Source: Podarcis gaigeae
Taxonomy: Eukaryota
Assembly (NCBI GenBank): GCA_964106915.2
Contig: OZ066914.1
Reading direction: 5' to 3' (one strand)
Length of the DNA: 64,000 bases
Numbering within the stretch: position 1 is the stretch's first letter; each line of letters begins with the position of its first letter. Made by a program: the position numbers and the translations under genes. Below the pieces are notes generated by a model. The model was given only the letters and a program-made list of their open reading frames with translations, did not search any database and was not told the DNA's origin. Below are positions 1 through 64,000 of this stretch, in pieces.

Positions 1-361
1 TCAGCTTCCAAACCAAATAACCGTTTCATCATTCCAAGCAACCTAGAATCCAAAGATAGACGATATTCCTCTGAGAATATATAAATACAATTTAATGGCT
101 GCTGTGTTATTAAAGAACAAAAACAAAAACAAGCCCCTCAAAGGATTTTAGATAATGTCAAAATAGCAACAGCTTCAGAACTAAAAAAAGTAAAAAAAAA
201 AGTTAACAAACAGGACAACTGCCAGTTCAGCCACTCAGACCATGGTGACAGTGTATATTATCCATTGTTTTTCTATGGCAAGGATAAGAACTTGAATAAA
301 CATGCAGCACTGCCAGCTCATGGAGGAAGCACACTGACAGGAAGAACACAGGACACTATCT

Positions 362-530
362 TACAGAAGATCAGACTATTTGCCCATCTAACCCAGTATT
401 GTCTACTCTGACTGGCAGCACCTTGCCAACGTTTCAGACAGGAGACTATCCTATCATCTCCATGTCTCTTTCTAACAAGAGAACCTGGGACCTTCAACAT
501 GCAAAGCATCCCCAACTGATAAGCACACAT
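362..530 (-). mobile_element. Squam3-like tRNA-derived SINE, degraded
   Basis: Reverse complement of ...AAGGTCCCAGGTTC...GCTGCCAGTCAGAGTAGACAATACTGGGTTAGATGG...; same family as 2455-2622. Confidence 0.65.
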
Positions 531-1349
531 GATTGAAGCGGAATGGTGTAGCCCATCAGGGCAAGGCCAAAACAAACTTACGGCTGTGATAAAGGATAGA
601 ATGGCACTACCATCGTTCCACAATGGACTAGAAGTTGAATCTTCCAGGTTAACTATGGGGTGCAGGATGGGCCATGTGGCACACACATCTCTATCTTCCA
701 ACAGTCAAGGTGCTCCTGCATATATCCAGGGAGCCTCCAAGCACCTATGGCCTGAAACAATGGCCTCACTTTGTCTAAAGGTAGGACCAGCCTCACAGTC
801 AATACACACATAACTTCCACACAAAGGAGCAGAACAAAGTATTGCCACTACTCTATGTTATTTTGCCCTCTTTTCCTGATAATGTGTGCTAGAACATGTG
901 CAATGTGACACACATAGTGTATAGTGCATTTCCCTACACTTGACAGCAAATGACTTTAAGGAGGTGCAAGGAGGGGAGAGTAGCACAACGAGGTCACACC
1001 TGGCATGGTTTCAACATTATACAATGCCAAACTACCGTTTAGCATGAAGGAGCCAAGTGTGCTGGTGTACGTTTTGAAAATCGTGGCCACTTTGGTCCTC
1101 TTACAGTCCTCCTGCTGCTGCACTACCAAGAACATTGCTTCTGAAGTCAGGCTCATGCTTGGTCTCACTCCAAACAAACCACAAGCTGTAACCAAGATTT
1201 GTTTGTGGCTCGCCACTCATGCTTTGTTTGGAGCTAGACATACATGATCCCAGATTTGGATGTAATGCTAAACCAAGTCATGGTTTGGCTTGGCTCCTAG
1301 TAGTGAGGCAGCGATCAGTGGCCACAGTCTTCACCCTGTGTACCAAGAA

Positions 1350-1787
1350 ACTTGCTTTGCCTAGGGCAGGGCCTGATGGGCCGTATAAGAACTGCTGCTT
1401 CTACTGATGCTGCTACCCAGGAGGACTCCCCTGCTGAGCGCCTGTGGGCCCCAGTCCTGCCACTCACCACCTGGTCTAGGGAGGGGCCTGACAGGCCTAT
1501 AAGAACTGCTGCCGCTGGGCAGAGAGGGCTCTGTTTTTTGTGCGTGTGTTCTTTAAATTGCTGTTATTTTTTACCTATGCCATTTTAAACTGTGATATTA
1601 ATGCTGTATTCTTAGTTTTTGATTTTAATTTATGTGAACATTGTTTTCCAGTTGGTTGTGTATTTTTATGTGGTTTATTTATTGTTTATGACTTTTGTAA
1701 TTATATAAATCGTGTCATGTTGTAAGCCGCCTTGAGCATTGTTTTTAACTGTGGAAAGGCAGCATACAAATAAAATGATGATGATGC
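1350..1787 (+). mobile_element. Retroposed element with an L2-type 3' tail ending in AAATAAA(ATG)n
   Basis: T-rich 3' region followed by GTAAGCCGCCTTGAG...GAAAGGCAGCATACAAATAAAATGATGATG; internal ~38-bp imperfect direct repeat. Confidence 0.5.
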
Positions 1788-2454
1788 TGTTCACAGTTTG
1801 CCATGGTTTGCCTTATGGTGACATGAAAACTGAGCCATTGTGTTATACTACAAGTGAATACAGAAGGCAAATAGGGAAGGCAACTCTATGTCTAAAATGT
1901 TTAGCTCAATCCTGAAGAGTATTGATCTTGAGACACTAAAATTAAGTATGCTTCCATGCAATAAAGGAATCAACATATTTAATTAATGCAAAACTTGTGA
2001 TACCTTCTGCGAATTTATTTATTCATCAACACAACTATGAGAACAACAGTACTGTGACATCTTGCCAAAAACACAGTTAAGAGTAACTATAAAACAAATA
2101 TCAGGTGCAGTAATGTAAAAATGTTCATTCTAGAAGCAACACATGACTTGTCACAATGCTGCTCACAGCATAGGCATCTGAAATTACATGTCCCCAAAAT
2201 GGCATTACCCAGTTTCCAATAAAATATAATAATTATAATAATAATAATAATGACAATGACAATAATAGTATTGTATCAGCCCTTCCGTTCCCAAATATAT
2301 GCCAAGGAGTTAATGGATGAAAAGAGACAGACAGACAGACCATAAGAAACATAATAAAGGTGCGTTTCAGTAACTGATACAGTTGGATTCAAACAAGTGT
2401 ATTGTATAGGAGGACACTATAGGAGAGTTTCCATAAACTCATCTTTATGGAGAA

Positions 2455-2622
2455 GGCCTGCAGGTGATGTTTTGCATGTAGAAGGTCCCAGGTTCAATAC
2501 CTAGCATCTCCAGGTGGGACTAGGAAAGTCCACTGTCCAAAATCCTGGAGAACTGCTACTAGTCAGTGTAGACAATACTGAGCTAAATGGACGTGTGGCC
2601 TAACTTTGTATAAAACTGCTTC
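2455..2622 (+). mobile_element. Squam3-like SINE
   Basis: TTTGCATGTAGAAGGTCCCAGGTTCAATACCTAGCATCTCCAGG...GTCAGTGTAGACAATACTGAGCTAAATGGAC (B-box-like head and family body). Confidence 0.7.
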
Positions 2623-3960
2623 TTGCACATCATAAACCAATTCATGTATCAATTGTCGTAAGTATGCTAAATAGGGTGAGAGTATCTAATGACATCTGAA
2701 TAGCAGGTCTAAGCAACGTAATTAAGAAGGGATAGAAACAGGCCATGTTCATGGACTAGGTTAGATGGTACTGGCATAAATAGAATGATGTGTGCTCACT
2801 GGTAGAAATGATGGGATTTATTTCAAGGACAATATTTCATTTGTGATGAAACAACTATCTTCAAAACCACAGCTTTCCAATTCCCACAAAAAGCCATAGT
2901 TTGATTGGTTCCTTAATCATATATGATTAAATGATAGCTACACTACAGTTCTCACTGTGATTTATGCTTAATTGCACTTGTTGGAAGAACTAACCGTGCA
3001 ATTTAAGCTCTCCATCACTAACCAGCACGCTCTGAATAAAATGCATCTATGATTAAACAATTGTTGTTCCTCTTTTTCATTTAGACTGACTTTCTATAAT
3101 GCAACATGTAAAGTAGTTCCAAATCCATGTAGCGAAGTATCACTAAAATATTAAGTAGTTCTGTCACTTATGAAAGTAGCCTGTCAGGAAGCTTAAGCAT
3201 GCAGGCTTGCAATACAACATCATGTAAACTTACAGTTGTGCCTTTAGCACTCTAACCAATAGAATCATGAATACACCAAGTGATGTTTACAATGCATGAG
3301 GATCATCACACACAGTATTGCTTGCTGCTTAGCTTAGATGCAGTAGCTGTTGGGAAGTAGAGTTTGGTACAACAGTAAAAAGGCACAACTTTTTGTCATT
3401 TTATACTAAAATACTCAAAGTCACAGTACATAGACAAAACTCGCTGTTTAGCAAAAAAATTTAAAAATGTTTAAAGATGTAGCTAGACAGTTTATAGCCC
3501 CCATCAAACACAAAACACATATGGTGTAATTAATGCCTCACCAGATCATGTAGGATATTTAATTGCACTGATCATAACCCTTCCAGCACTTGGGGGAAAG
3601 TAGCCTTTTTTTTTTAAAGGTGAACAGGGGCAGGAAAAGAAAGGGTGGAAAGAAAGGGAAATTAATATTTCCATTATCTGGAGTGAGCTGGTTTCTTTAC
3701 AAATTGCTTCCGGAGAGCTTTAAAGAATCCTTCTGGGTCAGTAAGATAGGTCGGTTTCAGTGCTCAAGCACAGAAGTAAATTTACTTGAAAAGCTTCATT
3801 TATCTGAACCAACAGAGGCATAGATAATGAAGAGCAGAAATAAAGGTCTACTGCAACCACACCAACAGCTTAGATAAACCAGCCAGATCACAAGGAGGAA
3901 GCCGCTGGGATTAACCCCCCAAGATTAAAAAAATCTGAATCATGGAAATTATATACAAAT

Positions 3961-3988
<28 letters not shown>
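3961..3988. repeat. (AC)n microsatellite
   Basis: Directly visible. Confidence 0.95.
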
Positions 3989-3991
<3 letters not shown>

Positions 3992-5339
3992 AGCACAGAA
4001 AGCTTTGGTCTCTCTTCCCCACCCCCCTCTCTCTCTTTGGTCATCCTAAAAAATATCATATTTCTCTGCTATCAATCAGAATTAAGCTGCTTATGGATGC
4101 GTAGCAATTCGGTACATGCAGTTGCCAGTAGCAACAGAGCATACAATTGTAGGGCTCTCCTCCTCAGCAACAGCAGCAGCAAAAAGGAGGAGTGACCAAA
4201 GAGGGGCAGCAGCAGATGGGACAGCAGAGCAGGGACAGCAGAAGGAACAGGAAAATGAGAGGCAAGGGAAAGGGCAACGGATAGCAGCAGGAAGAAATGG
4301 AAACAGTAACAAAAAGCAGAAAGAACAGAAGTGCTGGGCCAGAAGGAGCAAAGATTCCACGGCAGTAATTTTAAAAAGGACAAGAAAGGGGAAGAGTTAC
4401 AGGAGCTTCAGAAAACTGGTGGAGTAGTGACAGCAGCAGGAGGAACTCCAAATGACAGAATCAACAGCAGGAAGTTGACAGAAGCAAGTGTCTCCTATTT
4501 GTAGACTTAACTACTCCGTCCATTCGGAAATCAACAGGGCCACTGTGCTTAATCCCGATTCGCCAAAGTGCAATGCAGCAGCTGTCTGGCTGCCATTCCC
4601 CTTGCCCCACATGTTGCCCCCTCACCACATGTTTAACAGCAATGCTAGTCCTGTACAGGCTGTTGAGAACTTGGCAGCCGGCTAGCACTGCTGCTCAGAC
4701 CTAGTGTCTGTGCATTAATCTGCACAGTAGCATGTGTGCCGAGGGTGACACCGGTTTGCATAGCGGTTAAAGAACAAACGACCTGACAAATGAGTTCCTA
4801 CTGATAATCAGGAGGAGAAAATAAGACACACTCGTAGACATATATATGCACGTGTTTACACCTACAAACGACATCTCCCCAATGCTCCATTGTCGGGAAG
4901 AAGGACATTCCATCCAAATCACCTTGCGAAGTGGAGCAGCTGCCGCCCACGCTGGCGTCGACGCACGCAGCACGCTTCGCCCCCATGCACTTGCCCAGCG
5001 CCCGCGCGCAAGCCGGCCTCTTCGCGTGCATGCATGCACTGCACGCGTGAACCGCTGCAAAACAGCATGCATGCCCGTGTCAGCTGCTCTCCCATCTTGC
5101 TTCCCGCACGAGTTCCCCCCCCCCCACGACCTCTCTCCCGTACTTCGCCCTTAACCCAGGAGTGAAGGGGAGGAGACGCCGGCCCGGGAGGGGGGGGACA
5201 CACGCCAGAGGGCGGGGTCCAGTCCAGTACTGGAGCGGGAAGCCGGCAGGCGAGCAGGTGAGGAAGCCGGGGAGGGGGGGGGGTTGCGAAAGAGAGGTGA
5301 GGCCCGAGGAGGGCCCCGCCGTCGGCGTCCGCCTCTTAC

Positions 5340-5900
5340 CTGCTCTCCGGAGCGGCATTCTGCAGCAGGCGCGCACCAGGGGCGGGGCCTCTATAATCCT
5401 CGCGGGCCTCCGGGAGCCTTGCAGGAGCCCGTCGCTGGCGGCGTCGGCGGGCCCCGAGTTCCTAAAGTTCCCATGGCCGCGGCGGCGGCGCAGCGAGGGG
5501 CCCCCGGAGCATCAGCCGCCTTCGCCGCCTCTTCGCGCTGCTTTAGCCGCCGCCGCTTCTTCCGCTTTGTTGTGCTGCTGCTGCCGGGCTGGCTCTAGTT
5601 GGCGCTCCTTGTCGGGCTGCGGCAGGGCCGCCGCCACCGCCGCCTCGCATGTGCTTGGGGAGGGCCGGCCAGGCGGCGGGGTGGGAAGGTGGCACACTTG
5701 CCGCGGGGAGGGGAGCCACTCAGGCGCGGCGGCGGCGGCGGCTCCTCGAGGGGACGCGCGGAGGGGGCTCTGGCGGCCACCGCCGTGTGCAAGAACTGCT
5801 GGTTCCGCGACCGGGGCCTATCGACTCCCCGCGCCGCCCTGAAGGAACTGCTTAGGATCGGGGCTGTCAAATCCAGCCCATCTGCTGCAATCATAATCAG
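5340..5900 (-). other. Putative first exon (mostly 5' UTR) of a minus-strand gene; 5' boundary approximate
   Basis: Consensus donor CAG|GTAAGA on the minus strand (last exon base 5340). GGC-rich UTR-like sequence. Sequence to the left appears A-rich on plus (T-rich on minus), as expected for an intron. An ATG at 5358 would give MPLRRA plus 1 nt before the donor. Gene not recognised. Confidence 0.6.
5391..5474 (-). other. Upstream ORF, 27 aa (MGTLGTRGPPTPPATGSCKAPGGPRGL*), in strong Kozak context
   Basis: GGCCATGG at 5474; TAG at 5393-5391, inside the putative first exon. Confidence 0.45.
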
Positions 5901-6801
5901 TCTCAACTGAATGGCTCTGACAAATCTGTGCCTGCAGCAGGGGTTAGGGAAGTCAGGGGGAGGGAGGCAGGCAGGCAGGGGGGTGAGGGGAGGGAGGGCG
6001 TGAGGGGAGCTCTCGGCGAAATACTGCTATTGTGTGCTGGGAACTAGGGTGCCTGCGAAGTAAGAGCCAAGCGGGGAAAGAGAGGCGCTGGGCTGGGAGA
6101 AGGAGGGGGCAGAAGCCTCCCCACCCCCCAAAACACCCACTTTGCAACAACGACAAAAAAGACACACGCAAGAGCTCCCTCTGTTCCCAGCTCCGTTTGT
6201 CGACCCCTCCCCCAATAAACCCCTCCTGCTAATTAACTAAATCAACAATTACTGCACCTTAATCTGATTAGCAGTTTTGCTCTGGAGGAACAAGCTGGTG
6301 CGAAAGATGCCAGCCTTAATTATTTTTTCCTCAAGAAGTGAGGAGGAAGTGGGAGCCCCCCCCATGCATTGTTTGAAATTGACAGGGTTGTGTACTTTTT
6401 AATGCTGCAAACTTGCCTAACGTCAAGTAACAGCAAGTGTACGAAAGGACATTTGGGTTGCAGGAGTGGGGGGCAATGCTGCTAATGGGAAGAGTTTGTA
6501 AATATTAAGGAAGTTGAAGGGAGTTTGGCTTTGGGGAAAACAATGAGTGGCGCACTTTCTGGTTAACACTTTCTGGTTAAGGCACCTCAAACTTTCAGGG
6601 GAAGAGTGCCTGTGGAATTTCCAAAGCTATATAGTGAGTGCAGTGACTCCTTTGGGCTCTGGAAACCTTCAGGAAAGTAAGATCAGGGCAGCTTCAGGAT
6701 TGCTTTTCTACCATCTATTGATGTATATATAATGTACCCACAATTAAATATCCTGCACACTAGTGATGCAGCTGATGTTCAGAGTTGAGAAGTTTAGAAT
6801 A

Positions 6802-7013
6802 CAGTGGTACCTCCGGTTGAGAACTTAATTTGTTCTGGAGGTCCGTTCTTAACCTGAAACTGTTCTTAACCTGAAGCACCACTTTAGCTAATGGGGCCTC
6901 CCGCCGCCACACGATTTCTGTTCTCATCCTAAAGCAAAGTTCTTAACCCGAGGTACTATTTCTGGGTTAGCGGAGTCTGTAACCTGAAGCATCTGTAACC
7001 CAAGGTACCACTG
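6802..7013. mobile_element. Tc1/mariner-type MITE, copy 1
   Basis: TIR CAGTGGTACCT...AGGTACCACTG flanked by TA on both sides; high similarity to three other copies in the window. Confidence 0.9.
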
Positions 7014-8729
7014 TACTTAGTAAGGAATCCTGACACCCACTTTGGTGACCATGCTTAGCAGTACTTTAGGCCGAAGACTCCTGGGAAACTGCATTTCCCA
7101 GGGGTTCTGATACCTTAATAAGGACCCAGATTTGTGGGGGTTTTTGTGGGGGTGCTTTAAATCTATGGTGTGTATGCAGCCTGTGTGTCCTAGTCTCACC
7201 AACCAACCCGCTCTAAGGGGTTCTACAAATTGTAGAGCTTAAAAACTGAGCAGATGGAGTTGGTTGGAGGAAGATATAAAATATACATGGAGACTTCTTG
7301 TTTTCTAGGCTGTTCTGTTGCCTGGATGGCATAGTAAGGCAATGAAAACATGACTCTTTTAGAGAGTGGGGCCCCTCTACATGTGGATGCTGTGTTCGAA
7401 TGGGGAATGCTCATCTCCACAGTATTTTATAAAAGTATGTGCAGATCTTATTTCTAAGCAGACACACAAAAAAGTCACTACTAGTAGGGGAAGAACTTCT
7501 GCCTAGTAACTACATCTTATTATAATGTGGTGATAAGTTCAAAAATCCTTAGAACGTTTTTTTTTTGGGGGGGGGGCTTGATTCTTGTGTATATACATTT
7601 ATTGTGCTATGTCTGCAAAAAAATAAAAGTTACTTCCAGGAAGATTCCCAGGTCTACTTATTTAGATTAAATGTCAAATGAAGGAACTTGGCTGCATTTT
7701 GGTAAAAGACTCTGTATTCTTGTCAATTAGGAGAATGTCTCTTGCTGGAGAAATAAAAGATGCACATAAGACTAGTGAGCTAGAAGTGGCAAAGGAATGT
7801 AAGATAAGGAAGCTAATCCAAATAAACGGCAAAAACATAGTTTCTAAGCTATAAGGAAGGAAGTAGAGTAAGCCAGGCCCCAGTTCGATAAAGGACTTAA
7901 GCATGCATCTAAATTTAAATACATAAACACCTCCTCTCCCAGAAGAGCAGATTTAGAATAGAGACAATAAAGTCATATATATGCACAAATATATGCACAA
8001 CTGGGTTGTGGCTACAGAGCACAGTTTCCCTTGTCCTCAGTTAATAAACATCAAAGTTCGTAATTGGATTCACAGTACATTAAGCCTCTGACATAATAAA
8101 AAATAATAATGCCATTGCAACAAACTGTTATCATACTATCAATAGTCCCTGCTTCGAAAGTTACCTTGCTAATTACAAGCCAGTTAGCTCAGCATTGATT
8201 TTGGGTACAGTAATGGAAACACTGATGTGGGGCTCAATTAATGCAGCTTAATGAGAGAAAAGTAAGATTGCATTTAGTCAGCATGGATTTTATGAAAGCA
8301 GATTTTGTCCGCTGCATCCTACCAATGACAGTTGTTTGGTGGACAAAGTAAATTCATGGTACTCTGATAACATTTGTAAATAGGATCTGCTTGGCTCCAT
8401 CTTAGCTAGCATGATGTTCCTGTAGGAACAGCAGAGTTGGTCCAGAGAAAAAGCAAATACTTCTGCCCACACATGGTTCCTTATTACAAATGTTCATAGA
8501 AAAGTGTGGGATCCAACTACAGCCCTCAATTAAAACAATTTCTACTCTTTTCAGTAGATAACATCTAACAAAGTAAAAATAACAGCATGTTATCTCAAAA
8601 GCCTGGTAATATTGTACACTATTTTCACATCATGTAACTTCACAACAGGAAATCATGCTATAACTGGACTGTCTCCTCAACTTTCTTTCATGTTAGGAAA
8701 AAAAATGTGTAGGGGATTGATCCTGTAAG

Positions 8730-9000
8730 TTTACAGAGATGTAGTGGTGATGGCTTTTAGAAGCCAGATAAAAAAGAAAAAGCTATATTCATGCAGGTAC
8801 TGAGGCCTGGCCATTGCCCAATGTAATGGACAAAATTGTAGGTGAAGTTGGTCAGCCAAAAATTGCTAATTGTTGTTTGGGAGGATACTGTTGCACTTGT
8901 GTTCTGCTTGTGGACTCCCATGAGCATCTAGTTGATCCCTGTGAAAACAGGATGCTGTGCAAGATGGGCCTTTGGTCTGATCCAGAGGGGTCCTTATTAA
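8730..9000 (+). mobile_element. CR1 LINE 3' end, degraded
   Basis: GCATCTAGTTGATCCCTGTGAAAACAGGATGCTG...GATGGGCCTTTGGTCTGATCCAG tail; a similar tail occurs at about 45330-45400. Confidence 0.6.
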
Positions 9001-10314
9001 TGAGAAAAACCATTACACTTTTTCAAATACAGGAAGGAAGAGAACTCTTGCTAGCACCTTGCTCTTTAATCTAAGGTCCATCATAATATGAACCACAAAT
9101 TCTTAGACATGGCTTCTGTGGAAGAAAAATGCTTGTAAAAATAGAGAATGGTCCACTGAGCTCTCCCAATAGGTGGGCAAATTCAGAGTCCAAAGTGTTG
9201 TCTGTACTGCAGTAGTTCATGAGAGTCACATCCTGACCTGTTAAAAACTAGAGTAGGGCAGAGATAAGTTTAGTTCCAGTGGAAGGGAACCTAAGTTCAG
9301 CACCTCCAAGACATCACATGTAGAAAGACTGTCTTAAAACATGGCTTCATCAAATGAGATTTCAACCATAACTAATAAATTCCTAGAAACTCATCTTAAA
9401 TTTTTAATGCTCTTTTGTACACAAGGGCAGAACACACACACACACACGGAGAGAGAGGCTATATAACACATAAAAGAGCATGAAGTACTAATTGATCTTT
9501 ATAGTACTTGCCTTATGTAGTAAATATTTGCATAGTCTTATGTAATACTTGTGTATTTGGGTGGTTGGATTGTGTATGTGTGTACACATGTGGAAATAGC
9601 AATCTTGTTAGTGTAAGTTTCATTCGTTTTTTAAAAACAACAAAATTACTCATCCCCACCTATTCCTTGTATCCCTACCCCCTTAACACTCTTCTTCACT
9701 CCTGTCAGATTTCACTAACTTTTTCCCAACCATCGCAATTTTTATTTAGAGAAAAGAACAAAGGAAGCCCCTGCATAAAGTTTTGTTTTATTTATTTTTG
9801 AAAAACCAGTATAGAACTGTGCAAAGTTTTGTTGCCCAGTGCACTAGGACCTAAAAAAGTGAGATGAGAAAGCTGTCCTACAGTGGCAAGAGGATTCCAC
9901 ACGTGTGTCACAGATGATTTTCTTCCTCAGTGCCAGATCTTGGAGAAGGAATGTCCCTTTCTCCAGCCAAAGAACACTTTGGGATTTTTAGAACTGAGCA
10001 AAGATAGACACACACTGCATTCCTAAACACATTTACTTGGAATCAAATTCCATTTAAATGTAAGTAAATGCATACAGAAGTGTTCTGTCAGCTGGAAACA
10101 AAGCCAAGCAGTGATTTCATATGTATTTTTTTGATTAGAAAACCCCACTGATATCCACCTGGGGAATGTCTCTGAAATCTCTGCTCAAAAAACAGCTTTT
10201 TCAGACTGAACACTGAGCATCGCTGAGATTTAGGTCAGGGATAGAGAACCAACATTGACTGCTAGAGAGTCCTACTTAGAATGTTGCTTTGATTTTCAGG
10301 GTGTGCATTTAGCC

Positions 10315-10528
10315 CAGGGGTCAGCAAGGTTTACCTTGCCTGGGCCGGTTCACTCCAGCGCGCCCGCAATTTCCGGCACCACAGAAGCGAGTCCCCGTGC
10401 TGCACTGGTTTAGCACAGCACTCAGGGACTCAACAAGTGGGTGGCTCGGTTCAGGGGCGGCTTGGGGGCCAGTTAAATGACCCCTGTGGGCTGCTTGTGG
10501 CCCATGGGCCTGAGGTTGCCAACCCCTG
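10315..10528. mobile_element. hAT non-autonomous element (MITE)
   Basis: TIR CAGGGGTCAGCAA / TTGCCAACCCCTG; perfect 8-bp TSD ATTTAGCC (10307-10314, 10529-10536). Confidence 0.9.
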
Positions 10529-10815
10529 ATTTAGCCAAATGAACCAGCTGATAAGAAAACCGCAATATTGTATCATTTACTCTTGGAAATAATCCACCTA
10601 ACGATTTTTACTAGTTCTAAGAGCTAGAACACAAGTATATATAATGTTACAATATAAATAGCTAGTTGTAATTATCAAAGAGTCATGAAACAAAAACAGT
10701 TGTAAACTCCAATAAAACATTATGGAACATGTCTTTCATTTTGCTCTCTTTCTGAACTTAATTTGGGAAAGGGGGGTATTCTTATGTAAAAGTTGCTTCT
10801 GATGTTTCCATATTA

Positions 10816-11057
10816 CAGTGGTACCTCGGGTTACATACGCTTCAGGTTACAGATGCTTCATGTTACAGACTCCGCTAACCCAGAAATAGTACCTCGGGTT
10901 AAGAACTTTGCTTCAGGATGAGAACAGAAATCGTGCTCCGGCGGTGCGGCAGCAGCAGGAGGCCCCATTAGCTAAAGTGGTGCTTCAGGTTAAGAACAGT
11001 TTCAGGTTAAGAACGGACCTCTGGAACGAATTAAGTACTTAACCCGAGGCACCACTG
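10816..11057. mobile_element. Tc1/mariner-type MITE, copy 2 (opposite orientation to copy 1)
   Basis: TA-CAGTGGTACCTCGGGTTA...TAACCCGAGGCACCACTG-TA. Confidence 0.9.
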
Positions 11058-12065
11058 TACAACTGACACATTTGTATCACAGTATATTTAACCATGTATG
11101 GAGTCCCAAATGTTAGTGCAAATTCAAGTTCAAGCAAAAATCTTTATCCAAAGAATGGCCTGCAATCTTTTAATGTAATGTTGCCTATCACGGATATTTG
11201 CATTTTTTGCAATTGCAATCTTCTAAATAAAAATGTTTTCCACTTAATCAACAGTGACTATTTTCACTGCCTTTAAAACACACAGTTGATGACTATATAA
11301 ATAAGGTTCTAGAGAAAGGGTGCATTTTGAGGCATGCTGAAGACACATACTAGAAATCTGATAGAAGATGCCCAGCAACATCTGTTCTTGAGTGTTTGGC
11401 AAAGTACCATGATTTAAGCTGAAAACACAAGTACCACATCAAATGCTGAACCAAATTGCCCTGAAGGTTGTATCTATGCCAGTATTGTCACTCTCTAAGC
11501 CTAGAATTTTAGATAAACCAAGACATGTCTTTTGGTCAGGATTGGGTTCCTATAGCTCAGGAATAAGAGAATAGGAATCAGGATTTCTTAATGTTAAGGG
11601 AGTATGTAAGGAAGTATTCTAGACTTTACCTCTGTACAGTCTCCCATCTGAAGTGAGCTTTGAAGTGCAGGTTGAGCATCTGACAGCTAACTTTCGATAG
11701 ACAGTCTAGTCTACACCTTCAAACACTCTTTTGATAGAATACCACCAGCTACTGATAGCCAAGAAGCTCCTTAAATCATCACTCATCTTCATCACCTCTG
11801 CTATTTTCCTCCCAACTATAAAGAGTTTCTGTAGGATGCTATCCTTTGGGAGGCTCTCCTGCTGCATACATTTATATCCTTCCCACATCAGACAAAGACC
11901 TTCCCTGTCTCCCAAGCCCTTTAATTAGTTTTTAACATTTTAATGTTACTTATTTTTTAGTTCTTGTTCAATTCTTTGTGTGTATCTGGGTGGGGTTCTT
12001 AATCTGATATTACTGTGCTGAATTTGAAGTTTTGTTGTACTTCGGTTTGTTTTTATTTACTAGTA

Positions 12066-12403
12066 AAGTAAAGGGACCCCTGACCATTACATCCAGTCAT
12101 GGGTTGCGGCGCTCATCGCGCTTTATTGGCCAAGGGAGCTGGCGTACAGCTTCCGGGTCATGTGGCCAGCATGACTAAGCAGCTTCTGGCGAACCAGAGC
12201 AGCACACGGAAATGCCGTTTACCTTCCCGCTGGAGCGGTACCTATTTATCTACTTGCACTTTGACATGCTTTCGAACTGCTAGGTTGGCAGGAGCAGGGA
12301 CCGAGCAACGGGAGCTTACCCCATCACGGGGATTCGAACCGCCGACCTTCTGATCGGCAAGTCCTAGGCTCTGTGGTTTAACCCACAGCGCCACCCGCAT
12401 CCC
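12066..12403 (-). mobile_element. Sauria (Squam1) SINE, full length
   Basis: tRNA-like head GGGATGCGGGTGGCGCTGTGGGTTAAACC...GGTTCGAATCC and CCCTTTAC tail on the minus strand; 14-bp TSD TTTATTTACTAGTA (12052-12065, 12404-12417). Confidence 0.93.
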
Positions 12404-12793
12404 TTTATTTACTAGTAGTTCACATTTTATCACATTTAGATGTTTTAATTTTGTTTCATTGTATGTTACCTAGAAACCTCTTCCTGGAACAATTAATAAG
12501 TCAAACAAAGAAGCAAACAAACAAATAAAGTTTGAAGCAGGGAGCCTCCACACCCAGGAAAGGCTCATTGCTGTAAACATTGTTCTCAACACATCAAATG
12601 TAATGGTGGAGGCAAGAAGAGCAGTGTGATTTGGAGGGGGCATGCTAAATGTGCAGCCCCAAGGCTCCTTTCAACATGCTGGCCCACTATATGGGGGAAA
12701 AGCATGAAGAATATTATTATCAGCAGAAGTCACTTGGTACACCACCATCATAGTCACTCATAATGATTGGATGTGGTGCTAGGGTCATAAAAT

Positions 12794-12962
12794 AAAGGTA
12801 AAGGTAAAGGATCCCTGGACAGTTAAGTCCAGTCATAGGCGACTATGGCGTTGCGACGCTCATCTCACTTTCAGGCCGAGGGAGCCAGTGTTTGTCCACA
12901 GACAGCTTTCCGGGTCATGTGGCCAACATGACTAAACCGCTTCTGGCACAACAGAACACCGT
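12794..12962 (-). mobile_element. Sauria SINE, 3' part
   Basis: (TAAAGG)n tail and GGGTCATGTGGCCAACATGACTAAACCGCTTCTGG body; truncated. Confidence 0.85.
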
Positions 12963-15900
12963 GGTATGTTCTCTTTGACTTTCATATGTATATAAGCAAT
13001 GTATATAACATTATTCCTAACCTTAAGTATTTCCACCGACGTGGTATTTGGCTGTTAGCATAACACGACTGCAAAATTACAGACCAGCAGCGATTTTGAT
13101 GTTGCACCTTCTAACAACTTATAAGCCTCCAGTAAAAAATAAATAAAATGGCTTTGCTGGATCATCAAGTCTTAGGAGTTGGACATTTGCTGTATATCAC
13201 TTCAACAGCAGTTTAAATACACTCTTTTAATGAGTAATAGCTTCAATAGTGTGGCACAATCATAATATATAAAAAATATATATAGAGAGAGAGATATGTA
13301 TTTCTGTGGGATTTTCAATGCTGAATATTTAATATTCAGTGAAAGCACTTAATCCCTTTTTTTTTAAATGTAAGGACAGGAAATGTTTCCAGGGCTTCAC
13401 AGAGACAGCTTGTATTACAACAGATAAATACATTTGCATTTTTGTTTGATACTTTGATCTCAATGATCTCATTCAGTAATGAATCTCTAGGCTGGATAAT
13501 TTTTTATTTTTTTTTTAGATTTGCATGTAATCCAATATCCTCCCCCACCCCAAAGCCACCATTCCTTTGAGTGGACCTGTGCTTAACTCATGCGGTGATA
13601 CAGTTGTCTAGGCATGCTGTGCCCACTGCCCTTCAACTGAACCATGGACTACAGTTCAAGAGATCCAGACAATAACCATCTGCCTTACACAGATGGGATC
13701 AGGTAAAATCAAATCCCAACATTTTTCTAGCCCTTTAAACCTTTGAAAGTTGTAAGCACATCTGAATACATAAGAGTTCGTTCTTAAGAAAGAAAGCCTT
13801 GAAAACAAACAAAAAAAGGAAAACTTCCCAGGACTGCATATTTAATTGTTCCACATACTTTCCTTTGGTCTGTGCATGTATTTGAACAAACATCCATATG
13901 TCTATGAGGGTATCTGCCCTTTTCCCTGCTTGAGTTTGTGCCTTTCAGCTTAGTAGAATAGATTATATTTATTTATGACATAAGTCTAAAGAATATATTT
14001 TGCTCAAAGCCTTTTAATTAAAAGGAAAAGTTCCAAGGAATACATCTGTTTACATTTCTGCTTTTTGTTTGCTTGCTTGCTTTGTTATTAAGCTTGCTGT
14101 GAATTTGGTCAATAGATTTTCTCATTTTTATATCACTTAGTACAATGTGCAGGTTGAAGGAATCCTTTTCAGAATCATCTTATAAAGCTATGCTTTAAAA
14201 TGGAATATATGTTCACTACAATCTGATAATATAGTAAGCAAATAGACAGAATGGCTTAAAAAAAAATAGGCAGTGTTAACCATTTCAGCTTGAAATTCTC
14301 ATTTACTGCTCTGGTAAGACTTCTGTAAGTAGCATTAAGAGGAAAAACTGTGGAGTAAAATGTGCCTGCTAAAGGTCATGATAACTTTTAAGTTCACAGT
14401 TTTCCCTTCAATCAGTCACCAATATGACACAAAAAAATGATGCTACAGTTCAATGCATGCTTACTTGGGAACACAAAGAACCCATTGAAATCAGTAGTAC
14501 TTATGTCTAAGTAAACACCCATCAGGTTACACTGCACATCAGGAATGGATTCGTATGCAAGATAGGGTAACTTTTTATTTGTTTGAAATTTGCCCTTGCA
14601 GCCTGATGCCCTTATCCAATACAACCATTTCCCAGACAATATATCAGTAAATAAAAATATTTAAGAAGCTATATTAAATTTACACATGACATAGAAAACT
14701 CTGGGAGTATGAAATTAATTTGGGAGGGAGTGGAGAGGCAATACCAGCTGGGCACAACCCTCAGGGCCAAAACAGATGTGACATTATTCATGCAAGTGAA
14801 TGTTTATTTTAAAGTAGATTGCAGCTGGGGGAGCCCAATCCAAATAGGTACCAGATCCAATGTCAGGGAAGGGAGTGATTTAACCATTTGCCCCTGCCAG
14901 AGCCCCAATATCTATATGCACACTCCTTGCACCAAATAAAATAAAGTAAAACATTCAAACAATTGCATCTAATTTGTCCCACAAATCCCTCACTACCACT
15001 TGCCCCTGGCCTGTGTTAACCAGCTCTTATGAGTGCAATCCTAGGCATGCTTATTCTGAAGTAAGTTCATGGGAGCATATTCCCAGGTAAGGAGGATATA
15101 TTAGTTGTTAGTTGTTGTGCATTACATCTGATTAGAATAAATGAAAATAGTTTTAAAGTATTTGAAAAATACATGTAGCTCTAATGAGCAAATTGCACAG
15201 GAAAAATTGAATCTGCTTCTTCGTTCAGCATTTTTAAAAAAGAGTCCCTAAGCCACTATTAGAGAATGTATGAGCAGTCTGAGTACTCGTCAGATTCATC
15301 AGTGGGACAAACAGTGATTTTGCCTTGGATGCTGCCAAGACAGTGCAGCAGTAGGCTCCCATTGCTGGAAACATACTGCTAAACAGTCGAAACTCCCCTG
15401 GGGACTATTCTTCCTGAGTTTGGAGAGTATGGACATTATAGGTGTAGTCTTCTGGACTAACAGTGGTCAAAAAGATCCATCCCATCCATGGGACTTGATG
15501 ACATGTGTAGGGTGATTGAGGTTTTATAGGGTAGCTGAGGTTCAGGGATTTTGCAGAATATGATTTTTAACAATTCTAAGAACACTGTAAGTATAGATCA
15601 CAATTTTACCAAGTGGTAACTAAACCTGTAGTTCATGCAGTGATAAGCCGGTCTTCCACATTTCTCAACAAAGCCATGAAACTAATTACACAAGCACAAC
15701 TAAATGAGAAATCCAAAGAAATGGATTTCCAGAGAAATGGGCAATAAGGTCTTACCACCAAGCACAACATTATAAATGAGTGGCTTAGCGAGTAGTTATA
15801 TGCACACTGTAGTGCCTTACCACATGGTAAATGATCATCTGTATTCACGCTATGTCTGCTTGTCCATTGCTCTATTTAATCATATTCTTAGAGAGTCTGA

Positions 15901-17423
15901 CACAAGAGAATAAGTAAGTTGCTAGAAATCTGTGTAGAGTTTGCACTTACAGTTAAATTTGAAATAGCAATCTTCTCCCCACCCCCTAAGGATATGTAGC
16001 AGTAATGGCAAGGAGTAAGTCGGTTTCTCCATTTGTTTGTAGTCCCATGGAATCCTTCTCTAGGTAAGCAATTTACAGCTAATCACAATTGTTTATTCTT
16101 AATATCTTTTTTCCATGAAGAAGTCCTACAATGTAATTTTGCTCGTGACCAATTAAGTTTTCCCAGTGGATGTTTATGATTACAGGACAAAGCAACCTCT
16201 TTAATACTTGCCAATCCTTAGCTTGCAAACATTAAGCTCCAGAGGATAGAGACCTGCTAATACTTTCAACAGATATACAAATATATCTCATTTACCCCAT
16301 TCTAGAAACCCCATTCTATTAAACACATGCTTTGTAAATGCCTAACTTATTATTATCTATTTTGAGCATTCCCTTGGCTGCTATCCTACATACTCAATAT
16401 TTTGTAATGTATTCAATAGTCTAAAACTTCCTGGTATTGGTCTACAGTAAGTGCTTCTGGAATCTACACCAAAATAATGCAGATTCACAGTAACATGTTT
16501 ACAGTGCCCACTGTCTGTCGCCAAGCCTTCTCTCATGTAAGATGTAAGTATCCTTCTTATTTATCTGTCAAGAGCTGGTGCAGGGCTACCAGGTGACCAT
16601 GATCAATACAAAGTTCTAAGTTCAACAACTGTATCTCACAAACTGTGCTCTCAGACAACACTGTAGATAGGGAGAAACTGTAAAACAAATATTTTGGCCT
16701 CAGCTGCTCTGGGCTTATTGCTGATCATGCATAAGACACTTCATCTTTCAGGTACTTTGTTCATTTTTGAGTTCTTGCAAACTTTTCCATCACTAATCCT
16801 TGGAGTTTGTATCTATGCACAGATTAGTCTTTATTAATCCCTGACCCACAGGACTCTGCTCCTTACTTCCTAATCTGCACCTCTAGATATAGATTAAGGC
16901 ACCTGCCAGCAACTGTGGTTTCAGAGGCACCCATCAGTTCCCTTACTGTTTCCTAAATAAAGATTTTTTTGTTCTTGAACAACCAGAATCATCCCAATCT
17001 CTTCCTAGAGGTTCCCCTTAAGTTATTTGGATAAATGAAGCCAATGAAAAATTAAAATCAGTTACAGAACAGTGGATTAAATTAGAAGTAATATCAGACA
17101 CATTACAGGAATTGGTTTTATGCTTGAAAAGAGTATCACAAGCTTCTAATTAAAGTAGATACAAAATAATAATAAGCTACCCACTGGCATTCACCTGAAG
17201 TTCCCGCTAACATGAAATGAATTTTAATCCTGCATTATGTCAAAAGGCCCTCCCATGAAACTCTGGGATAGTAAGAGAAGACAGCCTAAATTAGATAGAT
17301 CGATGAATCTTTGAGCAAAATTGAAAATATTTTCTACCCATTTCTTTCTTAATTGCATGAAATCAGGTTTATCTTTATATATTTATTTTAAAATATAAAC
17401 AGTATAATTGTATTCTTTTGTAA

Positions 17424-17811
17424 AAGTAAAAGGTAAAGGTAAAAGGCCCCTGGACAGTTAGGTCCAGTCAAAGGCAACTATGGGGCGTGGCACTCATCCC
17501 GCTGCAGGCCAAGGGAGCCAGTGTTTGTCCACAGACACTTTCTGGATCATGTGGCCATCATGACTAAACCGCTTCTGGTGCAACGGGATACCGTGATGAG
17601 TGCCAGAGCACACGGAAACACCATTTACCTTCCCACTGCAACGGTACCTATTTATCTACTAGCACTGGTGTGCTTTACAACTGCTAGGTTGGCATAAGCT
17701 GGGGCAGAGCAACAGCAACTCATCACTGTTGCGTGGATTTGAACCGCCAGCCTTCCAACTGGCAAGCCCAAGAGGCTCATTGGTTTAGACCATAGTGCCT
17801 CCTGCATCCCC
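17424..17811 (-). mobile_element. Sauria SINE, full length, more diverged copy
   Basis: (GGTAAA)n tail plus full body; near-perfect TSD TATYCTTTTGTAA (17411-17423, 17814-17826). Confidence 0.88.
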
Positions 17812-17924
17812 TTTATCCTTTTGTAATGTTACTTAGATCCATTAAAACCAACTGGAGTGTTACCATATATTTCAATAGGACTCAGATAATATTTGTGCAG
17901 CCTATTTTTTTACAAAAACAGCAG

Positions 17925-18046
17925 TTGAGCTGGTAAACTGGGACAGAGCAACGAGCGCTCACCCCGTTGCGGGGATTCGAACCGCCGACCTTCTGATCAG
18001 CAAGTTCTAGGCTCTGTGGTTTAACTCACAGCGCCACCCCCGTCCC
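17925..18046 (-). mobile_element. Sauria SINE, 5' part
   Basis: GGGGATTCGAACCGCCGACCTTCTGATCAGCAAG...CACAGCGCCACCCCCGTCCC. Confidence 0.85.
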
Positions 18047-18710
18047 TCTGTTGAATGTGCTAATGGAGATCTAAAACCACAGTTTACTTAGCAGATAGGA
18101 AGAGAAATTGGGGCAATACTGCCTTTAGGACCCAATGTGGGAAGCTGATCTGGAGTTTATTGTGTCCTGCATTCATACAACCTCACAAATAAGAGCTCAA
18201 GGTTTAAGCTGGCAAAGGTGGACAGTTATGTGGTATCCATATCTATAGGATTATCCAGCTAAAGTACTCCCGACTTTCCCCCGCTGCTCTCTAGACAGCA
18301 TTCAGGGCCTTCAGGAATCCTGGTTTGTATAAAGGACTAGACTGATCAAGCTATATTGTACTTATAAAACTGAACTGTTAGAAATCTTAACACTACTAAA
18401 GCTCACCTCAAATCTTTCTGCCCTAGAAAATGGGGATTGGGGTTGAGGAACAGTCACCTCAACTTCCAAGCACCTGTTATTCTCATACTTCAAGGATATG
18501 ATACAGGTGTAGCAGGGAAATGCATTTGTGAACAATTCTAAAACATTTCTATCTATAGAACAAGTCCTACTACCCACCCCCGCATGGTCTCACAATACAT
18601 AGTATATGTATAGTATGCAAGTGACATCAAAAGAATGTGAATAGGCACAAAGCTCAAATAATATTTTACAAACTGAGTATCACTAAACAAAGATGGCTCG
18701 TGCCTGTTTG

Positions 18711-18879
18711 CAGGGGTGCCAACTTGAATGAAATATTGAGGGGGCCCAGGTAAGTCCCGCCTGACATAATTGATCACACGACTCAGTGCACAAACACCAT
18801 TTGAATGGGAATGGCCCCCTCAAATACTTTATTGTGGGGGTTGAAGCCCCCCAAAGGCCCTAGGAGTTGGTTCCTATTG
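18711..18879. mobile_element. hAT MITE
   Basis: Ends CAGGGGTGCCAACT / AGTTGGTTCCTATTG; TSD CCTGTTTG / CCTGTTTA (7 of 8 match). Confidence 0.7.
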
Positions 18880-20829
18880 CCTGTTTATGAATTATATATT
18901 ATGAAGTTAAATTAGGAATGAATTGAAGCTCCTTTGCAAATGAAAATGTTTTCCAAGTCTGCAAATAGAGCATCGGCATATTCAAAGCATGATCACTAAC
19001 AATAACAACAATAATCAAGAAAAGAAAAGAAATAGCCTTGTCTTAAAATGATCGAGACCTCTGGCTTTATCTTGCTATTTCATCTCTATCCTCATATCTT
19101 CCACAACAACCAACTGAAAAAGTATAGAAGGAAATCTGGAGGGAGCTGAAGCCAGTTGGATTTGTACAGATTGCTGAGAGGACTCTTTACTATGCTTTTA
19201 CAAAATCTGATGGAAAAACTAGTCTGGAGTGCAGGTTCCTGATCTTTTTCTTCTCTTTTTTTGAAAAAATGTTATGAAACATGAGCTAACCATAACCGAT
19301 CCTCAGGGGAGCGAGATTGTAGCAATAAATTTTCATGTTCCAGAACAGATGGCTATGCCACATGAAGAAAACAAAATCTATCAAGCTCTGTAAAATGAAA
19401 AGAAATTTATTCTCCCACATCCAATTAAGCCTCTTCTAGCATACTGTTCTACATGTGGTAACATAGACATTCTGCATGAGCACCATGACATCGCTTTTAG
19501 TCTCCTCTGTCTCGGCCTGGTTGCCATAAATCAGCCCAGGCTGTGAGTAATGCTGAAGGAGCTAAATGTTCAGAATTTGTGCCTGTCTGTTTTATTAGCT
19601 AGCCCAGAGTAAACTGGGGGCTTATCATTCAATGTCAGGTTCAATACCCAATGACCCAATACGTTAAAATTGTGGCAGCCACAAATCAAGGGCATAATGA
19701 AGTCTGAGAAGTGGTCCACACTGATTTATTAGGGCATCTGTCTGACTATAGACAATCTACTGTTGCCCTTGGATAGCATCAGCTATTCCCATGGTCTTCC
19801 ACATATCAGAGACTTCTCTCTTTAAAAAACAAAACAAAAGACCTTCTAATAAAGCCGAAGTGACTTGTAAAATAAGATAGTAGTCACAATGCTTTGCTTG
19901 CATGTTTGGTTGAAATGGCTAAAAATGAATAATGTGAGTTAGGATTAAATGTTTTGGCTTAAATATTAGCAGCAAGAAAAATTATGTGAACACAATGGAC
20001 CAGATCCAACTAACGCACTTGCGGAAGGCAGTGCAAGTACTCTCACTAGCACAATTGGACTTCCCCTCCCCACCCCTGGGCCTCCTCCAAATCCAGTCTG
20101 GAGGGTCAGGAGAACCCCAGAATAGCATGCAGAGGGAGGAGAGAGGAGACTATTTGGCCTAGCAAGCAGAAATGCTTGCACTAATGGAATAATCATATAA
20201 GCATGGTGTTAGATTCCACCCTTTATCATTCAGAATGGAAGGAATTGGATAATGGCTGAAACAGTGAAACTGGAAATGTTTAAGAGATGGGAATCAATAA
20301 GCTGAAATATTCGGAGGGAAACGTCCTCCCTTAGTTCACATTATGAATGCAATGTACAGTCTCGATCCCAATACAAACAAAACATTTGCTTTGTTGGGAT
20401 TCCCTCCCTCCTTGCTTCTGCATGTTTCTGTACATCACCACTTGGAGACTGCAGTGTTAAGCAGCATATAAAAATTGTTGAAATAAAAGAAATAAATGCC
20501 AAAACTATTAATAATACAAATTACATTCAAAGCCAGCACTTTATTTTCATTCAGTATTTCTGACAGGGAGATTTACAGACAGGGAAGCACTGGTTTGATC
20601 CTGAAAAGTATTGTGTTCTGCCCAAGTTAGTAAAGTTTATCTGCCTACAACTATTTTTATCTTCCATACACATCCATTAATTTTTCCATTTATTGTAACT
20701 TGTTAATCAGACAAAATGCTTTTATTATCTTAATTCATTCACACAATTTCTCTTGCAATATTTCCTTTTTAATTATGGTTTTTGAGATGACTACAGCTAG
20801 CAGCACCTTGGATTCTGGTTTAGAAGAGC

Positions 20830-20965
20830 CACTAGAAGAGGGTAGAGAACCCGTGGCCCTCCAGACATTGCTGGACTCACAACATCCCCAGTCAGCATGG
20901 CTAATGATCAGAGAGAAAAGGGGGTTTGGGAGTCCAGCAACATCTGGAGAACCCTGCAGTAGACC
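20830..20965. mobile_element. Palindromic hAT-type MITE (GGACTACA..CCC family); relatives at about 52815-52960 and 54504-54626
   Basis: Internal inverted symmetry CTCCAGACATTGCTGGACTC...GAGTCCAGCAACATCTGGAG. Confidence 0.6.
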
Positions 20966-20969
20966 ACAG

Positions 20970-21448
20970 ACATGATGGACCAGGTACTTGATATTGGACC
21001 CAAATCCAGCAGCCCAAACCCCCAATGACCAGAGCCCTTGAGCTAGACTCCACTCTAAGGATCAGCCTCTTCAAGAGCCTCTCCACCAGACCTGCTCTTG
21101 ACTTTAAGTAATAAACCTGATGAAGCAATGGAGAGGTTGAAGGCCAGAGAGCTGCTCATTGAAGGCTATCTGTTTTCCCGCAAGGGGAGTGGAGCCTAGG
21201 AGGGATAATCAGGCCTAGAGAGTCTATAAGGGCTCAGTGAACATCAACTACTCAACACAAGTAAACTCTCTGGGACCTGTCCAGGGTTCTGAAGGGCCTA
21301 TCCATTACCACTCTCATCTCCTAATTCTAGTTCTTAGCCTTTGAGTGGATATGTACAGTTCCTGCCTGCCAGTCACCTTCTATTACTAACAGCCCCAGAC
21401 CAGCTTCTTACAAGCTCCTCCACTGACTCATCATCATCATCAGGACAG
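20970..21448 (+). mobile_element. Possible degraded solo LTR
   Basis: LTR-like composition with TATAAG near 21225 and a ...CAGGACA terminus; 5' end and TSD not resolved. Confidence 0.3.
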
Positions 21449-22036
21449 TCTCCAACAAGCATTAGGGTTGTTCTTGTCAGTGTTGCTCACCTATGGGTTA
21501 TAGCTTTAATTTAGATGTATTTTATTTATTTTATTATACCATTAAAAGTCTAAACTAAATGCATTGGAATAGCAAATAATATTAAAATTACAGTGACAAT
21601 TCTAAGCTTCTTTATCTGAGAGTCGGCCTCTACTTCTGAGTAGATAAGGTATTGTATTGCCTTGTTGAGGCTGCAGTCCTGTTCTTAGTTTCTTAGGAAT
21701 AAGTCCTATTGTACTCAATTAGACTTTTGATCATAAGATTGCCTTGGTTTTTTGGTTCAGTGTCTACATTTACATTTTTGAACATAATGGATGGCACAAT
21801 GCCTTTGTTCCATTACTGCACAGATTATCACTTGCAAAACGTACCCCCCCCCCCCGGATGTAGCCTACACCCTCCTCCAGAAGGCTGGAAGGAACCCAGC
21901 CTTTGATCTAGGGGATGCAGGGGTAGGAGAGGTGGGAACATTCCCTTGCACAAGAGTAAATCATTGTGCTATTAGAACAAGAGGCTTAGAGCTACTTTTG
22001 ATACCAAGTCTTTGCCTTTAAAGTCTCCTTACCCTC

Positions 22037-22183
22037 AGGTAGCACAATGGGTCAATGTGTTTGGCTGTTAACCAGAAGGTTGGTGGGTCAAGCCCACACA
22101 GGGATGGCTGTGGGCAGGATTCCTACATTGCAAGGGGTTGGACTAGATGACCCTCGGAGTCCCTTCCAACTCTACTGATTCTA
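22037..22183 (+). mobile_element. SINE with tRNA-like head and CR1-type tail
   Basis: A/B-box-like head, then GGGTTGGACTAGATGACC...GTCCCTTCCAACTCTA..GATTCT; second copy at 42934-43085 on the minus strand. Confidence 0.7.
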
Positions 22184-22518
22184 AGAAGTAAGCCCTGGGA
22201 TTTACTCCTAGGTAAGTACATACAGGATTCAAGCAAGTGTGTGAAAATGTAGCCAATTATTCCAGTTGGAAGCTAAGCATCAGTTTGAGCAAAGTGAGCT
22301 ATGCAATTGGTATCATAGAAAAAGGCAGTGCAATTAAAAATAACAACCATATCCAGATGGATCAAGAAAACAAGCTCATCATGCTGTCAGTCAATCTGAC
22401 ACAGTATTACAGTATATCATCCAACATTAAATATCAGATAAGGATAAGTACTTATGAATAAAGATTTGATCTTTTTCAGCAGATGTGTTGAGGTACGATT
22501 CTAATACTTGGCTGTTAC

Positions 22519-22938
22519 ATTTGAGATTGCCTTCACAACACAGATGGGGGAGAAATTCATTTGGTTCATATTTTAAAGTGACCTTTCCAAAACAACATGT
22601 GAAAGAAAACCCTGCCCTTCTCCAAATTTTGCATTGTAGTTCTCCAACCAAAGAATGCACACAAAAATACATACATTACCGAAAAGTGCATGCAGAAATG
22701 TGTATATAAGTGAAAACAATGCACAAAATTCATTCTATTATGGGGAAATCACAAAAAAATGTATATACCAGGCAAAACTGCATACAGAAATGAAACACTG
22801 AAAGAAATGCTAATGAAAAATGCACACAAATTTTCATATGGACTTCCTGCTTTGATTGCAAATGTACATGGAAATGGGGAAATGAGAAGAACCAAAATTA
22901 ATGTGAACAACTGAAACTGACAGATTTCTCCCTCTCTA
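22519..22938. mobile_element. Degraded AT-rich DNA-transposon-like repeat; related copy in opposite orientation at about 49497-49809
   Basis: Ends GATGGGGGAGAAAT / ATTTCTCCCTCTCTA; shares internal sequence with the 49.5-kb segment. Confidence 0.45.
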
Positions 22939-25900
22939 CTCCACAGTACCTCTTCTGAGTAAATATGAATTGGCTCACACATATATCATTTATATAATTA
23001 CCTCCACACATTCCAGCGCTGCTCTTCCAGCTGAGTCAGCAAATGGTCAATGTATCTATTTGAGTCCATATATTCCTGTGATAAAAGAAATTGTTCAGCA
23101 AATTAATTTGTGTTAACTGATGCAGGTTTCAATCATACAAAAACTGTAGTTCATCAGATGTGTATTTTCTCCTGCAGTGTTGTTGTTGTAACTATTAATT
23201 AGTTCACTTCCCATAAGGCATCCCAAAGCAATTTACAATATAATAAAAACAATACACACAGAGAGACAGAGACAGAGAGTTTAAAACAACAGTAGCACAT
23301 AGATAAAATCAATTCAGGTAGTGTTCATAGTGGCTTTGAGGAAATGGCATGGAAAATGGAGATCCCACCATGGATATCCCAAGTCACAAATAATATGGCC
23401 ATGAAAAGCATATTAATTTAATTCATGTACATGTTCAATAGCTGTTGCAAAGGCAATAATAGATTTGTAAGAGTTTGGGAGTGCCCACATCTTATCATCT
23501 TCTACCAATCTGAAACACTTTATGCCACTTTTTAGATAAATGGGCTGGATCCAGACTTTACTGCTGGCAGCAAAGGGGAGTGAGGAACCTTTCCTTTGTA
23601 TCTCCCAGTGCCACCAACCACACTGATCTGGAAACAGCCTTTCTGTCTATAAAAGGCAAAGTCTGGATCTCACCCAATGTCAACAAGCAAAAAAGGCAAC
23701 CAGAAGTTAATCACTACAATGTACTTAATCACTGTACTGTATCATTATATATATATATATATATTTACTGCTTTAAAATGGGTAAAATGAATTTATAAAC
23801 TTGTTAAAGGAGGTTCGTGGTTGTGTGAGTAATAATAATTTTATTATTTGTCTCCTGCCCATCTGACTGGATTGCCCCCGCCACTCTGGTCAGCTAGCTA
23901 CTTATACTCAGCATGGAAGAGTACATTAAATTGAACACATTCCTTTTTTTTTTTTTTAAGTAGCATATTCAACAATGTTTACATGAAATCTCTTTTCCAT
24001 AGCCTCATATTTTTATATTTGAAATGTTCTGTGCAAGTACTGCTTTTTTTCATGTAAGCCAACATTTTACAAGCCATGAATCAATTGATTATATAGTAAA
24101 AGAAATACAACATAACTCTTCCCCCCCAGTAATCATTAAAGTGAACTTCTAAAAAAAAATCATGATTTCAATATTAAATGCAATCAAAAGGAGCTAGTAA
24201 TCAATGCTGCTTTTCATTACACACAATGCTTATATTTCTGTGTATCTTTTCTCAAGAAAGGTTTTAATAATATGCAAAGTGTATAGCGCAACAGTATGTG
24301 TCATCAGAACTTCTCTGATGTTTTCTGTACTCACCCAAATAAAAGAGATGCACCCCTTTGAGGAAAATATCTTTCTCCACACATGGGTTGTTTGGCAGGC
24401 TTTATTATTGATTGAGAAGGCATGTGACTGTGGAATTGTGTATTGTGTAATGACAGGTCTTTGTTCAGCCATTTCTCCTCATAATTGAAAAGTGCAAGGT
24501 GGAAGTGTCATGAATAATGCATCAATGCCACATCTCTTTTCAACATGAAGATATATGTTACAAGAGAACCACTATCATATTTCATGTACAGTGGGTGCCT
24601 TTTATTTTCCCAGCCATTTCAGGAATTCCCCAGTAACATCTCAGTAGATGCCTTAATTGAAAGACACCACCATAAAACATACGCAAGGAAACAACTTAAG
24701 CAATCACTGTGCTTTCCTTTTTTAAAAGACCAAATTCCATGTTAATAATCAGTTGCATTGCAAATTAGCCTGTGGCGGCTCAGAGCTTTGATTTTGACTT
24801 ATGTTTGGATAACACTATGGCATACACTGGGCCATGTTCCATGCCAGTAAGCATTGTATAATTAGAACTATTTCTGCCATATAAAAAATAACAAATGGTG
24901 AAGCATGCTTAAATCAGAGTTGGATCCAGATTTGCCATTCCGTCAGTAGAATACAGTGGAGACCCCCATTGCAGAAAATGAGGGGGATATTATTTACATG
25001 GCTTCCTGCTTTCCCCTGCAACTCCTTCCACACAAGCATCCCTTCCCATGCTGGCAGCCCCAGCTTGTGGCATCCACCAGGAAAAGCCACCCAGTACAGA
25101 GAGTGTCACTTAACCTGTTCATTATGCCTCTTCTTCCATTGTCTCTTGAAACAGACAGATGCGAACAACATTTTAGTTTTGCAGTTCTGTTGGTAAATTT
25201 ATTAGAAACCAAAGCAGACATCATATTCTAATACTAAGTCAGTGAAAAATTGGCAAATGCCTTTAAAGTTTACATGCACCATACAGAAAGATCTGAAAAT
25301 CAAATACACTGAAATATGAAATTTATTTATTTATTTAAAAAAAAAAACCACAGCAGTTGCTTTAACAAAGCATTTTGCATAGATTTCTTAATTGTTCAAA
25401 ATTACTTAAGCATCAGCACACATTTAAAATTAAATCTCAGCTGACGTGACTAAGACTGATCTATCATATTCTGAAGCCAATTGTTTTCATATTCTACTGT
25501 TGCAAATTTTGGCTGGGTGTCCTTTTCTAACATCGTTCTTCTCAAGCACACAAGTGTATACAGCATGAAGTCAAAAAGCTACTTTACAGCTTAGTTCTCC
25601 AGCCTTTATTCATGCTGAATACATTTTTACACAAGTGTCAATGGTAGACTTGGCTAGCAAGGCATCTCTGGCTGTACAACAAGGATTGCATTCCTGACAG
25701 GACCAGGGTTGCTGTGGAATGGTGCTCCTTGGGTTTTATGAGAAACAAGAAAAGCAGTCTATTCTGGATAGGATTATTTTTATTTATTTTATTTATTAAA
25801 TTAGTATACCACCCATCACAGACCCCAGAGTGGTTCACCAGCAACCCAAGAATACAATATCAAAACACCAAATACATGATGAAAACAAGAACATAAAACA

Positions 25901-28900
25901 AATCAATAAGCTATCCACCTGAAATATGAAGTGTGTACTCTGGGAATACCTCCTTGATTCCACTTTGCCACACTGGCACCTATTTCCCGCTAAGGCCAGG
26001 GGCAGCCTGAGCACAGTTACCGGTACCTATTCCCTAGTAATATCACCATTAAGATAATGTAATGTGGTTTATGCAGGGCTGCCTTTGAAGACAATTCAGA
26101 GAACCCAGCTGGTGCAAGATACAACCACAAGGGTGTTGAGTGTTACTCTTGGGTGAGACTACATAACACCAGTCTAAAGTTCTGTATTGGCTGCCTGATT
26201 GCAGAGGCAGATTTACAGCAGCTTGATAGGTTCCCACTGCACAAAGTACTGAGCCTAGAGTTGAATACAAAATTGTGGGGGTGGACTGCAAAACTTTAAA
26301 GGGGAAGCCACAGTGCCTTCCTCTAAAAAAACCAGGGTGTTATGACTGGACTAAAACGTAGTTACATATAAGGAAGGAAGGACAGATTCTCATTGAGACT
26401 GACTAAGGAGTTAAAATAATCAAGTTCTGAGCAGTCAGCATTTAACAAGGGCATGTAGAAACTATGCCATCACTGAATCATTGTTTACAAGAATACAGGT
26501 CAAACAAAATACGCTGAATATAAGTGATGGTTGTAAGTAACTGACCTCTGCAGCATATGGTGCTTGCATGTGAATCATGTATGTGATGGATCAAATGAGA
26601 CAGGAGGTGTTAACAAGGCATGAGAAGTATTTATGTGAAGTGCTGGAAAAAATGTAGCAGAGTTCCCCCCCTCCTTCTGTTTTCATGCGGGCATTCAGAT
26701 AGTGTGATACCAACAGAGGATACTTTATCCCAGTGTTTCTGAGAGCTCTCTTGATCCCAGCAATCTGACCCAACCTTTATGGGTCAAGTTTGGGGAAATT
26801 AATGAATGTTCTGCTCTCAGATCAAGGAAGAATGCAGACCAGAATAGTTTGCTCTGTTCCATAGAAGGGGAAGGAGGATGCCTTTCTCTGACGCCTTCCT
26901 ATGGTATATTATGTCACAATAAATATGTTTTTTAGATGCCACAAGACTCTTTGCTGCCTTCTTCCTAATACCTTTTTGCAGTGTCAGCTAATTATTATAA
27001 AATCTGCACTAAGAAAATTTCAATAATAATTAGTTGGCAATGCAAATGTGTCTGCCTCATAATATGCCAGTATATTTTGAGACAAGTTCCATTGCGCCTG
27101 AAAATAGTCCTTTACTTACAATGTAAACTAAACATAATACACATTTATGTGTGTCTTTTGCACCTGAGTGGTCTCTGAAGGATACTCCAAGGGTAGGGCA
27201 CGCTTCACAAAAATCTGCCCTTTATAAAACCAAATCAAGAATATCCAACCGTTGGAACAACAACAAAACTCCAAGTTGGGAGGCGCAACAGAACTTGCCT
27301 ATGGAACGAATAAATGTACCCATCAATTTACAGTCATCCCCATCTCAGTCTTCTAATCAAACCTACTCCATGACTTGTACCAACTGGGAACTATCACTAT
27401 CATTCTCAAGTATCAGGTTCTGATTGGACACAGACTGGAAATTTCAGGAGCCACACTGTGGTAAACATGTGCATCTTCTCAAGCAAGCAGCAGCCACCCA
27501 TCTGGCCAGCCAACAGTGATGCATTACTAAATCCCACCACCAGCAAAGCTCCTGAATCAGCTGGCAGATAAACAAAACCACAAAAATGTGTCTATTTAGA
27601 ACTACCTCCTGCCCCCAAAAAATCCTCCCCAGGCCCCAGTATTAACAAATGGCACTTGTAATTGGCAAATGGTGAGTTAATGATGCTTTGAGTTTAAGCG
27701 CTTCAACCATCACTAAAAGGAACAAGGATTCTTGCCCACCTTGCTTCACTTCACCATTACCATCATCAAACGGATATGAGCATTTCTGCTCTGTCTATAA
27801 GGACCCTAAGAATAGCATGAGAGTTATGTGAAGTCAAAAAAAATCCCCTATTACAGACAGATCCTATTAAACCTTCAGGAAGGGGATGGCAATCAATTCA
27901 GCTTATCCATTTTAGAACTAATAAAACAGACATAAAATTTAGGTGGAATTTCATCTATAAGTACCATCCATTGACAAGGCTAATGTGAGGGAGGGAAAGC
28001 CATCAAAATTCCTCACTCAAAGGTCTCCAGTTCAGTTGCCTAGACTCTCTTTATAAAAACATTGCTGACTTAGAAAATCATTCCCCAGAGCTATATACAG
28101 TAGCTCCTGTATGTTGTGACCTGTCATGAAGACACAGACATGAAAGATTAGCGATGAGAGGCCAACAGGAGTGCAAGGGCTGGGGCTTCCTTGTCTGCAG
28201 ACATGCCAACACATTCTTTACCCCTTTAGTAAGACAGCTGAGAGGCATCTTGCTTTCATTGTTTCCTGCCGTCACTTTGTCTTTCTGTTCCACGTCTGAC
28301 AGCGCACCCAGCTCTAGCCACAAACATTTTCTGCTGAAGGAATGGGACTTGTTAAGGCAGGTTTTAAAGTAACATCTGTTCTGCAGTAGCCGGCAGTGCT
28401 TGTCTAGTCAATGCACATTTATTTTCTAAGAACCATTGCTATACAATTAGTCTTATAGTTAGTGGGTGCACATTTATGCATGCGCGCGCACACCTAATGC
28501 AGACACAATTCAGTATTAGTAAAGCCCAGATGAGACTGTATACTGCTTACGTTACCACTGAAGCTATTTTATGTTCTCTCTTTTCAGTTGAACTTGCACC
28601 AGTTTTATTCTCAGTCTGGGAGAATAGAGTGTGTGTGAACTTCATACCCAGATTTGTAATATCTGGTATGAAATGTCATTCATTTTTGTTTTGGATATGA
28701 CTTATAAGGTATACAATGACATCACAAACATGTATGGTGACACTTTACAAAGATAGATAGGAAGACAGTTTACTGAATAGAAATTTAGTCAAGAACAATA
28801 ATACACTCAACTTTCAATAGGCTTAACAGTGCTTTCGCCTCCTCTTGGGAAGTGCCCTGACCCTCAAACATGACTCCTCACATGACCGAGAGGAAGATAA

Positions 28901-29844
28901 TAATAAAGAATTATAGGTTTCTCCACTTGAGGGGGTCAGTACCTCTCCCTTGATCCTCTGACCAGATGACATAGTTTTCCACCTTCTGCAGACTCAGAGA
29001 ACAAGTCCCCAATAGCAATCACATACAATCCACAACATAAAAGTCAGTACTTGAAGATTCAGACAAGGGCCCTTTAGGTGAACACAGTCATCTCAAGGAG
29101 GAAGGAGCCATAACAATTCACATAAGAAGATCCCAGCTCTTTGCTAAGGCAATGTATTCTAAAGCTTAGCTAGCAAGGCCCCTGGGGACTGACCAGGGTC
29201 CCGCCCTGCCTAGAGATACCTGCCTGGACTTGTATGGATCTGTTTCTTGCTTCTCCTTCCTGTGAGTCCCCAAGCCCCATAACAGGATAGGAAGCAAAGA
29301 GAATTCCCAAAAGCCTCACAAAAATATGATCCTCTGTTTTTGTTCAAGAACTCAAGGTAAGTGAACTGTAATAAACTCCTATATTATGTTTGTAATACAG
29401 ATATTCTCTGTGAGAAAGAACAAATGCAATGAGAGCTTGAGACCAAAAAAGATGAAAGGAAGTAGGGGGGAAAGTCTGAATACAAAGTTTGAAGCCAAGA
29501 CCATTATCCATTGCTCTGCTTGAATTTCTACCAGATGTGAATCTAACTCATTTTCATCATTTAGCACCTGTATTTTAAGGGAGTGATGGCCTTGCCCACA
29601 GATGTCTTCAAAAAGTAAGACTGAAAACTTGCCCCCAATTGGAAATGAGTTCCCATGACAGCAGGGAATCAGGAGTCTTCCAGGCGAGAACTGAAGATGA
29701 AAGTTGAACCAATAGTTCAAAAAGTTCATATTTTACATCTTTTCAATTTAACATTTTTTTAAAAAGTAATGCATTTTAACATGGAAGATTCTCACTATTA
29801 AATATCTATACAGCAAGCTTTTGTGTGAATTATACTTAAGCTGT

Positions 29845-30393
29845 TGTCAGGTGACAGAGTCAGGAGCAGATCAGCAATAAAACACCCAGTTAACTCTTTA
29901 TTCAAATAAACCAAAACAGCGCAAGCCTAGTGATCGCAGCAACTCTTCCCAGGAGGAAGTGCGAGGACCGACAGTCTCCACCTTCCTACCACTATAAGGC
30001 TCCTCCCCCAGGTCCTTCCCCAGCAACCCGAGGTTCCTTCATCTTGCCTCTCTTTGCTCTGCACTCTTCATCCCTCTCCGTGTTTTGGGAGACTAGTAGG
30101 GAGGAGACCTGGTAACAGCAGAATGGGGAGATTCTTTAGCAGCCTGGCTCTTTAGCAGCCTGCCCCCACTCCTATCCAGCCTCCACTTCAGCCTCTGATT
30201 TTGGACTCCCTTTGCCACAGCCACTTCCTGCTCACTAAACCCTGTTACCTCTTCAGCTTCCAACACCTCCTCCACCCAGTCTGCTCCTTCTTCTCCCTCT
30301 AATCACTCATCATTGTCCCACCATCCAACTCCCCTTGGGGGTTCCCCAGCTGGTGCCTCCCACCACTGCTCTGCATCCAGCCAGTCCATGACA
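29845..30393 (-). mobile_element. Solo LTR (549 bp) of an LTR retrotransposon
   Basis: TGTCA...TGACA termini; perfect 5-bp TSD GCTGT (29840-29844, 30394-30398); AATAAA on the minus strand (TTTATT near 29897). Confidence 0.88.
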
Positions 30394-30781
30394 GCTGTAA
30401 CAGCAATCTTGAATTATACCAAAGGTGAATGTGCACATCCATAAGCACCCACACATGCATATATATCTGCACACATATTTCCTGCCTTGAAGTATTTATA
30501 ATGGTCCATATAAAATCTCTATAAAATTTATGGGATTTGAAGAAAACAACAACACATATTGTATGTAGGCAGAGCATATATCATTCATTTTCTTTGAGGA
30601 AATTATTGTTTTTGGGGAGTGGGTATGCAACTTATTTGTTTGAGACTCTGTTCTTGCATTAATGAACAACAACATTCAGTAAATATATAAACCCCATTTT
30701 TTAAATAAAGTTTTATTTTCAGCATGAACTGATGAATAAAAGCCCAGCCTAAGCCTACACTCTGTGTTTATGGAATTCTCC

Positions 30782-30806
30782 AAAAAAAAAAAAAAAAAAA
30801 AAAAAA
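30782..30806. repeat. poly(A) tract
   Basis: Directly visible. Confidence 0.9.
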
Positions 30807-33800
30807 GCTAGGCATTTCCCAAATGCTGTATAGTGAAAGTAGATAGCATCATGTGCCCTTGCTTAGAGAGGAAATTTGGCACAGAATTAGCAAAATGAAG
30901 TGGTCATTTTGAAAGGGAACCTACAATTAGAAAGTTCAGCACCATCCCAGCAATAGGCAATAAGTCTAGAAAAAGAACTTGTGGAATACATGTCTGCGTG
31001 TCAAAATTGTCTCCAAACCCCAATAAACACCAATAAGCCCTAGTGAGATATTTTGTTCCTCAGAATCTATTTTGAATGAAAATCTGTACTTGAAAAAAGC
31101 AAATTTAGTAAAAGTTGTTATGCTTGGATAATTCCAAAAGCCTTAACCCAGCAATTCATGTTCTCAGTAGCTACCATCATAAGCTGAACTTAGTGCTGTG
31201 AGACATTTATTGCTATTACATGTGAATCAGGAGCTACACCACGTTCATAATGAAAATTGCCCCCTTCCTGGCTGCTATTTCCCCCAAAGGTGCTGCTTAT
31301 AGTAAAAATATATGGGTATTTTTACACCAAATGTACTGAAAAGTAGAGGGACAGTCTATCATTCACCCACCTTTGATAGTGCACATGGTATTTCACGGCA
31401 GCTACAAGATGCTCAAAAGGTAAGTAATTCTCATGTGATCTTGAGTTGCTGCACAGTTAAGGAACCAAATCCCCATTTTTGTAGCTGTTGTGAAACCAAC
31501 AACTGTGCACTTGCTGTGCACATTTCTAATAGCTGTGTGTTCATTTGTCAGTCCTTTCCATTATCAGTACAGTAGCAACAGCATGGGATGCTAAACTCAT
31601 CTCTGTGTCTACGACATTTCATTTCCTTGTGTTTTCTGATTTAAAAGTGTTACATACCACATGGAAATCTCATTGAGCCGCAAGGATTATACTTGTGGAG
31701 GAGGCAATTAAAAAAAATGAAATGAACTATTTAATCATTTCTTTTTAAAAGCATTTGCATTAGTATCAGCTTAACAGTAGTTAAATAAAAGGATTCTGAA
31801 AAACCAACAATAATTCTCAAACAGGAAATACTTTCAAAGGGTACCATTTAACATTTTGAGGTGGGGGGTGCACAGTAACCATATCCCTATGACAACACCA
31901 GAGAGGATTTGTATCTAACTGCAAGGATCTAATTTATTTCTCATATAATAATATCCAGTGGCCATTGTGAACATTTCATTATCATGGAAATTAAAGACAA
32001 CACAAAGAAATTAATGTTTTAAGAGAAACCTAGCATGGTCCATTAAACTCTGCCTTTTATTGTCTGTATAACTGTAATAAGATACGTTTTCTCCCTTTCT
32101 GTAATATATACACATACATTTCTGAATAATGGGAGTAACACTTTCCATAAATTACATACGAAAGCTTTGAGGGCAAGCCACTAGCTCAGCACAACAGTCT
32201 TCATATTTCCATATAAATGTACACTGTGTACTTTTTTCTTTTCTCGATTGTCACACGCCCCATAAAGCAATACAATTTATCCCAGTAGATGTTAACTCTT
32301 GCTAATTTGTAACAATCACAAATCATGGCTAAGTTGAACAAAGCGAGGATTTCTGCCATTATTACCAGCAAGGGCCAACAGGAGTTGGCCTTCAGAAAGA
32401 GATGGCAGTTGACTACAAGCCAGGATATGTAGTTCGACTACTATCTTATGTGGTTTGGGCTAGAAAGAACAGGGAGAAGTCACAATGCCCAGATCAGGCT
32501 AAAGGCTTTATATGTGTGGCAGTAGAACACATCTATGACCCTACTTGGATAGGAAATCTCCTGAACAAAATCGATGCGCCCATGATGACATTATCCAACC
32601 TGATCTAGCAACCTGGGGCTACACTTCCACACCCACACTTTTTCAAGAGGAGAAATATAAGGCCATATTTAGGTCTCCCTTACTTAACTTTCCCTTCCCT
32701 GCCAAGCAAGTGATTGGTATGACTGCAGCTTATTTTTACAGGGAGGCTAGGCATGCAACCTTTGCTGCTGTGCAAGCACTGAATTAGATCAGTGCCTACA
32801 CTGTCAGGTTAATTTTCCTGAATATTTGACACTGGATCTTTGGCATTTGAAATGTCTTTCCTTCTATGGTTTGAACAGAGGCACGTTCTTTGTGACACAA
32901 TACTTTTATCTCATTAAACCAGAAGTTTTATGGTCTCTCTGCAGTGGCTCTGACCACAAAGCGCCACTGTTTAGCTCGTTAACCAAGGAATGTACAGTGG
33001 AATGCACAAAATTGGTGTGCTCACACTTGTCATGCCAAACAGCAGTAGCCTGTCTACTCCCATGTTATCCGCAGGGGAGAAATATTTCATTCCAATACTG
33101 TTCCTACATTATAATTTCAGTGGAGACTTATCTAGCCCCATTCATTTTTGTTTGTCCCCATTCCGAAAAGTACATACAGTAGGAGCTATCCCACAAAACC
33201 TTTCAGAAAAGCGTATGAAAATTCTAACTACAATTGCTATCCAAGAAGATGGAAGTAGTTTTCCCCCTTTCCCTCTGGGCACTTGGGATAAAGCTGGTGT
33301 TAATGGCGAGGAAGAGGAAAAGCAGGACCAGGGAACTCTGGGATTCAGCAATGTCTCAGCAGATGCCCAAACATCCAGTCCTGCCAGAGGATACCACATG
33401 CCTAGAAAAAGGATTTGGAACCTATTTTAGCCAGGAGGCACATGCTGGTGCTGGATGGAACCACAAGCATAAGTGGCAGAAAAATTACTGTAGATTTTAC
33501 CTTTGAACCAAAGGCTACTTTCTGTACACACATGCCTCTTTCCTGTATCCAGGCAATCAAAAAGCATTACCAGAGTTCAAGGACACATTCCAGTCAGGCA
33601 GCATGTGAAGCAAGGCCAGTGAGGGATGCAACCTGGGGGGAGAGGGTGTGGATAAGGAGTGTGTGTGGCCTGGAGAGAGCCAAATAGAGAGGATTGGAGG
33701 GTTGCATTTTGCTACAGGGCTGAAGTTCCCCACCCCTGGACTAAAACATAGTGCAATTGACAAATAATACTTACTTCTGTTAAAGAAGAGGAAATAGACC

Positions 33801-34009
33801 AGCTATGCAGAACACAGGTTAAAAGCCTTTCAGTTTTACAGTGTAAACAATAGGTGCCAAGTCTAAAAGCTATTTCTGCTTCTAATTGCCAACCTTTGAA
33901 GACAGTTTAGAAATTGTAGCTGGTGCAGAATTAAATGACCAGATTGCTGATCAGGGCAAGACAGTCTGAACATATAACAACAATCCTGGCATGACTTCAT
34001 GGGCTGACA

Positions 34010-34440
34010 ATTAGTTTCTGGGTCCAGTTAAAGTGCTGCTTTTACCTATAAAGCCTTATGCTGCTCAGGACCCGAATATCTCAAGGACTGTCTCACCCAA
34101 CATCAACCAATTCAAACCCAGCATTCATCATCTGAGGCCCTTCTCTGTATTCCCCCTCGGAAGGAGGTGCAGAGGGCAGCAACATGAGAACCAGCCTTCT
34201 CAGTAGTGCCTTCCCAATTGCAGAAGGACCTCCCCAGGGATGCACATCGAGCACCATCAGTATCTGTTTTTAGGTACCTTAATTTTCTGCTTATCTCTTT
34301 AGTGGGGTGGGTTGTGTCTGATCTGTTTTTTTATGCTTATCACCAGTGAGCATTTTAGGTTGCTTTTGCTTGTTTTTCTTTTCTTTTCTGGAAGCTACTT
34401 TGAGTCACTTTTATGAAAAATAGTGAATTATGATTACTAC
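34010..34440 (+). mobile_element. L2 LINE 3' fragment, degraded
   Basis: AAAGTGCTGCTTTTACCTATAAAGCCTTA...GGACCCGAATATCTCAAGGACTGTCTC...GCCTTCTCAGTAGTG, similar to the 48282 and 61455 L2 copies. Confidence 0.7.
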
Positions 34441-36379
34441 TACTCAGAAAATAGGAAAGACTTGCCAAACTTTTGTAAACACATCATTTTCTAAATTATT
34501 TTCTAAAATCAACTGCTATATCAATTTGTAGTAATTTAATTAAGATATCAGAACACTGAAAACAGCTTTATCTGATGGCATTTTGGCTTGTTTTGCTTAA
34601 GGACAGAGACCTTTATCAGTGTATATTTGAAGATTATAATAAGTGATGTAGATGACTCATTCTCATCATCATGTTAGAATCAATCCAAACACTGGATGTC
34701 TGGGCTGGAAAGGCATGCAGAATATGCAAGCATCTGTTAAGCCACAAAGAAAGTTTGGAAGATGGAAAGAAAGAAAAAGAGGCCTTGATCTATCCTTTGA
34801 TTGCACAGGACAAGCTTTTCATTAACTTGATAAATGCTTTCTCACAGACTCTTTCTGTGACACCGCACAGCCTCTTCTTATTTTGCAAAACCATTCCTAA
34901 ATAGTAATAATTCCTAGAGTGCTTCCTGTGCTGATCTCATTCCTCTGGCTATGAAAACTTGAGTTCTCTGAACTAGTCTTGCAACTTCATGCTGCCTCCT
35001 CAATGACGTTATTGCCCATGAAGGAACAGTGTGTGGATAGTGGTGGCTGATACTCCCACTTAAGTGCTACAATATCAACACTGAACAGAGAGGAACAAAT
35101 CAATTCAACAGAGGCCCCTGGTAGGGCTGAGACTGGAGTGTAAAGTTTCAAGAGAACAACAGGTTCAAATTGCACATTATGCTTAACGTGTAGCAAAGTT
35201 TCTTATGTTTCTTTAATGAATTACAGTGGAGAGGATTGTTAAAGGAATCACCACACGTAGAAAGGAAGGTTTATCACTTCCATCCCCAGATGCGACCTCC
35301 TGAATATTGCCCCCCTCCCCCAGTTTGGGGGGAGTTTTTACTGGTGCTATTTTCTTATTCTAAACCTTGTACCTGCACAGTAATCTTTTTGTGGGGAACA
35401 ATGCAGTTGGAGGAAGAAGGGGCTCCATGCACTGTGATTCTATTTAGCAATCCCTCCCCATGTTTGTCATAAATTAATTAAAGAAAACCAAGAGACAGAG
35501 TGGCGTGCTATATATTAAGCTAACATGCAGTTTGGCACTGAAGATTCCAGACTGGAAAGAACACTGGACCCTCCAACACCTCAAAGACTATTGTTGTATA
35601 AAACATGTGCTCTCCAACACCATCCTAGTACTATTTCTATTTGTATGGTTCATACATCTACACACCATTTTTTTGAAACTGCCTTTTTTATTGTGTCTAA
35701 GAACTCGGGCAATGGTCTGTCCTAGCATTGCTACCTCTTTTAAGTTGCCTGAACCTGGTACCTCCTGTGTAGACAGTGCATGCTTATCTTTTAAGTCACA
35801 GCCCTTCCACAGAGGGAGGAAATAGAGTTATACTTGGAGAACTTGCAATTCTTTGACAAAATGCTACCCATTCATTAAATGCAACAAATATGGGATTCCA
35901 TTTATTTCCAGAATCTAGCAACTCACCTATCTTCAGCCTCAATCTATGGCATCAGTAACATTTTCCTTTTGTTCACAAGTAGGTTGATGTTCCAATTAAG
36001 CATGGTTACACAAGCGCCAGGTATTCAAAACAGACTAAGCTCCAATTTTTTCCAAAACAGCCGAATACACACCACCACTATTGTTTGGTCCTAAATATCT
36101 GAGCACTGAAATCTAATGCCTTTGTGTTGGACATACTAGAGCTGCTGATGGTGTAATATTTTTGAGTAACCAGCTGGCTGAGTAGCCCACCTTCCATATT
36201 CTTAAAGATCCATTTCTGAGACCAATACACTAGATGTGTGGGTTACTTAAATCAGGACAAGTATAACATTTACCATGCTAAAACTCCAGAACAGAGAGCT
36301 GTACATAAAAATACTGATTTGTTTTACTGCCCTGATTTCATTCTTCTAATTAGTGAAGTAACCTTGTGTTGTTAGTTAC

Positions 36380-36545
36380 AATTATCATTCCCATTTTAGC
36401 GATGCAAGGTCTTCGGGTAGGAGACAAGTGATTTGCCCAAGGCCACCTCATGTGTCCATGTAATGGCTAAATATGTTCATTCTAGGCCAAAGTCCAACAT
36501 TGGCCTAGGAATTCTAGGCCAAAGTCCAACATTCTGCTTGTATCT
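36380..36545 (-). mobile_element. MIR/CORE-SINE remnant
   Basis: ATTATCATTCCCATTTTA...GTGATTTGCCCAAGGCCAC core motif. Confidence 0.55.
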
Positions 36546-37356
36546 CTCTAACTCTTTAAGGATACTTTAGGTTCAGTAAAAAGTAGAGGAAAACGTCACT
36601 ATATTAAAACCTATGGCTGTGTTTCATCTTATTGTGCATTAACAGTTGAAAACTAGAGTTTGCAGACTGACAAATCCTGAAGTAAGAAAGTGTAACTAAA
36701 CCTGTCAAACAAAAATGTCACCTTATATATTGATATGACTAAGTACTGCCTATCAGCAAATGGAATTTCCAACACACTGCCTTGTGACATTTCCTATTTC
36801 TTCATGCATTTTGCTCCTGTGGCTCTTGCTATGACTGAAAGCAGCAGGGTGATCGTCTCCGCAGTGGGAAGTGAAGCACCTGCTGCTGAGAGTAATGATT
36901 GTGTCTTTACTAAATCTTGGATCTATTCATGTGCATTTGACCACTTAGATATATTAACAGCAAGCTCTCCATAGGTTAAGTAGTTAAATACTTTGGAACA
37001 CCAGCTGAGAAGCTGGTAGATGTCACCTTCAGTGTCTGTTAGGGCCAAGAATAACTGACAAATCAAGACTGCCCTTCCATTAAATATGGCAAACCAATCA
37101 AAAGAAAAATGATGACCTTTTAGCCACATTGCTTCATGGGAAGAAGAAAAAACAAACTTTCCATCTGCTAATGAAGTAAAAAAAAAGTGAACTAAACATT
37201 GTTAATTGCTGTAGGCTGCAATTACTCAGAACACCTTCCTCAACAATTCTTTTAAATGGTCTCACTGGGATAAATAAAAAAACACACCTGTATTTACCTG
37301 ACCATTTTTTAACTATTTCCTGCAGTTATTTCAAAGATGGTGTTCATAGTCTACAC

Positions 37357-37519
37357 CAGGCATGTCCAACAGGTCGATCGTGATCTACCGGTAGATCACT
37401 GGATGCCTGTGGTAGATCACAAAGCTCAACAACTTTGGCTGTCAATAACAGGGTAGATCACAGCCAGTATTTTTATACTGTGAGTAGATCACAGTCTCTT
37501 GGGAGTTGGACAATGCCTG
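37357..37519. mobile_element. hAT MITE with GTAGATCAC subterminal repeats
   Basis: TIR CAGGCATGTCCAAC / GTTGGACAATGCCTG; perfect 8-bp TSD GTCTACAC (37349-37356, 37520-37527). Confidence 0.9.
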
Positions 37520-37555
37520 GTCTACACTATCTCTCACACTGTTATGGAGTGGGGC

Positions 37556-37690
37556 CTCGAGCCTGATTCTGGCTCACTATTGTCTACACAGACTGGCAAT
37601 GGCTCTCCAGGGTTTCAGACAGGTAGTCTTCAGCAGAACTAACTAGAGATATGGAGGACTGAACCTGGGATGTTGAGCTACAGCCCTTCC
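37556..37690 (-). mobile_element. Squam3-like SINE
   Basis: TATTGTCTACACAGACTGGCAATGGCTCTCCAGGGTTTCAGACAGG...GAACCTGGGA. Confidence 0.65.
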
Positions 37691-38579
37691 ACAAAGCTTT
37701 GCTCTTAAAGTCAAGGCCCTGCTGATGTCAGGGTCTGATGTCACAATGCTAATTACAGACAATAAAATATTGGAAATTATACTACATCACTAGTAGTTCT
37801 GATTAACCTTTGAGGCAGAGAGGACGTGTTACAATAATAGGTTTTGGCGTGCTTTGAGGGTGGTTTGCCCTGCTCTGAATTGTCTTGCAACAGTGTTGTG
37901 TAGTCAGTTACCTTGAGAGTTCTAGCTGCCTGCACAGTGGCTCCTTTTTAAAAGTATGTGCTGACCATCCCATTTCTAGACACCAGGCAGACAGTGTAAT
38001 TGTCTTTCTCATAATAAGTTTATAGAAAATAGAGATGATTCAGCTGGGAGTGGGTTTACATAAATAAAACAGACATAGAACAACCTGCCCTGGGGCAAAA
38101 AATTGATTCAATTACAAACTGGGGCAGTGGGGGGTACATTTAGTTTTTCAATCTCTTTCTAGCTGATGGGCAACCCAAAGCATCCTGAATGCTTGTGTCA
38201 GAAGTAGAGAGAGGCAAGGAAACTAAAACCTAATCTCAGCGAGATGGAAACGCTGCTGGTTGGTGAGTCCTATGGTGTGGGTAGAGACTTACACATCTAT
38301 GCTGGATGATGTTGCACTTCTCTATCACTCCCAAAAAGTATGTTTGCAGCTTGTGGCATTAGATCTAGTACTTTTGAATAAACAGGCAGCAATAGACAGA
38401 GGTGCTTTAAACTAGCTTGTTGGTTCACCAGGTGTGGGTCTTTCTAGGGAACTTGGAGTTAGCCAAGGTTATTATTCCCCTTGAAATAACTTACATTTCT
38501 ATAATATCTAGTCATGCAACTTCCCTTGAAGACTATCCAGAAAGTTCAACTAGTCAAAAAAATAATAATCCCCAGGAGT

Positions 38580-38730
38580 AGAAGACATCTGAAGGCAGCC
38601 TTGTATTGGGAAGTTTTGAATGCTTGATGTTTTACTGTGTTTTTATATATGCTGTAAGCCGCCCAGAGTGGCTGCGGAAACCCAGCCAGATGGGTGGGGT
38701 ATTATTTATTTATTTATTTATTTATTTTTA
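38580..38730 (+). mobile_element. L2 3' tail with (TTTA)n
   Basis: GTAAGCCGCCCAGAGTGGCTGCGGAAACCCAGCCAGATGGGTGGGG followed by (ATTT)n; matches the tail of the 61455 copy. Confidence 0.8.
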
Positions 38731-41700
38731 CCACACTTTAGAGATCAGAGCACACATACAAGACATTTGAAATCTTAACTGACTATTTATCCATGCTCTG
38801 GCAGAATTCAAGGTACTAGCATTAACCTTTAAAGCTTTTAGTGGCCCAGGAACAACACACCCTAAGAACACACCCTTTTCTCATATAAATAAATACTTTT
38901 TTTTAAAAAAAGTAACTTTAACTTGATTTGTGCTTGACTATTGTGTATTTTGTGAAACATGTCGCTTAGCTGTACATATCAGGCTTGGCAGCCTGCAATT
39001 TTTGCAACCTTTATTATAGGTTATGGAGGGAAATATGACTTACCATGATGTACAGGGAATGTTTAACTTTATACCACTTAAGTGTAACTAAATAAACCCC
39101 TTCAAAGATGAGTCCTGTCTCACACTTGACTGCAAACGAAGGACATCATTTATCCTCTGGAGCCAATCTGTCTTACTAAAGATATATTTAAGTGCAGAAG
39201 ATACAATGCCATCACACTTTTCTTTTATTTGCAAAGAATGACATGTAAGGGGATAATTTGTTACTCACAGGGTTTAAAGAGCAAATTGGAGTAGTCAACA
39301 TAATTATTGCCTTGCTCTTTAAAAAAAAATGACAATGCAGTCCTCTTTAGATCATTTTGCATGAACTTATTCTGTGAAGCCCAATGGATTGAAACAAAAA
39401 TAATGGGCAACGTAATGCTTACTCTGTGGTTAGAATAAAGATCTGCAGTAATGTAATCCAAGGAAAGCTTATTCAAATAAATTATGATTAAGCAGATTTG
39501 CCAATATCTGGATATTTTGCACAATTGATTCTGCTTCTGAAATGCTTGAGTGTAGCACTGTATAAGGTGCTGTGTGAGTGCAAGAGAGATATGCAAACTA
39601 ACGCTCCAGCCCTGACCTCCTGAAATTCAAGATTCTATGTTGCTTCTAGATTGGACTTCCTTAGAGTTGTCATTTAGCCTGTTATACACAACTTCCTGCC
39701 TACTCTGGATTATTCTACTTGCTTCTGGCCCTTCTGAACATCAGCTGCTGCTTTTGGAACTCAACTCCTTGCTTGTCTTGGATAATACTCCTAACTTGTT
39801 CAGGTTGACAGCTTGCTCCCCAGAGCATGAAAACTGAACTACTGCTGCCCAGGACTACCAGAACCCAAGTTTTTATAGGCCTCCCTGTGATTAAAGTGTA
39901 TCATGATTATTAGATTATATACCATCCCTAGTGGAACATACCAGTATTAACATCTCCTGCATAACCAAAGTAGTAGAGCCATTTATTGTTGTTTAGAATA
40001 AGTCATCACAGAACATAGTCAATACACAATTTTAAAACTCCTGTGTTATGTTTCTTTAAGTTGTGTTTTAAAACTGCTACCGTGAGTTTTATGGCAATAA
40101 AAATAAATATGCTTCTCTACTTGTGAGTCATAAGTAATACTTGGCTATGGTCACAGAGACCATGGGAATTCTGCATTCTGAAACCAAATATCTGTAACAC
40201 TTGACATTTCCGGATGTCTGCATCTGTTTACATGAGGAGTGTAGTAAGCAGTTGAAAAAAAATTCACTGGGAGTTTTCAGAGCCATCCAAGACAGCAATA
40301 AACAGCAAGCACCAAGATCCACAGCTTTAAATCAAAACTTTTTAAGGGCTTTTCATTACTCCAAGGGTCAGTGAAATGGAAGCAAATTCACTCAAGTTTT
40401 CCTATGAACCCATAAAGCCCATTGTCAAGGGTATATTTTGTGTGCGTTTATGAGTGCTTTCCTGATCAATTGACCAATCAATTTATTGAACCAGTCAGCA
40501 GACGTCACAATGAAATTTATACGTTCATTATCACAAAAGATATCACATGTTCGTTTAACTCTATTGACAGTTTGCTGAATATTAATTTGCTTTGACTATT
40601 GAATTCACCCACTTCAAGGCATACTGCAGTTGTAATAAACAGACACATCAAAACTACTTTGTGAAATCAACAAGTTATGTAGCACTGCTGTTTTATTTTT
40701 TATCAAAAGAGCTTGCATGGATAGCAGTATGCTCAGAAGATTTAGAACACTGATCCATTGGCTGCTATCAGCTGGAAATGGGGCTCTGGAGAGTCTCTAG
40801 GAAAATCACTACATTAGGGCCAAAGCAGATGTCACACAGTCTCTTGCCTTATTGTAAATAAAAAGCAAGGAGCTGCCAATATGAATGGAGCAACAGCATG
40901 AGGGACTTCCCAACCTTTCCCCTTTTTTGGAATTATACTGCTCAAACATGGCCCTCTCAAGTGGCTTTACTATTTTTGAACAAAAATATATTTGACACTG
41001 GCTACCACAAAGAATATCCTTGATCCATTTTGGTTCTATTTAGAGTGAGGAGAGCACACACCTGTAAATCCAAACGGCATTGTACAGGTAGTGTGTCCTG
41101 TTGTGTCTTTAGCAAGAACCCATGAAGCAAGGCAACCAGTGTCTCAGCACTTTAGATAGCTCCAGTGTTCAGATGAAAGCAAGAGTTCGCCTGAGGTTTC
41201 ATAACTCCTGCAGTCCAGATTACCTCTCCTAATCTCCATCCCTTCCCCACCTGTTCTCTTAGGTCAGCTTCCTGGACACAATGGGAGTGGCCCTCCCAAT
41301 ACCTGAGGGTATTGGGTCTACAGCTCCATGGCTGTCAGCTGGGCCAAATAATTGATTAGTCCTCAGATTTATCCAACCCTCCCCAGCAACTGCTCCAACC
41401 AGGCATAAACCAAAAGAACAGTTTTTTCCTTGGAAATGGTTCAATGAGTAATACATATTGACCCTTTCCTTCATTTAACTCCCTTTTAATGGCATGAAAT
41501 TCATTCATTGTACTAAATGACAAAAACATGGTCATTATATAATCCTTTCACTTACATTAGAGGGCTGCTTAAGTCAAACCTCAAGTTCCATAATCGAGTT
41601 CTAAGTTCAGTCAGTGGTGGTCTAGGATTGTACAGCTAGTCAATGGTACAGAAGCAGAGGAGAGTGAAAAGCGTCATCAGCAGGAGCAGAAGTTGGACTG

Positions 41701-42933
41701 TCACAGTCTCTTTTAAAGGTACATAAACACATGTCACAACAAAATGTCACAGTGATCACTTTATCATTCTGTAACTTTATAGCTAGGAATCAGTCTGATA
41801 TTTCAGAAATGTCATCATCAAAATGCAATTTATATGTAAAATGATAAAGACTTTTATTTTTAAAGAAAAAAGTGACTATTTGCTAAATGGCTAGAAATGA
41901 CTCCAAACAGCATGCAGCTGCATGTAACAAACTTCATTATTACTCTTACAATATAGTCCTCGGAGACAGTTTTCTGGTGTATGAATGGAGCTGCTTTTGT
42001 TATCTTTCTGGGCTATTGATAAGTTTGCACTTAACAAAAGCAGCTTGCTGGTCACAATTGTCGAGCTATTGATTTTTCTCAGCTACTTCTGCATTACCTT
42101 TGTTTCCTTTACTCTGCAAATAGTGATCCCTGTGGTGAAATAGCATTAGAGGGGCAGTATGATAAACTCTATTGTTGCTGAATGTCTCCCTTTGAAAATT
42201 TCCACTGGGATGGTGATGGCACTTGCTCATTGCTCTGTACACTTCCAATAATCTTACCCATTGAACACCATCTATTTTCTTGCTCAGATAGATGCAGGAC
42301 TTGAGATTCTGAACAAAGTAAAATGCCATCCCGGCAGCATGGAACACAAAAGGGACTATAATTGCAGGAGCCTTTACATTCATACTACAAGACTTCATCA
42401 AGAGAATGAGAAAGTGTATCATGTCTGTGTTCCTATTGTTCAGTCATGCACAATGAATATATTTATCACTCTGTGATTTTTCCAGATAGTCTGGGGGTAG
42501 GGGGAACTACAACCTTCAGAGCAACAAAATCGTATCAGAAAGCCAAACCTCAATTTTCTGTTTAACAAGCAGTCATCTAGCTAATCCATGTAAAATAAAA
42601 ACAAATGTCAAATATATTTTTGTGCCTGTTGCATCAAAGGGCACAGATACTTGCTTATAACATTCAGAAATAAAATTAGTGAGTTTATACAATCAAGATT
42701 CAGAGCATCATTTCAGAATTATTATTCTATGGTTACTACCCTTAGAAATCTGCTTTGCCAAAACCCTTTTAACAGAACCCTTTTTTGTAATGCAAACTGC
42801 AGACACGGTTTAAAATTTAAAGGTTTAAAGTTCCCCCTTCACATGCTGGAGTCCTAATCCAGATCATGAGCCCCATAGTGTAAATTTGGAAAGAAAATAT
42901 ACCCCTGCATTTAAGGGATGACCTACTTAGGAT

Positions 42934-43085
42934 AATAGAATTGTAGAACTGGAAGGGACCCCAAGGGTCATATAGTCCAACCCCCTGCAATGCAGGAATG
43001 CTGCTCACAGCTGTTCTTTGGGAGGCTCCAACCAACAATCTTCTGGCTAACAGCCAGATGCACTGATCCATTGCACCACAGGAGG
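42934..43085 (-). mobile_element. SINE with tRNA-like head and CR1-type tail
   Basis: TAGAATTGTAGAACTGGAAGGGACC...AGTCCAACCCCCTGCAATGCAGGAAT. Confidence 0.7.
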
Positions 43086-43445
43086 ATTAACATTATGTGC
43101 ACTTTGGAACTCAGGGCTAGTTGATGACTGCTACTCCTAATGTGCAAATAGACTAGACCATCACAGAAATGAGAGTGCAGACAGAACTTTCATGTTATCT
43201 TAGATCATTTGAAACACAGCAGTTTTCAAAAGAAACTGTTCACTTCCTTGGCTGTAGAGTGCTCAAGGAGCAGATAAGCTAAGGATGGTGTTCTTCTGAT
43301 GGAAGGCATCCATGGAAAACTGCCTCCCACCCCAAACCACTGGTGGATGTCTTCCCTCAATAAAAGGACGCTAACAGAACATTTACATATATGTGATGAC
43401 TAAATCTGCATAAAATAAAGAATGCCAGAGTTTTCCAATCTTATA

Positions 43446-43686
43446 CAGTGGTACCTCAGCTTACAAACGCTTTGGGTTACAAACACTTTGGATTACAAAC
43501 TCCGCTAACCTGGAAGTAGTACCTCAGGTTGAGAACTTTGCCCCAGGATGAGAACGGAAATTGTGCACTGGTGGCGCAGCAGCAGCAGGAGGCCCCATTA
43601 GCGAAAGTGCGCCTCAGGTTAAGAACGGTTTCGGGTTAAGAATGGACCTCCGGAATGAATTAAGTTTGTAACCCGAGGTACCACTG
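43446..43686. mobile_element. Tc1/mariner-type MITE, copy 3
   Basis: TA-CAGTGGTACCTC...GAGGTACCACTG-TA. Confidence 0.9.
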
Positions 43687-43982
43687 TACTCTTCTAGGCT
43701 ATGATGAGCCATAGTATTTTTGTTTCTTTGAAACCATTTAAATTTGACAGAGGAGTGAAAATAAAACAAACTCACTATGAAAAGATAGATCTTGGATTCC
43801 CATATTCTTTTATCAGTGCTCAAATGTTTTACTATAAATATATTCATGCAGTGTTGTAACATTTAACTGATACTCCAGATCTTTATCTCCATCAAACTCA
43901 AGACTAAGAGATCAAACACATTTAACCTATTCAGAAACAAAGTTACAATAAAAGCTACAAGTTTAAGTGATGTTACAAATGC

Positions 43983-44129
43983 CAGTGGCGTAGCGTGGGT
44001 TGTCAGCACCCGGGGCAAGGCAAGTAATTTGCACCCCCTAACCCGTGGATTTGCGCCCCCTAATCCTAACCCCCAGATGTTGCGCCCGGTGCGGCCAGCC
44101 CCCCCTGCACCCCCCACGCTACGCCACTG
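43983..44129. mobile_element. hAT MITE, CpG-retaining (young)
   Basis: Perfect 17-bp TIR CAGTGGCGTAGCGTGGG; perfect 8-bp TSD ACAAATGC (43975-43982, 44130-44137). Confidence 0.92.
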
Positions 44130-46972
44130 ACAAATGCAAACCAGATATGAAAACTCTGGACGAGTCCTATAGCTGTATGGTACACTTAGGGGTGGCTCTT
44201 TCACAGCTCCAGTAAGTATGATGCACACATATCAGAGCATTGTCTGAATTGTGATTTCTTATAATGCACAGATGAGCCAAAGCCTGCTCTGATGTAATAT
44301 TTTTTTCATTTGCCATTATGTGCAGAGCACAATCCATCAAAAGTTAGTAGTGACAGTCAAAATAATGTCCCACTGAAATCAATGAAACTTAAGATAGCAG
44401 TAAATAAGACCTATTTCATTGTTTTCTCTGAGGGTTATACATGACAGGAGAAGTATTGCAACCACTAACGGCATAGGGAAGTGACCAGAGCCCGTGCTCT
44501 ATAACTAAGCCATGGCCCTTCCACGATGCTGCAAAGTACCTTTTCACCTAACTCATCTCAGTAAACATACGCTCCTTTGAATCCTAGAGCCCAAATGGCA
44601 TCACTAAGTATCTATTGTAACTTCATCTATTAACAGACATAAATGAACCTAAGTAAGATTTGGGATAAAAAGGCACCCCGTGTAAAATATTCATATAGAC
44701 ATTTATGGCTGGGTGGCATTCAATCCTGTGCTAAGAGGGGTTTGCACATGGGGAATGTGGTCTGCTTGTGTGGTGGGACTTTATCTCTTCTCCCCCACAC
44801 CCTGGACCAGCTAAACCAGTTCTGGGTTTTTCCCCAACACGCCAGAACAAATTTAGGGGGCAGGGTGAGCAGGGCGAAAGTCTTACTGCATGAGCAGACT
44901 TCATTCTCTGCGCACAACAAATTAGTTGAATCCTCCCTGATATATGTTGCTCAATATGCACGCCATAATCACACACACCCTATGAGATAAAATTTGCACC
45001 TACTTATTAATTTTGGCTATCAATACTGTAATAAAATACAATTGAGAACATTCATATCAGGATAAATAATAACATTAAAATGTATCTATGGGTCGTCAGG
45101 CCATGGGAATGGGTCAACAGCCTGAACCAGTTATTACTTCCGTAGGTATGTTTACATTTGGTTTATTGTACTTGGCTTGATTTTCAGAGACTAAGAAAAA
45201 TTCTTCCAACATGAGGATAACGACAAGTAAGCTGACATGGATTGGCCACAGAAATAGCAATGTCATCTGCACACATGGATTGTTTATGACTCTGGAATGT
45301 GTCACCATGCCTTTTATATCTAGTTTCTCATAGGCATCTGGTTGGCCACTGTGAGAACAGGATGCAGGGCTGATCCAGCAGGTTTCTTCTAATGTTCTTA
45401 GATTGTCTCATGATGCAGTTGGCAAGCATTCTGCTGCCAATAGCAAAAAATAAGGATGAAAGAGACAGCTCAGTGAAGTGTCACAGTATGACAGAAAAAT
45501 GATTGTTACTTAACAGAGAAGCACAAGTTTCATTGGTCCAAAATTCATCAAAAGCAACAGGGATTTCAAAAATCTCCAATTTCATTTGTTTTTCCCATAC
45601 CTCTAAGATGACTGATACAGTCCTTTAGCCACATTGATATCATAAACGGTTGTCCTCACACTATTGGACACTGTTCTTTTGGTAATAAATCATGTTGGAT
45701 CTGGATAGCTGAAATAAGACTGCGGGAATTTCTATAGTTTGTGCTCTTAAATATCACTCTAAACAAAACAAACCTTGAAAATTTCAGAACAGTTTGGATT
45801 CTGCAGACACGTGTGCACACATTGCGGTAAACCTTGTTTTCCCCTCTTTCCCTTACAGTCCATGCATAGGCACAGGTTCATGACCTCTGTTTGGTTAAGG
45901 AACATTATACTGAGTTCAAGGACAGTGGCAAGAGGGTAGGGATATAGGAGGCATGCACAGGTCTCCCAATGCCCACCATGGTCTGGTGCAGTGACCAAGT
46001 TTTTAAAGTTCTATAAGTTGCATATTATTATGTTTATTATATTGTAGTTCACTCTGGGATTTCTTTTTTAAATGAAGAACAATCTTCTAAATAAATAAAA
46101 AAATTCAAGTTAGATATTTGTGTGTATGTGAGAGAGAGAGGCAACTAATCATACAGAGAAATTGCATGAAATGCTATGAATAAATTTTATAGTGTTATTT
46201 TCCCCAAATTCTACCTTATCCCAAAAATGAACCATGATAATTAGCAGATCAGTTGCTTCAGTGAAAGCTCATGCACTTAATCTTTTATTCTTGCATTGGG
46301 AAACTTCATTTCTATATCAAAAGTCACGTAGAACATGGAAATAATAAAGTCTATGAATATAATGGGAGAAATCATTATATTTGTGTTTCTATATTCCCTT
46401 AATATGACATTTACAGAACTAACCATTACCTAGGGCCAAACTGTGCCTTTGCATACTTGTGCACAGCTCTTCTTGAATTTAATGGGATTTGAATGCAAGT
46501 ATCTCAGAGATGCTTGGTCCTCTGGTTTCTACAGGAAAATAGAATTTTAAGGTCAAGTAAAGGTCAAAGTGACACTGTCACCAATTAAACAAATCTGAGC
46601 AAGTGCTATATTTCTTTTTAAACAAAACCCCACAACTCAGGCTATGCAGTTTGCTGAATTGAAATAATTGTGACCAGTAAATATTCCATCTGTATGTATG
46701 CATTCATTCATCTACCTTTGTGTGTGTGCTGACACGTGTTTAAATTCTTCATTGCAAGGGGTGGGGGAACTGTTTTGGAAATATTTACCAAAACCGATCA
46801 AAGCCCCATAGGAGTACATTTATAATCTGTTTATATCTATCTGATCCTTTCCCTATGGAGTTCAGCGTTTATAGCTGTTTTTAGGGGGCACGGGGGGCTG
46901 CAGGGAGAGGAGAGGATGGACAACTTCTATTCCATGAATTTCCTTAAGCTAACACATCTTAGGATCCAAACC

Positions 46973-47097
46973 CAGTGCTTTTTTCCTTAAAAAAATGTTT
47001 AGGGGTACTCTCATTTTCCTACTCATACTGAAATACTGTCCCTCAAAGACGCCAAGCCTAGATTCACAAAATGTTTAGGGGTATGTGTACCCCTGCA
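46973..47097. mobile_element. hAT MITE lacking its right TIR; paralog of 59547-59905
   Basis: CAGTGCTTTTT...TTTAGGGGTACTCTCATT...ATTCACAAAATGTTTAGGGGTATGTGTACCCCTGC shared with the 59.5-kb copy. Confidence 0.8.
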
Positions 47098-47258
47098 GGA
47101 TCCTTATAATAAAGCTATTACATACAATCATGGCATGTTATAACAGAATAACAGGCAGGGGAGGATGCTTGTATAGTCATGCCAAGTTTGTTAAGGCTGT
47201 TCCCACAAGCTTTTCTATTTAGTAGAATCATTATATATATATATATATTCAGTTAATC

Positions 47259-48725
47259 CAGTGTTTCCCAACCGGTGTGCCGCGGCACACTAGTGTGCCG
47301 CCGGACGTTGCCTAGTGTGCCGTGGGAGGGAGGCGGGCGAGTCGGGCTAATCCTCCGATGAGCTCCACCTCCAGACCCATTGCTCAAATCCTTTAACCCA
47401 GGAGGGCGGGGAGAAAGGGTGGGAAAAAAGAAGGGGAAGAGAAAATATTTTTTTTAAAAAAGGAAAGAGAGGGAAAAAAGCGAGGGATGGAGGAAGGGGA
47501 ATAAACAGAAGGGGAGGACAATGAAGAGGGGCGGGGCTTGGCAGGCAGCAGATAACTGGGGAGGGGGCGCGGCTGGCGGCGGCTCAAGGCAGGAAGGGAG
47601 GAGCTGCCTCGCGGAGAGTCTTGGGCTGCAGAGATTTCCCGTTCAGGAGCGCGGGAGGCCACGCCGTGGATGGGAATCTCCTCCTCCTCTTCCTCCTCCT
47701 CCTCCAGGAGAGAGGGTGGTCCGCCCCACCGAGTCGGGCGTGCTCAAGCGTGGGAGCCTATAGTTAGAGCTCAGCTCCTTTTCTTGCCTTCCCCGCCCCC
47801 CCCCACGGAGCACATTTTCCTCGCCCCCCCAACCCCCGCATGTAGAATAGAAGCCCTCCAGCCTCCACGGTGCACAAACTCTCCCCTCTGCAACGAAGCG
47901 CTTTGTTGCATATCTTTGGTGAGGTTTTTAGGCAGTCTTGGTGCACCTTAAATCAGCGCTAATTGCGCCTGGACGCAGTATTTACTTCCGAGTAGGCCCC
48001 CTCCCCCCCCCCGGTAGCACCTGACGTTGCTATTCGTATCATCAGGTTTGTTTGTTGATAATTTAATTGTTTTAAAAGCATCATGCTAAAGAGCTCTCTC
48101 CCACCCCCAGACCCTTGGGCAAAACAGAAACACACACACATACACAAACACAGAGATTGAGCCCTGCAGGTTTTATGAAATGAATGGATTCTGAATGCCT
48201 GTTTCAGTGGCTTGTCCGCCTTAGGCTGCTGGGCCAGACACCTGTTACACGGTGCAGTCCGTAAGCTGTGAGCGCTGCTACCTGCCGCCGAGACCACGTA
48301 ACGACAGTCTTGAAAGACCTACATTGGCTCCCAGTACCTTTCCGAGCACAATTCAAAGTGTTGGTGCTGACCTTTAAAGCCCTAAGCGGTTTCGGTCCAG
48401 TATACCTGAAGTAGCGTCTCCGCCACCATCGTTCAGCCCAGACACTGAGATCCAGTGCCAAGGGCCTTCTGGCAATTCCCTCACTGTGAAAAGTGAGGTT
48501 ACAGGGAACCAGGCAGAGGGCCTTCTCAGTAGTGGCGCCCGCCCTGTGGAATGCCCTCCCATCAGACATCAAAGAGATAACCATTACCTTCTATGCTGTT
48601 ACTATTTTTTTATTTTTTTTTACATAAGTAAAAAGTGACCTTTCCCCATCTGGCATGGTGGTGTGCCTCGAGATTTTTTTCATGAAACAAGTGTGCCTTT
48701 GCCCAAAAAAGGTTGGGAAACACTG
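47259..48725. mobile_element. Non-autonomous hAT DNA transposon (1467 bp) carrying captured CpG-rich and L2 sequence
   Basis: Perfect 15-bp TIR CAGTGTTTCCCAACC / GGTTGGGAAACACTG; perfect 8-bp TSD AGTTAATC (47251-47258, 48726-48733); GTGTGCC subterminal repeats at both ends; no transposase ORF. Confidence 0.92.
48282..48581 (+). mobile_element. L2 ORF2 3' fragment inside the hAT element
   Basis: Translates as ...DHVTTVLKDLHWLPVPFRAQFKVLVLTFKAL... (typical L2 C-terminus); highly similar to the 61455-61972 copy; no 3' tail. Confidence 0.88.
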
Positions 48726-48733
48726 AGTTAATC

Positions 48734-48774
<41 letters not shown>

Positions 48775-48795
48775 TTATATATATATATATATATT
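48734..48795. repeat. (TA)n microsatellite with ATCATT interruption
   Basis: Directly visible; the same ATCATT(AT)nTC unit occurs at about 47227-47250. Confidence 0.9.
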
Positions 48796-50444
48796 CTTGC
48801 ATGGTGCATTAATTATATGTATTGGATACCTCAGACATATATATATAAAAGACTCAAAAGTCACATCACACAATGTGAGCATAAATGATAGTAATATGTT
48901 TAAGGTAGAGAGCTTGTTGACCTTTATGAATTCAGCCGCTAAGGCAGTTGATAAGAAAGAGATGTTTCATTAAAACTGAATTGTAGTGTTCTCCTCCCTC
49001 CCTCCCTCCCTCTCTCTTTGTATCTTAAATCTTTACTAGCTCCATTTTGTAATATTAAAATCATTTACATGAATGATTATGGGTCTTGTCCTTAAACGGT
49101 TGCCCATTGCCCTAAAGAAAATGTTTATGACCTGAGCAGAATAATTATATTCTCCTATTAAATATCACTCCTTCAGGCCTAGTTATTGTTGAGGGTAAAT
49201 GTGCCACTTTATATGCAAATAAAAAGTTCTGCATACATCTACTGACAAATCATCTTATTATGTTTTACATTAACTGACAGAACATCTAGTGGGATGAAAT
49301 GTTAATAGAGTTCAACAGGATCTTCCATATTGCTTTGCTCACATGAAATCCTAGTTATGTGGAAGCCATGGTCTATGAAGAGAGGGGAGTTTAAATGTTG
49401 CAGACCCACCAACTCCAGTAGTTATCAGATCCCCTCCTCCAAACCGTGAAGTCAGCTAACCTTTTATTTTTATTATTATTATTACCCACTCTACTCCAGT
49501 GTGGAGTAGAACAATTATTTAAAATTCATTTTAGTTCCTATTTCTCTTAATATACACATTATACTGCAATATATATTATGCACACATTTTCTGTAACACA
49601 ATGCATTATACATATAATTTTCACAAATGAGTGTATCTTTATGCACACTAATTTATGCATTCTTGTACATATTTCTTAATCAGAGAACTACATACAGAAC
49701 TCAGAAAGGTGGACATTTCAAAGGAAAGCTATGTATTGTTTTAGGGTGTGTAAAATATGTAGGTGCACATTAAAATGTGAACTGAACCAAAAAAATTTCT
49801 CATCCCTAGCTGCAGAGGGAAGGGAAATCAGTAGATCTCAGTCCTGGTTGGAAAAACAGTTAGGATTCGTCATAATTTTTATTCAACAGCTGATCAGAAA
49901 CATCTTGATTTATACAAAGCTCCTTCTAATATTGTGAAAGTGGGTTGGAGAAAAAGAATGATGCTCAAATTGTTCTTTTTAGTGTGGCAGAGAGACCACT
50001 ATATTTCACTATATTTCAGACGAGAGCCTTTCATTTCAAGATAATGTACTGACTTAATCACCACTTTCCAAAACACAAAGCATCCAATCACTTTCCCCTC
50101 CTCTTTTGTTTTTTTTTTTTTAAAAAGAACAGTTGCTTTTCGATCTATCTGTGCATGATTTTCCACCCACAAGTCTCACCCTATATATGGCAATTCTTTT
50201 CCACTCCCACCAAGCTTATTTTTGTAACTATATTGAAATCTTATGCATAATGATGGAAGCGTTGCTATGGAGATTGTGTGTGATTTGTCATGAGGAAAAT
50301 CTATTGTGTTTGAGATCATTCTCCACATTAATGACCTGAGAATCTTTTTGCTTTCATCCTCAGGGGAGTAGGGGGGGGGGACTACCTACATAGATATCAA
50401 GCCCTACAAACAAAATAAAACCTTATGAACATCAATGGGTGTTA

Positions 50445-51150
50445 ATAGAATCATAGAATTGCAGAATTGTAAAGGGGTCATCTAGTCCAACTCCCTGCAA
50501 TGCAGGAATGTCAACTAGATCATACATGACAGATGGCCATCCAACCTCTGCTTGAAAACCTCTAATCACCATCATTTTTAGAAGAGTCCACCGCCTCTTG
50601 TGGGAATAGGTTCCACTGTCATACAGCTTTTATCATCAGAAAGTTCTTTTCCTGTAACTTGAATCCATTAGTTCAAGTCCTAGCCTCTGCAGGAGAAAAC
50701 CAGCTTGCTCCATGTGACAGCCCTTTAGATATTTGAAGATGGCTATCAAATCTCCTCTCAGTCACCTCTTTTCCATGCTAAACATACCTGATTCCCTCAA
50801 CTACTCCTCATAAGGCTTGTTTTCCAGACCCTTGATCATCTTGGTCACCCTCCTCTACACAAGTTCCAGTTTGTCAATATCCTTCTTAAACTGTGCTGCC
50901 CAGAACTGGACACAGTACTCCAGGTATGGTCTGACCAAGGCAGAATAGAGTGGTACTATTACTTCCCTTGATCTGGACACTATATTTCTGTTGATGCAGT
51001 CTAGAACAGCATTCATTTTTTATTTTATTTTTTGCTGCTGCATCACGCTGTTGACTCATGGTAAGCTTGAGGTCTACTAAGACCCCTAGATCCTTTTCAC
51101 ATCTTTACCTTTACTGGCAATCCAAGTGTACTCCATGTGTGCTGCTGGTT
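50445..51150 (-). mobile_element. CR1 LINE, 5'-truncated 3' portion
   Basis: TAGAATCATAGAAT tail (ATTCTATG repeat on minus); CCAGAACTGGACACAGTACTCCAGG reads LEYCVQFW on the minus strand, a CR1 ORF2 motif. Confidence 0.88.
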
Positions 51151-51400
51151 CTTCCTGCACACAGAGGCTAATACTATCACTCACAGATGGTATATAATTA
51201 AGCACATTTAAGAGTCTGTGGTCTCATGAATCCTGTATAAGAAAATGTTTAAGTGTCTTCACAATTAATTATTTTCTCCTCTTGAAATATCCTGAAACAC
51301 TGCAATTAAACTGGTATGCATCTACTTAAGATGACAATCTCAATCTATATATGTGTAGAAGTAGTTAGAAAACTCTAATATACAATGCCCTCGATCCATG

Positions 51401-51600
51401 NNNNNNNNNNNNNNNNNNNNNNNNNNNNNNNNNNNNNNNNNNNNNNNNNNNNNNNNNNNNNNNNNNNNNNNNNNNNNNNNNNNNNNNNNNNNNNNNNNNN
51501 NNNNNNNNNNNNNNNNNNNNNNNNNNNNNNNNNNNNNNNNNNNNNNNNNNNNNNNNNNNNNNNNNNNNNNNNNNNNNNNNNNNNNNNNNNNNNNNNNNNN
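51401..51600. other. Assembly gap (200 N)
   Basis: Run of N; true size unknown. Confidence 1.
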
Positions 51601-51863
51601 CCACTCAGAAGCAATTCAGGCTATCCAGTTTGCACCAAACTATAGCTAAAATCTTAGCTTCAGATTACAACAAGGTGGCAATTTTATTTCTCCCATACCC
51701 TACAAACCAGCTGAGGCTCAGGGAAATCTAAGAGAAAATGCATATTAACTGCTTAGAAGCTCCAAGTTTTCAAGGGTGACCATAGCTTTCTCAAGAGACT
51801 GAAGTCAATCACTTAAAGAGAAAGATAATAACATGGAAGGGAGTTTCCGAACATGGAAAGATA

Positions 51864-52089
51864 CAGTGGTACCTCGGGTTAAGAACTTAATTCATTCCGG
51901 AGGTCCATTCTTAACCTGAAACTGTTCTGAACCTGAAGCACCACTTTAGCTAATGGGGCCTCCCACTGTCACCACGCGGCCGCTGCATGATTTCTGTTCT
52001 CATCCTGAAGCAAATTTTTTAACCCGAGGTACTATTTCTGGGTTAGCAGAGTCTGTAACCTGAAGCGTCTGTAACCCGAGGTACCACTG
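51864..52089. mobile_element. Tc1/mariner-type MITE, copy 4
   Basis: TA-CAGTGGTACCTCGGGTT...AACCCGAGGTACCACTG-TA. Confidence 0.9.
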
Positions 52090-52470
52090 TATATGAACTG
52101 GAACATTACAGCTATCCACTTCAGCTAGTGAGAGGTCAAAAGTTTAGGATCCATTTAATAATGCAAAAGCTATGTTCAGCTCAGACTACATAAGCATTCT
52201 CTAAAATAGCCAACTGTTTTATGGTATACTTGTTGTTGATGCACAACAGTCTCCATGGCAAGAAAAAGACAATGGGCCAGATCAAAACTAAGTTAGTTAA
52301 CTTGGCCCACTAATTTCACTGGGACCCAAGTTTGCCTAATCTAGATCTAACCTAATAGATGTGTTTGTTTATTTGAATGCATTCTTATTCAATAGGCTCA
52401 GGGAGCTTATTTCATTTTCAGTAATTTTAAATATAATAAAAGTTTTCAAATAAAATTACTTTAATTAATT

Positions 52471-53105
52471 TCAGACCGGTAGCCATATTAGCCTGATATA
52501 GGGAGGAAAAAGCAATACAGATTCTGGTGAACCTTAGAAAATTAATAGACTTTCTGTGGCTTAAGCTTCCAAAAAAACCACTTCGTCTGTTGCAAATTTG
52601 CTTTATGAAGAGTACTCTAGATTATAGAAGTATTGCTCTTTAAAAGTACTGTAACATTTGAACACTCTAACATTGAACATTTCTATTCCCCTTGAGTTCT
52701 ACTATTCCCTTTCATCCTCCTGAACATATGTTCTACAAATTAAATATTTTAGTCAATGAAATAAATTTGCAATTATGGTAAATATCCTTCCTTCAATTAA
52801 TTTATTAATGTTGCAGTGTCTACATCAGTCTTCCTCCAGCAGTTGCTCTCCAGATCCTTCTGGATATCATTTCCCCTCATCCCTGACCTTGGGCATGCTT
52901 GCTGTGGTTGATGGGAGTTGGAGTCCAACAGCATCTGAAGATCACCAAGTTGGGGAAGTCTGCTCTATATAAACGAAATGCATCTGTCAAAGTGGCTCTA
53001 GCCAGCAAAAGCATATGACATGATGATTTGTTAGTATTTTAAGTAAAGTGCCACAGGACTCTGTTGTTTTGCTGCAGCACAGATTAACACTAATTATATT
53101 TGGAG
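52471..53105. mobile_element. Two Penelope-like pseudo-LTR remnants in inverted orientation (52471-52594 minus; 52979-53105 plus)
   Basis: Both resemble TGCATCTGACGAAGTGG...AAAGCTTATGCC...GTGCCACAAGACTCT...CAGACTAACACGGCTAC (consensus recalled, not aligned). Confidence 0.5.
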
Positions 53106-53529
53106 GAAAATTTAGACTAGCACTGCTACTCTTCTGGAACTTTTCCTAGAATATTTTTTCAGGCACTGATGGCATTTCAGCTTTGTTATAAAAACATTAA
53201 GTGAATAGCATTTATGATTGCAGGGATAAATCTGAAGATCTGTGCCCTAACAAACATTTCATAAATATGACTATGGCTGCAACCCTTAACCCACCGACCT
53301 GGGAATAAGCCCCACTGAACTCAATGTCTCTTACTGCTGAGTAGGCATGCATAGGATTTACAATATAAATGAATGGCTACAGCTAGTAGGTGATATTTTG
53401 CAGGTACACAAATATCTGTGAACTGGAATTGGGATGCTACTGCAGTGGGATCAGTGGGCATAAATTAAAGAGAAACATAGGCACATACAGTCTGCCTTCT
53501 CCCTCCCAACAGCAACAAATCATACAGTC

Positions 53530-54219
53530 ATATAACAAAAAGGAAGGCAGAAATAAATAAAAACATCCAATAAATCAGGAAACATAAAATATACAATTAA
53601 AAGGACAAAAAATAAAAATTAAAAATAAATCAAGAAAACAGAAAAAAAGGTTAGGCCAGTTCCACTTCAAATTTGTGTCTTTAAGAATACAGTCTTTAAG
53701 ATACAGTTAATATATATATCTGTTAGAATGTAACCATCCACTCAGTCAAAGTTAAATGTTTCAATTCTCCATTGCTGTAGGCAGTCTCTGTGTCCCATTC
53801 ACAAAAAAGTTCCTTTGCAGAGCTCACCCGCAGAAATCGGAAGCTGACTTCCTGTTTTGCTTCCGTTTTGTCGAATTAACTTTTTAGCTTCTAATTTTAA
53901 ATGTTTCATTTGACATTTACTTCTAATTGGAAGATCTACTGCTTCTGGTGACGAATCGTAGCTTTGGCAGCAGGCTGCATTAGTGTCGAGAGTGAACTCA
54001 AGCCTCTTCCCTTTCCCTCCTGCGCACACAGCAGCAGCCTGGAAACGTTCAGGGGGTGAGTTTTTCCACTCTGCTGGAGCCCTCAGGCCCCCACTCCTCT
54101 GTGGGGATTTTTTTTGGGGGTGCTGAGCTCTAGCGCAACCCTTGAAGCCTCTCTGCCAGCTCTGTGTCGAGGACGACACTTAGCACACCGCCATTGTCCT
54201 CCGCAGTACACCGGAAGTC
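53530..54219 (-). mobile_element. L1-like 5' UTR segment (CpG-retaining) followed by a T-rich tract
   Basis: Minus strand begins GACTTCCGG...ACAATGGCGG (ETS and YY1-like motifs typical of L1 5' ends); locally raised CpG; no ORF2 follows. Confidence 0.45.
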
Positions 54220-56159
54220 AGTCTGACTTACTTCTGAGTACATACAGGTAGGGTTGCCCTGGTGATCACACTTTTATGTCAAATTGCCTAGGGTATCGTC
54301 CATAGGGTCATCCCATCTTATTACATAATAACTGACCCAAGATATCGCTTCAACTTCACCTATAAAGTCTGCTGGTTAAACTTTTTGACTTCCCTAAAAT
54401 CCTTCAGATTTTAGTGACGTTTCAGTTATGACTCTAGCAGCTAGAGTATGGTCATACCTGAGTAGCTGAAACTGAATCTTCATGATGCCCTAACACCTTA
54501 GCTCAGGGGTAGCCAATGTGGTGCTCTTGAGATGTTTTGGACTACAGCTCCCAGCCTGCACAATGGCAAGTGATAATGGGAATTGTAGTTTACAACATCC
54601 GGAGGGCCCTAAGTTGGCTACCCTGCCTCTTAACTCCTCACTGCACTGGATCTCTCATGAGCATGTTTTTGTATTTGGAAAGCATAGTTTACTAGATTTC
54701 TAGGGAGCCAGTCAAAATGCTGCACTACTACATTTACATTATTACATTAAACTACATATTAAATGTTACAATTAAGCATCTTATACACATACTTACATCA
54801 CTAACATTAGATAAGCCTGGTCAAGTACTAGTAGATAAAATATAAAATTGCAACTTTATCTCCTGAATTCTCTACTGAAGCAAACCTACTGATGAGAGAG
54901 GGAAAGCTACAGGAACAGTAACTTGGACTGGAAATGAGGCCTTAAGCCAAAAGACTCCAGTATCATTTTCATGTTTCATGGTAATCATCTGCCTTGGACT
55001 TTAAAAGCATGCCTCATCACCTTTATTGTACCATTTCAGAGCACCTTCTTGCCCTTTACCCTTTATAGACTTTTTTCCAGTGTAGCTGCTTGCTTAAATA
55101 TCCTTCAAAGTGCCATGAAATGTGAAAGATTCATTAAAATATACGGTGGAACAGATGGAGAAGTGCCGCTTGGGGCAAATAATGAATTTAGGATTCAGAG
55201 CAGACATCATAACAACATACACAAACATATGTTCACCTACTATAATAATGCTCATCTTTTGGACCTGTAACCTTTTAACGGCACAATTAAGGGTAGTAAA
55301 TTTCATAGAATACTGCTAAATTAAAAGATCATTTACGTTTCTTTCCATCATATCTGAGCAGACCTAATTTTCACACCTGATCCTCTGTGTCTAGCTGTTT
55401 TGGAGCAAATAGTGGCTTGGGTCAGCTTTTCAACTGAGGTGCTGTGTGCAGCACAAACAGCCATTACCACAACCACAATGCTGTGTATCAGTCATGATAC
55501 CATTAGAAAATGTGGCAGACGCACACTAGGCCTTCAGGATTACATTGGCAAAATGAATTTACGCTGACATAAAGATAAACTCTCCCAAGTTATTTACATA
55601 CCATGCCTATTTTCTGTTTTGCACATTTTTGGCAGGCTTTCCAGAGCCATAAAGTTGAATGCAGCACACAAATTATGTATTTGAAGGACTTTCAGATGCT
55701 TTATGACACCTTTGCATTTGCAAGCCCAGCCAGGTTATTGAGTCCCTAGGAGGCCACCATTCCTGGCTGGTGTTCTGCATCCATCTTGTTGGATCACAAG
55801 CTAGCTGTCAATGCAATTAGGTTTCCTAACTCCAGCCAGGGAAAAACAGGACAGTACCTGTAACTTTAAGACCTTTGATGCACAATGTAACAGCAGTGGC
55901 TTGTATTCTATGGCACATTTGCCTATTCTTTCTCTATGTTATGGCAAAGAGGAATAAGCCCTTGGGAGTTCTTTTTTAATTATTTGCAAATTTATAAACT
56001 GCTTCACAACTAAAAGGTACCAAAGTGGTGTACAGTAAGATGAAATACAAGAGATTATTGACTCAGTAAACAATTAGCAACACAACCATTTCTACAAATG
56101 TGCAATAATTATTCCTTTAAAATTATTAAACACCTTCTTTAAAAGGTCTTCCATAGCTA

Positions 56160-56365
56160 CCTAAATATCAAGGTGCTGAGGCATGCCTAATTGCAGTTGG
56201 GCTGGAGTAGCAACACTAAAAGCCCAGTTTCTATAACAAAATAAACACACCCCTGAAGTATCGACTCCTTTCAGTCTACCCAGTGCAGTTGCTGGGCAGG
56301 AATATATGGAGTGAAGGAGTATCTTGAGTAAGCTGGTCCCAAGTTGTTTAAAGCAAGACCACATC
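56160..56365 (-). mobile_element. L2 fragment, degraded
   Basis: ATCTTGAGTAAGCTGGTCCCAAGTTGTTTAAAGC and AGCAACACTAAAAGCCC are reverse complements of L2 C-terminal motifs. Confidence 0.5.
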
Positions 56366-56499
56366 TACTTCCCTATCACCTGATATCTTATAAAATCAGA
56401 TGCAGGAAACCTAAAGCTGCAAAGGAAAAATCAGGAGTGCAATGGAGTTTGAATTAGGAACTGGTTTTAGTTGTATTGTTAGCATCCACCAGTCTCACA

Positions 56500-57190
56500 A
56501 GACAATGGAATGTGCCTCCATGGGTGAAGCGGCCTTTCCAGGGTACAAGCCTGGGTAGTGTGCATGGAGATCCTGGGCTGCCCAGACAATAGGATCCCTC
56601 TTTCGGCCTTGCTGATGTGGTTCAAAGGAAAGCAGAGCAATACATTTGGCTCCAGCTTGGCAGCAGGAGTTGCTGGAAGGAGATGTACAAGGCGCTATCA
56701 AAACCGCCTTACAGACTCTACTCTGGATTTGTGTAGGGTTTGCTCCTTAGCCTTTTCGCTTGAAGATATTATGCAAGGCAGCAGAGGTTTAGGATGACAG
56801 CTTTCCTTCTCGTAGATAGGCTACCTTCCCAGGCTGACAAGCCCCATATTTCCCTCACTTCCCTCTACAGCACATGCAGAATCCACCTTCTTGACTACTG
56901 AAACCGCTATTGGTGTTGTCTGCTCAGTCCACTAGAGCCTGTCTTCGCATGCAGGGGAAGTTCCTGACTCACTGAGGGTTTTATATCCATCAGCTATGCT
57001 CACCTGGATGTAGCTGGCCAGTTGAAGCAGTTCCTGGAGTGTGGCTGCTGTCACACGCCGACAGCTTCTTGGACCCACAGGTGAGAGCTGTGTATAGGGT
57101 GGGGATCAAAGATGGACAAACTACCCCAGAAGAAGCACAACGAGTCCCCCCTCACAGGTACTACTCTTCCCCAACACCCCACACACCCCA
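56500..57190 (-). mobile_element. RTE-clade LINE 5' region (probable)
   Basis: TTTCCTTCTCGTAGATAGGCTACCTTCCCAGGCTGACAAGCCCC motif and a composition distinct from the flanks; assignment from recall. Confidence 0.45.
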
Positions 57191-58275
57191 GTTGCGTGTG
57201 TGTGAACACACGAGAATAGAAATGATCTCAAATAAATAAATATTTTGCTACAATAGGTAAGTAGATTAGGTAGCTCCTATTTCTGCTATATTTTGTACTT
57301 AAGTACATATTTTTATTTTTATTTTTATTTTTATTTTAATGTACGTGTACCATGAAAATTGTGATCTGCAACCTACCATTTTCTCCTTTAAAAATACATG
57401 GAGGTGTAGTTTTCCCCCAAGTGGCTGCTTCACGGATTTTGAAGGAAAGTGTCAATTTACACAAAACATGTACCCTTCACAAATAACACTGTGTGCTTGT
57501 ATTTTGTACTCTGATTATATCTGTTCCCAAGTACAAAAGATCATGTGAGAAGGTCCCCTGAGGCACTACTTTGCAAAGTACTTGGGATATCGGAAACCCG
57601 TCCTTGATTTATTTCAACAATCTTCTTCTGACACAAACAGGGTAAGCGGAGGGGTGTTATGAGAAGGTATTTTAATTTGTGTGATAAATTGTTAGACTCC
57701 ATTAGGTTTAATGAGTATCATCAGTGTATTCTTAGAATAGTTTTAAAAATCCTATCAAAGACTGATATAATCAAATTAAGCAAATTAATAGCAAGAATCC
57801 TGTGTATCTGCAGGATATAAGGGACTTAATAAAAGCCTACTGTAAAAGTTATATTTTTGTTTCTTGTTGCTTTAATGATGTGGACTAAACTGCTACTTCC
57901 CCCCAGTTTCCACTATTTGAACAGACTGGAAAGCCCTAGTTTTGGCCTAGAATCAGCCTTGACTGATGAGTTTCTCTAGCGTACAGATGGGGGAGTACAA
58001 CCCTCCCAGCAGGAACCCTTAGTGACTTTTGATGCCATTGACCATGGTCTTTTCTCGGATCATCTATATGAGTTGGGGTTTGAAGCCATTGCTCTACAGT
58101 GGTTTGGCTCCTGTTTGTATGTCAGGTCTCAGAGGATAGCTCTGTGAGACTATGTGTCTACACCCTGGCAACTTAGCTGTGGGGAACTGCAAGGCTCTTT
58201 AGCTCCAGTGCTTTTTAACATCTATAGGAAGCCTTTGGGGCAGTTATCAGGAGGCTTGAGATCCTATTTCTCCAT

Positions 58276-59139
58276 CGTCAGGGGACCGCCATCGGAACAG
58301 GGAAGGGAAGCAGAGGGGCAGTTGGGTTACATGGAACCTCCGAAAATCTTGCGAAGCAGTTCCTCTTCCTGTAGTGGGGAAAGCCACACCTCCAGTGGGG
58401 AAGAGGGGGAGGGACCAGAGGATGCTGCTGGGAGCTTCAGCACTGCTCCTGGCCAAGCCGGCCAGGAGGGAAGCACGCCTCTTCTGTCACCCACCCTGTG
58501 CAGAGGGGTAAAATGCAAAGAAGGAAAAGGCTGGGAGCTTCAGCACTGCTCCTGGCCAAGCCGGCCAGGAGGGAAGCACGCCTCTTCTGTCACCCACCCT
58601 GCGCAGAGGGGTAAAATGCAAAGAAGGAAAAGGCTGGGAGCTTCAGCACTGCTCCTGGCCAAGCCAGCCAGGAGGGAAGCACGCCTCTTCTGTCACCCAC
58701 CCTGCGCAGAGGGGTAAAATGCAAAGAAGGAAAAGGCTGGGAGCTTCAGCACTGCTCCTGGCCAAGCCGGCCAGGAGGGAAGCACGCCTCTTCTGTCACC
58801 CACCCTGCGCAGAGGGGTAAAATGCAAAGAAGGAAAAGGCTGGGAGCTTCAGCACTGCTCCTGGCCAAGCCGGCCAGGAGGGAAGCACGCCTCTTCTGTC
58901 ACCCACCCTGCGCAGAGGGGTAAAATGCAAAGAAGGAAAAGGCTGGGGGTGACTAAGCTATTATGTTGGGGGAGGACCCGGAAACGACCATTCCCGGATT
59001 CTGCTAGCGATTGAGGCAGACATGAACTTGTGGTTCTGCACTTGTAAATAGTTTTGCACCAAAATAAAACCTGTAAAAGACAGGGCGGAGTCCTGACTGG
59101 TTACCGGTACTCACGAGCAACCACCATTGCCATCTGACA
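58276..59139 (+). mobile_element. Solo LTR inserted in the L2
   Basis: Termini (C)GTCAG...CTGACA; TSD TCCAT / TGCAT (4 of 5 match); AATAAA near 59063; L2 homology resumes directly after it. Confidence 0.8.
58427..58947. repeat. Minisatellite: 5 x 103-bp units plus terminal GCTGGG
   Basis: Units start at 58427, 58530, 58633, 58736 and 58839; I see only two substitutions among the copies. Confidence 0.97.
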
Positions 59140-59546
59140 TGCATTTAAGATGAGCCAGGAGAGTTTGTGCCAATTCTGAACCAGTGTCTGGATGCAGTGG
59201 TGGTTATAAGATTAAAGCTGCTAAAACAGAGACACTGTGGATGAATGGTTCCCAGATCCAAGAATCGGAGACTTTGCCTGTTTAGATGAGGCTGCACTCC
59301 CTCTGAAGGAACAGGTAAAAGGATAATGAGGAACCATCGTTGTCTATGGAAACCCAGGTGGCCTTAAAGGCAAGAAGTACCTATCCCAGCAACAACAACA
59401 CACTTTTGTGCAACTCTAGGAAGGTGAGTGAAATGACTGGTTTGTGGAGGAGAAACAGATTTAAAGCATTGGGGTAGGGTAGATCTCTGAAATGGGTGTT
59501 CAGAAAAGCTTTTTTTTTTTTGCAGACTTGCTTTCAGTAGTAGAAG

Positions 59547-59905
59547 CAATGCTTTTTTCTTTAAAAAATATGTTTTTTTAGGGGTAGAGTAATACCTCCA
59601 CCTTGTCTAGTGTCTATTCCAGCGAACGTCCGTGGCAAACCTGGAAGTACTGGAATGGGTTACTTCCAGGTTTGCCAATCGCACTTCGTGCATGTGCAGA
59701 AGCGCAAACTGCTCCCCGCACGTGCACAAATGTGGCCCTTTGCCCTGCGTCCTTTTCAGAACGGATCCCGGCCGCAAAACGAGGTATGGCTGTACTCTCA
59801 TTATCCTACTCATATTGAAATACAGTCCCTCAATGAGGCCAAACATAGATTCACAAAATGTTTAGGGGTATGCGTACCCCTGCGTCCCCCCTGAAAAAAG
59901 CACGG
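59547..59905. mobile_element. hAT MITE containing a nested Tc1/mariner MITE
   Basis: Ends CAATGCTTTTTT / AAAAAAGCACGG; perfect 8-bp TSD AGTAGAAG (59539-59546, 59906-59913). Confidence 0.85.
59587..59792. mobile_element. Nested Tc1/mariner-type MITE
   Basis: TA-GAGTAATACCTC...GAGGTATGGCTG-TA; absent from the paralog at 46973-47097, which has a single TA at this site. Confidence 0.8.
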
Positions 59906-60330
59906 AGTAGAAGCAGCCCATACCCCACCTGGGATTAAAGCAAGGCTAACTGGTCTGCTATGTGTCTGGGTTCGTAAAGCACAACCAAGATGCTCACCAC
60001 ATTTTCTGCTGCAGAATACATTTTTGCAACTCCCCTGTTTTATCCCATACAGGTACTGTATGGACTGCCCATCTTCAAGAGTGTATTTCAAGAGCATCAT
60101 ACACATTTAATTGCTTGTTTGCCTTCTGTGAACAGAGGAACCTTCAGACTTGCATTTTCCCCCATCTGCCACTTTTCAACAACACAACAGTCCTCCTCTC
60201 CCACCCCTCTTCTTCCTGACCTTATACTGTACTCAACATTAATGTCTCCTAACAAATGTAACTGATCTGTAGAAAAGACTTTACAACTTCAAAAAAGAGA
60301 CAAGGCATGTACTTTTGTAAACAAAGAAAA

Positions 60331-60384
60331 TGAGAGAGGGGGGGAGGGAGGGAGGGAGGGAGGGAGGGAGAGAGAGAGAGAGAG
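60331..60384. repeat. (GGGA)n/(GA)n polypurine tract
   Basis: Directly visible. Confidence 0.9.
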
Positions 60385-61000
60385 AAACGTAATTTGCAAC
60401 TGAAGTTCTTGATCATGTCACATACTGTCTTTTTTGTTCACAGACCATTCCAGATGGATAGCGTGGTGGGAATGAAGGAAGTAGATTTGAACTCTCAAGT
60501 ATTTGCAAGCCCTCTTGCAAGAGCCTGCGATGAATGAAAGGAGCAGGATGTTGCTTGCAAGCTGCCAGGTTCAAGGAGATGACATGCAGGCAATACATGA
60601 CATTTAAAGGCTTCTAGTGAGGTTTGTTTACTTCACACGTTACAGTGTAATTGGGAAAGAGATCAACAGCTGGCATCTATCATATATCTGAATCTTAATG
60701 CCAAGGATTTTGAGAGGCCCTCTTGAGACTGAAAACGACTGCAGATAGGTTCACAGTGTCCTTCAAGTGGTAGCATTAATTTGTACTTTGAAATGCTTAT
60801 CTTCCACTTCAACAGATTATCACCTTTTCATCTCTGACTCTGGTTGGGAATAATGATTCAAAAACACTTTGGATTGGGCTGCCCAACATTTAAAAAACAA
60901 GAGTTAGTTACTAATTAACGAATAGCTAAACTATATGGCCCTAGGACCAGTTTCCAAATGCTCCATCACAAAAATAACATGCATGTAGTGGGATGTAGTA

Positions 61001-61361
61001 AGGACACGGGTGGCGCTGTGGGTTAAACCAGAGCCTAGGACTTGCTGATCAGAAGGTCGGCAGTTCAAATCCCCGTGGTGGGGTGAGCTCCCATTGTTCA
61101 GTCCCAGCTCCTGCCAACCTAGCAGTTCGAAAGCACAAGGTGCAAGTAGATAAATAGGTACCGCTCTAGCGGGAAGGTAAACGGCGTTTCCGTGTGCTGC
61201 TCTGGTTCGCCAGAAGCAGCTTAGTCATGCTGGCCACATGACCCGGAAGCTGTCTGCGGACAAAGGCTGGCTCCCTCGGCCAATAAAGCGAGATGAGCAC
61301 CGCAACCCCAGAGTCGGTCACGACTGGACCTAACGGTCAGGGGTCCCTTTACCTTTACCTT
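61001..61361 (+). mobile_element. Sauria (Squam1) SINE, full length
   Basis: GGACACGGGTGGCGCTGTGGGTTAAACC head, (ACCTTT)n tail, imperfect TSD TAGTGGGAT..AGTA. Confidence 0.93.
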
Positions 61362-61454
61362 TAGTGGGATAGTAGACTCATGTTCATGTCATGTGTAACT
61401 TGTAACCACCTGGCTAATTGTACTAGACTGCAAATGTGGAGTGCAATCCATGCA

Positions 61455-61499
<45 letters not shown>

Positions 61500-61972
61500 T
61501 TATTATTTGTACCCCGCCCATCTGGCTGGGCTTCCCCAGCCACTCTGGGCGGCTTCCAAAAAAATATATTAAAATACTCTAATACATCAAACATTAAAAG
61601 CTTCCCTGTACAGGGCTGCCTTCAGTTGTCTTCTAAAAGTCTGGTTGTTGTTGTTCTCTTTGACATCTGGTGGGAGGGCGTTCCACAGGGAGGGCGCCAC
61701 TACTGAGAAGGCCCTCTGCCTGGTTCCCTGTAACTTGGCTTCTCGCAGTGAGGGAACCGCCAGAAGGCCCTCGGAGCTGGACCTGTGTCCGGGTAGAACG
61801 ATGGGGGTGGAGACGCTCCTTCAGTTATACAGGACCAAGGCTGTTTAGGGCTTTAAAGGTCAGCACCAATACTTTGAGTTGTGCTCGGAAGCGTACTGGG
61901 AGCCAATGTAGGTCTTTTAAGACCGGTGTTATGTGGTCCTGGCTGCTGCTCCCAGTCACCAGTCTAGCTGAG
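61455..61972 (-). mobile_element. L2 LINE 3' end with (ATT)n tail
   Basis: (AAT)n at 61455-61499 on plus, then the L2 3' UTR and ORF2 end (LHWLPVRFRAQ on the minus strand). Confidence 0.9.
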
Positions 61973-62463
61973 GCATAATGCCAATAATGTCCTACTGAAA
62001 AAAATCTAACTTAAAACATTTGTCATGGGAATTAAGTATTGTTTACTTTTCTTGGCATTGAATTTATTCAGTTCCCCAGCACTGGCACAGTGGATGAAAG
62101 TGATTGTATCTGCTGGCCCAGTGCTTGACCTGTATGCACGATCATGAATCATGGAGGAATCCGGGTTCCCAGTTATAATATGCACAAAGCTTGATTTCAT
62201 TTTCAGGTGAATACACAAAGGATGGAGGCCTGCCAGCAGACATGATCTCCCTTCCTCTCAAGTTTGGTGAAAAGTAAATATAAGATGAGAATGGGGATAA
62301 TTTTAAAGGGGAATAAATATCGTTCCCATCATACTGTAAGGCTGCCAAATGGTAGGACCCCAACAATGCAGACTCTCCCAACAATACCCTCATCAGTTCC
62401 TGGGCTAGTCACAGATGCCCCACTAACAGTGGCCTGGTATTTGTTCTCATAAATGGCACTACG

Positions 62464-62743
62464 CATAGCTGGCCCAAGTCATTTTGCTGCCTGAGGTGAG
62501 AGCCAAAATGTTATCCCACTCACATTCCATGTACAGAATGTGGCTGAATCTCACTTCAACATATGCAACAGGGCAGCATATTCCACTGCACTTGTTGCAG
62601 CAGGCTTGTTTACGGGGTACAGAGTAGGCCACAGGGCACTTACAGCCCTGTCATCTGATACCTCACCACTGCTACCAATCCTTTCACAGAATTTGCCACC
62701 TGAGGCAACTTCTTCATTTTACCTAATGGAAGGGCTGGCCCTG
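62464..62743. mobile_element. Degraded hAT-like MITE
   Basis: Ends CATAGCTGGCCC / GGGCTGGCCCTG; repeated TTTGCYRCCTGAGG subterminal motifs. Confidence 0.5.
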
Positions 62744-63324
62744 GTGAGCATGGCCAATCTATGGAAAACTACAGTGAGATAGTGGCAGGCAAAACATGAT
62801 ACACCCTGTGCCCAGGCTATTTCTTTGCTATTATCAACCACTCCTGAAGTGTGTCTATTTCTTTTCTTCTTCTTCTTTTTGCTATTTATTTCTTCTTTAT
62901 TGACGTAAAATAAGAAATACAAACAAAACAAAATTATGATTGAAGTTACAAAACATAGAGCAGTGCAGAGCTTGCATTTTCCAAATAAATAAAAGCCCCA
63001 AACAAAAGCAGCAAAACCCATTATGAAAGCCAAATTTCATGATTTGGTGGAGGAATAAAGTTTTGATAATGGCACCAAACAGCACAAAAATGGTATGGGT
63101 CTTTTTAACCCTTAGAAACATGTAATCTATGAGTTCTTTTCTCTGCAGTAGCCACAGTCCACATATTCTTTTATAATAAGAGATTTAAGTCCCGTAGTGT
63201 CTTCCCTTTCTAGGCCAAATATGTTTTCACTGAAGCCAGCATCCTTAGATCAGAAAGTTACTGCTTGATCATCCCATAAGTTCTAAAGAAAAAGCTGTGG
63301 GGAGGCTTCAATTAGGCATTTTAT

Positions 63325-63335
63325 GTCTGTCTATC

Positions 63336-63371
<36 letters not shown>
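63325..63371. repeat. (CTAT)n microsatellite
   Basis: Directly visible. Confidence 0.95.
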
Positions 63372-63531
63372 GCAGCATCAATCAAAATTTGTGGTGATGG
63401 ATAGCATTCTCACTATAATGGGAAATGGGGAGGGGAGTGGAAAAATGTCCCCTGCTACTGCAACCATGCCAACAATCCTATGGGGTATCTGATATCATAA
63501 GGGAAATTTAGCAGAATTTGTAAGGAATATA

Positions 63532-63707
63532 CAGTATTTAGTTGAATCTAATCTCACCTTTGGTCAAATTACGTTGCAAAAATTAAGGTGTGCATTAGAT
63601 TCGATGACACATTTATGTTTGCCAGCAAAGGAACCCTTTGGATTCAAGGTTCTGAAAATGGAGGTGCGCATTAGATTTGATGGCACATTAGACTCAAGTA
63701 AATACGG
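63532..63707. mobile_element. pogo/Tc1-type MITE
   Basis: TA-CAGTATTTAGTTGAATCTAAT...ATTAGACTCAAGTAAATACGG-TA; internal GCATTAGATT repeats. Confidence 0.8.
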
Positions 63708-64000
63708 TAACCTTACTTTTTACATAAGCTGAGGTTGATTTATATGGCTCAGATGCCTGCATTGCATTTCACTTAGAGTCATATATTTTCAACAGAAATA
63801 TCAAGAAATTTGTTACAAAGAACAGATACCAGTCTTCTGCCCCAACGACCCAGATGTAATAAAATTCCTTCAAATTCAGTAAGGGGTCTAGCAGCTTATG
63901 CCTTAAGGGCAGGATCAACCAATAAATGTTGAAATTGGTAGATACATATCCAATTAAGCTCTGGTTCTCGTCAGCCTTATAATTCTGCTGTTGCAATCTT

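Follow-up and report, generated by a model that had tools for sequence, protein, structure and literature searches.

In the stretch of Podarcis gaigeae DNA analysed here (64,000 nucleotides, referred to as the window), we characterized a non-autonomous transposon of 1,467 bp located at 47259-48725. It is most probably a Buster-type hAT element that copied CpG-rich DNA from upstream of a phostensin-family gene by template-switch repair and then spread to 20 sites in the genome. How cut-and-paste transposons acquire host DNA is still debated, and multicopy cases in animals were considered very rare. In this one genome we observed at least 11 families of cargo on one set of ends, six of them traced to their donors, with differing capture ages.

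Structure of the element and origin of its cargo

The initial annotation of this DNA had described perfect 15-bp TIRs and a perfect 8-bp TSD, and both were read directly in the window (Table 1). The GTGTGCC repeats, said there to be limited to the outer ~70 bp, are found at 47275, 47293, 47315, 48661 and 48691, with one reverse copy at 47284, all six within 70 bp of an element end. As also described, there is no transposase between the ends, and a GC box (near 47528), a purine tract, (CCT)n and a GTGAGG motif (near 47919) are all present. The last of these had been presented as donor-like; it is antisense to the donor gene described below, and we therefore ruled it out as the splice donor of that gene.

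Table 1. Features of the transposon and of its target site, in window coordinates
Feature	Position	Strand	Remarks
Left 8-bp TSD, AGTTAATC, TA at positions 4-5	47251..47258	.	read directly
Left TIR, 15 bp, perfect	47259..47273	+	
Left end derived from the parent hAT, with GTGTGCC subterminal repeats	47259..47346	+	~95% to sibling ends
Main cargo, copy of G000:C2:110,019,494-110,020,764	47347..48583	-	60 substitutions/1194 ungapped columns
Single-copy part of the cargo, CpG-rich over its first 670 bp; putative promoter	47347..48283	-	GC 0.58, o/e 0.56
High-copy LINE fragment, already at the donor, where it extends beyond the breakpoint	48284..48583	+	
Second templated fill from G000:C2:105,799,280-105,799,366	48578..48657	+	sequence match
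Right end, 71 bp; same sequence as the corresponding end of the transposase-coding copy L209	48655..48725	+	
Right TIR, 15 bp, perfect	48711..48725	-	
Right TSD, AGTTAATC	48726..48733	.	read directly

CpG islands are recognized by a GC content of at least 0.55-0.60 and a CpG o/e of at least 0.65 over 300-400 bp. By this measure, the region 47330-48020, which had been called CpG-rich, holds up in its best 400-bp window (GC>=0.60 and o/e>=0.65) but is a weak island overall, with GC 0.58 and CpG o/e 0.56 for 47347-48020. The element had also been placed ~41 kb upstream of a gene promoter; this is plausible, but nothing links the insertion to the gene. In the CpG island of the window at ~5-6 kb, a donor-like site is found on the minus strand near 5340, and there is a second GC-rich kilobase at 58000-59000. 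A short cargo-less relative of an older hAT-like family, described below, lies at ~46973-47095, ~160 bp to the left of the element; we looked for its right end and did not find it.

The interior of the element is host DNA. The main cargo, whose LINE fragment we take to be L2-like, is ~95% identical to a single reverse-oriented block of the same genome, which matches element positions 89-1325. No TIR is present at this donor, where the CpG-rich DNA as well as the L2-like fragment run on beyond the breakpoints. When the unique 937 bp were used as query, the donor was the sole non-element source among 29/29 candidates scored, the six other matches being 30-52 bp of (CCT)n. A TE consensus as origin of the interior was thus ruled out, since its unique 937 bp have one non-element match in the genome, and no match to the autonomous partner was observed beyond the ends. 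Insertion of the L2 after capture was also ruled out, because the L2 is colinear with the cargo at the donor; the L2 piece and the promoter-like DNA were copied as one colinear block.

Relative to the first ATG of a phostensin-family gene, the donor segment is situated 2.6-3.8 kb upstream; the sense strand of this gene corresponds to the minus strand of the window. The gene has two CpG-rich blocks, and the cargo spans the upstream part of the first one. A long frame, which begins 2.6 kb past the end of the cargo, matches the Pfam families Phostensin_N (E=2e-21) and Phostensin (E=2e-19), and we take it to be PPP1R18 rather than taperin. A long exon of the carboxylesterase/cholinesterase family (L031:5961-7457, at G000:C2 ~110.006 Mb; Pfam COesterase, E=4e-147) is found 12 kb upstream of the donor.

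The junctions between these pieces are short overlaps. The left end and the main cargo share 1 bp (C at 47347), and the second fill shares 6 bp (5/6 match) with the main cargo and 3 bp with the right end, giving a junction microhomology of 1-6 bp across the element. The source of the second fill (80 bp) is an AT-rich, TIR-less locus situated 4.2 Mb away from the main donor on the same contig; the fill is absent from the 58 kb around the main donor.

We then counted the copies of the element in its own genome (1.51 Gb). The search gave 21 full copies with 96-100% identity, one shortened copy, many 300-bp matches to the LINE part and one 86% match of the interior alone, which is the donor. Each of the full copies has its own 8-bp TSD, and 20/21 were scored as TIR-bounded with a perfect TSD; copy L019 has short deletions in its left end and still a perfect TSD. 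The flanks of L012 and L014 are identical, leaving 20 independent insertion sites, and L014 was left out of the divergence counts for this reason. Over 19 copies, the mean pairwise difference is 0.5%. Pack-TIRs are defined by host DNA between TIR ends with a parental copy unlinked to a TE, and, for multicopy cases, by several copies remote from the parent, each with its own TSD; here we observed both. These results bear out the initial annotation, which had read the element as a young, non-autonomous hAT amplified after the capture of host DNA, and had proposed a search for many copies with different TSDs and for single-copy TIR-less donor loci.

A transposase-coding partner and a family of sibling cargos

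Some of the elements with these ends code for a transposase. Among 12 transposase-bearing loci, one of which is the broken query itself, five (L209, L211, L213, L217 and L218) have an intact open frame of 626 aa, and these five frames differ by 10-22 of 1881 bp (~1%). The cargo element and L209 share an identical right end (Table 1). L103 (G000:C1:69.49 Mb) is a deleted transposase copy with a 1.7-kb insertion resembling the reversed 5' part of a LINE.

Pfam and PDB searches of the transposase gave no match at E<=0.001, apart from weak zinc-finger and DUF4371 matches. Names given to its full-length relatives are ZBED5-like, SCAND3-like and 'Transposase', and PF05699, presumably the hAT dimerisation domain, is present in some of these proteins; we take the ZBED5-like and SCAND3-like proteins to be Buster-derived, and we presume that a catalytic motif can be read in the transposase sequence. 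The closest named relative is an uncharacterized Podarcis muralis protein (96%). Relatives at 85-94%, over part or full length, are present in frogs, newt, garter snake and spider, which suggests horizontal transfer; fish are also among the hosts of the ZBED5-like or SCAND3-like relatives. A perfect 8-bp TSD borders 111/119 complete elements, with T at position 4 in 110/111 and A at position 5 in 109/111, and nnnTAnnn is the TSD consensus given for TcBuster in the accessible text of PMC3499496. From this TSD and the names of the relatives, the element is likely a non-autonomous hAT of Buster type.

The exact 32-bp left-end pattern occurs 377 times in the genome (control, 0). Our census took the first 100 left ends in genome order and classified 98 of them, leaving out L186 and a second left end inside L182; six members were assigned by comparison with separate family searches. 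Unique host-type cargo was found in 39/98 sampled elements, distributed over 11 families, while GC-rich tandem repeats fill 49/98 and deletion derivatives of the parent make up 10/98. Scaling 39/98 to 377 gives an estimate of ~150 cargo-bearing copies. The reading of a young family in the initial annotation was right as to capture, but it did not recognize that at least 11 sibling families bear cargo, the element being one of them.

Six of the 11 cargo families were traced, taken as they turned up, and TIR-less donors were found for all of them (6/6); families 4 (CENP-W), 11, 12, 16 and 17 and the tandem-repeat interiors were left out of donor tracing. The traced families have 20 (+L019), 24, 23, 21, 10 and 6 TIR-bounded copies, with cargos of ~0.7-1.3 kb. 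Three further donors were identified. The UBE2G1 donor includes the first coding exon with its splice donor (N-terminal residues 15/15), the RANBP9 donor includes exon 1 (E=2e-39), and the third is a doublecortin-domain gene (DCX, E=2e-15), presumably DCLK2. The sibling family of L111/L158 carries a CENP-W-like start, with a PDB match at E=2e-4 over 21 aa; a Pfam search of this start gave no match.

Some sibling cargos are mosaics of three or four donors. The RANBP9 family (L127/L122; donors L322, L323, L324 and L375) is a 21-copy mosaic of four loci joined by short overlaps, two of which are 4.2 Mb apart on one contig, and its last CpG-rich piece is common to a 994-bp family. In the UBE2G1 family, a piece of 212 bp is inverted and comes from a position 1.2 kb away. 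In a sibling of 1,374 bp, the fill of the window element (70 bp) and the first 10 bp of its cargo are retained around a different CpG island, which suggests serial cargo replacement.

Other members have more complex interiors. The 1,607-bp family (L107, L204, L334) has a mosaic cargo with repeated returns to the left region of the parent; it includes a coding fragment that we take to resemble a CDK5 activator, and a Pfam search of this fragment (family 11) gave nothing relevant. The elements L064, L112, L113, L137 and their relatives have GC-rich tandem repeats with a unit of ~120 bp. Several tandem-repeat members end in a motif that we take to be like the end of another DNA transposon, which suggests that these interiors were captured from another TE. 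In L182 and in the L111/L158 family, short pieces of the element ends are duplicated on either side of the cargo; L182 has a second left end inside, and the CENP-W family starts with a mini-element. This suggests that some captures may have arisen beside an inserted mini-element.

CpG-island donors, fate of the copies and capture mechanism

The main donor segments passed both the loose and the strict CpG-island test in 8/8 cases, against a background of 4/135 (strict) and 16/135 (loose) for flank kilobases and 1/61 and 3/61 for tiles of the window. A ninth donor segment is CpG-rich in 500-bp bins, and two short secondary fills fail the test. In the copies themselves, all 11 cargo types pass it, and the cargos of L182 and L199, each sampled once, are likewise CpG-island-like.

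We also observed an older hAT-like family, with TIRs starting CAGTGCTTTTTTC, which carries the gene starts of UBE2G1 (L240, L241, L336-L350) and of a DCLK-like gene (L268-L271). Both ends with an 8-bp TSD (0-3 mismatches) were found at 8/17 UBE2G1 loci and 2/4 DCLK-like loci. The breakpoints differ from those of the young families and CpG decay is heavy. The two families would have captured these two donors independently, a recurrence that tends to favour targeting of open chromatin during repair.

We tentatively propose that the family may be a vertebrate equivalent of Pack-MULEs, i.e. a hAT with intact transposase frames that captures mainly the CpG-island starts of genes, its repair being drawn to open promoter chromatin and to hot-spot loci. 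If this is true, the genome holds ~150 mobile copies of gene starts, together with a capture system that could be reproduced in cells. A competing explanation, which we find possible if somewhat doubtful, is that capture is random with respect to CpG islands and that only GC- or CpG-rich interiors transpose well, so that the bias would come from selection on elements. The tandem repeats, with a GC of 0.69-0.72 and no likeness to host promoters, favour such a better mobility of GC-rich elements, and since they occupy 49 of the 98 sampled elements, GC richness may reflect selection on elements rather than targeting. The left region of the parent is itself GC-rich, and the two short secondary fills are not CpG-rich, as this explanation would have it; however, the single-occurrence cargos are also CpG-island-like, plain deletion derivatives of ordinary GC exist, and an older family with different TIRs took two of the same donors. 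In any case, selection on elements addresses the cause of the bias and not the capture.

The age of the captures was considered from the distances. In the window family, the cargo-donor distance is 5% and the copy-copy distance 0.5%, so the capture would be ~10x older than the burst that produced the present copies; alternatively, the element would come from a sister lineage. The changes in the L2 part, 14 on the cargo side and 12 on the donor side with 2 unclear, lead to the same two readings, a capture far older than the burst or an origin in a sister lineage. We regard it as unlikely that the pack elements arose in a sister lineage of lizards, entered this genome by hybridisation or transfer and then burst. 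Across the traced families the cargo-donor distances, 2.7-9.4%, do exceed the copy-copy distance, and the 85-94% relatives of the transposase indicate that the family appears to cross species. Nevertheless, the distances vary by family, as expected for captures made at different times in one lineage, and the serial swapping of cargo implies a long-lived local lineage.

We next considered the fate of the cargo. Over 19 copies, transitions affect 19/122 CpG bases, 4/666 other C/G and 9/678 A/T; the difference between CpG and other C/G is significant in the pooled copies (Fisher p=6e-13). For the unique cargo alone, the figures are 16/76 and 4/438, whereas the L2 part has zero CpG transitions at 24 CpG bases, and 8/19 copies have no CpG transition at all. 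CpG-biased transitions are the spectrum expected of germ-line methylation, and their dominance in the copies suggests that these are methylated in the germ line and decay. Most of the donor CpGs are still kept in young copies, 38/48 in the window family and 62/71 in the UBE2G1 family. In the former the CpG losses are symmetric between cargo and donor (6 and 6), which tempers the methylation reading; in the latter they are not (8 and 0). In the old captured UBE2G1 copies, 163/548 donor CpGs are retained and 318 became TG/CA.

It had been proposed in the initial annotation that the element distributes ready-made CpG islands; in a working sense, the transition counts (19/122 vs 4/666) and the retention of 163/548 leave this unsupported so far. 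The copies would then serve as unmethylated, mobile CpG-island promoters and rewire genes in their vicinity, as the promoters captured by bat Helitrons do (PMC4778049, accessible text), and this we consider improbable. The bat precedent, the retention of most CpGs in young copies and the several sibling cargos that include a start codon together with its 5' region and a splice donor (UBE2G1) are consistent with it. Yet the transitions in the unique cargo argue against unmethylated copies, the old captured copies have lost most of their CpGs to TG/CA, a CpG-island-like flank is found within 1.4 kb of 2/20 copies only, and the window cargo is a marginal island (o/e 0.56). Most copies are likely passengers rather than working promoters, and individual copies could still be active. 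The family also illustrates the likely fate of moved CpG islands, i.e. methylation and decay, and moved copies of gene starts can be mis-annotated as genes or promoters.

Our preferred reading of the origin, capture by template-switch repair, would proceed as follows. The element would be broken, and repair synthesis would start in one of its ends, switch onto a host template in open CpG-island chromatin, sometimes switch again to a nearby template, and finally rejoin the other element end by gap-fill or by a FoSTeST-type capture. The intact transposase of the family would then amplify the product in trans, to 20 sites for the window element; the cargo would be replaced serially in the element lineage, and copies at new sites would be methylated in the germ line and then decay. 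We infer the capture step from the junctions, and not from an intermediate. This account matches both models of Tan et al. 2021, gap-fill and FoSTeST (PMC8277862, accessible text), and does not discriminate between them. That the donor was bracketed by two transposon ends which mobilized the intervening DNA, by end bypass or composite transposition, is very improbable, even if such a route is known for other DNA transposons (PMC8277862, same text), as there is no TIR within ~1.5 kb of any donor tested, the donors are intact, and the cargos join pieces that are inverted or come from loci megabases apart.

Comparison with known capture systems

The kind of capture is already known; what appears to be new, for a cut-and-paste family of a vertebrate, is its scale, the bias towards promoters and the repeated use of donors. 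Our literature search, with subscription journals mostly outside its reach, returned no description of lizard Pack-hATs, and repeat databases may list these families as plain hAT-N consensus sequences. The mosaics, the swaps and the intact transposase frames make both the capture mechanism and the CpG-island bias testable.

With the Buster hATs TcBuster and SPIN, as presented in the accessible text of PMC3499496, the element shares the 8-bp nnnTAnnn TSD and short TIRs. The names ZBED5-like and SCAND3-like among the close relatives of its transposase would also fit this group. Captures of host DNA by TIR elements were surveyed in 100 animal genomes by Tan et al. 2021 (PMC8277862); in the accessible text of that survey, four multicopy Pack-TIRs are reported, with a tendency to be GC-rich and a median cargo of 224 bp, and its one lizard (anoCar2) has 0 Pack-TIRs and 0 annotated hATs. 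The closest likeness is to Pack-hAT-N8_XT of Xenopus tropicalis, which has three copies with a 291-bp piece of 5' UTR; another frog case has five copies (PMC8277862, same text). Like our element, Pack-hAT-N8_XT combines hAT ends, a host 5' fragment, distinct TSDs and a distant TIR-less donor with a GC-rich cargo and template-switch junctions. Compared with the cases of this survey, the lizard has six families of 6-24 copies each with cargos of ~0.7-1.3 kb, and differs further in its mosaic cargos, their serial exchange and a partner whose transposase frames are intact.

In plants, GC-biased Pack-MULEs are known in rice (PMC5861414) and Pack-hATs in maize (PMC8903248), as far as the accessible text of these papers goes; the lizard case, in contrast, is a Buster-type element of a vertebrate, with CpG-island promoters. 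In bats, Helitrons such as HelibatN3/NUBPL captured promoters, with 15 genes, 4,690 copies and demonstrated transcripts according to the accessible text of PMC4778049. Both they and the lizard elements are vertebrate DNA transposons that amplify promoter and first-exon fragments of many genes. However, the bat Helitrons move by a rolling circle and capture by end bypass, whereas the lizard element is a cut-and-paste hAT whose interior was replaced.
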